Below are positions 1 to 64,000 of a stretch of DNA of 64,000 nucleotides, in pieces (positions within the stretch are counted from its first letter, which is position 1; every line of letters starts with the position of its first letter). The notes beneath the pieces were generated by a model. The model saw only the letters and a program-made list of their open reading frames with translations. It made no database searches and had not been told where the DNA came from. This DNA comes from Gemmatirosa kalamazoonensis (GTDB taxonomy: Bacteria; Gemmatimonadota; Gemmatimonadetes; Gemmatimonadales; Gemmatimonadaceae). A program made the position numbers and the translations under genes. The stretch spans positions 974,220 through 1,038,219 of the forward strand of contig NZ_CP007128.1 in the NCBI RefSeq assembly GCF_000522985.1, read 5' to 3'.

Positions 1-824
1 TTGATCGAGAAGCGCGTCGTCGCGCCCGGACCGCGCCGCAGCCCGGAGTACAGTCGCCCGAGCCGCTGGTACAGCACGTCGTCGAGCTGCGCGAGCGTGA
101 GGTTCGCCACCGGCAGCTCGCCCACGCCGGGAATGACGACGAATCCCTCGCGCGTGACGTCGAGCGTGAACGCGCGCTCGGTGTCGCCGGTGATGAGCAG
201 CACGAGGCGGTCGCCGGGGCCCAGGCGGTAGTTCGCGTCCACCGGACCGGCGAGGTTCGGATCGAACTGCGTCGTCGCGCCGGCGAACACGTTGAGCCCG
301 AAGATGGCCATGCCGCTGTCGACGACCGTCCGCGCACCCGGGCGGCGACGCGCCGGCGTTAGGCGGGGCAGCGTGTCGTCGGCGAGCGAGTCCCGTGCGT
401 CGACGAGCGAGTCCAGGCGGTTCGCGTCGCGCGGATCGCGCGCGAGGCGGCGCCGACGGAGCGCGCTGCGCAGCGAGTCGCGTCCGGCGAGCGTGTCGGT
501 CGAATCGGCGAGGCCGAGCGCGGCGACGGCGTCCAGCACGTCGTCGCTCGGCAGGCCGCCCGCGACGCTGTCTCGCGCGGAGCGCGGCGCGCGGAGATAC
601 GTGTCGAGCAGATCCTCGGGGTAGCCGGAGGCGCGGAGCCGCGCGCGGATCTGGTCGGGCGTCAGACCGCTGCCCGAGATCTCCTGGCGCAGCTGCGCGG
701 CGAGGTCGGGGCGCGACTCGAGCACTCGGCGCGCCTGGTCCGGCGTCGGGAGCTGCTGCGCGCGGAGCGCCGGCGCGGCCGCGAGCAGCACGGCGGCGGC
801 GGCGAGACGCCGGAATGACGACAT
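1..824 (-). CDS. Polysaccharide export protein (Wza/SLBB-like), partial; the 3' end runs off the window
   Basis: Manual minus-strand translation from the ATG at about 824 gives MSSFRRLAAAAVLLAAAPALRAQQ (signal peptide), then ...FGLNVFAGATTQFDPNLAGPVDANYRLGPGDRLVLLITGD...VVIPGVGELPVANLTLAQL, typical of periplasmic polysaccharide export proteins. It is absent from the ORF track because it runs off the window edge. Confidence 0.55.
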   Translation of the reverse strand, partial: MSSFRRLAAAAVLLAAAPALRAQQLPTPDQARRVLESRPDLAAQLRQEISGSGLTPDQIRARLRASGYPEDLLDTYLRAPRSARDSVAGGLPSDDVLDAVAALGLADSTDTLAGRDSLRSALRRRRLARDPRDANRLDSLVDARDSLADDTLPRLTPARRRPGARTVVDSGMAIFGLNVFAGATTQFDPNLAGPVDANYRLGPGDRLVLLITGDTERAFTLDVTREGFVVIPGVGELPVANLTLAQLDDVLYQRLGRLYSGLRRGPGATTRFSI

Positions 825-904
825 CCTTCGGTGGGGCGCGGGCGGGAGTGGAGAGGCGACTCCCCCTCACGTCGCGCCCGGGCCCGACTTTATTCCTTTC
901 GTGC

Positions 905-1070
905 CTCGCGCGGCGGCGCGGAGAACGCGAAGACATTGAACCGCAGAGGACGCAGAGGCCGCAGAGGAGAACCGATTGGTGTTGGTTTCCTCTGCGGCCC
1001 TCTGCGTCCTCTGCGGTTCATTCACACAGCAAAGGCAGTTCTCCGCGTCCTCCGCGGCTCCGCGTGAGGA
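905..1070. repeat. Composite palindromic element: family-A hairpin (GAACC-[GCAGAGGNC]x3 ... [GNCCTCTGC]x3-GGTTC, 938-1019) nested inside a family-B hairpin (GCGGAGAACGCG ... GTTCTCCGCGTCCTCCGCGGCTCCGCGTGA)
   Basis: Inverted tandem-unit arms are visible directly in the sequence. The element is intergenic, between the Wza start and the stop of the VOC gene. Confidence 0.7.
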
Positions 1071-1079
1071 AGCCGTCCC

Positions 1080-2042
1080 TCAGTCCCCTGCCGTCCCCGC
1101 GCGCAGGTGCGGCAGCGTGATCGGCGGCAGGCGTCGCTCGATCTCCTCGCGGTGCGCCTCGAGGAACGGCGGCAGCACGAGGTGCTCGCCGAGCGTCGCC
1201 GGGTTCTCGTCGATGCCGAAGCCCGGGCCGTCGGTCGCGATCTCGAACAGCGCGCCGCCCGGCTCCTTGAAGTACACCGACTTGAACCAGAACCGGTCGA
1301 TCACCTGCGTCGGGTGCGCGCCGGCGCCGAACACCTGCTCCTGGGCCGCGCGCTCCGCCGCGTCGTCGGGCACGCGCCACGCCACGTGGTGCACGCTGCC
1401 CACCCCCCACGTGCCGCGCCGCTCGCTCGGCTGCGCCTGCAGGTCGATCACGCGCCCCGACCCACCGCCGGCCACGGCGTACCGCTCCCAGCCGCCCTCC
1501 TCCGCGATCTTCGTCAGCCCCATGCCCGTGGTGAGGAAGTTCACCGTCGGCTCGAGGTCGCGCTCCACGATGCGCACCGAGTGCAGCCCGCGGATCTGAT
1601 GCGCCTCGGCGACCGGGCTGTCCGCCCACGGGGTGAACTCGCGTGGGTCGGCCGTCTCCACGAGCGAGACGATGAGCCCATGCGGATCCTCGAACGTGAG
1701 CGTCGCCTCGCCGAAGCGCACCGAGCGCTCCGCCGTCACGCCATGCGCCTGCAGCCGATCGGCCCAGAAGCCTAACGCGCCGGCCGGCACGGCGAGCGAC
1801 ACCTCGTTCGTCAGCCCCGTGCCGCGGCGGCCGCGGGGCATGTTCTTCCACGGGAAGAACGTGAGGTCGCTGCCGGGATGTCCCTCGGCGTCGGCGTAGA
1901 ACAGGTGGTACGTGCCCGGATCGTCCTGATTGACGCTCCGCTTCACGAGGCGCATGCCGAGGAGCCCGACGTAGAAATCGATGTTCTCCTGGGCGTCGCC
2001 CGAGATGCACGTGACGTGGTGCAGTCCGGTGATCGTGGACAT
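1080..2042 (-). CDS. VOC / glyoxalase-family two-domain ring-cleavage dioxygenase-like protein
   Basis: 320-aa ORF, MSTITGLHHVTCISGDAQENIDFYVGLLGMRLVKR..., with duplicated glyoxalase/bleomycin-resistance/dioxygenase (VOC) fold motifs. GC3-rich codon usage. Confidence 0.65.
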   Translation of the reverse strand: MSTITGLHHVTCISGDAQENIDFYVGLLGMRLVKRSVNQDDPGTYHLFYADAEGHPGSDLTFFPWKNMPRGRRGTGLTNEVSLAVPAGALGFWADRLQAHGVTAERSVRFGEATLTFEDPHGLIVSLVETADPREFTPWADSPVAEAHQIRGLHSVRIVERDLEPTVNFLTTGMGLTKIAEEGGWERYAVAGGGSGRVIDLQAQPSERRGTWGVGSVHHVAWRVPDDAAERAAQEQVFGAGAHPTQVIDRFWFKSVYFKEPGGALFEIATDGPGFGIDENPATLGEHLVLPPFLEAHREEIERRLPPITLPHLRAGTAGD

Positions 2043-2078
2043 GGCTCCTCGCTTCGAAAAGGTCGTCGATGCTTCTCG

Positions 2079-2639
2079 TTAGGCACGCACCGCCTGCACG
2101 TCCAGCCGGATCTTCACGTCGTTGCCCACGAGCACACCGCCCGTCTCGAGCGCGGCGTTCCAGGTGAGGCCGAAGTCGCGGCGGTCGATCTTGCCCTCGG
2201 CGCTGAAGCTCACGCGCTCGCCGCCCCACGGGTCGCGGCCGCGCCCCTCGTACGTCGCATCGAGCGCGACCTCGCGCGTCGTGCCGCGAACCGTGAGGTC
2301 GCCGACGACGCGGAAGCTAGCGCCTTCCTCGGCGCGCGCACCCTCGATGCGGCGGCTCCGGAACGTGATCGTCGGGAACTGCTCGGCGTCGAAGAAGTCG
2401 GCCGACTTGAGGTGCGCGTCGCGCTGCTCGGCGCCGGTCTCGATGCTCGCCGTGTCGAGCTCGACCTCGGCCGACGACGCACCCGGGTTCTGCGCATCGA
2501 TCACGAGCGTGCCGCGCACGCCGGCGACCCGGCCGCGCACGGTCGTGAGCATCATGTGCTTCACCGCGAACTCGATCGTGCTGTGCGTCGCGTCGATCGA
2601 CCAGGTGCTGACGGCGGTGTCCTGAAGCGTGGTGGTCAT
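2079..2639 (-). CDS. YceI-family periplasmic/polyisoprenoid-binding protein
   Basis: 186-aa ORF with the YceI-like signature ...IDATHSTIEFAVKHMMLTTVRGRVAGVRGTLVID...DFGLTWN.... Confidence 0.75.
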   Translation of the reverse strand: MTTTLQDTAVSTWSIDATHSTIEFAVKHMMLTTVRGRVAGVRGTLVIDAQNPGASSAEVELDTASIETGAEQRDAHLKSADFFDAEQFPTITFRSRRIEGARAEEGASFRVVGDLTVRGTTREVALDATYEGRGRDPWGGERVSFSAEGKIDRRDFGLTWNAALETGGVLVGNDVKIRLDVQAVRA

Positions 2640-2781
2640 CTTGGGGGGTCTCCGTTGGTCTGGGTGACTCGAATCTCAGAAGTAAATTAATGTGACAACA
2701 CGTATATGCAAGGCCCCCCGTTGCTGCCGCATGCCCCACCCCGCATCATGTCGCTCTCCCGATCGCTCCGGTGACGCGGCC

Positions 2782-3378
2782 ATGCCCCCTCTCGCGCCCT
2801 CGATCCTCCCCTGCCGGCTCTTCCTCGCCCTGCCGGCCGCCGCGCTCCTGTCCGGCAGCGTGCGCAGCGCGCAGCCCGGCTCGACCGCCGCAGCGGAGGC
2901 CGCCTACGCACGCGCCGTCGCCGTCATCGCCGACAGCGCGATCCGGCAGCTCGACGTGCTCCCCGAGCGCACCCAGCTCCGCGTCCAGACCGCGTTCCTC
3001 GAGCCCGGCCGCGCGGCTGCCGTCCCGTTCGGTCAGCTCGCTCGCCTCGGCGCCTCGGCGTTCGACGTCGCCGACTCGATGACCGACCGGTTCGGGGGCA
3101 TCGCGCCGCCGGCCGACCTCGCGCGGCTGCACGCCGAGCTCATCGCCTCGCTGCGCGACGCGCGGGAGGCCATCGCGCACATGGTGTCCGCGGCCGACGC
3201 CTGCTCCGGCGACCCGGCGTCGCTCCAGCGGTGCCAGGTGCCGTTCACCGCCGCGTCGGGCGCGCTCGGCCGGGCGCAGCGGCGCTACCTCGACGTCCGC
3301 CGGCGGCTCGGCCATCAGGTGACCGATACCGGCACCATCCTCCCCGCGTTCGCGTCCGCGGGCCCCGGAAAACAGTGA
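2782..3378 (+). CDS. Hypothetical secreted protein
   Basis: The internal Met at 2782 starts a signal-peptide-like MPPLAPSILPCRLFLALPAAALLSGS. No recognisable domain. Start chosen inside track ORF 2692..3378. Confidence 0.35.
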   Translation: MPPLAPSILPCRLFLALPAAALLSGSVRSAQPGSTAAAEAAYARAVAVIADSAIRQLDVLPERTQLRVQTAFLEPGRAAAVPFGQLARLGASAFDVADSMTDRFGGIAPPADLARLHAELIASLRDAREAIAHMVSAADACSGDPASLQRCQVPFTAASGALGRAQRRYLDVRRRLGHQVTDTGTILPAFASAGPGKQ

Positions 3379-3546
3379 GGGCCGCCAGCGATTGCCGGCG
3401 ACCCAGGACTGTCTTCTCTCGATCCAACGTAGCTCTAGCTCTGTCCTCCGCTACCGCTGCTTCACCGGCTACATCGCCCGCTGCTTCGGCTCCGCTTGGC
3501 TCTTCACGGGGGCCTCGCGGCCCGCACATCGGATGAAGAGCATCGA

Positions 3547-4563
3547 TCATGCCGGGTGGCCGCCGCGACGTCGGAATCCGACGTCGCGGATCGCCGCCGC
3601 GGCGATCGCGACCGCCGCCCGGCCGTCCTCCAGCGTGGCGAGCGAGTCCGCGTCCTCGCCGGCGACGGCCGCGGCGAACGCCTCCCACATGCCGGCGTAG
3701 GACCGCGCGTAGTCGCTGCCGCCACCGGCGACCTGCCGCAGCACCGCCGGCAGCGCGGCGGCCGATCGCGCCGCTGCCGCGAGCCGCGCGCGCACCCGGC
3801 TGCCCCGCCCCACCGATCGCACTCGCAGCCCGTCGGGGTCGTACGGCGACACGACGAGCACCCCGCGGTCGCCGAGCAGTTCCAGCTCGTGCAGCGGTGC
3901 CGACCGCTCGCCGAGCATCACGATCGCCTGCACGCCGCGCGAGAGTTGCGCCGAGACGCTCGTCGTCGCGCCGTCCGCCGACGTCTGCGCGACGACCGAC
4001 TCGACGTCCGCGTGCGCGAGCCATCGCCACAGATCGAAGTGATGGCTGCCGAGGTCGAACACCGCGTCCCCGCGCAGATCGACGTCGGTGACGAACGCGC
4101 CACGGATCGCGCGCAGGGTGCCTAACCGTCCCTCGTCGACGAGCGCGCGCGCGCGTCGGAGCAGCCGGTGGTGCCGGAGGTTGAACCCCACGGCCACGAC
4201 ACGTGGCGCATCGCCGCGCGCCGCCGCGAGCGTATCGCACTCGGCGACGGTGCGCGCGAGCGGCTTCTCGACGAGGACGTGCTTTCCCGCGGCGAGCGCC
4301 TCGCGCGCGAGGTCGACGTGCGACTCCGGCTGCGTGCACACCGCCACCGCGTCGACGTCGACGCGCGCGAGCACCTCGCCCAGCGACGCCTCGATGCGCG
4401 CGACGCCGAACGCGCGGCTGAGCGCCGCGGCGCGCTCGGGGTGCCGGTCGGCGAGCGCCACGACGTGGACGCCCGGCACGCGCCGCAGTGCGGGCAGGTG
4501 CAGCCTCGCGGTGGCGCGTCCGCAGCCGACGACGGCGAGGCGCAGCGGTGCACGTTCGGACAT
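3547..4563 (-). CDS. Gfo/Idh/MocA-family NAD(P)-dependent oxidoreductase
   Basis: Start placed at MSERAPLRLAVVGCGRATARLHLPAL (Rossmann GxGxxG N-terminus) inside track ORF 3547..4842. C-terminal alpha/beta domain is typical of sugar dehydrogenases. Confidence 0.7.
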   Translation of the reverse strand: MSERAPLRLAVVGCGRATARLHLPALRRVPGVHVVALADRHPERAAALSRAFGVARIEASLGEVLARVDVDAVAVCTQPESHVDLAREALAAGKHVLVEKPLARTVAECDTLAAARGDAPRVVAVGFNLRHHRLLRRARALVDEGRLGTLRAIRGAFVTDVDLRGDAVFDLGSHHFDLWRWLAHADVESVVAQTSADGATTSVSAQLSRGVQAIVMLGERSAPLHELELLGDRGVLVVSPYDPDGLRVRSVGRGSRVRARLAAAARSAAALPAVLRQVAGGGSDYARSYAGMWEAFAAAVAGEDADSLATLEDGRAAVAIAAAAIRDVGFRRRGGHPA

Positions 4564-4609
4564 GGGCCGCGGATCTTGCCCGCCCGCGCACCGCGCCGCA
4601 ACGTGAGCC

Positions 4610-5542
4610 GTGCCATCCACCCCCCACGCCGCGCCGCGCGAGCTCACCTTCGCGGTGATCGTCCCGACGTACCGCCGCCCGGCGCAGCTCGCGCGCTGCC
4701 TGCGCGCGCTCGAGGCGCAGCGGTTCCCGCGCGACCGGTTCGAGGTCGTCGTCGTCGTGGACGGCGAGGGCGAGCCGCCGGAGGGGTGCGGCCCAGCGCG
4801 CGTGATCCGGCAGGCGAACGCGGGACCGGGCGCGGCGCGCAACCGCGGCGCCGCGGCGACGAGCGCCGACTTCCTCGCGTTCGTCGACGACGACTGCGTG
4901 CCGGATCCCGGCTGGCTCGCCGCGCTGGCCGAGCGCGCGGCCGCGGACCCGGAGTGCGGCGTCGGCGGCGCGGTCGTGAACGCGCTCGACGCGAACCCGT
5001 ACGCGGCGGCGAGTCAGCTCATCGTCGATCTCGCGTACGCGCATCACAACGTGGATCCCGCGCGCGCCACGTTCTTCGCGTCGAACAATCTCGCGTTCCC
5101 CGCCGCCGCGTTCCGCGCGCTCGGCGGCTTCGATGCCGCGTTCCGCACCGCGTCGGAGGACCGTGACCTCTGCGCGCGATGGCTGGAGTCGGGCCGGCGC
5201 CTGACGTTCGTGCCCGAGGCGACGGTCGCGCACATGCACGACCTCACGCTCGGCGGCTTCGCGCGGCAGCACTTCGCGTACGGCCGCGGGGCGTGGCGCT
5301 TCCACGCGGAGTCGCGGCGGCGGGGGCGCGGCCGGCTCGCGCGCGACCTCGCGTTCCACCGCGGCTTCCTCGCCGCGGCGCGCCGCCGTCTGCACCACGC
5401 GCCGCCGTCGCGCCGGGTGACGCTCGCCGCTCTGCTCGCGCTGTGGCAGGGCGCGAACGCGCTGGGGTTCGCGTACGAGGCGCTGCGCGACCGGGCGGCG
5501 CGTCCGCTCGCCCGCCGGGTGCGGCCCGCGGTCGCGGGGTGA
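4610..5542 (+). CDS. Glycosyltransferase family 2
   Basis: FAVIVPTYRRPAQLARCLRALEAQ...VVVVVDGEGEP...FVDDDCVPDPGWL (GT-A DxD motif). GTG start at 4610 per track. Confidence 0.75.
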   Translation: MPSTPHAAPRELTFAVIVPTYRRPAQLARCLRALEAQRFPRDRFEVVVVVDGEGEPPEGCGPARVIRQANAGPGAARNRGAAATSADFLAFVDDDCVPDPGWLAALAERAAADPECGVGGAVVNALDANPYAAASQLIVDLAYAHHNVDPARATFFASNNLAFPAAAFRALGGFDAAFRTASEDRDLCARWLESGRRLTFVPEATVAHMHDLTLGGFARQHFAYGRGAWRFHAESRRRGRGRLARDLAFHRGFLAAARRRLHHAPPSRRVTLAALLALWQGANALGFAYEALRDRAARPLARRVRPAVAG

Positions 5543-5546
5543 GCCG

Positions 5547-6326
5547 GTGACCGCGACGCGCGAGCGCCCGCCGTTCCTGTTCGTCTGCGGCGCACCCGGC
5601 ACGGGGAACACGTTCCTGTTCCTCAGCCTCGTGGAGGACGAGCGCGTCTACGGCATCGACGAGGACGCGTTCGGCTCGACGCTGGAGCGGCTGGTGCGGA
5701 GCGAGCGCGAGTTCGGCCGGTGCCCGCACGGCGTCGCGGCGTTCGCGGCGTTCCTGCACGCGCTGCGCGCGGACCGCGACACGCTGGTGCTGAAGACGCC
5801 GAACAACCTGCACGCGCTCGGCCTGCTGCGCCGACATCTGCCTAACGAGGTCGCCGCGGTGTGCATGGTGCGCGAGCCGCGCGCCGCGATCGTGAGCGGC
5901 ATCGAGCGACACCGGCGGCCGCCGCGCGAGGTGGCCGAGCTGTGGGCGCGCGACATGCGCCTGCTGCTCGCGCCCGAGAACGCCGACGTCGTGGTCGCGC
6001 GCTACGAGCAGCTCGTGACCGATCCCGACGCGCTGCTGGACACGATCGCGCGGCGCATGCCGATCGCACCCGCGGTGCGCGCGTACGCGCGGCGCATGCG
6101 CGACCCCGCGCGCGCCGACGCCGCGCGGTGGCGTCGCCGAGTCGAGCCCGACGTCGCGCGCGAGATCGACGCGAGCGTGATCGCGCTCGGGCTCGACGCG
6201 CTGCACGCGGACGTCGTGCGCCGCGCCGACGCGGACGGCGCCTGGGAGGCACCGCCCGCGCCGCGAACGCGCCTGCTCGCGCCCGCGCGGCGGCTGCTGT
6301 ACCGCGCCTGGTACCGCTGGAGCTGA
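5547..6326 (+). CDS. Sulfotransferase-family protein
   Basis: FLFVCGAPGTGNTFL (5'-PSB P-loop-like) and VREPRAAIVSG (3'-PB RDP-like) motifs, and C-terminal ARYEQLVTDPDALLDTIARRM. Stop overlaps the start of the next gene. Confidence 0.55.
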   Translation: MTATRERPPFLFVCGAPGTGNTFLFLSLVEDERVYGIDEDAFGSTLERLVRSEREFGRCPHGVAAFAAFLHALRADRDTLVLKTPNNLHALGLLRRHLPNEVAAVCMVREPRAAIVSGIERHRRPPREVAELWARDMRLLLAPENADVVVARYEQLVTDPDALLDTIARRMPIAPAVRAYARRMRDPARADAARWRRRVEPDVAREIDASVIALGLDALHADVVRRADADGAWEAPPAPRTRLLAPARRLLYRAWYRWS

Positions 6327-6328
6327 GC

Positions 6329-7462
6329 GTGCGCGTCGCGTTCGTCGGATGCGGGTACGTGGCGGACTTCTACGCGCGGACCATGGCGCGGTATCCCGCG
6401 CTGCGCCTCGCGTGCGTGACCGATCGCGACGCCGAGCGCGCGCGCCGGCTCGCCGCGGTGTACGGCACGCGGTGCGTGCCGTCGCTCGACGACGTGCTCG
6501 GCGACCCGACGATCGAGCTGGTGGTGAACCTCACGAATCCGTCGAGCCACGCCGAGGTGTCCCGCGCCGCGCTCGGCGCGGGGAAGCACGTGTACTCCGA
6601 GAAGCCGCTCGCGCTCTCGCTCGACGACGCCGCGTCGCTCGCGCGATGCGCCGAGGCGCGCGGGCTGGTGCTCGCCGCCGCGCCGTGCACGCTGCTCGGC
6701 GCGAACGCGCAGACGATGTGGCGTGCGCTGCGCTCCGGGACGATCGGCCGGCCGCGGCTCGTCTACGCGGAGCTCGACGACGGGCCGGTGCACCTCATGA
6801 ACTACCGTGCGTGGCGCACCGCGTCGGGCGTGTCGTGGCCGTGGCGCGACGAGTTCCAGTCGGGGTCCGCGCTGGAGCACGCGGCGTATCATCTGAGCTG
6901 GCTCGTGGCGTTCTTCGGCCCCGCGACGCGCGTGTCGGCGTTCGCGTCGATGCTCGTGCCGGACAAGGGGACCGACGCGCCGCTCGTCGACGCGGCGCCC
7001 GACTTCACCGTGGCGTGCGTGGAGTTCGCGAGCGGCGTCGTGGCGCGGCTCACGTGCGGCATCTACGCGCCGCGCGACCGCTCCGTGACCGTCGTGGGCG
7101 ACGGCGGCGTGCTGAGGACGGCGGACTGCTGGAACGAGCGGTCGCCGGTGCACCTCACGCGCCGCACGCGGCTGTTCGAGCGCGTGGAGCGGCGCCCGCT
7201 CGCCGTACGCGCGCTGCGCCGCCGCGTGCCGCTCGCGCGTCCGCCGGGCATCTCGTTAGGCGGCCGCGACCCGATCGACTTCGCGCGCGGGCTCGCGGAG
7301 GCCGCGTCGGCGATTCGCGACGGGCGGCCGTGCCGGCTCGGCGCCGACCTCGCGGTGCACGTCACCGAGACCGTGCTCGCGCTGCGCACCCCGTCGCCGG
7401 CGCCGCGCGCGCTGCGCACGACCTGCCGCCCGGTGGCGCCGATGCCATGGGCGGAGAGCTGA
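6329..7462 (+). CDS. Gfo/Idh/MocA-family oxidoreductase
   Basis: GTG start (VRVAFVGCGYVADFYARTMAR...) overlapping the upstream stop (GAGCTGAGCGTG). ...EKPLALSLDDAASLARCAEARG.... Inside track ORF 5861..7462. Confidence 0.7.
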   Translation: MRVAFVGCGYVADFYARTMARYPALRLACVTDRDAERARRLAAVYGTRCVPSLDDVLGDPTIELVVNLTNPSSHAEVSRAALGAGKHVYSEKPLALSLDDAASLARCAEARGLVLAAAPCTLLGANAQTMWRALRSGTIGRPRLVYAELDDGPVHLMNYRAWRTASGVSWPWRDEFQSGSALEHAAYHLSWLVAFFGPATRVSAFASMLVPDKGTDAPLVDAAPDFTVACVEFASGVVARLTCGIYAPRDRSVTVVGDGGVLRTADCWNERSPVHLTRRTRLFERVERRPLAVRALRRRVPLARPPGISLGGRDPIDFARGLAEAASAIRDGRPCRLGADLAVHVTETVLALRTPSPAPRALRTTCRPVAPMPWAES

Positions 7463-7463
7463 C

Positions 7464-8534
7464 GTGCGCGTCGCGTACGTCACGGCGGCGGTCCAGCCAT
7501 CGGTGGACGTCGCACCGCTCCCCTGGGTGTGGCACCACGATGCGCTCGCCGCGCGCGGGATCGACATCGTGCACGTCGACGCGGCGTCGCCGGACGCGTT
7601 CGGCCGCGCGTACGACGCGATGATCCTGCACGTGTGGCTCGACTGGAAGAACCCGCGCCGCTTCGTGCCGTCGCGGATCCTGCCGGTGATGGAGGCGTAC
7701 GCGGCGTACCGCGCGCGCTTCCCGGAGACCGTGCAGATCGTGCTGAACCACACCGACATGAGCCGGCGCCCGTACGCGACGCCGTACTGGCGTCCCGGCG
7801 ACCCGGTGCTGTACCGCACGCCGGCGTACGACCGCGCGGAGCTCGCGCCGTTCCCGGCCGAGTCGATCCACGCGTACGAGAAGGTGTGGGGCGCGCCGCG
7901 CTTCGTTGACGGCGCGCGACCGCGAGGAGGACTCGGCGTCCGGCGACGCGCGCGGGTCCTGCTCGGCAACCTTGGGACGGCGTCGGAGCTCGCGCGCGCC
8001 GCCGGCGCGGCGTTAGGCGGCCGCACGTACGCCGCGGGATTCGTCGGCCAGCCGACGGGGCCCCGGGGCTACCGCGAGCGGGTGGCGCGCGAGACGGCGC
8101 GCGTCGGCGTGGGGCTGTGCGTGCGCGGGCACTTCCTCGACGCGGCGTCGCACGACGCGCTCATGGCGCGGTGCCGCATCATCGTCTGTCCGCGCGGGTG
8201 GGGGGAGCAGAGCGCGCGGCACTGGGACGCGTGGCGCTCGGGCAAGCCGGTGCTCACCGATCGCGACTGCGACGCGGTGGAGATGATCCCCGGCTGCCGG
8301 CTGCGCGCGGGCGTGCACTACCTCGTGTACGACGACCCGCGCGACATCCCCGACCTCGTCACCGACTGGACGCGGCCGTCGCGGCGCGACGACCTCGACG
8401 CGATCGCCGCCGCGGGGCGGGCCGCGGCGGAGGACTACGATGCGCTGGGCCGCATCGAGCGCTTCCTGCGCGTCGTGGTGCCTAACGCCGCTCCCAGCGC
8501 GCGAAGAGCTGCTGGAACGCCGGGTCGTTCCTGA
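7464..8534 (+). CDS. Hypothetical protein, possible CgeB-like/GT1-like glycosyltransferase
   Basis: 356-aa ORF translationally coupled to the upstream gene (stop/start overlap). No confident motif. Lies within the EPS locus. Confidence 0.4.
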   Translation: MRVAYVTAAVQPSVDVAPLPWVWHHDALAARGIDIVHVDAASPDAFGRAYDAMILHVWLDWKNPRRFVPSRILPVMEAYAAYRARFPETVQIVLNHTDMSRRPYATPYWRPGDPVLYRTPAYDRAELAPFPAESIHAYEKVWGAPRFVDGARPRGGLGVRRRARVLLGNLGTASELARAAGAALGGRTYAAGFVGQPTGPRGYRERVARETARVGVGLCVRGHFLDAASHDALMARCRIIVCPRGWGEQSARHWDAWRSGKPVLTDRDCDAVEMIPGCRLRAGVHYLVYDDPRDIPDLVTDWTRPSRRDDLDAIAAAGRAAAEDYDALGRIERFLRVVVPNAAPSARRAAGTPGRS

Positions 8535-11169
8535 CGCCGGCGAGCATCGGCTCCGTGCGCAGCCACGCGACGGACGCCCACGACGGACGCGCGAGCGCGC
8601 TGTCGAAGTACACCGCCGACTTCCGGGCGTCGCCGAGCATGGCGTAGACGGTGCCGAAGTTCGAGAGCGGGCCGACGCCCTCGAGCGCGTCCTTGCTCGG
8701 CGGCTGGAGCTCCTCCCCGCGCGACGCCGCGCGCACCGCGGCATCGGCGTGCCCGAGCCCCGCCTCAGCGACGGCGAGCGACTGGTAGATCCACGACTGA
8801 TCCGGCTGATCGTCGCGCAGCCGCTCGAGGCGCACGCGCGCGGAGTCGAGCTGCACGCGCGCCGCGGGGAGACGCTGGAGCTGCCAGAGCATCGTCCCCT
8901 TCTCGAGGTGGTAGAGCGCGGTGTCCAGGCCGTACGCGCCCGGGCGGAGCTTCGCGAGGAACTCGTCCAGGTTCGGGTGGCGGATGACGCGCGTCAGCTC
9001 CACCATCGGCGGCCGCCAGGCGTTAGGCGGCACGCGCTCCTCAGCGGTGCGCAGGATGTCGCGCGCCGCGGCGACGTCGCCGCGCTCGTTCAGGACGAGC
9101 CGCATGCGCTGCGTGTACGCCTCGAGGAAATCGGGCGCCAGCGCCGTCGCGTGCTCGAGGTGCTTGCGCGCCTCCGCGTACTGACGGATGAACAGCAGCG
9201 TCTCGCCGAGGTTGAACCACGCGCGCGCCGAGTTCGGGTCGAGCTCCGCGGAGCGACGGTAGCTCTCGATCGCCTCGCGGAACTTCCCCTGCCGGCGGCT
9301 CACGTTCCCGAGCTGCAGGAACACCTCGGCGTCGCTCGGCTGGAGCTGGCCGGCGCGCGTGAACTCCTGGATCGCGCGCTCGTAGTCCTGCCGTCCCCAG
9401 TAGTAGTACAGGCCGAGCGCGATGTGCCCCTCGGCGAGGTTGGGGTCGAGCGCGAGCGCGCGGTCGGCGGCCTGCTTCGCCGCGAGCAGCCGCGCCTCGC
9501 CGGGGCCGATGCGCAGCCGGTGGATCCACGCGTGCGTGCGCGCGAGCTTCGCCTGCGCGAGCGCGAACGTGGGGTCGGTGTCGACCGCCTTCTGGTAGAA
9601 GTCGAGCGCCGAGAGCACGTCGGCGCGCGACCAGCTCCGGTTGTACGCCGCGTTGCCGCGCACGAGGTACTCGAACGCCTCGGCGCTGCGCGTCTGGCGC
9701 GAGGTGAGCCGCCGCTGCTCGTCGCCGACGAGCACGATGTCGAGCGCCTCGGCGACGTTCGCCGCGAGCTGCGAGTGGATCCGCGTCGCGCTCCCCGACG
9801 GCACGTCGAAGCTGAACGTCTTCACCAGCTCGTCGTCGGCGGCGCGCACGAGCCGCGCGCTCAGGTGCACGCTGTCGTTCGCGCCGAGCCACCGCACCGT
9901 CCCCTCGACGAGGTACCCGACGTCCAGCTCGCGCGCGATGTCGCGGTGCGAGAGCTGGCTGTCGCGGTACTTCTTCGTGCTGGAGTACGCGATCACGCGC
10001 AGCCCCGAGATCCCCGCCAGCTCGTCGGTGATCGCCTCCGCGGTGCCGTCGGCGAGCTGCGGGTCGGCGGTGGCCCCGTCGCCGCGGAACGGCAGCACGG
10101 CGATGCGCGGGCTCTCGCCGGCCGCGGGCGCGTCGTGCCGGAGCTGCCGCGCGGCAAGGAAGCCGGCGACGCCGAGCACCGCCGCGGCGACGACGGCGAG
10201 CACCGGCCGACGCCACGCGGGCGCCGGGCGCGCGGCGGACGCGGAAGGCGTATCGGTGGCGACGGGCAGCTGGAGCGGCGTGGCGTACGTCACGCCTCCC
10301 GCGACCCCGGCCCGCACCGCGTCGAGGAACGCCCCGATCGACGGGAAGCGATCGGCCGGCACCTTCGCGAGCGCGCGCTGGATCGCCTGGTCGACCCCCA
10401 TCGGCACGCCGGGGCGCAGGATGCACACCGACGGCACCGGCGCCTGGAAGTGGCGCGCCATGATCGCGTGCGGCGTCGGCCCCATGAACGGCGGCTCGCC
10501 GGCGAGCAGCTCGTAGAGCACGCACGCCAGGCTGTACTGGTCCGCCGCGCCGTCGATGCGCCGCGTCTCGCCCCACTGCTCGGGGCTCATGTACGCGCTG
10601 GTGCCGACGGCGAGCCCGGTCGCGGTGAGACGCGCCTCGTTGCTCTCGTCGACCGCGCGCGCGACGCCGAAGTCGCAGACGAGCGCGTGGCCGCGCGAGA
10701 TGAGGAGGTTCTCGGGCTTGATGTCGCGGTGGACGAGCCCCTGCTCGTGGGCATAGGCGAGCGCCTCCCCGGCCTCGACCACGAACCGGACCGCCTCCTC
10801 GAGCGGGAGCTGGCCGCGCCGGACGAGGAGCTGGCGGAGCGACTCCCCCTCGACGAACGGCATGACGTAGAACAGGCGGCCGTCGGCGTCCCCGGCGTCG
10901 TAGATGGGGACGATGTTCGGGTGGTTCAGCCGGCCGACGTGCTCGATCTCGCGCCGGAAGCGCTCGATGCCGGTGTCGAACGAGAGCTCCTGGCGCAGGA
11001 GCTTCACCGCGACGGTGCGTCCCTGCTCGCGGTCCTCGGCCAGGTACACGGTCGCCATCCCGCCACGACCGAGCTCGCGCTGCACGACGTAGCGCCCCTT
11101 CAGCGCCGCGCGGAGCGCGTCCCCCGAGTTCAGTAGGTCCGCAGCGGCCTGCGGATCGTTCTGCTCCAT
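8482..11169 (-). CDS. Serine/threonine protein kinase with C-terminal TPR repeats, TM-anchored
   Basis: Hanks kinase motifs: VAVKLL, HRDIKPENLL, DFGVA, SAYMSPEQ. A hydrophobic segment follows the kinase domain. The long C-terminus carries TPR-like repeats (YQKAV..DP...A...LA). Confidence 0.85.
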   Translation of the reverse strand: MEQNDPQAAADLLNSGDALRAALKGRYVVQRELGRGGMATVYLAEDREQGRTVAVKLLRQELSFDTGIERFRREIEHVGRLNHPNIVPIYDAGDADGRLFYVMPFVEGESLRQLLVRRGQLPLEEAVRFVVEAGEALAYAHEQGLVHRDIKPENLLISRGHALVCDFGVARAVDESNEARLTATGLAVGTSAYMSPEQWGETRRIDGAADQYSLACVLYELLAGEPPFMGPTPHAIMARHFQAPVPSVCILRPGVPMGVDQAIQRALAKVPADRFPSIGAFLDAVRAGVAGGVTYATPLQLPVATDTPSASAARPAPAWRRPVLAVVAAAVLGVAGFLAARQLRHDAPAAGESPRIAVLPFRGDGATADPQLADGTAEAITDELAGISGLRVIAYSSTKKYRDSQLSHRDIARELDVGYLVEGTVRWLGANDSVHLSARLVRAADDELVKTFSFDVPSGSATRIHSQLAANVAEALDIVLVGDEQRRLTSRQTRSAEAFEYLVRGNAAYNRSWSRADVLSALDFYQKAVDTDPTFALAQAKLARTHAWIHRLRIGPGEARLLAAKQAADRALALDPNLAEGHIALGLYYYWGRQDYERAIQEFTRAGQLQPSDAEVFLQLGNVSRRQGKFREAIESYRRSAELDPNSARAWFNLGETLLFIRQYAEARKHLEHATALAPDFLEAYTQRMRLVLNERGDVAAARDILRTAEERVPPNAWRPPMVELTRVIRHPNLDEFLAKLRPGAYGLDTALYHLEKGTMLWQLQRLPAARVQLDSARVRLERLRDDQPDQSWIYQSLAVAEAGLGHADAAVRAASRGEELQPPSKDALEGVGPLSNFGTVYAMLGDARKSAVYFDSALARPSWASVAWLRTEPMLAGVRNDPAFQQLFARWERR

Positions 11170-11290
11170 GCGCCTCCAGGCCGTACCACGTCTCGTTACG
11201 TGCTGAAGCTTACGGCGCCGTCATGATGCGGGCAAACTTCCGTCTCGGGCGGCGATTGCTCTCACCTGGCCCTCGTCACATCGTTGCGTC

Positions 11291-12736
11291 GTGAAACGCC
11301 TGAGACCGTCGACCCTCTGGAGCGCGGCCCGCGCCCGGCGCCGCTCGCTCGGCCGACGGATCGCCATCGCGGCGGAGGCGGCGCGACGGCGGCTGCGGGA
11401 GCGGCTCGAGGCTCGCTTCGCCGACTGGAGCCCCGACGGCCCGACGCCGGGCGCGACGTCGGGCGGGGTGCCGACGCGATCCGCGGCCGCCGGGCCGACG
11501 CGGGTCGGCTACTACCTGTGGCGCTTCCCGCTGCTGAGCGAGACGTTCATCCGTCGGGAGATGGCGGCGCTGGTCGAGGCCGGGGTGCCGGTGGCGGTGG
11601 TGGCCGACGAGCGCGACGACGCGCGGACGCCCGACCGCGCCACCGCCACCATGCTGCCATACGCGGCGTACGTGCTGCCCGTGTCATACCCCGCACTGCT
11701 CGCGCAGGCCGCGGGCTTCCTCGCGCGGCGCCCGCTGACGTTCCTGCGCCTCGCCCTGTTCGTCGCGGTGACCCGCTACGACCGCGACAAGTCGCTCGCC
11801 GCCGACGCGCGGCTGTTCGGCAAGGCCGTCGCCGTCGCTGCGCGGATGCGCGCGCTCGGCGTGGGGCACGTGCACTCGCCGTGGGCGAACGCGAACGCGC
11901 TCGTCGCGCTCGTCGCGTCGCGGCTCATGGGTGTCGGCTTCAGCGTGCAGGCGCGCGCCCACGACCTGCACCGCGACGACACCGCGTTCGCGCTGCCGAC
12001 GAAGTTCCGCCACGCGCGCTTCGTGGTGACGAACACGCGGTACAACGAGGCCGGCGTGCGCGCGCTGCTGCCGGACGGCGAGCGGGCGAAGGTGCACCGC
12101 ATCCACAACGGCATCGACCTGGCCGACTTCGTGCCGCTCCGCGTGCCTAACGACGACGGCGTGGCGCGGATCCTCACGGTGGCGCGTCTCATCGAGCCGA
12201 AGGGACTCACGCTGCTGCTGCGCGCGTGCGCCGCGCTCCGTGACCGCGGCGTCGCGTTCCGGTGCGACGTGATCGGCGGGCCGGAGGAGCCGCTGTACAC
12301 GGCGTACCGCGTGCAGCTCGGCGTGCTGCACCGGCAGCTCGACCTCGCGCCGCACGTGCGCTTCCGCGGCGCGCTGCCGTTCGCCAAGGTGCTCGACGCG
12401 TATCGAACGGCCGACCTGTTCGTGCTGCCGTGCGTGGAGGCGGCGAACGGATCGAAGGACATCACGCCGAACGCGCTCATCGAGGCCATGGCGATGGGGC
12501 TGCCGGTGATCTCGACGCGCATGACGGGCATCCCGGAGATCGTCGACGACGGCTGCAGCGGCGTGCTCGTCGCGCCCGGCGACGTCGACGCGCTCACCGA
12601 CGCGATGCTCGCGCTCCTCGACGACCCGGAGCGGCGCGCGCGGCTCGGGGTGGAGGCGCGGCGCGCGGTGGAGGCGCGGTTCGACATCCGCACGAACGTG
12701 CGGGAGTACGTGCGGCTGTTCCGCGATGTCTGCTGA
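11291..12736 (+). CDS. Glycosyltransferase family 4 (GT-B, RfaG-like)
   Basis: ...ARLIEPKGLTLLLRA...VLPCVEAANGSKDITPNALIEAMAMGLPVISTRMTGIPEIVDDGCSGVLV.... The N-terminal start is uncertain. Confidence 0.7.
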   Translation: MKRLRPSTLWSAARARRRSLGRRIAIAAEAARRRLRERLEARFADWSPDGPTPGATSGGVPTRSAAAGPTRVGYYLWRFPLLSETFIRREMAALVEAGVPVAVVADERDDARTPDRATATMLPYAAYVLPVSYPALLAQAAGFLARRPLTFLRLALFVAVTRYDRDKSLAADARLFGKAVAVAARMRALGVGHVHSPWANANALVALVASRLMGVGFSVQARAHDLHRDDTAFALPTKFRHARFVVTNTRYNEAGVRALLPDGERAKVHRIHNGIDLADFVPLRVPNDDGVARILTVARLIEPKGLTLLLRACAALRDRGVAFRCDVIGGPEEPLYTAYRVQLGVLHRQLDLAPHVRFRGALPFAKVLDAYRTADLFVLPCVEAANGSKDITPNALIEAMAMGLPVISTRMTGIPEIVDDGCSGVLVAPGDVDALTDAMLALLDDPERRARLGVEARRAVEARFDIRTNVREYVRLFRDVC

Positions 12737-13823
12737 CGACGTCACGGTGGTGCTGCTGACGCTCGGCGAGGCGTCGGCGGATCGCGCGCGGGAGAGCGTG
12801 CGGCGGCAGACCGCAGCGCCGGCGGCAGTGGTGGAGGTGCGCGACGTGCGCCCGTTCCACCGCGCGCTGAACGAGGGCGTGTCGCGCGTGCGCACGCCGC
12901 TGCTGCTGCAGCTCGACGCGGACATGACGCTCGACGCGCGGTGCGTGGAGACGCTGCGCGCGGCGATGCACGCCGACCCCGCCGTCGGCGTCGCGGTGGC
13001 GTTCCTGCGCGACCCGCTCGTGGGGCGCGTGAGCGGCGTGAAGATGTTCCGCCGCGCGTGCTTCGACGCGGCGCCGTTCCGCGACAGCGTGTCGCCGGAC
13101 ACCGACTTCCTGGCCGAGATCCGGCGCGCGGGATGGCGCGACGTGTACGTGCTCGACTTCGCGGGCGACGACCGCGGGCGGTGGCACACGCTCGGCACGC
13201 ACGAGCCGGCGTACGACGCGCGCTACACATACGCGAAGTACCTGCTGGAGGGCGCGCGCCACCGCCACCACCGCGACGCCTCGGCGCTCCGCTGGCACCT
13301 CGGCGAGCTGCGGCGGAGTCGGCACCCGCAGGCGACGCTCGCGCGGGTCGCGATGGTGCACGGCATCCTCGCCGGCGGCGACGCCGATCTGCTCGGCCTC
13401 CCGCAGGCCGACGCGGGATACGCGAGCTACGAGGCGTTCGTCGCGGCGGGCGGCGAGCATCCGGAACGCGCGTGGGGGCGCGGCGTGTGGCTGTCGGCGC
13501 GCCCGGAGGCGCTGTTCCGGCAGCACCATGTGTTAGGCGCCGCGCTCCGCCGTGCCGGCGCGTTCGACGCGTTCGCGCGTGCGTGGCGGGACATCGAGGA
13601 GAGCGGCGACCGGCTGCACTGGATCGCGCTCGCCGGCCTCGCGCGCGGCGCGTTGGGCGGGGGCGCGACGATCGACGAGGATCTCGCGGTGCTGCGGCCG
13701 CTGCTGCCGTCGCCGGCCGAGGCGCTGCGTGGGAAGCTCGGCGACGCCGCGCGGCGGGTGCGCCGGTTCACGACTCCACGTACGAGTGTGCGTGGGACTG
13801 AAGAAGGACTGAAGGAGGACTGA
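12726..13823 (+). CDS. GT-A-fold glycosyltransferase-like protein
   Basis: VVLLTLGEASADRARESVRRQT...LLLQLDADMTLD (DxD). The C-terminal residues (TEEGLKED*) are encoded by hairpin element E. Confidence 0.45.
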   Translation: MSADDVTVVLLTLGEASADRARESVRRQTAAPAAVVEVRDVRPFHRALNEGVSRVRTPLLLQLDADMTLDARCVETLRAAMHADPAVGVAVAFLRDPLVGRVSGVKMFRRACFDAAPFRDSVSPDTDFLAEIRRAGWRDVYVLDFAGDDRGRWHTLGTHEPAYDARYTYAKYLLEGARHRHHRDASALRWHLGELRRSRHPQATLARVAMVHGILAGGDADLLGLPQADAGYASYEAFVAAGGEHPERAWGRGVWLSARPEALFRQHHVLGAALRRAGAFDAFARAWRDIEESGDRLHWIALAGLARGALGGGATIDEDLAVLRPLLPSPAEALRGKLGDAARRVRRFTTPRTSVRGTEEGLKED

Positions 13824-13888
13824 AGAAGGACCAACAACTCCGTTGGTGTTCTCCTTCTTCAATCCCTCTTCAGTCCTTCTTCCGTCCT
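13795..13888. repeat. Family-E hairpin: arms are 3 copies of GGACTGAAG(A/G)AG with a central CCAACAACTCCGTTGGTG loop
   Basis: Imperfect inverted tandem-unit arms. Overlaps the last codons and the stop of the upstream CDS. Confidence 0.65.
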
Positions 13889-13933
13889 CCAGAACACGTA
13901 CGTGGAGCCCAGCGTGGCGCGACGGAAGCCGCG

Positions 13934-15037
13934 TCACACGACGGCCAGGATGTCGACCAGCGTGCGGTAGGATCTCGCGCCGAGGATCGCGTCGACGCGG
14001 CTCGCGTACGGACGCCGGACGGCCCGGCGTGCGCGGTCGATGAACGCGTCCGCCGTGTACGGCTCGACGAGCAGGTCGGGGTGGCAGAGCGGCCAGTTGC
14101 CGCTGTTGGGCGACGTCACGACGTTCGCGCCGAGCGCCGCGGCCTCGAACAGGATGCCGGGCGCCGCGTCCCACGCGGACGGGCCGACGACCACCCGCGC
14201 GCGTCCCATGAGGGCGAACAGCTCGCGCCGCGACGCGACGAGGCCGTGGGCGACCGCGCCGCCTAACGGATCGTCGAGCAGCCCGGCGACGTGCGACCGC
14301 AGCTCGGGGCAGCCGGCGACGATCGCGCGCACGAGCGGGAGGTTCTTCTCCGGGCGGTTCCACCGGCTGGCGACGAACAGCAGATCCACGTCGCGCTCGT
14401 CGAACGGGCGCGCGAGGTCCGCGTGGCGCGCGGCCTCGCCGTGGATCCACTCGGCCATCCACACGACGTCGGGGTACAGCTTCCCCGCGTGTGTCGGGTA
14501 GAAGCGGCGCAGCAGCTCGTGCACGAGCGGCGCGTGCGCGACGACGAGGTCCGCGCGCTCCACGGCCTCGCGCTCGAGCGCGTGGAAGAGCATGGGTCGC
14601 TCCGTCGTGCGGAGCGCGTCGAGCACCGCGGTCGCGTCGCCGTAGCGGGCGAGGTACGCGTCGATCTGGTCGCATCCCGCGGTCAGGAACACGAGCGGGG
14701 TGTCGGGCGCGGCGTGCTTCAGCACGAGCGCGGCGATGTAGCCGACGGCGAGGACCACGTCCGGCGCGACCGTGCGCACGAGCTCCGCGAGCCGCGGCTG
14801 CGGATCGTGGAAGCGCCGCGCGAGCACGTGGGTGTGGACGTCGGGGAGCGCGCGCGGGTTGCCATACGCGTCGCCGAACCGCTCGCGCAGGAACGGCTCG
14901 AGCGATCCGTCGACGAGGCTCACGTACGCGGCGCACGACGTCTCCGCGCGCAGCCGCTCGTACAGCGCGTACGTCGCGGTGCTCGCGCCGCCGTAGCCCG
15001 GCGGCTCGTAGCAGGCGACGAGGATCCGCCGGCTCAC
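13934..15037 (-). CDS. Glycosyltransferase (GT-B type)
   Basis: 367-aa segment VSRRILVACYEPPGYGGASTATYALYERL...FEAAALGANVVTSPNSGNWPLCHP. The GTG start overlaps the asnB stop (GTGA). The track's 1034-aa ORF 13934..17038 is a fusion artefact. Confidence 0.55.
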   Translation of the reverse strand: MSRRILVACYEPPGYGGASTATYALYERLRAETSCAAYVSLVDGSLEPFLRERFGDAYGNPRALPDVHTHVLARRFHDPQPRLAELVRTVAPDVVLAVGYIAALVLKHAAPDTPLVFLTAGCDQIDAYLARYGDATAVLDALRTTERPMLFHALEREAVERADLVVAHAPLVHELLRRFYPTHAGKLYPDVVWMAEWIHGEAARHADLARPFDERDVDLLFVASRWNRPEKNLPLVRAIVAGCPELRSHVAGLLDDPLGGAVAHGLVASRRELFALMGRARVVVGPSAWDAAPGILFEAAALGANVVTSPNSGNWPLCHPDLLVEPYTADAFIDRARRAVRRPYASRVDAILGARSYRTLVDILAVV

Positions 15038-16875
15038 GTCGTGGTCGGCCGTCCGTGGCGCTCCGCCCACAAGGCGAGGCTCAACAGCCGCCAGAACAGC
15101 CAGCCGTGACTCGCGGCGCCGCGCTGGTGCTCGCCGTGCATCGCGCGCAGCGCACGTCGGCCCAACGGCACCCCGCAGATCTCGGCGCGGCCGAGCACCG
15201 CGTCCTCGAACAGCGCGCGGAGCGGGCCGCGGAACCACGCGTCGATCGGCACGGTGAAGCCGCGCTTCGCCGTCGTCTGGTGCGGTACGTGGCGGGCGAG
15301 CGCGTGACGCAGCGGCCGCTTGCCGATGCCGCTCGACGCGTCGAGGCACGTCGCCCAGTCCACGCGCGACGCGACGTCGACGACCTCGCGGTCGAGCAGG
15401 GGCATGCGCACCTCCAGCGCGTGGTGCATGCTCGCGCGGTCCACCTTCATCAGGATGCGCGGCAGGTGCATGCGCACCTCGAGCCAGCGCATCCAGCGCG
15501 CGGTGCGCCCCTCGTCCCAGTCGTCGTAGTCGAACGCCGTGTAGTCGTCGGGAAGCGGCGGCAGCTCGGGGAGCGCCGCACGCAGCGTCCGACGCCTGAC
15601 GGATCCGTGGTGGGTGCAGTAGACGTCGCCGATCGTGCGATGCAGCAGCCCCCAGTCGTCGCGCGCCGACGCGACGTGCCGGACCGCTCGCAACAGGCGC
15701 GGCTCGCGGAAGTGGCGCGCGATCCGCAGCACGGACGCGGAGCGGTCGGCATATCCCCAGAACAGCTCGTCGCCGCCGTCGCCGGAGAGCATCACCGTCA
15801 CGCGCTCGCGGGCGAGCCGCGAGATTGCGAGCGTGGGCAGGATCGAGTAGTCCGCGAACGGCTCGGCGCACGCGTCGTGCGCCTCGGTCACGAGCGCGAG
15901 CACCTCGCCGTCGTCGATGCGCCGCACGGTGTGCGCGAGGCCGATCGCGCGCGCGTACGCCGCGGCGTCGGTCGACTCGTCGGTCGCCGGATCGCCGGTC
16001 GCGAGCGTGAACGCGGGGATCGACGTGCCGAGCGTCTCCCGCGCGAGCGCGGCGACGAGCGGCGAGTCGACACCGCCGGAGAGGAAGGTGCCTAACGGTA
16101 CGTCGCTCACGACGTGGCGGCGCACCGCCGCGGCGACCGCCGACTCCACCGCTTCGAGCGCGTCGTCGCCGCGCAGGTCGGGCTCGCGGTCGCGCGGGAA
16201 GTCGTGGAAGCGGCCGCGCTCCGTGCGTCCCGCGGCGTCGACGGCGAGCCACGCGCCCGGCTCGAGCATCGCGGCATCGTCGTGCACCGCGTACGGCGCC
16301 GGGATCTGGTCGAAGCGCAGGAACAGCCCGAGCGCGTCCCTGCGCAGCGCGCTCGCGCGGGCCCACGGGTGCGCGAGGATCTGGTCGTACTGCGACCCGA
16401 AGACGAGCCCCCGCGCGACGCGCAGGTAGTACAGCGGCTTCATGCCGACGTGGTCGCGGGCGAGCAGCAGCCGGCGCGATGCCGAATCGTAGAACGCGAG
16501 CGCGAACATCCCGTCGAACCGCCGCAGCGCGTCGGGGCCCCACCGGATCAGCGCGTGCAGCGCGACCTCGGCGTCGCCGGTGGAGCGGAAGCAGACGCCG
16601 TCGCGCCGCAGCTCCGCACGCAGCTCGCGGAAGTTGTAGATCTCGCCGTTGCACACGAGCGCGAAGCGGCCGCTCGGGTCGAGCATCGGCTGGTGCCCCG
16701 CCGGCGTGAGGTCGAGCACCGCGAGGCGGCGGAAGCCGAGGAGGCACGCGTCGTCGCCCCACGCACCGACGTCGTCCGGGCCGCGGCGCGCGACGAGCGC
16801 GATCGATCGGTCGATCGTCGCGCGCCACCGCGCGGCGTCGGCCTCGAACGACAGCAGCCCGGCGATGCCGCACAT
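15034..16875 (-). CDS. asnB: Asparagine synthase (glutamine-hydrolysing)
   Basis: Start placed at MCGIAGLL (N-terminal nucleophile Cys2). PP-loop LSGGVDSPLVAAL. C-terminal synthetase domain. Track ORF 15034..16995. Confidence 0.8.
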   Translation of the reverse strand: MCGIAGLLSFEADAARWRATIDRSIALVARRGPDDVGAWGDDACLLGFRRLAVLDLTPAGHQPMLDPSGRFALVCNGEIYNFRELRAELRRDGVCFRSTGDAEVALHALIRWGPDALRRFDGMFALAFYDSASRRLLLARDHVGMKPLYYLRVARGLVFGSQYDQILAHPWARASALRRDALGLFLRFDQIPAPYAVHDDAAMLEPGAWLAVDAAGRTERGRFHDFPRDREPDLRGDDALEAVESAVAAAVRRHVVSDVPLGTFLSGGVDSPLVAALARETLGTSIPAFTLATGDPATDESTDAAAYARAIGLAHTVRRIDDGEVLALVTEAHDACAEPFADYSILPTLAISRLARERVTVMLSGDGGDELFWGYADRSASVLRIARHFREPRLLRAVRHVASARDDWGLLHRTIGDVYCTHHGSVRRRTLRAALPELPPLPDDYTAFDYDDWDEGRTARWMRWLEVRMHLPRILMKVDRASMHHALEVRMPLLDREVVDVASRVDWATCLDASSGIGKRPLRHALARHVPHQTTAKRGFTVPIDAWFRGPLRALFEDAVLGRAEICGVPLGRRALRAMHGEHQRGAASHGWLFWRLLSLALWAERHGRPTTT

Positions 16876-16927
16876 GGACGTCGGTGTGGTGGCGGGAGGA
16901 AGCACCCGGTGTAGGTTGGGCCGGGCG

Positions 16928-17938
16928 ATGGCTACTATAGACGCAGTGTCGCGCCCCGTCCAACCCCAGCGCGCCGTCGAGGCGCTGCGCGACACGGTGC
17001 TCGCGACCGTCGGGCCGCTGCTCGGCTCCGCGCCCCACGCGCTCGTCGACTTCCCGAACTACCCGAACGTCGGCGACTCGGCGATCTACCTCGGCCAGCT
17101 CGCGTGCCTGCGCGCGTTAGGCGTGGGGGCTCCCGCGTACGTGTGCGACCTCGCGACGTACGACCGCGCGGCGCTCGCCCGCCGCGTGGGCGGCGGCACC
17201 ATCCTCCTCGCCGGCGGCGGCAACTTCGGCGACCTGTGGCCGTCGGTGCAGGCGGTGCGCGAGGACGTGATCCGGTCGTTCCCCGCGAACCGCGTCGTGC
17301 AGCTCCCGCAGACGATCCACTTCCGCGACCCCGCCGCGCTGCGCCGCGCGCGCGACGTCGTGCGCGCGCACCCCGCGCTCACGTTGCTCGTGCGCGACGC
17401 GCCGAGCCTGGAGATCGCGCGGCGCGAGCTCGGCGCCGACGCGAGGCTGTGCCCGGACATGGCGTTCTGCCTCGGCTCCCTGCGTCGGCCGCGTGCGCCG
17501 GACCACGACGTCGTGCGCCTCGCGCGCACCGACGCCGAGGCGGCGACGGCGCCTAACGACGCGGGCGTGCCGACGGTGGACTGGATGGACGAGCCGGAGA
17601 CCGCGCTGCGGCGGCTGAACTGGCGGCTCACCGCCGCGGTGCGCAAGCGGCGGCCGGGCGCGGCGATGCTCGCGCGGACGACCTACGGCCCGCTCGCGCG
17701 CCAGCGGCTGCGGCGCGGCCTGCGCATGCTCGCCGCCGGCCGCGCGGTCATTACCGACCGGCTGCACGGCCACATCCTCGCCCTGCTGCTCGGCATCCCG
17801 CACGTGCTGCTCGACGACGCGCACGGCAAGCTCGCCGGCTTCCACGCCGCGTGGACGCACGACGTCGTCGGGGTGCGGCACGCCACGTCGCTCGCCGAGG
17901 CGGTGGCGGCCGCGCGCGATCTGGCCCGGGATGGCTGA
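16928..17938 (+). CDS. Polysaccharide pyruvyl transferase family protein (CsaB/WcaK-like)
   Basis: Start at MATIDAVSRP, chosen to avoid overlap with the divergent asnB. ...GNFGDLW...ITDRLHGHILALLLGIPHVLLD... is typical of PS_pyruv_trans. Confidence 0.6.
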   Translation: MATIDAVSRPVQPQRAVEALRDTVLATVGPLLGSAPHALVDFPNYPNVGDSAIYLGQLACLRALGVGAPAYVCDLATYDRAALARRVGGGTILLAGGGNFGDLWPSVQAVREDVIRSFPANRVVQLPQTIHFRDPAALRRARDVVRAHPALTLLVRDAPSLEIARRELGADARLCPDMAFCLGSLRRPRAPDHDVVRLARTDAEAATAPNDAGVPTVDWMDEPETALRRLNWRLTAAVRKRRPGAAMLARTTYGPLARQRLRRGLRMLAAGRAVITDRLHGHILALLLGIPHVLLDDAHGKLAGFHAAWTHDVVGVRHATSLAEAVAAARDLARDG

Positions 17939-18764
17939 CGCGATCACCTATCTCGTCGCGAACCACAACCAGGCGCGCTACGTGGGCGACTGCCTCGCGT
18001 CGCTGCGCGGCCAGACCGACGACCGGTGGCGCGCCGTGGTGCTCGACGACGGGAGCACCGACGACTCGGTCGACGTCATCGCGCGATGCCTCGACGATCG
18101 AGTGTTGCTCGTGCGCCACACCACGAACCGGGGATACATCGCCGCGCTGCGCCGGCTGATCGACGAGGCGCCGACCGACGTCGTCGCGATCGTGGACGCC
18201 GACGACGCGCTCACGCCCGACGCGACCGCGCGGCTGCTCGACGCATGGGCCGCGCACCCGGACGCGGCGCTCGTGTACTCGCGGTTCGCCGCGTGCGACG
18301 AGACGCTGACGCGCACGCACGCGGTCCACGGATCGGCGCTGCCGCCGGGGGGCTGGTCGCTCTGGCACGCGACGGTGGGCCACGTCCTCAGCTTCCGCCG
18401 CACCGCGTATCGACGGACCGCGGGGCTCGACGACGCGATGCTGTACGCCGAGGACCGGGACCTCGTCTACAAGCTGGAGGAGCTCGCGCCGCCGGTGTTC
18501 GTGGACGCGGTGCTGTACCGCTACCGCGAGGTGCCGGGGTCGCAGAGCCGCGACCCGGCGAAGCGGCGCATCGGCGCGGCGAACGCGCGGCGCGCCCGGC
18601 TCGCGGCGCTCGCACGGCGCGGCGTGGGCGGACGGCGCCGGCTGCTCTGGACCACCGCGTTCCTCGCCGACTACGTCGCGGCCACGTCGCCGCGCGCGCG
18701 CGTGCGCGCCGCCGCGACGCGTGTGCTGCACGCGCTCGGGCGATGGCTCGCACCGGATCGCTGA
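17931..18764 (+). CDS. Glycosyltransferase family 2
   Basis: YLVANHNQARYVGDCLASLRGQT...VVLDDGSTDDS...IVDADDAL. Confidence 0.75.
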   Translation: MADAITYLVANHNQARYVGDCLASLRGQTDDRWRAVVLDDGSTDDSVDVIARCLDDRVLLVRHTTNRGYIAALRRLIDEAPTDVVAIVDADDALTPDATARLLDAWAAHPDAALVYSRFAACDETLTRTHAVHGSALPPGGWSLWHATVGHVLSFRRTAYRRTAGLDDAMLYAEDRDLVYKLEELAPPVFVDAVLYRYREVPGSQSRDPAKRRIGAANARRARLAALARRGVGGRRRLLWTTAFLADYVAATSPRARVRAAATRVLHALGRWLAPDR

Positions 18765-20650
18765 TTGCGGCGATCGCGCGTCGCACCGACATTCGGAGCA
18801 CCTCCCTCCCTCTCACGGCGCGCACGCAGCGCTCGCCCATCGCGTCCTTCCTCCTCGTCTCGGATCCCGACCCCGCGCGCCGCGACGCGTTCCTCGCGCG
18901 CGCCGCGACGTCGCTCGCGCCCGTGCCCGGCCTGCGCGGCGGCCGCGTCGACGTCGGGTGCGCGACGATCGTGTGGCGCGCCGCGGCGTCGGCGCCGGTG
19001 AGCGTGTGGCGGGCCGCGGTCGAGGGAGGCGCCGGCGCGGCGGGCGTGGTGTGGGGCGACGCGTTAGGCGACGGCGACCGCGGACGCGCCTCGGCGTCCG
19101 ACGTCGCGCGCGCGTGGACCGGGCCGGGCGCGCACAACGCAGCGTTCGACGGCTTTCACGCCGCGGCGGTGGTGCGCGGCGAGGAGATCGTCGTCGGTGC
19201 GGACCTGCTCGGGCTCTTCCCCGTGTACCACGCATCGGCCGGCGAGGTGCGGCTCGTCGGCTCGTCGCCGGAGCCGTTCCGCGCGCATCCGTCGTTCCGC
19301 GACGCGCTCGACGCCGACGCGCTGCTCGGCCACCTGCTCACGGGCGGGCCGTTCGACGGACGCGCGCTGCTCGCCGGCGTGCGTCGACTCTCGCCGGGCG
19401 CGCTGCTCCGCTGGCGGGCGCGCGCGGCGCCGCGCGAGACGCGGCAGTACGCGCTACCCGAGTACGACGCGACCGAGACGGCGCCGTTCGCCGACCAGGT
19501 GGAGCGGTTCGACGCGGCGCTGGCGGAGGCAGTACGGCGGCACACCGCGCCGCACCCGCGCGTCGCGGTGCTGCTCTCCGGCGGACGCGACTCGCGCATG
19601 CTCGCCGGCTACCTCGCCGAGCGGCGGTCACCCGTCGGCGCGGTGACGCTCGGCGCGCCGGGGGACAACGAGGCGCGGTGCGCGGCGGGCGCGGCGCGCG
19701 CGTTAGGCATCCCGCACCACGTGCACGCGGCGCCGTTCGACGCGTACCCGCGATGGGCCGAGCGCAGCGCGCGGTGGGAGCAGCTCGGCGGCGGCATGAG
19801 CAGCATGCACACGTGGGGGACGCTCGACGCGCTCGCCCCACTCGGCGACGATGCGGCGCTCATGTCGGGGTACCTGTTCGACATCCGCCACCTCGGCGCG
19901 CGTCCGCCGGAGCGCGACGCCATGCTCGCGTGGGCCGCGGCGCGCGCCGTCGCTCCCGACCGGCTGCGTGCGCTGCTGCGCGACGATGCGGCGCGCGCCC
20001 GCGTGGCCGACGTGACGCACGCGATCGCGCGCGACTACGACGCGACGACCACCGACCCCAGCGAGCGCTCGTGGCGGTGGTTCGTGCGCGCGTACTGCCG
20101 CTTCCACGCGGGGAGCGTTCCGTGGCGGATGTCGTTCGGCGCGTGGCCGGTGCTCCCCGTGCTCGATCGCGCGCTGTTCGCGACGACGCTCGCGCTGCCA
20201 CGCGCGTCGCTCGCCGAGCGCAGGCTGCAGGACGCGCTGTTCCGGCGGCGGTTCCCGCAGCTCGCGCGGCTCCCGTTCGACCACAACGCGCACGACGTGC
20301 AGCCGCTGACGCCGTCGTTAGGCTGGCGGGTGCGCGCGGCGCTCGGTCGGCTGCGCCCCGCGTCCACCCACCGCGCGGGTTGGGCGCGCGAGCGACGGTA
20401 CTACGTGCGCGTGTACGACTTCGACAATCCCGGCTGGCGCGCGGTGCGCGAGGCCGCCGAGCCGGCGCGCCCGCTGCTCGCCGAGTGGTTCGACCCCGCG
20501 GCGCTGGCCGAGCTGGTGCCGCCGCCGGCGCGCGACGCGTCGCACCGCGATCCGATCAGGGACGGATTCGGGCCGAAGCTGCTCGTCGGCTTCATGCTCT
20601 GGCGTGCGCTGCGCGACGCCGGGGTGCAGGGAGACCCCGCGTGCGGCTGA
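18743..20650 (+). CDS. Asparagine synthase-family amidotransferase-like protein; no N-terminal Cys nucleophile seen
   Basis: Start at MARTGSLIAAIARR (internal Met of track ORF 18026..20650). PP-loop VAVLLSGGRDSRMLAGYL. Overlaps the upstream GT2 by about 22 nt. Confidence 0.6.
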   Translation: MARTGSLIAAIARRTDIRSTSLPLTARTQRSPIASFLLVSDPDPARRDAFLARAATSLAPVPGLRGGRVDVGCATIVWRAAASAPVSVWRAAVEGGAGAAGVVWGDALGDGDRGRASASDVARAWTGPGAHNAAFDGFHAAAVVRGEEIVVGADLLGLFPVYHASAGEVRLVGSSPEPFRAHPSFRDALDADALLGHLLTGGPFDGRALLAGVRRLSPGALLRWRARAAPRETRQYALPEYDATETAPFADQVERFDAALAEAVRRHTAPHPRVAVLLSGGRDSRMLAGYLAERRSPVGAVTLGAPGDNEARCAAGAARALGIPHHVHAAPFDAYPRWAERSARWEQLGGGMSSMHTWGTLDALAPLGDDAALMSGYLFDIRHLGARPPERDAMLAWAAARAVAPDRLRALLRDDAARARVADVTHAIARDYDATTTDPSERSWRWFVRAYCRFHAGSVPWRMSFGAWPVLPVLDRALFATTLALPRASLAERRLQDALFRRRFPQLARLPFDHNAHDVQPLTPSLGWRVRAALGRLRPASTHRAGWARERRYYVRVYDFDNPGWRAVREAAEPARPLLAEWFDPAALAELVPPPARDASHRDPIRDGFGPKLLVGFMLWRALRDAGVQGDPACG

Positions 20651-21839
20651 CGCGGCCGACCGTCGAGCGTCGCGGCGACGTCGTGCGATTCGAGACGCGG
20701 GTGACGTGGGAGGACCGGCAGCGCGACGACGACGTGATCGCGCACGAGTGGCCCGCGGCGCTCGCCGACGACGTCACCGCGTCGCCCGACGCGGCGCTGC
20801 TCGCGGCGTACCCGCTCGCGCTGTGGTTCGGCGAGCGCCGGCTCGCGGTCGAGGGGGACGTCTGCCCGCGGCTCGCCGACGGCGTGCGCACCGCGATGGC
20901 GCTCGGGCACGAATGGTACCCGCAGCTCCGCCCCGTCGCGATCGAGGCGACGGAGCGCACGCCGCCGGTGCCTAACGCATCGCGCGGCGAGCGACGTGCC
21001 GCGGTGTGCCTCTCCGGCGGCGTCGATGCGCTGACGCTGCTGTACCTGAACACACGCACCGTGCCGGCGGGCCACCCCGCGCGGTTCACCGACGGGCTAT
21101 TCCTGTTCGGCCTCAACACGTACGACTACGCGGACGGCGTGGCGCGGCCGGAGCGACTCGCGGCGTACGAGGTGCAGCGCGCGCGCGTCTCGCCGCGCTG
21201 TGCGAGGCGACCGGCGTCACGCTGGTCACGGCGGCGACGAACGTGCGGCCGCTGTTCCCGACGTACGAGGCGTGGTGCCACGCGACGCACTCGGCGCCGC
21301 TCGCGTCGGTGGGGCACGCGATGACGCCGCGCCTCCGATCGCTTGCCGTCGCGAGCGCGGGAGCGGGGCTCGCGCCGGCCGTGGTGCCCAACGCGCTCGT
21401 CGACGCCTTCCACGCGTCGCACGCGCTGGACGTGCACTCGGCGCACGCGACGCTGCCGCGGCTTGAGAAGGTGCGCCTGCTCGCGGGGTGGCCCGAGGGG
21501 CTCGCGGCGCTGCGCTGCTGCTTCATGATCCGCGTCCCCGACGGACCGGTCCAGAACTGCGGGCAGTGCGAGAAGTGCGTGCGCACGATGCTCGAGTTCC
21601 TCGCCGTCGGCGCACTGGACCGCGCACCGTTCCCGACGCGCGACGTCACGCCGGAGGCGGTGGAGCGCGTGGCCTACGCGGACTCGCTCGCGACGCGCAT
21701 CTTCTTCGCCGAGGTGACGCCGTCGCTCGCGGCGCAGGGACGCGATGACCTGGTACGGGTCATTCGCCGCGCGCTCGCGCACCAGGAGATGCGGCTGCGG
21801 CGGCGAGAGCCCTGGTGGCGACGGCTCGTGCGTGAATGA
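20641..21839 (+). pseudogene. PP-loop superfamily protein (QueC / N-acetyl-sugar amidotransferase-like), disrupted by a -1 frameshift at a (CG)5 tract around 21177-21186
   Basis: The first frame (in phase with the 18721 ORF) reads VRLTRPTVERRGDVVRFE...WYPQLRPV...AAVCLSGGVDALTLLY...AAYEVQRARV. The second frame (track ORF 21006..21839) continues LAALCEATGVTLVTAATNV...NCGQCEKCVRTMLEFLAVGALD. It is a paralog of the intact gene at 21924..23129. Confidence 0.5.
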
Positions 21840-21917
21840 ACCGCAGAGGACCCAGAGGACGCAGAGGAAACCAACAAAAGTGGTTCTCCTCTGCGTCCTC
21901 TGCGTCCTCTGCGGTTC
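21838..21917. repeat. Family-A hairpin (GAACCGCAGAGGAC... / ...GTCCTCTGCGGTTC)
   Basis: Sits exactly between the convergent stop codons of the two PP-loop paralogs (21839 and 21924). Confidence 0.75.
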
Positions 21918-21923
21918 AAGCTC

Positions 21924-23129
21924 TTACACGATCCACCCGCGCAGCAGCCGCCGCTCGCGGGCCTTGCCCAACCGCCAGAGCAGCGGCACGTGGCCGATGC
22001 GCTTCCAGCGCGCCAGTCCGCGCGTGAGCTTCTCCGAGTCGCGCAGCGAGCGATCCATCGCCGCCTCGATGTCGGGGCGGCCGCACCGGCGGGCGAGGTC
22101 GCGCACGTAGCCGAACTGGCGCACGTCGAAGTCGCGCCGGCAGTAGATGCGTCCCGCCTGGTCGAGGTCGAGCCACGCGCGGTCGAACGTCGCGCACGCG
22201 TCGAGCGCGCCCAACGCCTCGAGCGCGAGCATCGTGCGGTAGCAGCCGTTGCACCGGCCGCAGTTGTCGCCCGTCGGCGACTGATAGCACACGCGCAGGT
22301 GGCGCAGCGCGATCGGCGAGCGCGCGACGTACTCCGTCTTCTCCACGCGCATGAACGCCGGGCCGTCGTGCACCACGCGCACGCGCGACGACGTGAACAG
22401 CGGGTCGGTGAGCGGGTGCGAGCCCCAGAAGCGGAGATCGCGGTACCCGGCCGAGGATCCGATGAGCACTGTGCCGTAGCGCGCGCCGAGCGCGTGCGCG
22501 ACGCCGGCGAGCGCCGCGCCGTGCGAGAGCTTTGACCAGTCGGTCGCCGCGAAGCGTGTCTCGCGCAGGTTCGTCGCCGCGAGCACGAGGTGCTTGCCCA
22601 TCGCGTCCGCCGCGCGCTCGAGCGACGCGGCCGCGCGCGCGAACCCCGCATCGTTCGCGAGCGGGATGTCGAAGCCGTGCACGAACACCAGATCGTCGAT
22701 CCGCACCGACGTCGGCGTGCCGTCGCCCGCCGCGTGCCGCAACGCGGTGAAGAACGAGTCGACGCCGCCGGTGAAGAACGACGCGGTGCGCGGCGCGCCC
22801 GGTGCACACGGACGCGGCGGCGCATCGAGCGCGACGTCGCCGAGCTGCGGGTACCACGAGCGCCAGACGCGCAGCACCTCGCGCACGTTGTCGAGCAGCG
22901 CGCGGTCGGTCTCGGCGTCGAGCCGCAGCGGCTCGCCGCGCACCGCGGCGAGCGGCGCGAGCCAGGCGAGGAACGGATCGCCGGCGGTCGCGAGCGCCGC
23001 GGCGTGGGCGTCGGGCACCTCCAGCCACAGCTCCTCGGCGTCGCCGCCGGCGTGGCGCACCTCGGCCGACAGACGCGTCCAGCCGCGCCGCCGCGGAGAC
23101 GCGCGCAGCGCCGGACGCGACAGCTCCAT
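21924..23129 (-). CDS. PP-loop superfamily protein (intact paralog of 20641..21839)
   Basis: Start at MELSRPALRA. ...WYPQLGDV...ASFFTGGVDSFFTAL...CYQSPTGDNCGRCNGCYRTMLALEALGALD. Track ORF 21924..24038 is a fusion with the upstream GT2. Confidence 0.6.
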   Translation of the reverse strand: MELSRPALRASPRRRGWTRLSAEVRHAGGDAEELWLEVPDAHAAALATAGDPFLAWLAPLAAVRGEPLRLDAETDRALLDNVREVLRVWRSWYPQLGDVALDAPPRPCAPGAPRTASFFTGGVDSFFTALRHAAGDGTPTSVRIDDLVFVHGFDIPLANDAGFARAAASLERAADAMGKHLVLAATNLRETRFAATDWSKLSHGAALAGVAHALGARYGTVLIGSSAGYRDLRFWGSHPLTDPLFTSSRVRVVHDGPAFMRVEKTEYVARSPIALRHLRVCYQSPTGDNCGRCNGCYRTMLALEALGALDACATFDRAWLDLDQAGRIYCRRDFDVRQFGYVRDLARRCGRPDIEAAMDRSLRDSEKLTRGLARWKRIGHVPLLWRLGKARERRLLRGWIV

Positions 23130-23131
23130 GC

Positions 23132-24160
23132 CTAACGCCCCCGCGCCGCGACGTGCGCGACGCAGCCGACGGTCGCCGCGAGCGCGTTGCCCGCGAAGTA
23201 CACGATGCGCATGGGGACCGTGCGCAGCGCGAACCACCATCCCCGCTCGCGCAGGAACCATCGGTACAGCGCCGCGTCCGAGACCACGATCGCGCCGAGC
23301 GCCGCGGCGCTGCCGGTGAGCCAGCGCGCGTCGCGCGTGGCGACGGCGAGCAGCGACGTCGCCGCCGCCGCGGCGCAGAGCGCGGTGAGCGCCTTCTCCG
23401 TCATCGCGACGTTCAACGGCCCGCGGGCGAGCGCGCGGCGCCGCTCGAGGAGCAGCCGCATCCACGGGATGCCGCGGTCGCGCACGTCGGTGACGAGCAT
23501 GCCGCGGAACGTCCAGCGCTTGAGGTGCGTGCCCTGCACGTCGGGGCGCAGCTCGAGCCGGTAGCCGCGGTCGTGCAGTCGGTAGCCGAGCTCGATGTCC
23601 TCGATCTGCGGCCGAGGGTAGCGCCGCGCATCGAAGCCGCCGACGTCGAGGAACGCCGATCGCCTGACGGCACCGCAGCCCGTCCAGAACGTCTCCGCCG
23701 CGCCGCCGTGCGTCGCGTGCACCCAGTGGTGCAGCAGGTTGCGGTACTGCGACACGAACCCCCGGTCCGCGGGCGTCGTGTCGTACGCGCCCGACACCGC
23801 CGCGACGTCCGGCGCGCGCGTCAGGATCTCGTGGAAGCGGCGGAGCGTGGCCCGATGCACGCACACGTCGGCGTCGACGAAGACGACGATGTCGGCGCGA
23901 CACGCCGCGACGGCACGGTTGCGCGCCGCCGCCGGCCCGACCGAGCGTCCGGTCGTGCACAGCACGACGTCCGCGTAGCGCGCCGCGATCCGCGCCGTGT
24001 CGTCGGTGCTGCCGTCGTCGACGACGACGAGCTCCCACCGCGCGCGCGGCAGGTCGTTCGCCGCGAGCGCCGCGAGGCAGCGGCCCAGCGTCGTGCCGGC
24101 GTCGCGCGCGGGGACGACGACGGAGAGCAGGGGCAGCGACATCGACGAGCGCTCCGTCAC
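23132..24160 (-). CDS. Glycosyltransferase family 2 with C-terminal TM segments
   Basis: LSVVVPARDAGTTLGRCLAALAAN...VVVDDGSTDDT...FVDADV. Stop TAG lies inside a cgTTAGGCATG junction with the downstream start. Confidence 0.75.
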   Translation of the reverse strand: MTERSSMSLPLLSVVVPARDAGTTLGRCLAALAANDLPRARWELVVVDDGSTDDTARIAARYADVVLCTTGRSVGPAAARNRAVAACRADIVVFVDADVCVHRATLRRFHEILTRAPDVAAVSGAYDTTPADRGFVSQYRNLLHHWVHATHGGAAETFWTGCGAVRRSAFLDVGGFDARRYPRPQIEDIELGYRLHDRGYRLELRPDVQGTHLKRWTFRGMLVTDVRDRGIPWMRLLLERRRALARGPLNVAMTEKALTALCAAAAATSLLAVATRDARWLTGSAAALGAIVVSDAALYRWFLRERGWWFALRTVPMRIVYFAGNALAATVGCVAHVAARGR

Positions 24161-24167
24161 GCCTCCC

Positions 24168-25697
24168 TCACGCCTCCGACGGCGCGCGCGACGCCGCGCG
24201 CCCGAACACGAAGGCCGGCCCCGTGCGGCGCGCCTCGCGCGGCACGACGCGCTGTGCCTCGTGGTACTCGCTGTCGGTGTTCACCGCCCACACGTCGTGC
24301 GACGCGCCGCAGAGGTTCTCCACGGTGAGCATCGCGGTGTACATGGAGTGGTCCTGGTTGTTGTACTTGTGCATCCCGTTCCGCCCGACGGTGTGCAGGT
24401 TCGGGATCGCGTCGAGGCAGCCGCGCACGACGTCGACGCGCGCGCGGTACGATGCGTCGTAGACCGGGTACGCCTTCGGCACGCGGACCACCACGCCGTC
24501 GACGACGCGCGCACCGCCGGCGAGGCCGAGCGCGCCCAACTCGCGCGTCGCGAGCTGCACGAGCGCCGCGTCGTCGAGCGACCAGACGTCGTCGCCCTCG
24601 GTGCAGAAGTACTCCATGCCGAGGCACGTGCGCCCCGGCTCCGGCGTGAGCGCCGCGCTCCAGTTCCGGAAGTTCTGCACGCGCCCGACCCGGAAGTGCG
24701 GCGTGTGCACGTAGATCCAGTTGTCGGGAAACGGCGTCTCGTCGTCGACGACGAGCGCGACGACGAGCAGCGCGCGGAACGACAGCCCACTCGCCGCGGC
24801 GCGCGCGTCCGGCGTCGCCGCGTCGCCGAGCGCGGCGACGAGCGTGTCGAGCGGCATGGTGGAGATGACGTGCTGCGCCTCGATCCGCTCCTCGCCGTCG
24901 GGGCCCGCGACGCGCGCGGCCACGACGCGGCCGTCGCGCACCTCGAGCGCCGTGACGCGATGCCCGGTGCGCACCTCGCCCCCGCGCTCGACGATGCGGT
25001 CGCGGCACCGCTCCCACATCTGTCCGGGGCCGAGGCGCGGATACTTGAACGAGTCGATGAGCGTGCGCACGTCGCCCGCGCGGCGCGTGAGCGGGTTCGC
25101 CGACAGCACGGCGCGGGTGAGCGACAGGTTCTGGATGCGCTGCGCGGCCCACTCGGCGCGGATCTCCGTGCACGGAATGCCCCACACCTTCTCCGTGTAC
25201 GTCTTGAAGAAGATCTCGTAGAGGTGCCGCCCGAAGCGGTTCGTCACCCACTGCTCGAAGTTCTCCTCGACCGGCGACGGGCGGAGACGCGCGCGGGCGT
25301 AGCTCGCGAGGATGCGGATCGCGTCGCGCGGGCCGAGTCCCTTGAGCGCGTTCCCCGCCCGCAGCGGGTAGTGGAAGAACTTTCCCGCGTAGTGGATGCG
25401 CGACAGGCGCGGCACGTCGAGCAGGTCGTCGCCGAGCAGCTCTTCCCACATCGCCTGCACCGGAGCGATGCGCGTGAAGAAGCGGTGTCCGCCGAGGTCG
25501 AAGCGGTAGCCGTCGTGCTGCACCGTGCGCGAGATCCCGCCGACGACGTGGTCGCTCTCGAGGACGGTGACGGGGACGTCCTGCTTCGCGAGCTGGTAGG
25601 CCGCGGTGAGTCCCGCCGGCCCCGCCCCGCACACGACCACGTGGTCGCCGGGCTCGATGCGATGCACGGTCCGATGCGCGTGGGTGGGGGCGGGCAT
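24168..25697 (-). CDS. FAD-dependent oxidoreductase (amine-oxidase / UDP-galactopyranose-mutase-like fold)
   Basis: VVVCGAGPAGLTAAYQLAK (GxGxxG), ...LESDHVVGGISRT.... Confidence 0.7.
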   Translation of the reverse strand: MPAPTHAHRTVHRIEPGDHVVVCGAGPAGLTAAYQLAKQDVPVTVLESDHVVGGISRTVQHDGYRFDLGGHRFFTRIAPVQAMWEELLGDDLLDVPRLSRIHYAGKFFHYPLRAGNALKGLGPRDAIRILASYARARLRPSPVEENFEQWVTNRFGRHLYEIFFKTYTEKVWGIPCTEIRAEWAAQRIQNLSLTRAVLSANPLTRRAGDVRTLIDSFKYPRLGPGQMWERCRDRIVERGGEVRTGHRVTALEVRDGRVVAARVAGPDGEERIEAQHVISTMPLDTLVAALGDAATPDARAAASGLSFRALLVVALVVDDETPFPDNWIYVHTPHFRVGRVQNFRNWSAALTPEPGRTCLGMEYFCTEGDDVWSLDDAALVQLATRELGALGLAGGARVVDGVVVRVPKAYPVYDASYRARVDVVRGCLDAIPNLHTVGRNGMHKYNNQDHSMYTAMLTVENLCGASHDVWAVNTDSEYHEAQRVVPREARRTGPAFVFGRAASRAPSEA

Positions 25698-25829
25698 GCG
25701 GGGAGACGGGGAGACGACGACGCGGCGATTGCTGGGGCCCCCATAGTGGGGCCGCGGACGTGACTCGTCTAGAGCGCACCAGGGGTGTGGCGTCCGCGCG
25801 ACGGTCTCCTAACGGCGCGCGCGCCCTGC

Positions 25830-25858
25830 TTGACAGGCGATACGGGTGCTTGTACACT
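25830..25858 (+). promoter_or_regulatory. Sigma70-like promoter candidate TTGACA-17-TACACT
   Basis: TTGACA at 25830-25835, 17-nt spacer, TACACT at 25853-25858. Lies in an about 830 bp non-coding stretch; its target is unknown. Confidence 0.25.
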
Positions 25859-26528
25859 GCGCGCCCTGGGAGTCGCGTCCCGATGTTCACGATCCTTCTG
25901 CCCGACGTGCATGCGTCGGCCCAGCGGATCACCCGAAGCGACACACGTCGCGTCGGGCAGACCATCGGAGGCGCGACTTTCGCGTTTCAGGGCAATCACC
26001 CTCGACCGCATTCGACGAACGAGATGACCGCGCTCGCATCGCAGCTCCCACTCGCCACTCCGTGTCCCACCGGCGTCGTCCGGTCGGGCGCGGTCGCGGC
26101 CGCGCCGCTCGGCGCGGCGTGGGGAGCCGTGCGTGCGAGAGGGTCGGCGATCGTCGTGACGTACGACCGCCATGCGCGGATGGGCCACGAGCGAGGTCTG
26201 GGTGGCCCGCGAGATCGAAGATGGGCAGGTGTTCCGACCGGAGGCCGCGCGCGGTAGCGCGTCGTCCTCCGTCACCGGATCGGGAGCGACGACTCGCGCC
26301 CCACCTGCGCCATCGGCGAGGTGGGGCGCGTTGCGTTTCAGCGCGTCGCACGGCGGCACGACCGCTGTTTGACAAGTGAAGGTCGGGGGAAAGCAACAAC
26401 GCAGTTGGCAGTTCCCTGCAATACCGTGGTCCGCCGTCGACCGGCGGAGCGGACGCCCGTGCGGACGGAAACGCGACTCCCACCGTTCGGGCGCGCCGCG
26501 ACGTCGTGCCGGCGGCGGACCACGCCTT

Positions 26529-26602
26529 GGAGCCATAGCTCAATCGGCCAGAGCGCCCGGCTGTCTACCGGGAGGCTGCGGGTTCGAGCCCCGCTGGTTC
26601 CG
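26529..26602 (+). tRNA. tRNA-Asp (anticodon GTC)
   Basis: Hand-folded cloverleaf: acceptor GGAGCCA/TGGTTCC, D-arm GCTC..GAGC, anticodon stem CCCGG/CCGGG with loop CTGTCTA, T-arm GCGGGTTCGAGCCCCGC, discriminator G, no encoded CCA. Position 37 is U, which is atypical. Confidence 0.65.
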
Positions 26603-26673
26603 TCCGTTAGGCGCCTGCATCGTCGCACGCTCGCCGACGGTACTTCATCCCTCACGGCCCCAGGAGGTGGCCA

Positions 26674-27231
26674 ATGCCCGCGCAGTGTCTGTTGCTCGAC
26701 GCGTCGTACGAGCCGCTCGCCCCGCTCATCACACTCTCCCGCGCGATGCGGCTCGTGCTCGCCGGGAAGGCGGAGATCGTGGAAGACGAGGGGCGCACCG
26801 TGCGCGCCGCCGAGCGCGAGCTCCGGCGCCCCGCGGTGCTCCGGCTCGTCAGTCACGTTGCCGTCCCGCGCCGGCACCGCCGCGGCGTGACGAACACGTG
26901 GCTGTTCGCGCGCGACGAGTACCGCTGCGCCTACTGCGGGCGCCATGAGCGCGAGCTCGGCGTCCGCGAGTTCCTCACGCGCGACCACGTGCTCCCCACG
27001 TCGCGCGGGGGGACGAACAGCTGGGAGAACTGCGTCACCGCCTGCCGCCGCTGCAACGGCCGGAAGGCGGACCGCACGCCCGAGGAGGCGCGCATGCCAC
27101 TGCGCGCGGACGTCGCACTCGTCGCGCCGCACTTCGCACGGCTGGCGTGGCCGGTGCGCCGGCTCACGGCGCTCCAGCAGCAGTACGTCGCCCTGTACTT
27201 CGGCGACGACGTACTCGCGGCGCTCCGGTAG
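26674..27231 (+). CDS. HNH endonuclease
   Basis: YRCAYCGRHERELGVREFLTRDHVLPTSRGGTNSWENCVTACRRCNGRK is a classic HNH motif. A strong SD (AGGAGG) lies 8 nt upstream. Confidence 0.8.
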   Translation: MPAQCLLLDASYEPLAPLITLSRAMRLVLAGKAEIVEDEGRTVRAAERELRRPAVLRLVSHVAVPRRHRRGVTNTWLFARDEYRCAYCGRHERELGVREFLTRDHVLPTSRGGTNSWENCVTACRRCNGRKADRTPEEARMPLRADVALVAPHFARLAWPVRRLTALQQQYVALYFGDDVLAALR

Positions 27232-27298
27232 CGGGTTCTCACGCCCACGCGTGGGCGTCCGCCGCCGGGTCTGCCGCGTCTTCACCACTTCGATCGGA

Positions 27299-27436
27299 AG
27301 TACCGTAGCTCAGTCGGTTAGAGCGCGAGACTGTCCTCACCGTTCCCTTGCCCGCATGACCACGTGGTCGAGCGGGCCGATGGTCGAGGCTCATCGGATC
27401 TCGAGGCCGCGGGTTCGAGTCCCGCCGGTACTTCCA
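27299..27436 (+). tRNA. tRNA-Asp-like gene with an about 60-nt structured insertion in the anticodon loop (intron or pseudo-tRNA)
   Basis: Acceptor AGTACCG/CGGTACT + T + CCA (extended to a 10-bp helix by the flanks), D-arm TAGCTCAGTCGGTTAGAGC, anticodon stem CGAGA...TCTCG, T-arm GCGGGTTCGAGTCCCGC. About 67 nt lie between the anticodon stem halves (CTGTC-[CTCACCG...GCCCGCATGACCACGTGGTCGAGCGGGC...CATCG]-GA). Confidence 0.45.
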
Positions 27437-27733
27437 CTCTTCGTTCGGCGCGTATGGGCTATTGCCGCGCGCCGCCGGGACGCGTAGCTCAACGAGCACG
27501 ATCAGAGCATCGCCTCGCCACGGAAGCCCTTTGCCCGACGAGGGCCGGCGACCGTGGGCCTAACGAGGCGGCGATGCGGGTGAGAGACCCGCCGCTCCCG
27601 GTCCCACCTTCGCGACTCGCTCGATCGGGTCGCCGCGACTCGGTTACCCCTCCATTGAACCTGGAATTCCTGGGGAACCAGGGCCGAGCGCACCCTTCAT
27701 CCGATCGGGCGCGACTCCGTGTGCTTCACGGCA

Positions 27734-27837
27734 CCTCGCGTTTGGAACGCGGATGACGCGGATCCCGCGGATAGGCTCACGGCGTGAGCCTCGATCCGAT
27801 CCGCGAGATCCGCGTGATCCGCGTCCTGAACGCGAGG
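27734..27837. repeat. Family-F hairpin: arms are 3 copies of GCGGATNAC/C flanking a palindromic AGGCTCACGGCGTGAGCCT core
   Basis: Left arm CCTCGCGTTTGGAACGCGGATGACGCGGATCCCGCGGAT, right arm GATCCGCGAGATCCGCGTGATCCGCGTCCTGAACGCGAGG. Non-coding region. Confidence 0.6.
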
Positions 27838-28228
27838 GACCGTGCCACGCGCGGAGCCCCACGCGGCGCGACAGCGCCGCCCATCCACCCACCATCGACT
27901 CACAGGAGGACGAGCGATGTTCGATTTCACGCAGCACGTTGGCGACCTCGCGTCGCGCCTCCGGCGTCTCGCTTCGGCGAGTGCCACGCCGCAGGCCGAG
28001 CCGATCCCCGGCAGCACGCAGGTGCCTAACAGCGCCGGCGGCCACGCCGCAGGTCATCTCGGAGTTCATCGGGTGAGGGGCGCGTTCGGCAGCGTGTCGG
28101 TCTCGGCGGACACGGCGCGCGCGAGCGCGAGGAGCGGAACGACCGCCGCGCGTGGGAGGACGACTAGTACCCGACCCTCGACAGTGCTTTCCCCGGACCC
28201 TCCGACTCCAGTCATGGGTCCGCGCCGT

Positions 28229-30325
28229 TCACTCCGGCAGCGCGAACGCCACGTATGCGTCCCCCGACCGCGTGCCGAGCTTCCCGCCCCCGGCCGCGAC
28301 CACCACGTACTGCCGCCCGCCGACGGCATACGTGCTCGGCGTCGCGTAGCCGGCGGCGGGCAGCGGCGCTTCCCACAGCAGCGCGCCGCTGTCCTTGTCG
28401 AAGGCGCGGATCTTCTCATCCATGGTCGCCGCGATGAACACCAGCCCGCCCGCGGTGACGATCGGACCGCCGTACTGCTCCGTGCCCGTCGGCGGGATCC
28501 CCTTCGCGGTGAGCGCGGCGTGCTCGCCTAACGGGATGCGCCACCGATATTCGCCCGTGTTGAGGTCGATCGCGCTCAGCGTTCCCCACGGCGGCTTGAT
28601 CGCCGGATAGCCGTCCGGGCCGCGCCACCGCTCGTAGCCGGCGAACCGGTAGCGTGTGGAACGAGAGGCGGCGCCGGCGTCCGTCGTGGCGCCTAACAGA
28701 TACGCCGCCACCGCGCGCGTCTCCTGGTCGGTGAGGCTCGGGAACGCGGGCATGAAGCCGCGACCGCGCCGGATCACCTGCTGGATCTGGTCCGTCGAGA
28801 GTCGCGCGCCGACGCCGACGAGCGACGGCACGCGGTCGCCGTCGCCGCGGCGGTCGGCCTTGTGGCACGCGACGCAGTTCGCCGCATAGACGTCGGCGCC
28901 GGTGCGTGCCGTGGTCGATGTCGCCGGTGCGGGGACCTCGCGCATCGCCGCGATCCACGGGACGTCGCTCGCGTTCACGTACAGCACGCCCGTCTCGCGG
29001 TCCACCGCGGCGCCGCCCCACTCCCCGCCGCCGTCGAACCCGGGCAGCACCACCGTCCCCTCGCGGCTCGGCGGGTCGAACAGACCGCCGTGACGGAGCG
29101 TGCGGAAGCGGTGCAGCGCGGAGTCGTGCGCCGCGGGCGACAGGTCGGTGAGATCCGCCTCGGTCATCGACTGGCGCGCGAACGGCGCCGGCTTCACCGG
29201 GATCGGCTGCGTCGGCCACGTGCGCTCGCCCGACAGATCGGACGGCGGCGCCGGGCGCTCCTCGACCGGGAACAGCGGCCGACCCGTCTCGCGATCGAAC
29301 ACGAAGACGAACCCCGACTTCGTGATCTGCGCGGCCGCGTCGACTCGGCGTCCGTCGCGCGTGAGCGTGACGAGGTTCGGCGCCGTGGGGAGGTCGCGGT
29401 CCCACACGTCGTGGTGCACGGTCTGGAAGTGCCACAGACGCCGGCCCGTCGCCGCGTCCAGCGCGACGAGGGCGTTCGCGTACAGGTTCGCCCCCGCGCG
29501 GTCGCCGCCGTAGAAGTCCGGCGTGGCCGAGCCTAACGGCACGAAGACGACGCCGCGCCGCGTGTCGAGGCTCATCCCCGGCCACGAGTTCGCGCCGCCG
29601 GCGCTGCTCCACGCGCCCTCGGGCCACGTCTCGGCGCCGTGCTCGCCGGGGCGCGGGATGGTGTGGAACGTCCACCGCACGCGGCCCGTGCGCACGTCGA
29701 ACGCGCGTACGTGTCCCGGCGCGGCGCCCTCGCTCTCCGAGACGCGCGTGCCCTGGATCAGCAGGTCGCGATACACGACGCCGGGGCTCGTCGCGATGAG
29801 GTACCCGCCGCCGACGTCTCTGCCTAACGAATCCGCGAGGTCGGCCCACCCGCCGTGCCCGAACGTCGCTACCGGCTTGCCGCTCGCGGCGTCGACGGCC
29901 CACAGCCGACGGCCCGCGGTGACGAACACGCGCCGGTCGGACGCGTCGGGCGACTCCCAGTAGGCGACGCCGCGGTTCGCGTGGATCTCGCGCCGCTGGC
30001 CCTGCCACGGGTCGAAGCGCCACAGTTCCTCGCCGGTGTCGCCGCGCAGCGCGAGCAGCTGCAGCGTCGGCGACGTCGCGTACAGCACGCCGTGCACGAC
30101 GACGGGCGTCGCCTGGATCTGCGTCCCGCCACTCGGCGACGCGTCGCCCGTGTGGTGGATCCACGCGACGCGCAGGCGCTTCACGGTGGTTCGATCGATC
30201 TGGGCGAGCGGCGAGTGGCGGCTGTTCCCCGGCTCGCCGCCGGTGACCGGCCAGTCGACGTCGCGTGGCGTCGGCGCGCCGCGGGCGCACGCGGCGAGGG
30301 CAAGGATGACGAGGGCTCGCTTCAT
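28229..30325 (-). CDS. PQQ-dependent dehydrogenase with a cytochrome c domain (quinohemoprotein)
   Basis: Signal peptide MKRALVILALAACARG. PQQ beta-propeller repeats. CVACHKADRRGD (CxxCH haem-binding) near the C-terminus. Confidence 0.75.
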   Translation of the reverse strand: MKRALVILALAACARGAPTPRDVDWPVTGGEPGNSRHSPLAQIDRTTVKRLRVAWIHHTGDASPSGGTQIQATPVVVHGVLYATSPTLQLLALRGDTGEELWRFDPWQGQRREIHANRGVAYWESPDASDRRVFVTAGRRLWAVDAASGKPVATFGHGGWADLADSLGRDVGGGYLIATSPGVVYRDLLIQGTRVSESEGAAPGHVRAFDVRTGRVRWTFHTIPRPGEHGAETWPEGAWSSAGGANSWPGMSLDTRRGVVFVPLGSATPDFYGGDRAGANLYANALVALDAATGRRLWHFQTVHHDVWDRDLPTAPNLVTLTRDGRRVDAAAQITKSGFVFVFDRETGRPLFPVEERPAPPSDLSGERTWPTQPIPVKPAPFARQSMTEADLTDLSPAAHDSALHRFRTLRHGGLFDPPSREGTVVLPGFDGGGEWGGAAVDRETGVLYVNASDVPWIAAMREVPAPATSTTARTGADVYAANCVACHKADRRGDGDRVPSLVGVGARLSTDQIQQVIRRGRGFMPAFPSLTDQETRAVAAYLLGATTDAGAASRSTRYRFAGYERWRGPDGYPAIKPPWGTLSAIDLNTGEYRWRIPLGEHAALTAKGIPPTGTEQYGGPIVTAGGLVFIAATMDEKIRAFDKDSGALLWEAPLPAAGYATPSTYAVGGRQYVVVAAGGGKLGTRSGDAYVAFALPE

Positions 30326-30377
30326 GGCGGCCGAAGCTGGAGCGCGGGGCGACGACGCGCTACTGGAGCGGTTCGTC

Positions 30378-30521
30378 TCACGCGGAGCCGCGGAGAACGC
30401 GGAGATCTTCCACTTCGAACAGCAACGACCTGGGGATGAAAACGATCGAGAGATCCTGGCATCCTTTCATCCGCGGGTCTTGGCTCTTGATGTTCTCCGC
30501 GTCCTCCGCGGCTCCGCGTGA
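30378..30521. repeat. Family-B hairpin (TCACGCGGAGCCGCGGAGAACGCGGAGA ... TCTCCGCGTCCTCCGCGGCTCCGCGTGA) with an about 85-nt structured centre
   Basis: Arms are perfectly inverted. Intergenic, between divergent genes. Confidence 0.7.
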
Positions 30522-30571
30522 GCCAAAAACATATGGCGCCGTTCTCCGCCGACACGTAGTGTTACGGAGCG

Positions 30572-31123
30572 ATGCCCACCTTCTTCCTCGCCTGCGCCCT
30601 CCTCGGCGGCGGCGTGGTGCTCCTGCAGCTCGTGGCCACGCTGCTCGGCCTCGACCACGACGCGCACGACCTCCACGCGCCGCACGCACATGACGCCGCC
30701 CAGGGGCTCCATCTCGGGAGCCTCCGGGCGCTCTCGGCCGGGCTCGCGTTCTTCGGGCTCACCGGCTACGGGCTGCTGCGCGCCGGCTGGGGCACGCCGG
30801 CGGTGCTCGGCCTGTCGGTCGTCGCCGGCGTCGCGGCGCTCGTCGTCGTGGCGGTGCTGCTCCGGCTCATGCTGCGGCTCGAGTCCGACGGCACGGTGCG
30901 CATCGAGAACGCGGTCTGGCAGCCGGCCACCGTGTACGTGCCGATCCCCGGCGCGCGCGCGGGGGCGGGCAAGGTGACGCTGTCGCTCCAGGGCCGGCTC
31001 GTCGAATACCAGGCCGTCACCGGCGAGGGCGCGCTCCCCACCGGGACGCCGGTGACCGTCGTCGACGTCGTCGCGCCCGACACGCTGGAAGTCGTTCGTA
31101 CGCCCGCTACCCCTCTCGACTGA
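30572..31123 (+). CDS. NfeD-like membrane protein
   Basis: N-terminal TM helices plus a C-terminal OB-like domain. Immediately upstream of the flotillin gene, which is the canonical pairing. Confidence 0.55.
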   Translation: MPTFFLACALLGGGVVLLQLVATLLGLDHDAHDLHAPHAHDAAQGLHLGSLRALSAGLAFFGLTGYGLLRAGWGTPAVLGLSVVAGVAALVVVAVLLRLMLRLESDGTVRIENAVWQPATVYVPIPGARAGAGKVTLSLQGRLVEYQAVTGEGALPTGTPVTVVDVVAPDTLEVVRTPATPLD

Positions 31124-31136
31124 GGACTCCTCGATC

Positions 31137-32864
31137 ATGTCGTCCCTGCCGCTCGCCCTGCTCCAGGTCTCCAACCCCGTCGCCGGGATGTCGACGGCGC
31201 TCGTCGCCGCGATCCTCGGCCTCGCCGTCGTGCTCGGGCTGGTGACGCTGTTCGTGTCGCGCTACAAGCGCTGCCCGGCGAACCGCATCCTCGTGATCTC
31301 CGGATCCGTCGGCGGCGGCAACGCGGCGAAGTGCGTCTCCGGCGGCGGCGCGTTCGTGTGGCCGGTGATCCAGGAGTACAACTACCTGCCGCTCGAGCCG
31401 ATCAAGATGGACATCCCGCTGAACGACGCGCTGTCGCTGGAGAACATCCGCATCAGCGTGCCGGCGGTGTTCACCGTCGCCATCGGCAACGAGCCCGAGG
31501 TGCGGCAGAACGCGGCGATGCGACTGCTGGGCATGCGCCTCGACCAGATCGAGGGCACCGCGCACGACATCATCGTCGGCCAGCTGCGACAGGTCATCGC
31601 GTCGATGCGCATCGACGAGATCAACCGCGACCGCGACGGGTTCCTGCACAAGGTCCAGCACCAGCTCGAGCCGGAGCTGAAGAAGATCGGGCTCATGCTG
31701 CTGAACGTGAACATCAAGGACCTGAAGGACGGCGCCGGCTACCTCGACGCGTTAGGCAAGCAGGCCGCGCAGCAGGCGATCCAGACCGCGCGCGGCGACG
31801 TGGCCGAGCAGGAGAAGATCGGTGAGATCCGCGTCGCGAACGCGAACCGCGAGAAGGCCACCGCGGTGGCGGAGGCCGAGGCGCAGCGCGAGATCGCGCT
31901 CCGCGAGACGCAGCGCGAGCGCGCGACGCGCATCGCGCAGCTCGACAAGGAGCAGCAGATCGCCGAGCAGACGGCGGCGTTCGAGCGGGAGGCCGAGGTC
32001 GCGTCGGCGGAGCAGAAGAAGCGCATCGCGCTCGCCGCGGCCGACGCGACGGCGCTCGCCGGCGAGGCGGAGGCGAAGGCGCGCCGCGAGGCCGCGGTGG
32101 CGTCGGCCGATCAGAAGCGCCGCGTCGCGCTCGCCGAGGCGAATGCGACCGCGGTCGCCGGCGAGGCCGACGCACAGGCGCGCGTGGCCGCCACGAACTC
32201 CGCGCTGCAGGTGAAGCAGGCCGAGGCCTACCTCACGGCGGAGACGAAGAAGCGCGAGGCGGAGGCCGCCGTGGCCGAGGCGCAGAACCGTGCGCTCGCG
32301 CGCGCCGCGCTCGCCGAGGCGGAGCGCGTGGAGGCGGAGAAGCGTGCCGCGCTCGAGGCGCCCGCGAAGGCCGAGAAGGCGCGTCGCATCGTGGAGGCCG
32401 AAGCGGCCGCCGAGCAGGTGCGGCTCGCCGCGGAGGCCGAGGCGAACGCGACCCGCGTGAAGCTCGAGGCGCAGGCGCAGGGTGAGGCCGCGATCATCGA
32501 GCAGCGCGCCGAGGCGTTGGGCAAGCTGATCGAGAAGGCGGGTGGTGCGCGCGAGGCGTTCTTGCTGCAGCTGCAGGAGCAGATGCCGATGCTCGCCGAG
32601 ACCGCGGCGAAGGCGATCAGCGGCATCAAGATCGACAAGATCGTCGTGTGGGAGGGCGGCAACGGCGTCGGCAACGGCAGCACGTCGAACTTCATCCAGA
32701 GCATGGCGCGGTCGCTGCCGCCGATGATGGACGTGCTGCAGAACATCGCCGGCGTGGAGCTGCCGAACTACCTCGGCAAGAGCGTCTCCGTGCCTAACGA
32801 CGTGCCGACGCCGGGGAGCGCGGTGGCGGAGACGAAGGAGCCAGCGAAGGACGCGGCGAAGTAA
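31137..32864 (+). CDS. Flotillin / SPFH (band 7) family protein
   Basis: N-terminal TM, SPFH domain (...RCPANRILVISGSVGGGNAAKCVSGGGAFVWPVIQEYNYLPLEP...), then a long A/E-rich coiled-coil. Confidence 0.85.
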   Translation: MSSLPLALLQVSNPVAGMSTALVAAILGLAVVLGLVTLFVSRYKRCPANRILVISGSVGGGNAAKCVSGGGAFVWPVIQEYNYLPLEPIKMDIPLNDALSLENIRISVPAVFTVAIGNEPEVRQNAAMRLLGMRLDQIEGTAHDIIVGQLRQVIASMRIDEINRDRDGFLHKVQHQLEPELKKIGLMLLNVNIKDLKDGAGYLDALGKQAAQQAIQTARGDVAEQEKIGEIRVANANREKATAVAEAEAQREIALRETQRERATRIAQLDKEQQIAEQTAAFEREAEVASAEQKKRIALAAADATALAGEAEAKARREAAVASADQKRRVALAEANATAVAGEADAQARVAATNSALQVKQAEAYLTAETKKREAEAAVAEAQNRALARAALAEAERVEAEKRAALEAPAKAEKARRIVEAEAAAEQVRLAAEAEANATRVKLEAQAQGEAAIIEQRAEALGKLIEKAGGAREAFLLQLQEQMPMLAETAAKAISGIKIDKIVVWEGGNGVGNGSTSNFIQSMARSLPPMMDVLQNIAGVELPNYLGKSVSVPNDVPTPGSAVAETKEPAKDAAK

Positions 32865-32981
32865 AGGGACGCAGCCATCGGGGCAAAGCTCCACGAGCCG
32901 AAGGGGTTGGGACCGCATGTCGGGTTTGCGCCGCGTCCGTCGTTAAGCGGATCGCAGCCGACCCCAACCCCGGAGGCGACC

Positions 32982-34166
32982 GTGACCAGCAGCATCCGAA
33001 CGCTCGTGCGCGCGTGCGCGCTCGTCGTGTCCCCCGCCCTCGCCGCCTGCTCCGACGGCGCGACGGCGACGCCCGACTCCACCGCCGCCCGCACTGTGAG
33101 CGTCGGCGCGACGGCGAGCGTGCGATGGAACCAGCGCGCCGTCGCCCTCGTCGTCGCGCGACAGCCCGCCAGCAACGGGCAGGCGGCGGTGAGCCGCATC
33201 CTGACCTATCTCTCGCTCGCGCAGTACCGCGCGGCGGCCGCGGCGCAGGGCGCCCAGACCACCGCGGGCGCCGCGTCGCCGTCGGTCTCCGCGGCGGTGG
33301 GAGGCGCGTCGGCCGCCGTGCTCGACGCGTTCTTCCCGCTCGACGTGGCATCGATCGAGGCGCAGCTGAACGCCGACCTCGCAGTGCCCCCGTGGCCGGG
33401 CGCGGCGCCCGAGGACGTCGTGGGCGGCCAGGCCCTCGGCCGGAGGATCGGCACCGCGGTGCTCGCGCAGGCGGATCGGGACAACTACCTCGCCGCGTCG
33501 CCCGGCACGCCGCCGGTCGGTCCGAGCATGTGGGTGTCGTCCAGCGCCGCGATCGTCCGCTCGCTCTACGGCGTGCGCCCGTTCTTCCTCCGCGCGCCTA
33601 ACGAGCTCCGGCCGCCCGCGCCGCCGGCCATCGGCTCGCCGAAGTTCGTCGAGGCGCTGGCCGAGGTGCGCCGCATCGCCGACACGCGGACCGCGGAGCA
33701 GACGGCGATCGCCACGAACTGGAACACGTCGAGCGGCACGTTCACCGCGGGCGCGCTCAATCTCGTCGCCGACGACGTCATTCGCGAGCACGGCGCGCCG
33801 GAGCTCGACGCCGCGCGCGTCCTCGCGTTCGCGAACGCGGCGGCGTTCGACGCGCAGATCGCGTGCTGGGACGCGAAGTTCGCGTACTGGTTCATCCGCC
33901 CGTCGCAGGCCGATCCCGGCATCGCGCTCGCCATCGCGCTCCCGAACCACCCGTCGTACCCGTCGGGGCACTCGTGCATGACGGCCGCGCTGTTCGGCGT
34001 GCTGGCGAACGCGTTCCCCGACCAGCGCGCGCGCCTGGACGCGATGGTGGACGAGGCCGGGATGTCGCGCGTCTACGGCGGCATCCACTACCGCTTCGAC
34101 ATCGACGCGGGGCGCGACATCGGCCGCGCGGCGGCGGCGCTCGCGCTCAACGGCTCACTCAAGTAG
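32982..34166 (+). CDS. PAP2-superfamily / vanadium-haloperoxidase-like protein, lipoprotein
   Basis: GTG start with a GGAGG SD. Lipobox LAAC. PSYPSGHS and SRVYGGIHYRFD are PAP2/haloperoxidase motifs. Confidence 0.6.
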   Translation: MTSSIRTLVRACALVVSPALAACSDGATATPDSTAARTVSVGATASVRWNQRAVALVVARQPASNGQAAVSRILTYLSLAQYRAAAAAQGAQTTAGAASPSVSAAVGGASAAVLDAFFPLDVASIEAQLNADLAVPPWPGAAPEDVVGGQALGRRIGTAVLAQADRDNYLAASPGTPPVGPSMWVSSSAAIVRSLYGVRPFFLRAPNELRPPAPPAIGSPKFVEALAEVRRIADTRTAEQTAIATNWNTSSGTFTAGALNLVADDVIREHGAPELDAARVLAFANAAAFDAQIACWDAKFAYWFIRPSQADPGIALAIALPNHPSYPSGHSCMTAALFGVLANAFPDQRARLDAMVDEAGMSRVYGGIHYRFDIDAGRDIGRAAAALALNGSLK

Positions 34167-34706
34167 TGCGCGGCGCAGCAGCACGCGCGCCTTCGCCCAG
34201 TCGCGCTCCACGGTGCGGACGGCGATGCCTAACGACTCCGCGATCTCCTCCTGCGTGAGCCCGCCGAAGAAGCGGCACTCGACGACGCGCGCGAGCCGCG
34301 GCTCGACCGCGGCCAGCCGCTCCAGCGCCTCGTGCAGCTGCAGCAGCGCCTCCGGCTGGTCGTCGGCCGCGATCCGGTCCTCGTCGAGCGAGACGCGCAC
34401 GCGCCCGCCGCCCCGCTTCTGCGCGAGGCGCGCCTTCGCGCGGTCCACGAGCACGTGGCGCATCGCGAGCGAGGCCACCGCGAGGAAGTGCGCGCGGTCG
34501 CTCCACCGGGCGCGCGACTGGTCGACGAGCTTGAGATACGCCTCGTGCACGAGCCCCGTCGTCTGCAGCGTGGCGCCCGGGGCGCGTGCCGCGAGCTGGC
34601 GGTGCGCGATCCGGCGCAGCTCGTCGTACACGAGTGGTACGAGCTGCTCCAGCTCCTCGTGCGCGCGGAGCGCGTCGAGCAGATCGGGGTGCGGCGTGCC
34701 CGTCAT
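34155..34706 (-). CDS. ECF (sigma-70 family, group IV) RNA polymerase sigma factor
   Basis: 183 aa, sigma-2 region ...LVHEAYLKLVD... and sigma-4 ...FFGGLTQEEIAESLGIAVRTVERDWAKAR.... Starts 2 nt after the kinase stop. Confidence 0.8.
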   Translation of the reverse strand: MTGTPHPDLLDALRAHEELEQLVPLVYDELRRIAHRQLAARAPGATLQTTGLVHEAYLKLVDQSRARWSDRAHFLAVASLAMRHVLVDRAKARLAQKRGGGRVRVSLDEDRIAADDQPEALLQLHEALERLAAVEPRLARVVECRFFGGLTQEEIAESLGIAVRTVERDWAKARVLLRRALLE

Positions 34707-34708
34707 GC

Positions 34709-37576
<2,868 letters not shown>

Positions 37577-37602
37577 GCCGACGGGTGAGAGTGCGGGCCC
37601 GT

Positions 37603-37612
37603 GGGGGGGGGG
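37603..37612. repeat. G10 homopolymer in a divergent promoter region
   Basis: gtGGGGGGGGGGcc, between the kinase start (37576) and the isomerase start (37725). Confidence 0.6.
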
Positions 37613-37724
37613 CCGCGACGGGGATACGGTACGCGTCCGCGGCGCTTCGCGTTAGGCTGGCGCGGCGTCTTCCCCGCTCGTGTGCCGGACGTCACATTCG
37701 CCGCGGCCCCGAACCCCCTCCCTC

Positions 37725-38609
37725 ATGCGCACCCCCGATCGCCGTCCATCGCACGGCCTCACGCGCCGCGAGGCGCTCGCCGCCACCACCGCCGGCCTCG
37801 CCGCGCTCGGCGGACTCGTCACGACCACCGAGGCTCAGCCGATGTCGGGACGCCTGAAGCAGTCCGTGTCGCGATGGCCGTACGCGTCGATCCCGCTGCC
37901 GGAGTTCTGCCGCGCGGTGAAGGCGTTAGGCATCGTGGCGATCGACCTGCTGCAGCCGGACGAGTGGCCCGTCGTGCGCGACGCGGGGCTCGTCTGCTCG
38001 ATGGGCTATCCGACGCCGCGCCGCGACTTCATCCCCGCCGGCTTCAACGACCGCGCGAACCACCCCATGCTGCTGCGCGAGCTGGAGGCGACGATCCCCC
38101 GCGCCGCGCAGGCCGGCGTGCCCAACGTCATCGCGATGTTCGGCAACCGGAAGGGCCGGAGCGACGCCGAGTCGATCGAGAACTGCGTGGTGGGGCTGAA
38201 GCAGATCGCGCCGCTGGCCGAGCAGCACGGGGTGACCGTGTGCGTCGAGCTGCTGAACAGCAAGGTGGATCACAAGGACTACCAGGGCGACCACACCGCG
38301 TTCGGCTCCACGGTGATCCGCGGCGTCGGCTCGCCGCGCGTGAAGCTGCTGTACGACATCTACCACATGCAGATCATGGAGGGGGACGTGATCCGCACCG
38401 TGCGCGACCACTTCGCGGACATCGCCCACTTCCACACCGGCGGCGTGCCGGGTCGCCACGAGCTGGACGACACGCAGGAGCTGAACTGGCACGCCGTCGC
38501 GCGGGCGATCGCAGACCTCGGCTTCACGGGATACATCGCGCACGAGTTCGTGCCGACGCGCGATCCGCTGACGTCGTTGAAGGAGGCGGTGGCGACGTGC
38601 ACGGTGTGA
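37725..38609 (+). CDS. Sugar-phosphate isomerase/epimerase (xylose-isomerase-like TIM barrel, hydroxypyruvate-isomerase-like) with Tat signal
   Basis: RREALAATTAGLAALGG twin-arginine motif, then a TIM-barrel with ...CVELLN... and ...HFHTGG.... Confidence 0.65.
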   Translation: MRTPDRRPSHGLTRREALAATTAGLAALGGLVTTTEAQPMSGRLKQSVSRWPYASIPLPEFCRAVKALGIVAIDLLQPDEWPVVRDAGLVCSMGYPTPRRDFIPAGFNDRANHPMLLRELEATIPRAAQAGVPNVIAMFGNRKGRSDAESIENCVVGLKQIAPLAEQHGVTVCVELLNSKVDHKDYQGDHTAFGSTVIRGVGSPRVKLLYDIYHMQIMEGDVIRTVRDHFADIAHFHTGGVPGRHELDDTQELNWHAVARAIADLGFTGYIAHEFVPTRDPLTSLKEAVATCTV

Positions 38610-39526
38610 GGATCCGTCGCGCGCTCGTCGCCGCGCTGGTGCTCGCGCCCGCGACGCTCGCGGCGCAGGACGATTCCGCGTCGACGCGAGCGAAGCACGA
38701 CGTGCTGTGGCACCGGATGGAGGACTCCGTGCGCGCGATCGCGGAGCGCACCGACGCCGTGGTCGGCGTCGCGATCCTCGACCTCACCGACGGACGCGCG
38801 CTCTACCTGAACGCTGACGCGGCCTACCCGACGGCGAGCACCATCAAGATCGCGCTGCTCGCCGAGCTCTATCGCCAGGACGAGCGCCGCGACGGCGCGA
38901 AGCTCGGCGACACCTACACGGTCGACGCCAAGGACGCGGTCGGCGGCGCGGGGATCATGGGCGGGCTCTCGCCGGGCGCCACGCGGCTCACCAATCGCGA
39001 CCTCGCGCGGCTCATGGTGTCGCTCAGCGACAACTCGGCCACGAACGTCCTCATCGACCGCGTCGGGATGGAGCGGGTGAACGCGCTGCTCTCCGGGCTC
39101 GGTCTCGAGAAGACGCGGCTCCGGCGGCACATGATGGATACGCGGGCGGCACGCGAGGGGCGCGAGAACACGGCGACGCCGCGGGAGCTCGTGACGCTGC
39201 TCGGCGCGTTGCACGCCGGCCGAGTGTTAGGCAGGGTGGCGACGGACTCGTTCTTCGCGATGCTGAGCACCGGGAAGAACGGCTACATCACCCGCCTGCT
39301 GCCGCCCGACGTCACCGTCGCGAACAAGCCCGGAGATCTCGACGGGGTGCGGAACGATGCCGCCGTGGTGTTCGTGCCGGGGCGGCCGTTCGCGATCGCG
39401 GTGCTGACGACGTACGGCGGGGACGATCGCGCGGCGGAGGGGCGGATCGCGGAGATCGCGCGCGCCGCGTGGACGTACTTCGATCGCGTGGGGCGGAGCT
39501 GGGCGCTGGGACGCGTCGTGCGCTGA
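38597..39526 (+). CDS. Class A beta-lactamase-like serine hydrolase
   Basis: Signal peptide, STIK (SxxK), SDN, KPG (KTG-like) motifs. A GTG start with an AGGAGG SD overlaps the upstream stop. Confidence 0.6.
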   Translation: MHGVRIRRALVAALVLAPATLAAQDDSASTRAKHDVLWHRMEDSVRAIAERTDAVVGVAILDLTDGRALYLNADAAYPTASTIKIALLAELYRQDERRDGAKLGDTYTVDAKDAVGGAGIMGGLSPGATRLTNRDLARLMVSLSDNSATNVLIDRVGMERVNALLSGLGLEKTRLRRHMMDTRAAREGRENTATPRELVTLLGALHAGRVLGRVATDSFFAMLSTGKNGYITRLLPPDVTVANKPGDLDGVRNDAAVVFVPGRPFAIAVLTTYGGDDRAAEGRIAEIARAAWTYFDRVGRSWALGRVVR

Positions 39527-39541
39527 GCGCGCGGAGGCACC

Positions 39542-40456
39542 ATGACACCGGCCGGGTCGTGGCTGCTGGTCTCGCTGCCGGTCGCGCTGGTTGCGATCGG
39601 GCTGCTGGTACGTGTCGCGCTCAGCCTCGTGCGCGCGACGCGCGCCGCGGTCGTGGTGCGGGTGCCGGTGCGCGCGGAGCAGCGAGTGACGTTCGAGCGT
39701 GGGGGCGCGCTGTCGCTGAACCTCGAAGCGAGCGACCTCGCGCGGGCACGCGTGGGGCTCCGGTTCTCGCTGACGGCCGCCGACGGGTCCGAGGTCCTGC
39801 TCCGACCGGCGGTCGCGCCGATCACCGTGTCGTCGTTCATGCGCGCGCGCATGGAGCTCATGCGGCTCACGCTTCCCTCGCCTGGCGCGTACGTGCTCCG
39901 CGTCGACGGTGCCGACCCGCGGGACGGGAACGACGCCATCGTCTTCACGCGACCGTTAGGCGCGTCGCTCGTCCGCCACGTGGTCGCGCTGATCGCGGTC
40001 GGGGCTCTGCTCGTCGGCTCGCTCGTCGTGTCCGGCCTCGCTCTCCTCGGCGGCTCACGCGCGGCGGCGCCCCGCACGCTCGAGGCGACGATCGCGGAGG
40101 CGGCCGCGGTGGTGCGCGCGCGAACCGTGGGCAGCGGCGCGCCGAGGTTCCAGGTGCTCGAGACGCTCGCCGGTGCCGTGCCTGCGCATGTCGCCGGCGC
40201 CGGTCGGGCGGAGGGACTCGTTCTTGATACGCGCGCCGCGGAGGCGTCGGGCTACCGCGCGATGGACGGGCAGGAGGTGATCGTGCTGCTCGCCCCGGTG
40301 CCGCCCGCGACGGCGGACGCACCGGCCAGCGTGCGCGTCGGCGAGCCGCTCGCGCTGCTGCCGATCGTCGACGGGCGGGTGGTGTTCCTGCCTAACGATC
40401 CGGTGGGGCGACGCTCGCTCACGCTGGAGGAGCTACGCCGGCTGAGCGCGCGATGA
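39542..40456 (+). CDS. Hypothetical membrane protein
   Basis: Two hydrophobic segments. No recognisable domain. Confidence 0.4.
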   Translation: MTPAGSWLLVSLPVALVAIGLLVRVALSLVRATRAAVVVRVPVRAEQRVTFERGGALSLNLEASDLARARVGLRFSLTAADGSEVLLRPAVAPITVSSFMRARMELMRLTLPSPGAYVLRVDGADPRDGNDAIVFTRPLGASLVRHVVALIAVGALLVGSLVVSGLALLGGSRAAAPRTLEATIAEAAAVVRARTVGSGAPRFQVLETLAGAVPAHVAGAGRAEGLVLDTRAAEASGYRAMDGQEVIVLLAPVPPATADAPASVRVGEPLALLPIVDGRVVFLPNDPVGRRSLTLEELRRLSAR

Positions 40457-40593
40457 GGCGCGTTACTCTCGGGCCGCACCGGGCGTGAGAACCTGCCGCG
40501 CCGCGGCTCTCTATCGAGATGTGCCGTCCCGTCCTGCCGTCGCCGGGCGACGCCGCCCCGCGGGCACGATGCGCGTCATCGACCATCAGGGAC

Positions 40594-41901
40594 ATGCCCT
40601 CGAACTCCACGTCACTTCGACGCGCGGTCATCGCCGGCTTGACCGCGACCGCGCTCGCGACCGCCCCGCGAGCCGCTCACGCCCAGACCATCCTCTACAA
40701 GGTCTCCGTCCCGCGATCCGCCGTGACGCGTACCCTCGAGGAGGCCAAGAACGACACGGGCGTCATCTGCAAGGTGACCGCGAAGGACTACCCAGCGGTC
40801 AAGGACACTTCCGCGCGCGACACGCTTCTCGTGCAGATCCGCGGCGACGACCGCGAGCAGCTCGTCGCCGCGCCCCGTGGGATCTCGTTCGGCGTCGCCG
40901 GCGTCAAACCGGCCACGGTCGACAGCGGCCATACGCCCGCTGGCGTCGCCCCGATGAAGGGGAAGACGTGGACCGGCGCGCAGCTCACCGTCACGCGCAC
41001 GGCCGACCAGATGTTCATCTGCACCGCGTCGATCAAGCGCGACTCCGAGCCCGACGACTCGACGCGGCACCCGTTCCGCGCCGGCGTCGGGGCGAGCTTC
41101 ACGCCGCTCAGTGGCGTGAGCAAGGTCGAGCTGTACTACGACGTGACGATCTTCCTGCCGGACGCGTTCCGCACGCCGGCCGGCCATCGTGCGCGCTGGG
41201 GCATCGACGCGGGGCTGACGAACGGCCGCTTCGCCGGTACCAGCGACACGTCCGCGAATCCCGCGGTCGCCGCCGTGGCGCACCCGGGGAAGGAGCCCGG
41301 GAAGACCGACTCGGTGCTCTACATCCGTCAGAGCGTGACGACGACGCATGCTCGCAGCAGCGACCTGCTGTCGCTCTATCTCGCACCGACGTTCCGACTG
41401 TCGCCCGGCCTGTTCTGGGTCGCGCATGCGGAGGCGACGAAGCGCGACCTTTCGACGACGGTCACGCTGAAGACGACGAAGCCCGACTCGACGCTGTATC
41501 CGGGCACGACGCTTCCCGACACGGTCAGGCTGCGGCCCCGCATCCAGCCCGCCGGCACGACCGTTCCGCCGCTGGCCGACACGACGCGGACGTTCCGCAG
41601 CACGCAGTACGACGCGTTCTTCGGCACCGGCCCGCTCGTGGTGATCAAGCGGTCGCAGGTGGAGTTCCGGACGAAGCTCATCTTCGGCGTCGGGAGCTAT
41701 GGCCCGGTGACCACGGGGTCGTACGTGGGCAGCTTCCGCGTGACCGACTTCGCGCACTCGTTCAAGCTGGGCGGCGAGGTGCGTGGCGAGTTCGCGAACA
41801 CGAACCCGTCGATCATCGTGTTTCTCGCGAAGGACTACGACATCAAGCACCTGGCCGAGTTCATCTTCGGCAGCAGCAGCGGCGACTCGTCCAGCAAGTG
41901 A
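40594..41901 (+). CDS. Hypothetical secreted protein (Thr/Ser/Lys-rich, possible outer-membrane protein)
   Basis: Signal peptide MPSNSTSLRRAVIAGLTATALATAPRAAHAQ. Amino-acid composition is atypical for this window (Lys-rich). Confidence 0.4.
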   Translation: MPSNSTSLRRAVIAGLTATALATAPRAAHAQTILYKVSVPRSAVTRTLEEAKNDTGVICKVTAKDYPAVKDTSARDTLLVQIRGDDREQLVAAPRGISFGVAGVKPATVDSGHTPAGVAPMKGKTWTGAQLTVTRTADQMFICTASIKRDSEPDDSTRHPFRAGVGASFTPLSGVSKVELYYDVTIFLPDAFRTPAGHRARWGIDAGLTNGRFAGTSDTSANPAVAAVAHPGKEPGKTDSVLYIRQSVTTTHARSSDLLSLYLAPTFRLSPGLFWVAHAEATKRDLSTTVTLKTTKPDSTLYPGTTLPDTVRLRPRIQPAGTTVPPLADTTRTFRSTQYDAFFGTGPLVVIKRSQVEFRTKLIFGVGSYGPVTTGSYVGSFRVTDFAHSFKLGGEVRGEFANTNPSIIVFLAKDYDIKHLAEFIFGSSSGDSSSK

Positions 41902-41928
41902 GCGGCTCGGGTGGGTCGCCGCTGCCCG

Positions 41929-43428
41929 TTAGGCAGGACGAAGCGCCGACGCGGCCTCGGCCCGCGCGGCCGCGTCGAGCCCGTCGACGAGCGACGCGAG
42001 GTGCGCCGGCGTCGTGCGCGGGTTCATCACCGTCGCGCGCAGCACGCGGCGGCCGCCGAGCACCGTGGCGGTGATCCAGCCCGCGCCCGACGCGTTGTAG
42101 CGGGCGCGGGCCCGCGCGTTCACGAGATCCAGGTCGTCCTCGTCGCAGGCTCCGTCGCCCACCCAGCGGAAGCACAGGATGTTGCACTCCGGCTCGTGCA
42201 GCGGCACGAACCGCGGGTGCGCCGCGAGCAGGTCGTGCAGCGCGCGCGTGGTGTCGCACAGGTGCGCGTAGAGCGCCCCGAGCCCGTCGGCGCCGTAGCG
42301 CTGGAACGCGACCCACAGCTTGAGCGCGTCGGCGCGTCGCGTGCACTGGAAGCTGCGCACGCCTTGGTCGCGCACGCGGTCGCCGGGATCGGCGCCCTCG
42401 ACGAAGTCGGCGGTGAAGAGATAGGGCGCGTGCTGCGCGAACGCGGCCTCGAGCCACCGCTCGTCGCGCACGAGCACCACGCCGGCCGCCATCGGGAGCA
42501 GCAGCATCTTGTGCGGATCCCACGCGATGGAGTGCGCGCGCTCGATGCCGCGCACGCGAGCCGCGTGCTCGGGCGCGAGCAGCGCGCTCGCGCCGTGCGC
42601 GCCGTCGACGTGCAGCCACACGCCGCGCGTCTCGCACCGGTCGGCGATCGCGTCCAGGTCGTCGAAAGATCCGGTGGCGGTGGACCCCGCCGTCGCGACG
42701 ACGGCCATCACGCGCCGGTTGGCACGCTCCAGGGTGCCTAACGTTTCATCGAGCGCCGCGACGTCCATGCGGTGGTCGCGCGACGCGACGTGCACGACGG
42801 CGTCGAGACCCAGTCCCATCTCACCGGCGGCGCGCGCGACGGCGTAGTGCGCGTGCTCGCCGCAGACGATCACGGGCGGCTCGGCGCCGACACCCTTCGT
42901 CCACACGTCGGGGATCGCGCGGCTGCGCGCGGCGAGGAGCGCGGCGAACGTCGCCTCGGTGCCGCCGGACGTGAACGTCCCGCCGGCGTGCGGGCCCAGC
43001 CCCGCGAGGTCGGCCATCCACTGGATGACACGCGCCTCCACCGCCGTCGCCGTCGGGGACATCTCCTGCACGGCGATCGACTGGTTCAGCGCCGCGACGA
43101 CGACCTCCGCCCATGTCGCCGCGGGGAGCGGGCCGCCGACCTGGTGGCCGACGTACATGGGATGGTGCAGTCGGTTCGCGTCGGCGACGACGTCTCTTGC
43201 GAGTCGCGCTGCCACGTCGGCGATGGGGCGGCCGGTGCGGGGCAGCGGCTCGTCGAAGCGTTCGACGAGCTCCTGCGGCGTTCGCGCGGTGGAGACGGGA
43301 CCTTCGCCAGTGCCGGCGGACCCGAGGTACTCGGCGGCGACGTCGACGAACGGGAGCGCGGCGTCGCGCGCGGCGTCAGCGAGGAAGGCGGCGAGGACGT
43401 CGGCGGCCGCGGCGTAGGGTGCGGGCAT
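41929..43428 (-). CDS. PLP-dependent decarboxylase (group II, aspartate/glutamate decarboxylase-like)
   Basis: ...HHPMYVGHQVG...SGGTEATFAALLAAR...HVDGAHGASALL...WDPHKML... is typical of the pyridoxal-dependent decarboxylase family. Confidence 0.7.
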   Translation of the reverse strand: MPAPYAAAADVLAAFLADAARDAALPFVDVAAEYLGSAGTGEGPVSTARTPQELVERFDEPLPRTGRPIADVAARLARDVVADANRLHHPMYVGHQVGGPLPAATWAEVVVAALNQSIAVQEMSPTATAVEARVIQWMADLAGLGPHAGGTFTSGGTEATFAALLAARSRAIPDVWTKGVGAEPPVIVCGEHAHYAVARAAGEMGLGLDAVVHVASRDHRMDVAALDETLGTLERANRRVMAVVATAGSTATGSFDDLDAIADRCETRGVWLHVDGAHGASALLAPEHAARVRGIERAHSIAWDPHKMLLLPMAAGVVLVRDERWLEAAFAQHAPYLFTADFVEGADPGDRVRDQGVRSFQCTRRADALKLWVAFQRYGADGLGALYAHLCDTTRALHDLLAAHPRFVPLHEPECNILCFRWVGDGACDEDDLDLVNARARARYNASGAGWITATVLGGRRVLRATVMNPRTTPAHLASLVDGLDAAARAEAASALRPA

Positions 43429-43486
43429 GCCGCAAGGTAAGCGGCGGTCGGCGGGCGCTCATCCGTCCGCGACCCCGGATGCACTA

Positions 43487-43511
43487 CGCGAACGGCGCCC
43501 GGGATGACCGG
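43487..43511 (-). terminator. GC-rich stem-loop downstream of tRNA-Phe (terminator candidate, no U-tract)
   Basis: GGCGCCCGGTCATCCCGGGCGCC is a perfect hairpin on the minus-strand transcript. Confidence 0.3.
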
Positions 43512-43543
43512 GCGCCGTCTCGTAAGTCCTGGTCCTGCAACGA

Positions 43544-43616
43544 TGGCCAGGGACGGAATCGAACCGCCGACACGGGGATTTTCAGTCCCCTGCTCTACCA
43601 ACTGAGCTACCTGGCC
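43544..43616 (-). tRNA. tRNA-Phe (anticodon GAA)
   Basis: The reverse complement reads GGCCAGGTAGCTCAGTTGGTAGAGCAGGGGACTGAAAATCCCCGTGTCGGCGGTTCGATTCCGTCCCTGGCCA. Canonical cloverleaf, A73 discriminator. Confidence 0.85.
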
Positions 43617-43714
43617 GCACGCCCCATGTCCCGGAACGTCCGCGAAGGATAGACACCTAAACGCCTGAACGCAACCGGCTTACACCCCTCAGTCAGCCAG
43701 CCAAAGGCACGCGC

Positions 43715-44110
43715 TCACCGCTCCAGCGGCCACCGCGCCGTGATCACCGACTTGATCCCCCCCCGCACGTTGAAGTCCCCCGTCACCTCCATCCGCTTCG
43801 GCTGCACCGCCGCCGCCAGGTCGTCGAGGATCCGGTTCACCGCCCGCTCGTAGAAGATCCCGTCGTTCCGGAAGCTCCACAGGTAGAGCTTCAGGCTCTT
43901 CAGCTCCACGCACACCTCGGCCGGCACGTATCGGATGCGGATCGTCGCGAAGTCCGGCGCCCCGCCCTCGAGCGCCTTGAGGTCCGTCGCGTCCCCCTCG
44001 ATCCCGCCAAGCGGACAGAGCGACGTGAACTCCGCGGACTCCATGTAGATGTCGTAGTCCCGGTCCGGATACGGGTTCGGGAACGTCTCGAGGATCTCTG
44101 GCTTCGGCAT
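43715..44110 (-). CDS. queF: NADPH-dependent 7-cyano-7-deazaguanine reductase (type I QueF)
   Basis: ...EFTSLCPLGG...VELKSLKLYLWSFRN... carries the QueF motif and catalytic Cys. Confidence 0.85.
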   Translation of the reverse strand: MPKPEILETFPNPYPDRDYDIYMESAEFTSLCPLGGIEGDATDLKALEGGAPDFATIRIRYVPAEVCVELKSLKLYLWSFRNDGIFYERAVNRILDDLAAAVQPKRMEVTGDFNVRGGIKSVITARWPLER

Positions 44111-44185
44111 GGCCGGAAGCTAAACGGGCAGGTATCGCGCGTGGGACGTGGCTCGTCCTCCGACGAACCCGCCGGATCCCGTCGA

Positions 44186-45064
44186 ATGTCCCCGTCGCTC
44201 GTCAGGCAGCGCGCCGCCCGCGCCGCCGTCGTCTTCGCCGCGGCAGCCGCCGTCGCCGCCTGCGCCGACGCGCCGTCCGCCCCGCGCCGCGCGCCCGCCC
44301 GGCCACACGCGGACATCACCGCTAACACCGGCGACCTCCTGCTCGCGCTCCAGCAACCCGCCACGGGCGACCTCGCGTACTGGGTCGTCCGCGCCGGGAC
44401 CGTCGTCGCCACGCAGCCCTACGGCGACGTCCCCGCTGCCTGGCGCATCGTCGGCGCCGGCCATCTCGTCGTCGATCCCGAGACCGCGCTCCTCTGGCAC
44501 AACGGGACTACGGGCGATCTCGTCGCGTGGTACTTCGGCACGAGCGGCACCCTCGACAGCACGCGCGCCATGCCGAGCGCGCCGCTGCCGTGGCGCGTCG
44601 CCGCGGTCGCCGACATGAACGGCGACGGCCGCTCCGACCTCGTGTGGCACGACGCCACCTCGGGCGCGGTCATCGTCTGGCTCATGGACGGCCGGACCAT
44701 CGCGTCGTCCGTCTCGCTCGGCGCGGTCCCGACCGAGTGGCGCCTCGCCACGGCGGGCGACCTCGACGCCGACGGCCACCCGGAGCTGCTCTGGGAGAAC
44801 ACGCAGTCCGGTGATCGCGTCGCCTGGCGCATGAACGGCACGGCCGTCACCGCCACGACCGCGCTCGGCACCGTCCCCACGAGCTGGTCGATCGTCGCGG
44901 TCGCCGACTGGGACGGCGACGGCCACGCCGATGTCCTCTGGCAGGACGCCGCCACGAGCGCGCTCGCCGTGTGGCGCATGAACGGCCTCGCCCATCTCTC
45001 GACGCTCACCCCGGCGAGCCCGCCGGCGCCGTGGCGCGTCGCCGGTGCAGTGGTCGCCCCATGA
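44186..45064 (+). CDS. Lipoprotein with FG-GAP/VCBS-like repeats
   Basis: Lipobox AAVAAC. Four or five repeats of ...GDL..W....G..... / DxNGDG. Confidence 0.45.
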   Translation: MSPSLVRQRAARAAVVFAAAAAVAACADAPSAPRRAPARPHADITANTGDLLLALQQPATGDLAYWVVRAGTVVATQPYGDVPAAWRIVGAGHLVVDPETALLWHNGTTGDLVAWYFGTSGTLDSTRAMPSAPLPWRVAAVADMNGDGRSDLVWHDATSGAVIVWLMDGRTIASSVSLGAVPTEWRLATAGDLDADGHPELLWENTQSGDRVAWRMNGTAVTATTALGTVPTSWSIVAVADWDGDGHADVLWQDAATSALAVWRMNGLAHLSTLTPASPPAPWRVAGAVVAP

Positions 45065-45065
45065 C

Positions 45066-45170
45066 GCCGGCGCTGATGAGTCGGCGCTGAAAAAGCGGCG
45101 CTGGAACCGCGCGGCATCAGAGCCGCCGTTCCAGCGCCGAGGTATCAGCGCCGCCCCATCAGCGCCGCCT
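45066..45170. repeat. Family-H hairpin: [GGCGCTGA]x3 ... [TCAGCGCC]x3
   Basis: Lies between the convergent stops of the FG-GAP gene and the rhomboid gene. Confidence 0.65.
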
Positions 45171-46114
45171 CACAGTGTCGTCGAATTGTTCCGCAGCTTG
45201 CGCGACATCTCCTCCAGCAGGTGCCGCTCCTCGAGCGTGAGCGAGTCGAGCCCGTGCTGCGAGATCTTGTCGAGCACCAGGTCGAGCGCCTCGCGCCGGC
45301 TCGCGGCGGTCACGGTCGTCGGACGCGGCGGCGCGGGGACGACGGGGCGCGGCGGCTTGTTCATCGTCAGCGCCTTGCTCTGCTCCACCACCTCGTCCAC
45401 CTCGCTCTGCCGCTCGCGCGGCCGGGGAAGCGACCGCGGCACGGGGCGCGGCGGCTCGTCGCCGAGGTCGGGCGCCGTCGCGACGCGCTGTCGCAGCCGG
45501 TCGACCGACGGGGCGCTCGGCCGGAGCAGATAGAGCAGACCGAACGCGGCGCCGCCGAGGTGCGCGAGATACGCCACGCCGCCGCCGTCCACGCTGCCGG
45601 CCGACAGCGCGCCGGCCGCGAGGTTGAGCGCCACGAGGAAGAGCGCGAACCAGCGCATCTTCATCGGCACGACGAGGAACAGGTACATCTCCTCGTTCGG
45701 CCACCGCATCGCGTACGCGACGAGCACGCCGAAGATCGCGGCCGACGCGCCGACGAGCAGCGCCTCGTGCGGCACGAACAGCGACTGGAACACCACGCCG
45801 CCCAGCCCGCAGAACGCGTAGAAGAACACGAACGCGCGCGTCCCCATCGCGCGCTCCACGCGGGGCCCCAGCGCCCAGAGCATGTACATGTTCACGGCCA
45901 GGTGCCAGAACCCGGCGTGCACGAACATGTAGGTGAGCGCGGTCCACGGCGCGCCGTTCCGCACGTCGGCGAACTGGAAGCCGAGGAGCGTGGGGAAATC
46001 CCGCTGCAGCGTGAGCTGCACGAAGTAGATCGCCACGTTCGCCGCGACCAGCCACAGCACGGCCGGGGTCAGGCGCGGGACCTCGTAGTCGTCGGACGAC
46101 GCGGGAAGAGCCAT
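45170..46114 (-). CDS. Rhomboid-family intramembrane serine protease
   Basis: GASAAIFG (GxSG) and AHLGG catalytic-His motifs. Multiple TM helices. Confidence 0.8.
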   Translation of the reverse strand: MALPASSDDYEVPRLTPAVLWLVAANVAIYFVQLTLQRDFPTLLGFQFADVRNGAPWTALTYMFVHAGFWHLAVNMYMLWALGPRVERAMGTRAFVFFYAFCGLGGVVFQSLFVPHEALLVGASAAIFGVLVAYAMRWPNEEMYLFLVVPMKMRWFALFLVALNLAAGALSAGSVDGGGVAYLAHLGGAAFGLLYLLRPSAPSVDRLRQRVATAPDLGDEPPRPVPRSLPRPRERQSEVDEVVEQSKALTMNKPPRPVVPAPPRPTTVTAASRREALDLVLDKISQHGLDSLTLEERHLLEEMSRKLRNNSTTL

Positions 46115-46275
46115 GGGGCCTGCGCGATACCTGCGCGGTGAAGCGGGGACACGTCAGCGGGTCTCGTACCCGCCCCGTGCCGCGGCGGTCCGCGCCGACT
46201 GAAGCTCCCAGCCGTCGGCGCGGATTGACGGGAGAGCGTGCGTTGCGGGAGATGTGCCAGCCGCCGAACGACCCG

Positions 46276-47322
46276 TCAGGAGCGTGGGCCCGGCCCCGTG
46301 AGCGCCTGCCTCACGATGCGCTCGCACAACTCGGGAAACAAGATCCCGGCCGCCGCCGCCGCCTGCGGGATGAGGCTCAGCTCCGTCATCCCCGGCAGCG
46401 TATTGGCCTCCAGGCAGAAGAAGTTCCCGAGCTCGTCCATCCGGAAGTCGACCCGCGCGTACCCCTTCAGCTTCAGCGCGTCGAACGCGAGCCGCGCCTG
46501 CTCCTGGATCCGCCCCACCGACTCCTCCGGCAGGTCGGCCACCCCCTCCTCCGCCATCCCCTTCGTGTACTTGCACTCGTAGTCGTAGATCTCGTGCTTC
46601 GGCTTGATCTCGATCACGGGCAGCGCGTCGGCGCCGAGTATCCCGACGGTCAGCTCGCGTCCGGCGACGAAGCACTCGACCATCACCTCGTCGTCGTACT
46701 TGAACGCCTCCGCCACCGCGGCGTCGAGGTCCTTCGCGTCCCGTACGACGGTGAGCCCCACCGTGGATCCCTGCTTCGACGGCTTCACGACGAGCGGCAG
46801 CCCGAGCGCGTCGGCCTCCGCGTGGAAGTGGGTGCGTCGTGCGGTGCTGCTGTCGGGCGACGGCGCCATCGTCCAGTCGGCGGTGCCGACGCCCGCGGCG
46901 CGGAACAGCGTCTTCGACAGGTGCTTGTCCATCGCGATCGCCGAGCCGAGGTGGCCACTGCCGGTGTAGCGCACGCCGGCGAGGTCGAACAGCGCCTGCA
47001 GCGTGCCGTCCTCGCCCTGGCCGCCGTGCAGCGCGAGGAACACGACCTCCGCCTCGCGCACCGCCGGCCACTCGGCGAGCCCCGGCGGGATGGACCCGCC
47101 GCCTAACGACGACAGCGCCTCGAGAGACGGCGGCGTGGTGCCGACGCCGGCGTCGAGCAGCGCCTGCTCCTCGTCGCGCGTCATCGCCGCGCCGCTTCCC
47201 GCGGGATCCACGCACGTCACCTCGTGCCCGCGCGAGCGCAGCGCCGCGGCGATGCGCAGCCCCGAGTTCAACGACACGTCGCGCTCGGCGGAGAAGCCGC
47301 CTAACAGAACCGTGATCTTCAT
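46276..47322 (-). CDS. ddl: D-alanine--D-alanine ligase
   Basis: MKITVLLGGFSAERDVS... and an ATP-grasp C-terminus ...FFCLEANTLPGMTELSLIPQAAAAAG.... Confidence 0.9.
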   Translation of the reverse strand: MKITVLLGGFSAERDVSLNSGLRIAAALRSRGHEVTCVDPAGSGAAMTRDEEQALLDAGVGTTPPSLEALSSLGGGSIPPGLAEWPAVREAEVVFLALHGGQGEDGTLQALFDLAGVRYTGSGHLGSAIAMDKHLSKTLFRAAGVGTADWTMAPSPDSSTARRTHFHAEADALGLPLVVKPSKQGSTVGLTVVRDAKDLDAAVAEAFKYDDEVMVECFVAGRELTVGILGADALPVIEIKPKHEIYDYECKYTKGMAEEGVADLPEESVGRIQEQARLAFDALKLKGYARVDFRMDELGNFFCLEANTLPGMTELSLIPQAAAAAGILFPELCERIVRQALTGPGPRS

Positions 47323-47342
47323 CAGCGTGGACTCTTCTTTTG

Positions 47343-47427
47343 GACCGCAGAGGACGCAGGGGATCGCAGAGGAACGCCCACGACGATGTGTCGGTTTCCT
47401 CTGCGTCCTCTGCGTCCTCTGCGGTTC
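47343..47427. repeat. Family-A hairpin
   Basis: GGACCGCAGAGGACGCAGGGGATCGCAGAGGA ... TCCTCTGCGTCCTCTGCGTCCTCTGCGGTTC, between the ddl start and the CBS stop. Confidence 0.7.
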
Positions 47428-47442
47428 ATGCTTTTCGGATGG

Positions 47443-48870
47443 CTACCGCGTCATCAGGAACTGCAGCACGTCGCTGCGCGTGACGATGCCGGTCACGCGG
47501 CCACGGTCGGTCACGAGCAGCGCGGGCGACGCCTTCGAGAGGAGCTTCGTCACGGCGTCGACCGCCTGCCCCGCGTCGACCGTCGGGAACGCCTCGTCCA
47601 TCACCTCGCCCACCGTCGCGTCGAGGAAGCGCGAGCTCTCGAGGCCGCGCGTCGTCAGATGGTACTCGGTCACGCTGCCGACGCACCGGTCGCCCTCCAT
47701 CACCGGCAGCTGCGAGACGTCGTGCAGCTTCATGAGGCCCAGCGCCTGCCGCACGAGCGCGCCCGGCGCGGTGCTCACGAGCTGCGGGACGTCGGCGCCG
47801 CGCTGCGCGAGCAGGTGGCCTAACGTCGCGCGGTCCGGCTCCAGCAGCTGGTTCTCGCGCATCCACTCGTCGTTGTACAGCTTCGACAGGTACCGCTCGC
47901 CGGTGTCGCAGAGGAACGTCACCACGCACGCTCTCGGGTCGTCGAGCTGACGCGCGAGCCGCAGCGCGACGTGCGTGATGAGCCCCGACGAGCCGCCCAC
48001 GAACAGCCCCTCCTCGCGCGTCAGCCGCCGCGCCATCGCGAACGAGTCGCGGTCGCTCACGGTGTGGAACTCGTCGACGAGCGAGAGGTCGAGCGTGCCG
48101 GGAAGCTTGTCCTGTCCGATGCCCTCCACCTTGTACGGCGTGCCGACGGGCTTCTCGCCGGCATCCCCGCCGCTGTTCCGGCGTCGGAACAGCTCGGCCA
48201 GGATCGACCCCTGCGGGTCGCCGGCGATGATCTTCACGTCGGGGTTCCGCTCCTTCAGGTAGCGCGCCACGCCGGTGATCGTTCCCCCGGTCCCCGCCGC
48301 GGCCACGAAGTGCGTGATGCGTCCGTCGGTCTGCTCCCACAGCTCGGGGCCCGTCGTCGCGTAGTGCGCGTCGGGGTTCGCCTGGTTGTAGAACTGGTTC
48401 GCGAGGATCGCGTTAGGCGTCGCCTCGGCGATCCGCTTCGCCATCATCACGTAGCTGTCCGGGTGGTCGGGCGGCACCGCGGTCGGCGTGATGATCACCT
48501 CGGCCCCGAACGCCTTCAGCAGACGCACCTTCTCCTGCGACATCTTGTCCGGCATGGTGAAGACGCACCGGTAGCCGCGCATCACCGCCGCGATCGCGAG
48601 CGCGACGCCGGTGTTGCCGCTCGTGCCCTCCACGATCGTCCCACCGGGCTTCAGCGCCCCGGACCGCTCCGCCGCCTCGATGATCGGCAGCCCGATGCGG
48701 TCCTTCACGCTGCCGCCGGGATTGAAGAAGTCGGCCTTGCCGTACACCGGCGTGCGGCAGCCGCGCACCACGCGGCTCAGCCGGATGAGCGGCGTCCAGC
48801 CGATGGTCTCGAGCACGCTGCCGTACGGCCGCTTGTTTCGAACCACCTCGGGAGTCGCGACGATCGTCAT
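47443..48870 (-). CDS. Cystathionine beta-synthase (PLP domain plus tandem CBS domains)
   Basis: ...NPGGSVKDRIGL... PLP lysine motif, ...GTSGNTGVALA.... The C-terminus has two CBS domains. Confidence 0.8.
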   Translation of the reverse strand: MTIVATPEVVRNKRPYGSVLETIGWTPLIRLSRVVRGCRTPVYGKADFFNPGGSVKDRIGLPIIEAAERSGALKPGGTIVEGTSGNTGVALAIAAVMRGYRCVFTMPDKMSQEKVRLLKAFGAEVIITPTAVPPDHPDSYVMMAKRIAEATPNAILANQFYNQANPDAHYATTGPELWEQTDGRITHFVAAAGTGGTITGVARYLKERNPDVKIIAGDPQGSILAELFRRRNSGGDAGEKPVGTPYKVEGIGQDKLPGTLDLSLVDEFHTVSDRDSFAMARRLTREEGLFVGGSSGLITHVALRLARQLDDPRACVVTFLCDTGERYLSKLYNDEWMRENQLLEPDRATLGHLLAQRGADVPQLVSTAPGALVRQALGLMKLHDVSQLPVMEGDRCVGSVTEYHLTTRGLESSRFLDATVGEVMDEAFPTVDAGQAVDAVTKLLSKASPALLVTDRGRVTGIVTRSDVLQFLMTR

Positions 48871-48894
48871 ATGGTCTGTTCGATGAGGCGGTTC

Positions 48895-49085
48895 TGGTGC
48901 CGCGGTTCTGGTACGGCGGTCCTGACGAGGCGGGAGGGGCGGAGACCGCGGGACCGAAACGGCGGGGCAGGCGAGGCGGGGCCGGAGCGGCGGCTTGCCG
49001 CCGTGTCGGAACCCCCGATTCGGAACCGCGTCACTCGCCCCGCCGCACCCGCCCCTCCCGCCGTCGCGGAACCGCAGGATCGGAA
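48895..49085. repeat. Large imperfect palindrome with [GCGGTTCTGGT]x2 ... [GGAACCGC]x3 arms and a GGCGGGAGGGGCGG / CCGCCCCTCCCGCC core
   Basis: Intergenic, upstream of the CBS gene and downstream of the TonB-like gene. Confidence 0.5.
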
Positions 49086-49093
49086 CCGCCCCA

Positions 49094-49645
49094 TCAAAAC
49101 CGCTTCAGGGAGGTGTCCGTCGGCAGGGGCGGTGCCGTCGGGTGCCGGAACAACACGGGAAAGCGGATGCTCCGCCCCACCGGCCGGCCGTCGCGCACCG
49201 CCGGCGCGAACCGCAGCGCCGCCGCCCCGCGCACGGCCGCCGAGTCGAGCGCCGCGTAGCCGGACGACGCGATCACGCTCGTCGACTCCGGCCGCACCCG
49301 CCCCGTGGAGTCCACGTGCAGCCGCAGCGTCACGTCCCCCTGCACCTTCCGCGCGTACAGCTCCGTCGGATACCGGAACGGTGGCTCGACGTTCAGCATG
49401 CGGGGTACAGTACCCTCGGCCAGGTCGGCGGCGTTCGCCAGGCGCGCCGGCGGCAGCGCGGTGCCGTCCCGCAGCACGGCGTGCTCCCCGCCGCCGCACG
49501 CGCCGAGGCACGCTGCCGCGCTCGCGGTGACACACGCCACGCGCGCGACGCGCGACAGTCGTTCGCCGATCTCGACCCGTCGTCCCGGGGCTGTAAGTTC
49601 CGAGTCCGTAGCAGTCTCTCCGGAGTACGACGGCGGGTGCGGCAT
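49094..49645 (-). CDS. TonB C-terminal-domain protein, membrane-anchored
   Basis: C-terminal ...PPFRYPTELYARKVQGDVTLRLHVDSTGRVRPESTSVIASSGYAALDSAAVRGAAALRFAPA... is a TonB_C fold. Start chosen at MPHPPSYS inside track ORF 49094..49822. Confidence 0.55.
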   Translation of the reverse strand: MPHPPSYSGETATDSELTAPGRRVEIGERLSRVARVACVTASAAACLGACGGGEHAVLRDGTALPPARLANAADLAEGTVPRMLNVEPPFRYPTELYARKVQGDVTLRLHVDSTGRVRPESTSVIASSGYAALDSAAVRGAAALRFAPAVRDGRPVGRSIRFPVLFRHPTAPPLPTDTSLKRF

Positions 49646-49819
49646 GTCGCGCAATCTACACGCCCCGCTCGTCGAGGTGCCCGACGCCCCCGACGTCGTC
49701 GTCGCCGTTGCGTGCGCCCGCGCGCATGCGTCGTAAGAGGTCAGCCCCGCCTCCCCGCCTCGCTCGATTCTCCTCCAGGCCGTACCCGGATGCGCCCCGC
49801 TCTCTCCCCCGGCTCTCGC

Positions 49820-51871
49820 CACGCCGCTCGTCGTCTCGCGCTCGGCGGACTCGCCGCGGCCGCGCTCGTCGCGTGCGGCGGCGACTCCACCGGCCCCGGC
49901 ACGGAGCCGCCGCTCACGATGCGGCTCGACATCGTCCCCGCGGAGGGCTCGCTCCCCGGCTTCGCGACGCGCACGCTCGGCCTCGCGCCGGGCGACTCGG
50001 CGCGCATGTCGGCCCGACTGAACGACTCCAAGGGCGGCTCGCAGGCCGCCTCGGGGATCACCTGGTCCAGCTCCGCGACCGCGGTCGCCGACGTCGACGC
50101 CACGGGGCTGGTGCGCGCGCGCACGAACGGCACCGCGATCGTCATCGCCCGCACGTCGACGCTCGCCGACACGCTCACCGTCACCGTGAGCGCCTGCGGC
50201 GCCGCGGTCCCCGTGGCGCTCGGCGTCGGCGAGGCGCGCAGCTTCGCCACCGGGCAGGGGAGCACGCTCTGCGTCACCGGCGCCGACCGCGACGAGTTCG
50301 TGCTCGTCGCGTTCAACACGGAGCAGGACTCGCTGCGGGTGACGACCGACGTGCGCACGTCGCTGTCCGTGACGGGCAACGGCATCGCCGAGATCAACGC
50401 GGCGACCGCTGCGTTCGCGCGCGCGCCGCTCGATCCGGCGGCCGCCGACGAGCCGCGCCGCGACGTCCGCTTCGAGCAGGCGCTGCGTGAGCGCGCCGGC
50501 GCCGAGCTACGTCCCCGGCTCGCCGCCGCCCACCTGCGCGCGCCGCGTCCCGCCGGGCTCGCGCTCAGCGTGGCGAGCGCCGCGACGACGGCCGCGGTGC
50601 CGGCCGTCGGGCAGCTGCTGTCGCTCAACACGAGCATGGAGACGTGCGACACGACGAAGGCCGGCGGCATCCGCCGGCGCACGGGTCGCGTCGTCGCGGT
50701 CACCGACAAGGCGATCGTCGTCGCCGACACGGCGAACCCGCCGAACGGCTTCACCGACGCCGAGTACCGCGCGTACGGCGTCGCGTTCGACACGCTCGCC
50801 TACCCGGTGGACGTCGCGAACTTCGGCGGCGAGAGCGACGTCGACAAGAACGGGCGCTCGATCATCTTCTTCACGAGCGCGGTGAACCTGCTCACGCCGC
50901 GCAACGCCGACTACTACGTCGGGGGCTTCTTCTACGAGCGCGACCTGTTCCAGAACTCCGCGCCGAAGAGCTCCGACTTCTGCGGCGGCAGCAACTTCGC
51001 GGAGATGTTCTACATGCTCGTTCCCGACCCCACGGGTCGCGTGAACGGCAACGTCTTCCGCAAGGGCTTCGTCGACAGCGTGACGGTGGGAACGCTCGCG
51101 CACGAGTTCCAGCACCTGATCAACGCGAGCCGCCGCATCTACGTCAACAACGCGGACAACTGGGAGGACACGTGGCTGAACGAGGGGCTCAGCCACGTCG
51201 CCGAGGAGCTCGTGTTCCAGCGTGAGGCGGGGATCACGACGCGCACGCGCCTCGACTCGACGGCCATCAACGCGTCGCGCGTGCGCTCGGCGTTCAACTT
51301 CTACATGCAGGGCGGCAACATCTCGCGCCTCGCCGAGTACTTCCAGTCGTCGGAGGGGAGCTCGCCGTACGCGGACAACGACGACCTCGAGACGCGCGGC
51401 GCGACGTGGGCGTTCCTGCGCTACGCGGCCGATCGCGTGAACGGCAACGACGCCGCGCTGTGGCAGAAGCTCGTCACGAACACGAAGCTGAACGGCATGC
51501 CGAACCTGCGCGCCGCGCTCGGCGTCGACCAGGCGACGCTCACCGAGTGGTTCCGCGACTGGAGCATCGCGAACTTCGTCGACGGCGTGCCCGGCGTGAC
51601 GCTCGACCCGCGCTACGCGTACCGCAGCTGGAACTTCCGCAGCGTCATGGCCTCGCTCCGCTCGGCGCGCAACATCCTCCTGTACTCGGCGTACCCGATC
51701 GTCACGCACACGCTCCGCGACGGTCTGGCCGAGCGCCCCGCGCTGCGCGGCGGCGCGGCGGCGTACTTCCGCTTCACGGTCGGCGGCGGCAAGCAGGCAC
51801 GCATCCTGACGGCGGGCAGCGGCGCGCCGCTGCCGGCGAACGTCGCGCTGTCGGTGGTGCGGACGAGATAA
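49820..51871 (+). CDS. Secreted lipoprotein, putative zinc metallopeptidase with Big_2 (Ig-like) domain
   Basis: Lipobox LVACGG. A Big_2-like segment ...ITWSSSATAVADVDATGLVRARTNGTAIV.... HEFQHLINAS is an HExxH motif, followed by NEGLSHVAEE. Confidence 0.5.
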   Translation, partial: HAARRLALGGLAAAALVACGGDSTGPGTEPPLTMRLDIVPAEGSLPGFATRTLGLAPGDSARMSARLNDSKGGSQAASGITWSSSATAVADVDATGLVRARTNGTAIVIARTSTLADTLTVTVSACGAAVPVALGVGEARSFATGQGSTLCVTGADRDEFVLVAFNTEQDSLRVTTDVRTSLSVTGNGIAEINAATAAFARAPLDPAAADEPRRDVRFEQALRERAGAELRPRLAAAHLRAPRPAGLALSVASAATTAAVPAVGQLLSLNTSMETCDTTKAGGIRRRTGRVVAVTDKAIVVADTANPPNGFTDAEYRAYGVAFDTLAYPVDVANFGGESDVDKNGRSIIFFTSAVNLLTPRNADYYVGGFFYERDLFQNSAPKSSDFCGGSNFAEMFYMLVPDPTGRVNGNVFRKGFVDSVTVGTLAHEFQHLINASRRIYVNNADNWEDTWLNEGLSHVAEELVFQREAGITTRTRLDSTAINASRVRSAFNFYMQGGNISRLAEYFQSSEGSSPYADNDDLETRGATWAFLRYAADRVNGNDAALWQKLVTNTKLNGMPNLRAALGVDQATLTEWFRDWSIANFVDGVPGVTLDPRYAYRSWNFRSVMASLRSARNILLYSAYPIVTHTLRDGLAERPALRGGAAAYFRFTVGGGKQARILTAGSGAPLPANVALSVVRTR

Positions 51872-51878
51872 GACAATC

Positions 51879-51962
51879 GAACCGCAGAGGCACGCAGAGG
51901 GCCGCAGAGGAAACCGACAGCGATTGGTTCTCCTCTGCGGCCCTCTGCGTCCTCTGCGGTTC
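51879..51962. repeat. Family-A hairpin
   Basis: GAACCGCAGAGGCACGCAGAGGGCCGCAGAGGA ... TCCTCTGCGGCCCTCTGCGTCCTCTGCGGTTC. Confidence 0.75.
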
Positions 51963-52032
51963 GATACAAAGCGGCAGTCCTCTGCGGTCCAATTCCAGGC
52001 GCTATCTTTCGGGCTCACCCGACCCGAGTCCC

Positions 52033-54258
52033 ATGCGCCGTCGTCTTCTCGTCGCCCTCCTCTTCCCGCTCGCCGTTCACGCACAGCAGGCGAAGCAGCG
52101 GTTCACCAGTCTGAGCGACGCCACGCAGGCGTCGGCGATACTCGGCGGGAGGAGCGGCCCGCGACGGGTCGTCTGGCTCGATGGCGGCAACCGGTTCTCG
52201 TTCATCGGCGCGAACGCGCAGACGCGGCGCCCCGAGATCCGCACCTACGACCCGACGAGCGGGCGCGACACGCTGCTGTTCACGAGCGAGGGGCTCTCGC
52301 TTCCCGGCAGCACGCGGCCGTTCGACTACGTGTCGTTCCAGTTCAGCCGCGACTTCAGGAACCTCGTGTTCCAGTCGAACTTCCAGCAGCTCTACCGGCG
52401 CAGCGGCACGTCCGACTTCTACGTCTACTCGCTGTCGCCGAAGTCGCTGCAGCTCGCGGGCAAGGGCGCGCGCACCGCGGAGCTGTCCCCCGACGGCGCG
52501 CTGCTCGGCGAGGAGCGCGGCGGCGATCTGTACGTCGTCGATCTCGCGTCGCACAAGGAGACGCGCCTCACGAGCGACGCCACCGAGTCGGTCTACAACG
52601 GCCACTTCGACTGGGTGTACGAGGAGGAGTTCGGCCTCGCGCAGGCGTGGAACTGGTCGCCCGACAGCCGGCGCATCGCGTTCTGGCAGATCGACGAGAG
52701 CAAGGAGCCGGTCGTCCAGCTCACCGACTACAGCGGGCGCCACGAGACGTGGGACCGCATCCGCATCCCGCAGCCCGGCGACACGAACCCGATCGCGAAG
52801 ATCGGCGTCGTCGACGTGAAGAGCGGCAAGCGCACGTGGCTCGTGCCCGACCTCCGCGGCGAGTACTACGTGCCGCGCGTCTACTGGACGAGCCGCCCCG
52901 ACACGCTCGCGGTGGTCACGCTGAACCGCCGGCAGAACGAGATGCGGCTGTACTTCTTCGACGTGAACACCGGCGGCGCGCGCCAGGTGCTGCGCGAGTC
53001 GTCGGACACGTGGATCGACGTGTACGACTTCTACGCCGGCGTGCAGGATCTGCTGTCGTTCCCCGAGCACTCGACGGAGTTCTACTGGGTCTCCGACCGC
53101 GACGGGTTCCAGCACATCTATCGCTACGACTACTCCGGGAAGCTCGTGAAGCAGGTCACGTCGGGGCAGTGGAGCGTGACGCGCATCGAGGGCGTCGACC
53201 CGGCGAATCGCCTGATCTACTTCACGTCGACGAACCCATCGCCGCTCGAGCGGCAGCTCTGGTCGGTGAAGTTCGACGGCACGGGGCTCAAGCGCATCAC
53301 CACGGCGCCGGGACGGCACGACATCGACATGTCGCCGAACGCGAAGTACTTCATCGACTCGTGGTCGTCGACGACGCAGCCGCGCCAGGTGGAGCTGTGG
53401 TCCACGACGTCGGGCAAGCTGCGCACGCTCGAGGCGAACCAGCAGACGACGCAGTGGCTCGCGACGCACGAGTACGCTCCCACGGAGCTCACGAGCTTCC
53501 GCGCCTCCGACGGCACGAAGCTCGACATCTCGCTCGTGAAGCCCGTACCGTTCGACCCGACGAAGCGCTACCCGGTCGTGTTCGCGATCTACGGCGGGCC
53601 GGGGTCGCAGGGCGTGTACAACTCGTTCGGCACGTCGGGCTGGAACCAGTGGCTCGCGCAGAACGGCTACGTCGTCGTGAACGTGAACAACCGCGGCACG
53701 AACAACTACGGCCGCGACTTCATGAAGGTGGTCTACAAGCAGCTCGGCCGGTACGAGTCGATGGACTTCGCGGAGACGGCGAAGTGGCTGAAGACGCAGC
53801 CGTGGGTCGACGGCGACCACATCGCCATCATGGGCACGAGCTACGGCGGCTACAGCACGCTGTACACGATGGAGCAGTACCCCGACCTGTTCTCGGTCGG
53901 CATGGCGAACTCCGGCGTCGCCGACTGGCGGCTGTACGACACGATCTACACCGAGCGGTACATGTCGACGCTCGACGACAACGCGTCCGGCTACGAGCAG
54001 AGCTCCGTTGTGTCGAACGCGCCGAAGCTGAAGGGGCACCTGCTCATGATCCACGCGATGCTCGACGACAACGTGCACCCGCAGAACACGATGCAGCTCC
54101 TGACGGCGTTCACGAACGCGGGCAAGAACATCGATCTGCGCATCTTCCCACCCGGGCACCACGGCTCGGCCTACAACGCCGAGAGCGCGCGCCTCATCGC
54201 CGAGACGCAGTGGGACTTCCTGCAGCGGTGGATGAAGAGTCCGCGCACGGTGCAGTAA
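52033..54258 (+). CDS. S9-family serine peptidase (dipeptidyl-peptidase IV-like: beta-propeller plus alpha/beta hydrolase)
   Basis: Signal peptide MRRRLLVALLFPLAVHAQQ. GTSYGGY is the GxSxG nucleophile motif. DPP IV N-terminal-like region. Confidence 0.8.
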   Translation: MRRRLLVALLFPLAVHAQQAKQRFTSLSDATQASAILGGRSGPRRVVWLDGGNRFSFIGANAQTRRPEIRTYDPTSGRDTLLFTSEGLSLPGSTRPFDYVSFQFSRDFRNLVFQSNFQQLYRRSGTSDFYVYSLSPKSLQLAGKGARTAELSPDGALLGEERGGDLYVVDLASHKETRLTSDATESVYNGHFDWVYEEEFGLAQAWNWSPDSRRIAFWQIDESKEPVVQLTDYSGRHETWDRIRIPQPGDTNPIAKIGVVDVKSGKRTWLVPDLRGEYYVPRVYWTSRPDTLAVVTLNRRQNEMRLYFFDVNTGGARQVLRESSDTWIDVYDFYAGVQDLLSFPEHSTEFYWVSDRDGFQHIYRYDYSGKLVKQVTSGQWSVTRIEGVDPANRLIYFTSTNPSPLERQLWSVKFDGTGLKRITTAPGRHDIDMSPNAKYFIDSWSSTTQPRQVELWSTTSGKLRTLEANQQTTQWLATHEYAPTELTSFRASDGTKLDISLVKPVPFDPTKRYPVVFAIYGGPGSQGVYNSFGTSGWNQWLAQNGYVVVNVNNRGTNNYGRDFMKVVYKQLGRYESMDFAETAKWLKTQPWVDGDHIAIMGTSYGGYSTLYTMEQYPDLFSVGMANSGVADWRLYDTIYTERYMSTLDDNASGYEQSSVVSNAPKLKGHLLMIHAMLDDNVHPQNTMQLLTAFTNAGKNIDLRIFPPGHHGSAYNAESARLIAETQWDFLQRWMKSPRTVQ

Positions 54259-54263
54259 GACAA

Positions 54264-54355
54264 GGGCAGGAGGGCAGGAGGGCAGGAGGGCAGGAGAGCT
54301 TCGGTCTCTCCTGCCCTCGCGCGTTTCGCGCGTGCCCTCCTGCCCTCCTGCCCTC
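54264..54355. repeat. Family-C hairpin: [GGCAGGAG]x4 ... [CTCCTGCC]x3 with a CGCGCGTTTCGCGCG core
   Basis: Starts immediately after the stop of the S9 peptidase gene. Confidence 0.75.
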
Positions 54356-54428
54356 TGTGGTTCGTCCGACCCATGCAGGGGCGCGGGGGACGGCCTAACG
54401 TCGGGCGTCACCCTTCGCCCCCGCGCTC

Positions 54429-55208
54429 ATGTCGCTCGCCACCGTCCGCGGCGCCCGCGCCGCGCTGCTCGTCGTCGCGTTCGTCGGCTGCTCCGACGCC
54501 TCCACCCAGCCCGCTGCGCCCGTCGGCTCGACCGGTGGCGGCTCAGCGTCGGCGTACGTCGTCACCGGGCGGGTGACCGACGCCGCCGGTCGGCCGATCG
54601 CCGGCGCGGAGGTCGTCGCGAACAACCAGCTGCTCGTCGCGGCGAACGTCGTCGGCCGCAGCGATGCCGACGGCCGATATCGTCTGCAGCTCCCCGAGAT
54701 CCCCGCCACGTGGGCGATGTCGGCGTCGCTGCTCCGCTCGTACGACGGCAACGCGTACCGGCTCGTGCTCGAGCCGAGCGATGCGTCGACGTTCGCCGGC
54801 AACCGCGGCGCGGCGCGCGACTTCACGTGGCGCGTGCAGGGGCCGCGCCCCGACGGCGGCTTCTACGGGAGCCCGGTCATCGCGTACCACGATCCCGAGA
54901 ACTACGACCTCGTGATGGAGGACGTCGAGCTCACGCTCACGCCCGTCGGCCCGATCATCGACGGCAGCGCGGGCCGCACGATCGTGCAGCGCCTGCGCGC
55001 GACCGCCGATGGGGACGCGGTCGTCGACGTGCCACTCGGCCGCTACACGATCGCGGCCCGCGAAGCCGCGTCCGGCCGTCCGCCGCGCGCGCTGCAGATC
55101 CGCCGCCGCAACACGGGCAGCTACGCGAGCACGCTGACGACGTCGTTCGCCGCGCCGTACGGCACGAACCTCGACGTGCAGCAGATCGTCGTCGAGGTCC
55201 GCCGGTGA
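54429..55208 (+). CDS. Lipoprotein with carboxypeptidase-regulatory-like (CarbopepD_reg) domain
   Basis: Lipobox VGCSDA. ...YVVTGRVTDAAGRPIAGAEVVAN.... Confidence 0.4.
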   Translation: MSLATVRGARAALLVVAFVGCSDASTQPAAPVGSTGGGSASAYVVTGRVTDAAGRPIAGAEVVANNQLLVAANVVGRSDADGRYRLQLPEIPATWAMSASLLRSYDGNAYRLVLEPSDASTFAGNRGAARDFTWRVQGPRPDGGFYGSPVIAYHDPENYDLVMEDVELTLTPVGPIIDGSAGRTIVQRLRATADGDAVVDVPLGRYTIAAREAASGRPPRALQIRRRNTGSYASTLTTSFAAPYGTNLDVQQIVVEVRR

Positions 55209-55215
55209 ACTGCGA

Positions 55216-55287
55216 GGGCAGGAGGGCAGGAGGGCAGGAGGGCACGAGAGTCCGACACTCTCCTGCCCTCCTGCCCTCCTGCCCTAT
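55216..55287. repeat. Family-C hairpin
   Basis: GAGGGCAGGAGGGCAGGAGGGCAGGAGGGCA ... CTCCTGCCCTCCTGCCCTCCTGCCCT, exactly between convergent stop codons (55208 and 55284). Confidence 0.75.
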
Positions 55288-56102
55288 CTCTTCGTCAGCG
55301 TGATCTGATACAGCTTGCTGAAGTTCTTGCCGGTCACGTACAGCTTGTCGCTCTGCGCGTCGTACGCGATGCCGTTCAGCACGTCCTCGGCGCCGTTCTT
55401 GTCGGCGGGGGCGAGGATGCCGGTGAGGTCGATCCAGCCGGTGATGTTGCCGGTCTTCGGGTCGATGCGGGCGATCTGCCAGCTCTGCCAGACGTTCGCC
55501 AGCAGCTCCCCCTTGTACCATTCCAGCTCGTTCACCATGGACACCGGCGACGTGCCGTCGTGCACGTCGATCGTGCGCGTGACGGTGAACGTCTTGGGGT
55601 CGATGACGCGAATGCGCGACGTGCTGTCGGTCATGTAGAGCGACGTGCCGTCGGTCGTCATCCCCCACCCCTGACCGTAGTACGAGAACGTGTCGACCGG
55701 GGCGAACGTCTTGAGGTCGTAGACGAACGCCTTGCCGTGCTTCCACGTCAGCTGGTACAGCCGGTCGCCGACGGCCGAGATCCCCTCGCCGAAGTACTCC
55801 GCGGGGAGCGCCCGCCGCAGCTCCACCGCGCCCGTCGCGAGGTCGCTGCGCCGGATCTCCGACTTGCCCTCGATCCCCGTACCCTCGTAGAGCTTTCCGT
55901 CCTTGATGAACAGCCCCTCGGTGAACGCCGCAGGGTCGTGCGGCAGCGTGGCGACGACCGTGTAGCCGTACGTCGGCGTGCCGGTGGTGTTGCCGGCGGC
56001 CGTCGACGTCGCGGCCGGTGTGTCGGCCGCCGCGGCGGGCGCCTGCTCGCCCTTGCAGGCGGCGAGGAGGGCGGCGGCGAGCAGGAGCTTCGTGTTAGGC
56101 AT
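55284..56102 (-). CDS. Glutaminyl-peptide cyclotransferase (plant/bacterial beta-propeller type), lipoprotein
   Basis: ...YGYTVVATLPHDPAAFTEGLFIKDGKLYEGTG...LYQLTWKHGKAFVYD... is typical of the Glu_cyclase_2 family. Its start ATG overlaps the mutS stop (ATGCCTAAC). Confidence 0.65.
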   Translation of the reverse strand: MPNTKLLLAAALLAACKGEQAPAAAADTPAATSTAAGNTTGTPTYGYTVVATLPHDPAAFTEGLFIKDGKLYEGTGIEGKSEIRRSDLATGAVELRRALPAEYFGEGISAVGDRLYQLTWKHGKAFVYDLKTFAPVDTFSYYGQGWGMTTDGTSLYMTDSTSRIRVIDPKTFTVTRTIDVHDGTSPVSMVNELEWYKGELLANVWQSWQIARIDPKTGNITGWIDLTGILAPADKNGAEDVLNGIAYDAQSDKLYVTGKNFSKLYQITLTKR

Positions 56103-58812
56103 CGGCGTGGATCTGGGCGCGGAGGCGGGCGAGGAGCTCCAGCGCCTGCATCGGCGTGACGTGGTTCGGGTCCGTGGCGCGCAGCGCCTCCACGACGGGG
56201 TGTGGCGGCGGTGGCACGACGTTCGGCGCGGCGGCCGGCGGAGCGGACGCGAACAGCGCGAGCTGGTCGGCCGGCGGGGCGCGCCGCCTCGAGCGCTTGC
56301 CGGCGGCGGGCACCCTGCCTAACGACTCGGCCATCGTCGCCGCGTCCCCCTCGAGCAGGGCGAGCACCTCCTTCGCGCGCGCGATCACCGGCGCCGGCAG
56401 CCCGGCCAGCCGCCCGACCTCGATGCCGTAGCTGCGGTCCGCGCCGCCGGGCACCAGGCGGTGCAGGAACAGCACCTGGTCGCCCACCTCGCGCACCGCG
56501 ACGGTGAAGTTGCGCACCGCCGGCAGCTCCTCGGCGAGCTGCACGAGCTCGTGGTAGTGCGTCGCGAAGATCGTCTTGCAGCCGACGTGGTCGTGCAGGT
56601 GCTCGCTCACGCTCCACGCGATCGACACGCCGTCGTACGTGCTCGTGCCGCGCCCGATCTCGTCGAGCAGCACGAGCGAGCGCGCCGTCGCGGTGTTCAG
56701 GATCGCGCTCGTCTCCGTCATCTCCACCATGAACGTCGACTGACCGCGCACGAGGTTGTCGCTCGCGCCCACGCGCGTGAACAGCCGGTCGACGAGCCCG
56801 ATCGTCGCGCGCGACGCGGGCACGAAGCTCCCCATCTGCGCCATGAGCACGACGAGCCCCACCTGGCGCAGGATCGTGCTCTTCCCCGCCATGTTCGGCC
56901 CCGTGAGGATGACGAGCCGCGCGTCCTGCGTCAGCGTGACGTCGTTCGGGATGAATTTCTCGCGCGCCATCATCCGTTCGACCACCGGATGCCGGCCGGC
57001 GACGATCTCGAGATCGTAGCCGTCGGTGAGCGTGGGGCGCACGTAGCCCTCGCGCTCCGCGACCTCGGCGAGCGCGGCGAGCACGTCGAGCTCCGCGAGC
57101 GCGCCGGCCACGCGCTGCAGCCGCGCGATCTCGCGTCCCACGCACGCGCGCAGCGACTCGAACAGCTCGCGCTCGCGCGCCTCGATCCGCTCCGCGGCGC
57201 CGAGCACCTTCTCCTCGTACGCCTTGAGGTCGGGCGTGACGTAGCGCTCGCCGTTCGTCAGCGTCTGCCGCCGCTGGTAGTCGTCCGGGACGCGCTCGCG
57301 GTGCGCGTTCGAGATCTCGATGAAGTAGCCGAAGACCTTGTTGTAGCCGACCTTCAGCGACTGGATGCCCGTGCGCTCGCGCTCCGCGGCCTGGATCTCG
57401 GCGATCGCGTCCTTGCCGCCGTCGCGCAGCGCACGCAGGTCGTCGAGCTCCGTGTCGACGCCGGTCGCGATGGTGGACTCGTCGCCGAGCTGCAGCGGCG
57501 GCCGCTCGACGAGCGCGCGCGTGACCTCGGCGCACAGCTCGCCGCAGTCGTCCCACGCGGCGGCGATGACGGTGAGCCGGGACTCGGGACTCGGGACTCG
57601 GGACTCGTCCGGCACCCGAGTCCCGAGTCCCGAGTCCCGAGTCCCGATCACACGCTCCAGCGCTCCATGCACGGCCGGCAGCCTGCCTAACGAATCGCCC
57701 AACGCACGCAGCTCGCGCGGCGTGGCGCGCCCCGCGGCGGCCTTCGACGCGAGGCGCTCCACGTCGCGCACGCCGTCGAGCGCCTCGCGCAGCGTCGCGC
57801 GTCCGATCGCGTCGCCCGCCGTCGCGGCGACGGCGTCGAGGCGCATGTCGATGTCCTCGCGGCGGGTGAGCGGGGCGAGGATCCACTGCCGCAGGAGCCG
57901 CGTCCCCATCGGCGTCTGCGTGCGATCGAGCACGCCGAGCAGCGTCCCGGCACGATCGTTGTCGACGCCCGGTCGCAGCGACTCCACGAGCTCCAGGTTG
58001 CGGCGCGTCATCTCGTCGAGCGGCATCGCGCCGCCGGCGCGCTCCACGATCGGGCGCGCGAGGTGCGGCACGCCGCCCGGCTGCAGCTCGCGCAGGTAGC
58101 GGAGCAGCGCGCCCGCCGCGCCTAACGCCGCCTCGTCCTCGGCGCCGATGCCGAGCCCGTCGAGCGACAGGACGCCGTACTGCCGCGCGAGGTCGTCGCG
58201 CGCCATGGCGGGATCGAACTCCCACGCCTCCCGCTCGGTGACGAGCGCTCCGTCCATGGCGCGCCACTGCGTGGTCTCGCCGCCCTTCGGCAGCAGCACC
58301 TCGCGCGGCGCGAGGCGCGCGAGCAGCGCGTCGGCATCGCCTGACGGCACGGTGGCGAGGCGCAGCTCGCCCGTGGACACGTCGGCGGCGGCGACGGCGA
58401 GCGCGCCGGGCGCCGGACGCACCGCGCAGAGGAAGTTGTTGCGCGTGCAGTCGAGCAGGTCGTCGGAGAACGCGGCGCCCGGCGTCACGGTCTCGATCAC
58501 CTCGCGCCGCACGATCCCCTTCGCGAGCCGCGGATCCTCCACCTGCTCGCAGATCGCCACGCGGTAGCCGCGCGCGACGAGCCGACGCACGTATTCGTTC
58601 ACCGCCTTCACCGGCACGCCGGCGAGCGGCACGTCGGACGCGCCGCCGTTGTTGCGCGACGTGAGCGTCAGGCCGAGGACGCGCGACGCGAGGACCGCAT
58701 CGTCCTCGAACGTCTCGTAGAAGTCCCCCATCCGGAAGAACAGGATGGATCCCTGGTGCCGCGCTTTTATCTCGCGGTACTGCTGCATCAGGGGCGTCGC
58801 CGGTGCGCTCAC
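56095..58812 (-). CDS. mutS: DNA mismatch repair protein MutS
   Basis: GTG start. MutS domains I-V are recognisable (...GPNMAGKSTILRQVGLVVLMAQMGSFVPA..., ...TFMVEMTETSAILN...). Contains an in-frame palindromic insertion (see the repeat at 57578..57648). Confidence 0.9.
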   Translation of the reverse strand: MSAPATPLMQQYREIKARHQGSILFFRMGDFYETFEDDAVLASRVLGLTLTSRNNGGASDVPLAGVPVKAVNEYVRRLVARGYRVAICEQVEDPRLAKGIVRREVIETVTPGAAFSDDLLDCTRNNFLCAVRPAPGALAVAAADVSTGELRLATVPSGDADALLARLAPREVLLPKGGETTQWRAMDGALVTEREAWEFDPAMARDDLARQYGVLSLDGLGIGAEDEAALGAAGALLRYLRELQPGGVPHLARPIVERAGGAMPLDEMTRRNLELVESLRPGVDNDRAGTLLGVLDRTQTPMGTRLLRQWILAPLTRREDIDMRLDAVAATAGDAIGRATLREALDGVRDVERLASKAAAGRATPRELRALGDSLGRLPAVHGALERVIGTRDSGLGTRVPDESRVPSPESRLTVIAAAWDDCGELCAEVTRALVERPPLQLGDESTIATGVDTELDDLRALRDGGKDAIAEIQAAERERTGIQSLKVGYNKVFGYFIEISNAHRERVPDDYQRRQTLTNGERYVTPDLKAYEEKVLGAAERIEARERELFESLRACVGREIARLQRVAGALAELDVLAALAEVAEREGYVRPTLTDGYDLEIVAGRHPVVERMMAREKFIPNDVTLTQDARLVILTGPNMAGKSTILRQVGLVVLMAQMGSFVPASRATIGLVDRLFTRVGASDNLVRGQSTFMVEMTETSAILNTATARSLVLLDEIGRGTSTYDGVSIAWSVSEHLHDHVGCKTIFATHYHELVQLAEELPAVRNFTVAVREVGDQVLFLHRLVPGGADRSYGIEVGRLAGLPAPVIARAKEVLALLEGDAATMAESLGRVPAAGKRSRRRAPPADQLALFASAPPAAAPNVVPPPPHPVVEALRATDPNHVTPMQALELLARLRAQIHADA
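57578..57648. repeat. Family-D hairpin ([GGGACTC]x4 ... [GAGTCCC]x4) inserted in-frame within mutS
   Basis: Encodes ...IGTRDSGLGTRVPDESRVPSPESR... in the MutS frame. Flanking MutS sequence aligns to canonical MutS without this segment. Confidence 0.75.
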
Positions 58813-59753
58813 GGGCGTCCCGAAGCGTTAGGCACCACGTCGTCCGCGACGTAGCCGACGAGCCCCTTCGCCTTGAGGTCCCGCAGCGCGGCGGCGGCCT
58901 CGGCGCGCGTCGCCCAGTGGCCCACGCGCACGCGGAACGGCGGCGTGTCGGGAGCCGGCGACACGACGCGCGCCTCGATGCCGCGCTTCACGAGCCGCGC
59001 CGCGAGCGCGTCGGCGCCGCCGCGCGTGTCGTAGGCCGCAACCTGAACGCTGAAGCCGTTCGGGACGCGGGACGCGGCAGTCGGGACTCGGGACTCGGGA
59101 CTCGGGACTCGTGGGGGAGTAGTTCCCGAGTCCCGAGTCCCGAGTCCCGAGTCCCGACTCCCGACCGCCACCTTCAGCGTGCACCGCGGCACCCGCGCGC
59201 GCAGGGCGACGACCTGTCGCGCGAGATCGCCGCCCGGCTCCGCGGCGCCGGCGGCCTCGTTCAGCGCGTCGCACGCGCCGCGCGGGTCGCGTGCGTCGAG
59301 CGCGGCGCGGGCGAGCCAGTACTGCGCGCGCGCCTGCGTCGCGGCGTCGGCGTGGTCGCGGAGCAGCCGCGTGAGGTGGTCGCGCGCCGCGGCCGGCTGC
59401 CCGCGCACGAGGTCCAGCTGCGCGAGCCGCACGAGCGCGTCGGTGGCGCGCGGCGACTGCGGGTACTCCACGGCGATCTGCCGGTAGTCGCGCTCCGCGT
59501 CCGACGCGCGCTCGGCGAGCGTGGCGCGCCAGTACAGCGCCTCCGCGTACGCCGGCGTTCCCGGCGTCGCCGACGCGAGCGCGGAGTCGACGAGGATGCG
59601 GCCGAGCACCCCGTTCCCCTCGGTGACGAGGCGCCGCGCGCGCGCGAACAGCACGGCGTTGTCGTTGTCGGACGATGGGGCGCGCGACGGCTGCGCGCCG
59701 ACGGCGGTGGCCGCGAGAGTGAGCGCGACGACGACGACGGAAGGGAGACGCAT
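58809..59753 (-). CDS. TPR-like / SPOR-domain periplasmic protein
   Basis: Signal peptide. An A-rich TPR-like N-terminal region. C-terminal SPOR-like ...FSVQVAAYDTRGGADALAARLVKRGIEARVV...FRVRVGHWATRAEAAAALRDLKAKG.... The stop overlaps the mutS GTG (GTGA). Confidence 0.6.
   Translation of the reverse strand: MRLPSVVVVALTLAATAVGAQPSRAPSSDNDNAVLFARARRLVTEGNGVLGRILVDSALASATPGTPAYAEALYWRATLAERASDAERDYRQIAVEYPQSPRATDALVRLAQLDLVRGQPAAARDHLTRLLRDHADAATQARAQYWLARAALDARDPRGACDALNEAAGAAEPGGDLARQVVALRARVPRCTLKVAVGSRDSGLGTRDSGTTPPRVPSPESRVPTAASRVPNGFSVQVAAYDTRGGADALAARLVKRGIEARVVSPAPDTPPFRVRVGHWATRAEAAAALRDLKAKGLVGYVADDVVPNASGRP
59080..59168. repeat. Family-D hairpin inserted in-frame within the TPR-SPOR gene
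   Basis: Encodes ...VGSRDSGLGTRDSGTTPPRVPSPESRVPTAASRVP... in the linker between the TPR and SPOR regions. Confidence 0.7.
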
Positions 59754-59813
59754 GGAGACGGCGGGAAGCGGCGGGAGAGGACTGAGAAGATAGCCGATGG
59801 GGCGGCACTGGTG

Positions 59814-59930
59814 AGGCGGCGCTGATGCTTCGGCGCTGACGGGGCGGCGCTGAAAACGCGCGGTATCAGCGCCGCCGTTTCAGAGCCGCCTCACCAGCGC
59901 CGGTTCATCAGCGCCGCCTCATCAGCCCTC
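59814..59930. repeat. Family-H hairpin ([GGCGCTGA]x3 ... [TCAGCGCC]x3)
   Basis: Abuts the holA stop codon. Intergenic. Confidence 0.65.
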
Positions 59931-60972
59931 ACGCACACAGCGAGAGCACGAGCGACGCGAGCAGCTGCTCGTCGGTCGAGACCCGCGTCTCCTTCAGCGC
60001 CGCGTCGGCGTCGAGCAGCAGGTCGAGCGCGCGGTCGAGCGCGGGCGCCGTCCACCGATCGACCGTCGCGGTCCACGCGTTCACCGCCTCGCCCCACGGG
60101 CGTCCCGGATACGCGCCCCCTTCCTTCAGCAGCGTCCAGTACTCGCGTGCGAGCTGGCCGGGATTCGTGCCGCGCGCGCGCATCGCCTGCCCCCACGCGA
60201 GCGCGAGGAACTGCGTCGACAGCGCCATGACGACGACGACCGCCGACGCCTTCGGCTGGGACAGCACGTGGTCGACGAGACCGAGTGCCGTCGTCGCGTC
60301 GCGGCGCGCGACGGCATCGAGCAGGTCGCCGAGCGTCTCGCCGCGCCGCACGCCCACGACGTCGGCGACCGCCTGCTCGGTGACGACGGCGGCGTCGCCG
60401 ACGGCCTGGCCGCGCGCGTAGCTCGCGAGCTTGTCGAGCTCCCCCGTGAGCTGCTGCAGGTCGTTGCCGACGGCGCTGACGAGCAGGTCGGCGACGCCGG
60501 GCGCCAGCTCGGCGCCGAGCTCGCGGCGCGCGTAGGAGGCGAGCCACTCGGACAGCTTGCCGCCGTCGAGCGGCTTGAAGTCGATCACCGTCGCGCGATC
60601 GGCGAGCGTCTTGTCGGGCTTCGCGCCGGCGGGGGCGACGAGCACGAGGATCGTGTCCGACGCGGGCCGCGCGAGGTAGCGGTCGAGCGCCGCGCGGGCG
60701 TCCTTGCGCAGCCCGCCGACGTCGCGCACCGCGACGAAGCGTCGCTCGGCGAGCATCGGCGGCGTGGCGAGCAGCGATCCGAGCGTCTCGGCGTCGACCT
60801 CGGAGCCGCGGCGCACCTCGCAGTTGAAGTCGCGCGTCGCCGGCTCGACCGCCGCCTCGATCACCGCCTTCAGCGCGCCGTCCTTCCGGAAGTCGTCATC
60901 GCCGACGAACAGGTAGACGGGGTCGAACGACTTGGACTTGAGCGCGGCGTTCAGGGACTTGAGGTCGGCCAT
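59929..60972 (-). CDS. holA: DNA polymerase III subunit delta
   Basis: ...PVYLFVGDDDFRKDGALKAVIEAA... N-terminus and overall HolA-like architecture (347 aa). Confidence 0.75.
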   Translation of the reverse strand: MADLKSLNAALKSKSFDPVYLFVGDDDFRKDGALKAVIEAAVEPATRDFNCEVRRGSEVDAETLGSLLATPPMLAERRFVAVRDVGGLRKDARAALDRYLARPASDTILVLVAPAGAKPDKTLADRATVIDFKPLDGGKLSEWLASYARRELGAELAPGVADLLVSAVGNDLQQLTGELDKLASYARGQAVGDAAVVTEQAVADVVGVRRGETLGDLLDAVARRDATTALGLVDHVLSQPKASAVVVVMALSTQFLALAWGQAMRARGTNPGQLAREYWTLLKEGGAYPGRPWGEAVNAWTATVDRWTAPALDRALDLLLDADAALKETRVSTDEQLLASLVLSLCA

Positions 60973-61011
60973 GGGGCGGAAACTACGACGACGGCACGAC
61001 GACCGTCGCAG

Positions 61012-61584
61012 CTACCAGGACGCGACCATGAGCTGCGCATCCACCATGTTGGTGGGCGTCTGGTCGGCGAGGAGCGCGGCGGGCCAGACGGGGATGCCGG
61101 TGGACGCGCTCGTGACGAGCATCGGCGGGACGAGCATCGGCGGCGTCTCGGGCATCGTCGCGATGACGGGCGGCAGCTCGACGTCGCCGTCGCGATGGAG
61201 CTGGTACCACCGGTCGCCCGCGTAGGTCAGCGCGAGCAGCCCCGCGGCGACGGCGGCGAGACGCTTGCGCGCGACGGGCGACGCGATCGCGGTGCGCAGC
61301 AGCTCGGCGCGGCTCGGCGCCCAGTCGGCGGGGACGTCGTCGGGGACGACGCACCGACCGCAGCGTACGTCGTCGAGGCGCGCGGCGAGACGCGCCGAGA
61401 AGTCGTCGGAGAGCTCGATGCTCGGCAGGTTGCGCACGAGCAGGAGACTGCGCCGCACCGCCGTGTCGTGCGCCGCGCACGCCGCGCACTCCCGCACGTG
61501 ACGCTCGGCGGCCACCAGCAGCTCCCCCGGGAGCAGGTCGTCGAGAAAGGCCACGTGGTGCTTGCGGAAGCTGCGACAGTCCAT
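61012..61584 (-). CDS. Anti-sigma factor (zf-HC2 type), membrane-anchored
   Basis: MDCRSFRKHHVAFLDDLLPGELLVAAERHVRECAACAAHD carries the HxxxCxxC motif. A TM segment ...LAAVAAGLLALTYAG.... Lies downstream of rpoE. Start chosen at the internal Met, because upstream codons fall in hairpin I with poor codon usage. Confidence 0.6.
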   Translation of the reverse strand: MDCRSFRKHHVAFLDDLLPGELLVAAERHVRECAACAAHDTAVRRSLLLVRNLPSIELSDDFSARLAARLDDVRCGRCVVPDDVPADWAPSRAELLRTAIASPVARKRLAAVAAGLLALTYAGDRWYQLHRDGDVELPPVIATMPETPPMLVPPMLVTSASTGIPVWPAALLADQTPTNMVDAQLMVASW

Positions 61585-61711
61585 CGGAACGGCAGGTCGG
61601 GGGGCGAAGCGCTCGGACGAAGCGTTCGTGGGGCGCGTGAACGTGTCCCGATACCCGGCGTCGCGCAAGCAGTTCCGTTCAACTACCGACCCGTCGCTAC
61701 TACCGACCCCC

Positions 61712-61803
61712 TCCACGCTTCACGCTCCCCGCTCCACGCTCGCCATACCGTCAGGCTGGGCGAGCGTGGAGCGGGGAGCGGGGAGCCTGGAGCGTGGAGG
61801 GGC
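61712..61803. repeat. Family-I hairpin ([GCTCCAC/GCTCCCC] units; CCTCCACGCTTCACGCTCCCCGCTCCACGCTCGCC ... GGCGAGCGTGGAGCGGGGAGCGGGGAGCCTGGAGCGTGGAGG)
   Basis: Located between the rpoE stop (61811) and the anti-sigma start. Confidence 0.65.
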
Positions 61804-61810
61804 GTCGATC

Positions 61811-62449
61811 TTACTTGAGCCGCGGCTCGATGATCTCGGCGAACGAGGTGCGCGCGCGGTTGAGACGCGACTTCACCGTGCCGAGGTTGCAGTCGGTGAT
61901 CTCGGCGATCTCCTCGTACGACTTCCCTTCGAGCTCGCGGAGCACGAACACCTCGCGGTGATGCGCCGGCAGCTGGTTGACGCTCTCCTCCACCAGCTCG
62001 CGCAGGTGGCGCTTGCGATAGAGGTCGTCGGGCCGCGACGTCGTGTCCTCGAACTGCAGCGGGCGATCGTCCTCCTGCCAGTTCTTCTTGATCGTCTGGA
62101 ACAGCACGAGCGGATTGCGCGAGCGGTTGCGCAGCTCGTTCTTCGCGAGGTTCGAGGCGATCGTGTAGATCCAGGTGGAGAACTTCTTCGATCGGTCGAA
62201 GCGCCCGATGTGGCGGTACACGCGGATGAAGACCTCCTGGACGAGATCCTCGGCCTTCTCGCGGTCGCCGATCGTGCGGTAGATGAAGTTCAGCAGCCGG
62301 GTCTGATACCGGCTCACCAGCTCCTGGAACGCGCGCTCCTCCCCACCCAGGAACGCCGCCACCACGTCTCCGTCCTCGAGCGCGCGCAGCTGCTCCCGCA
62401 CCGCGGCTCCAGGCATCGAGACCTTCTGCTTGCGCGCGACGTCAGCCAT
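61811..62449 (-). CDS. rpoE: ECF sigma factor sigma-E
   Basis: Start at MADVARKQ. ...FQELVSRYQTRLLNFIYRTIGDREKAEDLVQEVFIRVYRHIGRFDRSKKFSTWIYTIASNLAKNELR... and ...VFVLRELEGKSYEEIAEITDCNLGTVKSRLNRAR... are highly conserved sigma-24 regions. Confidence 0.85.
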   Translation of the reverse strand: MADVARKQKVSMPGAAVREQLRALEDGDVVAAFLGGEERAFQELVSRYQTRLLNFIYRTIGDREKAEDLVQEVFIRVYRHIGRFDRSKKFSTWIYTIASNLAKNELRNRSRNPLVLFQTIKKNWQEDDRPLQFEDTTSRPDDLYRKRHLRELVEESVNQLPAHHREVFVLRELEGKSYEEIAEITDCNLGTVKSRLNRARTSFAEIIEPRLK

Positions 62450-62619
62450 GTCAGCTCCCTCGGAGTCCAGCGTCTCGGTCGTCCGTCCGGCATCGGAGCC
62501 CGGTCGGGTCTCCCTGCCTCCCACCCGTGATAAGGCAGGGGGCATGCCCGCCGGGTCGATTGGGGAACGGCCGTTTAACTTGCGTTCCCATAATGACTTA
62601 CGACCCTGGCGCGGACGAC

Positions 62620-62648
62620 GTAATATACCGAATCTTTCCCGAAATGTC
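62620..62648 (-). promoter_or_regulatory. Sigma70-like promoter candidate (TGGACA-17-TATATT) in the AT-richer leader upstream of rpoE
   Basis: The minus-strand reading gives TGGACAtttcgggaaagattcggTATATT, about 170 nt upstream of the rpoE ATG. A GGGAG SD lies 7 nt before the start. Confidence 0.3.
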
Positions 62649-62794
62649 CACCCTGGGCGACACTGCTGAGGACACTACGAGGACCCGCCGATCGAAGTTA
62701 CCAGGGGCGCTCCCCCCTTCGCCCAGGATCACACCCCAGCCGGCGAACCCCCTCATCCTTTGAATGCCCGAGCGGGTCCGTTCATTCCCGACCC

Positions 62795-63349
62795 TCACCG
62801 GCCTGCCCGGAACCCCGCCGCGAAGAGCAGGCCGCACACCGTCTTACTGTCCGATATGTCGCCCCGTCTCACCATCTCCAGCGCCTGCGACAGCGACACG
62901 CGCTCGACCGTGAGGAACTCGTCGTGCTCGTGGCGCGTCTCCCCCATGGTGAGTCCGACGGCCATGAAGAGATGGATGCGTTCGTCGCAGAAGCCCGGTG
63001 TTGTAACGATCGTCGTGAGCTTTTCGACACGCTCAGCCGTACAACCGGTTTCCTCCTCGAGCTCGCGCCGAGCGCAGACGGCGGGATCCTCGCCGGCGTC
63101 GAGCCGACCCGCCGGGATCTCGTAGATGTAGCCGCCCGCCGCGTATCGATACTGCTTTATCAGCAGTAGCTGCGGGTCGTCACCGGCGGGGTCGCTGAGG
63201 AACGGCACCACCGCGCTCGCGCCCGGATGACGGAAGATCTCGAGCTCGCCGGTCGACCCGTCGGGGAAGCGCACGGTGTCGACGTCGAGGTTGACGATGC
63301 GCCCGGTGTGGACGCGACGGGAAGCGATCTGGCCGGGCTCGATGTCCAT
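62795..63349 (-). CDS. NUDIX hydrolase (ADP-ribose pyrophosphatase-like)
   Basis: Start at MDIEPGQIASRR. Nudix box ...GRLDAGEDPAVCARRELEEETG.... The upstream codons of track ORF 62795..63709 are hairpin C3 read-through. Confidence 0.75.
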   Translation of the reverse strand: MDIEPGQIASRRVHTGRIVNLDVDTVRFPDGSTGELEIFRHPGASAVVPFLSDPAGDDPQLLLIKQYRYAAGGYIYEIPAGRLDAGEDPAVCARRELEEETGCTAERVEKLTTIVTTPGFCDERIHLFMAVGLTMGETRHEHDEFLTVERVSLSQALEMVRRGDISDSKTVCGLLFAAGFRAGR

Positions 63350-63354
63350 GTGTG

Positions 63355-63460
63355 GTGAGGGCAGGAGGGCAGGAAACGAGGGCAGGAGGGCAGGAGGGCG
63401 CGAGGGCAGGAGAGCATCGGACTCTCCTGCCCTCGCGCCCTCCTGCCCTCCTGCCCTCGC
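63355..63460. repeat. Family-C hairpin
   Basis: GGCAGGAG units (x5) ... CTCCTGCC units (x4), between the NUDIX start and the SET-domain gene stop. Confidence 0.75.
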
Positions 63461-63462
63461 CG

Positions 63463-63975
63463 TTAGGCGCGACCGCGCTTCGCGGCGGACTTCTTCTTCG
63501 CCCGCTTCCGCTTCGGCGGGGCGAGGATGGTGCCGCGGCACTTCGCGGTGCCGCACCGGCACGCGTAGAACTCCTCGTCCTCCTTCGTGTGATCCGGGCG
63601 CCGCTCGTACTGGTAGTCGTACGTCAGCTCGGAGCCTGGCTGGATGTTCTTCTTCGCGTAGATGAAGATGTGCGGCCCCTCGATGATCGCCTCGCAGTTG
63701 GGGTCGCACGAATGGTTGATGTAGCGCGACTCGTTGCCGCCGCGCTTCCCGTCGACCACGGTGTCGTCGTCGAGCGTGAACAGGAACGTGTGGTGGCGTC
63801 CCATCCCCGACTCCTCGTACCGGCGGTCGCCCTCGTCGGGCGTGATGTGCTCGCCCGTGTACTCGATGATGCGCTGACCAGGGCGGATGCGGCGCGTGGC
63901 GAACGCGCCACGTCCCTGGATGGTCGACTTGCGGATCTCGAACGGCAGATCGGAGCGGGGCGTGGCCTTCGGCAC
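63463..63975 (-). CDS. SET-domain protein (putative protein-lysine methyltransferase)
   Basis: ...RGAFATRRIRPGQRIIEYTGEHI...ESRYINHSCDPNCEA...GSELTYDY...ACRCGTAKCRG... shows the NHSC and post-SET Cys motifs. Lys/Arg-rich C-terminal tail. Confidence 0.75.
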   Translation of the reverse strand: MPKATPRSDLPFEIRKSTIQGRGAFATRRIRPGQRIIEYTGEHITPDEGDRRYEESGMGRHHTFLFTLDDDTVVDGKRGGNESRYINHSCDPNCEAIIEGPHIFIYAKKNIQPGSELTYDYQYERRPDHTKEDEEFYACRCGTAKCRGTILAPPKRKRAKKKSAAKRGRA

Positions 63976-64000
63976 GGCGAGGAGTTCGGATGAGATGGGG

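Follow-up and report, generated by a model that had tools for sequence, protein, structure and literature searches.

QueC (PF06508/TIGR00364; PDB 3BL5) catalyses ATP-dependent adenylation of a carboxylate, followed by amide and nitrile formation (PMC13376578). QatC, of the QueC-like Cap9/QatC proteins known from the anti-phage systems type IV CBASS and QatABCD, has a conserved core, variable N- and C-terminal regions and a Zn-type Cys motif (PMC13376578). The WbuX/PseA-type N-acetyl-sugar amidotransferases (TIGR03573; PDB 8WEX) are PP-loop enzymes whose genes lie in surface-polysaccharide loci and which add amidino or amide groups. In the contingency loci of Neisseria, Haemophilus and Campylobacter, a change of one or more repeat units in the open reading frame for a surface structure alters the frame. 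The locus described here, from the type-strain genome of Gemmatirosa kalamazoonensis KBS708, invites comparison with all of these.

Two convergent PP-loop genes, one of them split by a frameshift, are situated in an exopolysaccharide locus of KBS708, within the 64-kb stretch of DNA that was analysed (the window). A bona fide glutamine-hydrolysing asparagine synthase B is encoded at 15034..16875 on the minus strand; the protein starts with MCG, contains GATase_7 and Asn_synthase domains and matches PF00733 with E=2.6e-71. It is followed on the plus strand by a polysaccharide pyruvyl transferase (PF04230, 16970..17938), whose proximity to the paralog pair is conserved, by a family-2 glycosyltransferase (17931..18764) belonging to an operon-like run, and by the 635-aa AsnB-like PP-loop protein J421_0874 (18743..20650). 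The latter matches PF00733 only partially (E=2.5e-10, below the TIGR cut-offs), and no glutaminase domain was detectable in it. Its TGA stop codon overlaps by 10 nt with the GTG start, at 20641, of the split plus-strand gene. The intact paralog J421_0877 (401 aa) lies at 21924..23129 on the minus strand, with another family-2 glycosyltransferase (23132..24160, minus strand) directly upstream of it. Altogether, GT2 and GT4 glycosyltransferases, the pyruvyl transferase, AsnB and an FAD oxidoreductase are found within approximately 10 kb of the paralogs. The original prediction that the polysaccharide locus contains both a true AsnB and an AsnB-like gene is thus substantiated, but its count of four amidotransferase-like enzymes was overstated, as only AsnB has a glutaminase domain. 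Amidated sugars in the polysaccharide, also suggested originally, are speculative.

The N-terminal part of the split gene (20641..21187, plus strand) belongs to GenBank entry J421_0875, and the C-terminal part (21188..21839, plus strand), in a frame shifted by +2/-1, belongs to J421_0876. Codon starts are ≡1 mod 3 up to a run of alternating CG, and the homologous continuation is in frame ≡0 mod 3 as far as the stop at 21839. The frame changes exactly at the tract (GC)5G, GCGCGCGCGCG, at 21177-21187. A hidden Markov model of GC content by codon position places the switch at 21189/21190, 2 nt past the end of the tract, and the codon-position signal persists in the new frame downstream. Composition and homology thereby agree with the predicted frame change at the CG run. 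The original frame encounters a stop 135 nt beyond the compositional switch, and no other coding segment of the 64 kb both has its in-frame stop more than 60 nt past the switch and is continued by a segment on the same strand. As annotated in GenBank, J421_0875 (20641..21324, 227 aa) includes a 45-aa out-of-frame tail, and J421_0876 (172 aa) covers only 21321..21839.

When the two frames are joined, they form a full-length homologue of the minus-strand protein. The joined protein and its paralog are 35% identical over 278 aa (BLASTP, E=2e-25), as expected from the claim that the genes are convergent paralogs, and the alignment passes uninterrupted across the junction, as does that with an intact ortholog. 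Both copies contain the WYPQL and NCGxCxxCxRTML..GALD motifs that had been reported for them. The PP-loop of the plus copy also reads SGGVDA as described, but that of the minus copy is TGGVDS rather than SGGVDS. In J421_0877 the Cys motif is C281-x8-C290-x2-C293-x2-C296. Of the plus-strand protein, the upstream piece provides the alpha/beta domain of the N-terminus, the PP-loop, beta2 and one half of the next helix; the downstream piece provides beta3-beta5, the Cys motif (C..NCGQCEKCVRT) and the helices of the C-terminus. The frameshift thus cuts the PP-loop core in the helix that separates beta2 from beta3, and neither of the pieces could be active.

The hairpin predicted between the two genes was recovered as a single fold of -72 kcal/mol (z = -11.6). 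This perfect-type hairpin of 84 nt (21840..21923), which occupies all of the space between the convergent stop codons, is composed of 9-nt GCAGAGGAC repeats and is a member of a dispersed repeat family with further copies in the window.

Comparison with relatives shows that the KBS708 record has gained one CG unit, from (GC)4G to (GC)5G, and that the frameshift is derived and non-programmed. Two metagenome contigs from different sources (JGI L001 and ENA L085), both 97% identical to the window, have an intact plus-strand gene, with (GC)4G at the tract site and an open reading frame of 408 aa. Therefore, the KBS708 record has one extra CG unit (+2 nt), to which the -1 change noted originally is equivalent. 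Over 4 kb, no other indel relative to these contigs falls in conserved coding sequence. The reads of SRR29904083 carry neighbouring genes that are likewise identical to those of KBS708. Among approximately 80 orthologous loci, from 97% down to 30% identity, the ortholog of the plus-strand gene is always a single open reading frame. Apart from the shift, the gene is undamaged and under purifying selection; its dN/dS is 0.17 for the whole gene, 0.19 for the part upstream of the shift and 0.16 for the part downstream, and that of its neighbours is 0.09 and 0.27. Statistically, nothing about the tract itself stands out. The window contains 21 alternating CG tracts of 10 nt or longer, fewer than would be expected by chance, and the 11-mer of the tract is depleted, with 11 occurrences against 27 expected from dinucleotide-preserving shuffles of the window.

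The shift most likely reflects an error in the sequencing consensus or a mutation of very recent date, not a genetic switch. Of the four readings offered originally, fresh pseudogene and sequencing error have held up, and phase variation and programmed frameshifting have not. The single most likely reading, to which we give a probability of about one half, is an uncorrected consensus error at the dinucleotide repeat, in which case the organism carries an intact 398-aa gene. Repeat-copy errors were the commonest convergence failure of Quiver, which was later given a step to refine dinucleotide repeats. The KBS708 assembly of 2013 was produced from PacBio RS reads with HGAP and Quiver at 118x, without short reads (PMC3974934). 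In a Streptomyces genome of 73% GC, assembled from 262x PacBio data with Quiver, 205 indels still had to be corrected with Illumina reads against 16 confirmed pseudogenes (PMC4832174). Nearly all of those residual indels were single bases in G or C homopolymers (PMC4832174), and a 2-nt gain in a dinucleotide run is unlike them.

That difference favours the other surviving explanation, a genuine and very recent slipped-strand gain of one CG unit in KBS708, which would have left a null allele, or fresh pseudogene, devoid of regulatory meaning. We regard this as a serious contender, at somewhat less than an even chance. The change is exactly one repeat unit and lies within the repeat, and no second frameshift candidate was seen in the 64 kb, with the assembly at 118x, which also counts against an artefact. 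Slippage by one unit is a well-known kind of real mutation, and exopolysaccharide genes are often lost in culture; the mutation was possibly acquired during isolation or cultivation. As the gene is without decay and has an equal dN/dS before and after the shift, the lesion, if real, must be recent. Against a real mutation, the KBS708 record comes from a single technology with no check by another, the remainder of the conserved module is intact, and apparent indels outnumbered real pseudogenes by approximately 13 to 1 in the comparable high-GC PacBio assembly (PMC4832174).

It is improbable that the tract is a contingency locus, in which reversible gain and loss of CG units would turn an exopolysaccharide-modifying enzyme ON and OFF. 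A change of one unit does toggle the frame, the gene is located in a surface-polysaccharide locus, and two alleles, of four and five units, occur in three near-identical sequences. However, the tract has only four to five units, in a sequence class that is depleted rather than enriched in the window, and it lies in the middle of the gene within ordinary Q-R-A-R codons. It is also not conserved: at the homologous site, 80 of 85 loci lack any CG run of 6 nt or longer, and a run of 9 nt is present only in the 97% relatives, being missing from every locus beyond them. None of the other CG tracts in the window is out of frame, including that at 22632-22641 inside the minus-strand paralog.

Programmed recoding, by -1/+2 ribosomal frameshifting or transcriptional slippage at the CG run to yield the full-length protein, is very unlikely: judged from the sequence alone a +2 shift in (CG)n would re-pair tRNA-Arg with an identical CGC codon, and the coding signature is kept in both halves, but the frameshift is not conserved among the single-frame orthologs, no slippery X XXY YYZ heptamer in the zero frame was found from 21100 to 21324, and no recoding signal is known to use CG dinucleotides. 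There is equally little to recommend an old, decaying pseudogene made redundant by the adjoining paralog, since the gene has one lesion only, its dN/dS contradicts decay, and the two subfamilies co-occur in at least eight Gemmatimonadota loci and are hence non-redundant.

The two genes are ancient paralogs of one large family of approximately 400-aa proteins, comprising about 9,700 clusters at 50% identity. The subfamilies are separately conserved, at approximately 55% and 66% identity, in the Gemmatimonadota loci in which they co-occur. AF2 models of the two paralogs have pLDDT values of 92.6 and 91.7, and the top Foldseek match is QueC (3bl5, probability 0.99). The modelled core is Rossmann-like alpha/beta with a five-stranded parallel sheet, as in PP-loop ATP pyrophosphatases, which supports the nucleotide-binding fold predicted originally. 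In these models the core, which has the QueC/Cap9-type PP-loop ATP-pyrophosphatase fold and carries a four-Cys (zinc-type) motif, lies between a family-specific alpha/beta domain at the N-terminus (approximately 110 aa) and a helical domain at the C-terminus (approximately 90 aa). GGxD, four Cys, N, R and T are invariant, the G, G and D of the PP-loop being so in 48-49 aligned homologues. The PP-loop reads SGG[VI]D[AS] in one subfamily and [TS]GGVDS in the other, variants of SGGxDS at the first or last Ser. In the spacing C-x(n)-C-x2-C-x2-C, n is 8 in the minus subfamily (115 of 120 proteins) and 9 to 12 in the plus subfamily.

A conserved Gemmatimonadota module, set in an exopolysaccharide locus, consists of the AsnB-like gene, paralog A, the pyruvyl transferase and paralog B, and the pairing of the AsnB-like gene with the ortholog of the split gene is likewise conserved in this phylum. 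The family has been fused to polysaccharide pyruvyl transferase at least three times independently, and also to a sulfotransferase and to a GNAT protein. With the QueC chemistry as template, the paralogs would most likely adenylate the carboxylate of a sugar or of a pyruvate ketal, as a step towards amidation or a similar substitution. It is tempting, if still doubtful, to see in the family a new class of glycan-tailoring enzymes, in which QueC-type adenylation might convert such carboxylates to an amide or even a nitrile. Such a role would include the pyruvyl transferases as co-workers, the AsnB-like protein as a partner in Gemmatimonadota and the two paralogs as non-redundant partners. Beyond Gemmatimonadota and one cyanobacterium, the contexts of the family are unrelated, which counts against the functional proposal.

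The frameshift itself is ordinary and its value practical: J421_0875 and J421_0876 are halves of one gene and call for correction or for annotation as a frameshifted gene. Of more general interest is the widespread family with a QueC/Cap9-like PP-loop fold, which has so far escaped annotation. Should its members modify acidic groups of exopolysaccharides, glycan biosynthesis in abundant soil phyla would gain a new tailoring reaction.

Among the known systems, contingency loci share with KBS708 the change of a repeat unit in a surface-structure gene, but the KBS708 tract is short and is neither over-represented nor conserved. At the protein level, a Pfam/NCBIfam profile search with the window's two paralogs matched no family, WbuX and Asn_synthase included; of the assignments proposed originally, Asn_synthase (PF00733) matched neither paralog, TIGR03573 (WbuX) gave no match at E<=1, and PF06508 (QueC) aligned with the Cys motif only, scoring 11 bits (E=0.3) where its cut-off is 22. 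DUF6395 (PF19932) had no match at E<=1 to the window's own paralogs, but three orthologs of the minus copy (P0168, P0187 and P0190; 51-54% identity) score 25-29 bits against its cut-off of 25 bits, aligning over the C-terminal Cys-motif and helical region. The DUF6395 model spans only the C-terminal third of the family, and a literature search found no paper mentioning it. TIGR00364 (QueC) matched neither paralog, and no que or other deazapurine genes are present within approximately 10 kb; the relationship to QueC is visible only at the level of the modelled fold, in the common PP-loop Rossmann-like core and C-terminal four-Cys motif. QueC is without the N- and C-terminal domains of this family. 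QatC likewise has a core with variable terminal regions and a Zn-type Cys motif. PADLOC matched nothing at the paralog locus, however, and in contrast to Cap9/QatC, the paralogs are without CD-NTase, QatA, QatB or QatD-type neighbours and are set in the context of polysaccharide biosynthesis.

The plus-strand gene starts at a GTG codon at 20641, with a 10-nt overlap with the stop of the upstream AsnB-like gene, and is read in one frame until the alternating tract GCGCGCGCGCG at 21177-21187. The homologous continuation past this tract reaches a stop at 21839 in a frame displaced by -1/+2. Exact-sequence matches placed the window on the chromosome of Gemmatirosa kalamazoonensis KBS708 and identified the 227-aa product of 20641..21324 as J421_0875, the 172-aa product from the other frame as J421_0876, and the 401-aa product of the minus-strand gene (21924..23129) as J421_0877. 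The frame switch was mapped with a seven-state HMM that follows G+C at each codon position; across the 64 kb, the model gave no other coding segment with its frame's stop far past the compositional switch. The switch point was 21189/21190, so the frame change near the tract, as described in the original prediction, is correct. The proposed paralogy was also confirmed: the joined plus-strand protein and the convergent minus-strand protein share 35% identity in an alignment of 278 residues (E=2e-25) that is uninterrupted across the junction. The motifs quoted earlier occur in both copies, except that the PP-loop of the minus-strand copy reads TGGVDS.

A homolog search covering 5.8 billion protein clusters yielded an intact 408-aa protein, P0001, with 97% identity, together with some 90 full-length homologs at greater distance. 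L001, the JGI contig that carries P0001, and L085, a contig from ENA on which the convergent paralog is also present, have CAGCGCGCGCGTCTC where the window has CAGCGCGCGCGCGTCTC; the KBS708 record is thus longer by precisely one CG unit. Deletion of this unit gives ...AAYEVQRARLAALCEATG..., and the repaired product is colinear with every homolog, which bears out the joining of the two frames into one homologous protein. Over the comparable 4 kb, the CG-unit gain is the sole indel within conserved coding sequence, the remaining indels being located in the hairpin element. L001 and L085 are 99.7% identical and thus represent one independent lineage, not two. A metagenome scan for further near-identical alleles gave only the known JGI contig, and the repaired 398-aa protein had no exact match among a 15-billion-protein collection. 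In the Logan run SRR29904083, two contigs (2138 and 2348 bp) that do not span the tract encode exact protein matches to J421_0877 and the GT2 at 17931-18764, which means that this strain, or one almost identical to it, has been sequenced a second time, independently.

The extra CG unit is best read as a consensus error, to which we assign a probability of about 0.5. The KBS708 genome was assembled with HGAP and Quiver from PacBio RS reads only, at 118x and with no second technology (PMC3974934). In Streptomyces albus SM254 (73% G+C), 205 indels, 'nearly all' in G or C homopolymers, were still corrected by Illumina after HGAP3 and Quiver at 262x, and only 16 pseudogenes were confirmed (PMC4832174). 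With 205 corrected indels against 16 pseudogenes, the general prior for an apparent frameshift in an assembly of this kind favours an artefact. The type of change in the plus-strand gene is atypical of PacBio/Quiver residual errors. A 'refine dinucleotide repeats' step was introduced in Quiver later, because repeat copy-number errors were its most frequent convergence failure. Against a consensus error, no other frameshift candidate lies in the window, G/C homopolymers of 6 nt or longer number only 11 there, and slippage by one unit is a classical kind of true mutation. A real null mutation of recent date in the plus-strand gene is a serious candidate, at somewhat under even odds. As a phenomenon, the frameshift is ordinary.

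Sequencing error and fresh pseudogene were two of the four explanations offered in the original prediction; the other two, a phase-variable switch and a programmed frameshift, found no support in the tract, ortholog and heptamer evidence. Use of the CG run as a switch of the plus-strand gene is improbable, as the tract is short and of a frequent kind: the window has 21 alternating CG tracts of 10 nt or more, one of them within the intact paralog (22632-22641). The CG 11-mer is rarer in the window (11 observed) than in dinucleotide-preserving shuffles (27), a depletion that could reflect selection, in a 73% G+C genome, against runs prone to slippage or to Z-DNA formation. Also, no locus past the 97% relatives has a CG run at the homologous site. 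Programmed recoding across the run is very unlikely, since the orthologs at some 80 loci (Gemmatimonadota, Desulfobacterota, Acidobacteriota, cyanobacteria and others) are all single ORFs and no X XXY YYZ heptamer was found in the zero frame at 21100-21324.

An old pseudogene was rejected on the dN/dS of the plus-strand gene, computed between the window and L085. The ratio was 0.17 overall, 0.19 for the part upstream of the shift and 0.16 for the part downstream, compared with 0.09 for the minus-strand paralog and 0.27 for the AsnB-like gene. The third-position G+C signal is undiminished in the new frame. The plus-strand gene was under purifying selection through essentially the whole divergence from L085; the lesion, if it exists at all, is very recent.

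The 84 nt separating the two stop codons form a single hairpin (-72 kcal/mol, z=-11.6). The hairpin, labelled family A earlier, belongs to a dispersed family with further copies in the window, the four being at 937-1020, 21840-21923, 47341-47428 and 51900-51960 (-72 to -80 kcal/mol). Each arm is built of three 9-nt GCAGAGGAC repeats, with the ends GAACCGC...GCGGTTC. At the same intergenic position, L085 (2547-2637) has an equally stable hairpin with a different repeat unit, GCGGAGAC, and the plus-strand ORF of the 97%-identical relative runs into the hairpin arm (408 versus 398 aa). Compared with its flanking genes, the element evolves, or is replaced, far faster. In Rfam, the region 20000-24000 had no matching family, only miRNA-precursor matches below threshold to the hairpin, and the hairpin repeat had no match in PLSDB plasmids.

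The locus, in a window of 72.8% G+C, is an exopolysaccharide cluster whose gene content includes GT4 and GT2 glycosyltransferases and an FAD oxidoreductase. A true AsnB starting with MCG (15034-16875) is followed by a polysaccharide pyruvyl transferase (16970-17938), the GT2 (17931-18764) and the AsnB-like protein (18743-20650). The latter has the Asn_synthase/PP-loop part with SGGRDS; no glutaminase domain is detectable and an N-terminal Cys is absent. Its stop overlap with the split gene, GTGCGGCTGA, is kept in L085. The overlapping sequence suggests that the AsnB-like and plus-strand PP-loop proteins may be translationally coupled. A 912-aa Ser/Thr protein kinase with TPR repeats (8482-11220, minus strand) borders the glycosyltransferase cluster and may regulate the locus. 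Promoter and terminator consensus scans found none.

Four genes, the AsnB-like gene with a plus-type paralog directly after it, the pyruvyl transferase and a minus-type paralog, recur together in eight loci of Gemmatimonadota MAGs and in one from a cyanobacterium. The two paralog subfamilies are separately conserved (some 55% and 66% identical to the copies in the window), and are therefore ancient and non-redundant. In other phyla the family gene often occurs as one copy and in different surroundings, such as beside a RimK-type ATP-grasp gene. In a Desulfobacterota-type contig, L087 (9097-11125), the gene of a family member comes directly after those of a RimK-type ATP-grasp ligase and a 666-aa protein that has no Pfam match, an arrangement unlike the polysaccharide module. 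Tandem arrays of two to four divergent paralogs occur in several phyla (four in L013, from Okeania; three each in L017, L048 and L027), so multi-paralog sets may be a general property of the system.

Within the PP-loop superfamily, the paralogs belong to the QueC-like branch as new, uncharacterised members. Searching 1.84 billion representatives with a profile gave 9,681 clusters at E<=1e-3 (4,501 at the stricter E<=1e-30). Family members are fused with polysaccharide pyruvyl transferase (P0091, P0283, P0362), sulfotransferase (P0264) and GNAT/FemAB-type acyltransferase (P0347) domains, all of them glycan- or cell-wall-tailoring partners. Pfam and NCBIfam scans gave a family match for neither the paralogs nor the intact ortholog. 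Of the families proposed originally, TIGR03573 (WbuX) and Asn_synthase had no match, so that a WbuX or AsnB identity was rejected, and the QueC model reached only E=0.3, covering the Cys motif alone; that assignment was thus without sequence-level support. Some orthologs of the minus-strand copy just pass the threshold of Pfam DUF6395 in their C-terminal third. Literature searches found no paper mentioning DUF6395 and nothing relevant on QueC-like proteins in polysaccharide loci. A defence-system QueC homolog was rejected on a PADLOC scan of both paralogs and the intact ortholog, which had no match, and on the exopolysaccharide gene context.

A profile search of PDB sequences gave chance matches only (E>=0.009). 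AlphaFold2 models built from 48-49 homologs were confident (pLDDT 92.6 for J421_0877 and 91.7 for P0001). In these models both paralogs have an added N-terminal alpha/beta domain of about 110 residues and a C-terminal helical domain of about 90 residues. The frameshift site falls in the helix between core beta2 and beta3 (residues 170-190 of P0001), and from the models neither fragment of the split gene would be able to form an active enzyme. Fold analogy and gene association hint that the family would adenylate the carboxylate of a glycan substituent (a pyruvate ketal or uronate), leading to amidation or related substitution, a specific chemistry that we regard as doubtful.

Foldseek against the PDB returned B. 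subtilis QueC as the sole credible match (probability 0.99), whereas the Legionella N-acetyl-sugar amidotransferase and AsnB scored only 6-7. Invariant in the family are the PP-loop GGxD, four cysteines (C...NCGxCxxCxRT) and a few other residues, with the spacing C-x8-C-x2-C-x2-C in 115 of 120 minus-subfamily proteins. QueC and QatC both have a four-Cys zinc site following the core.
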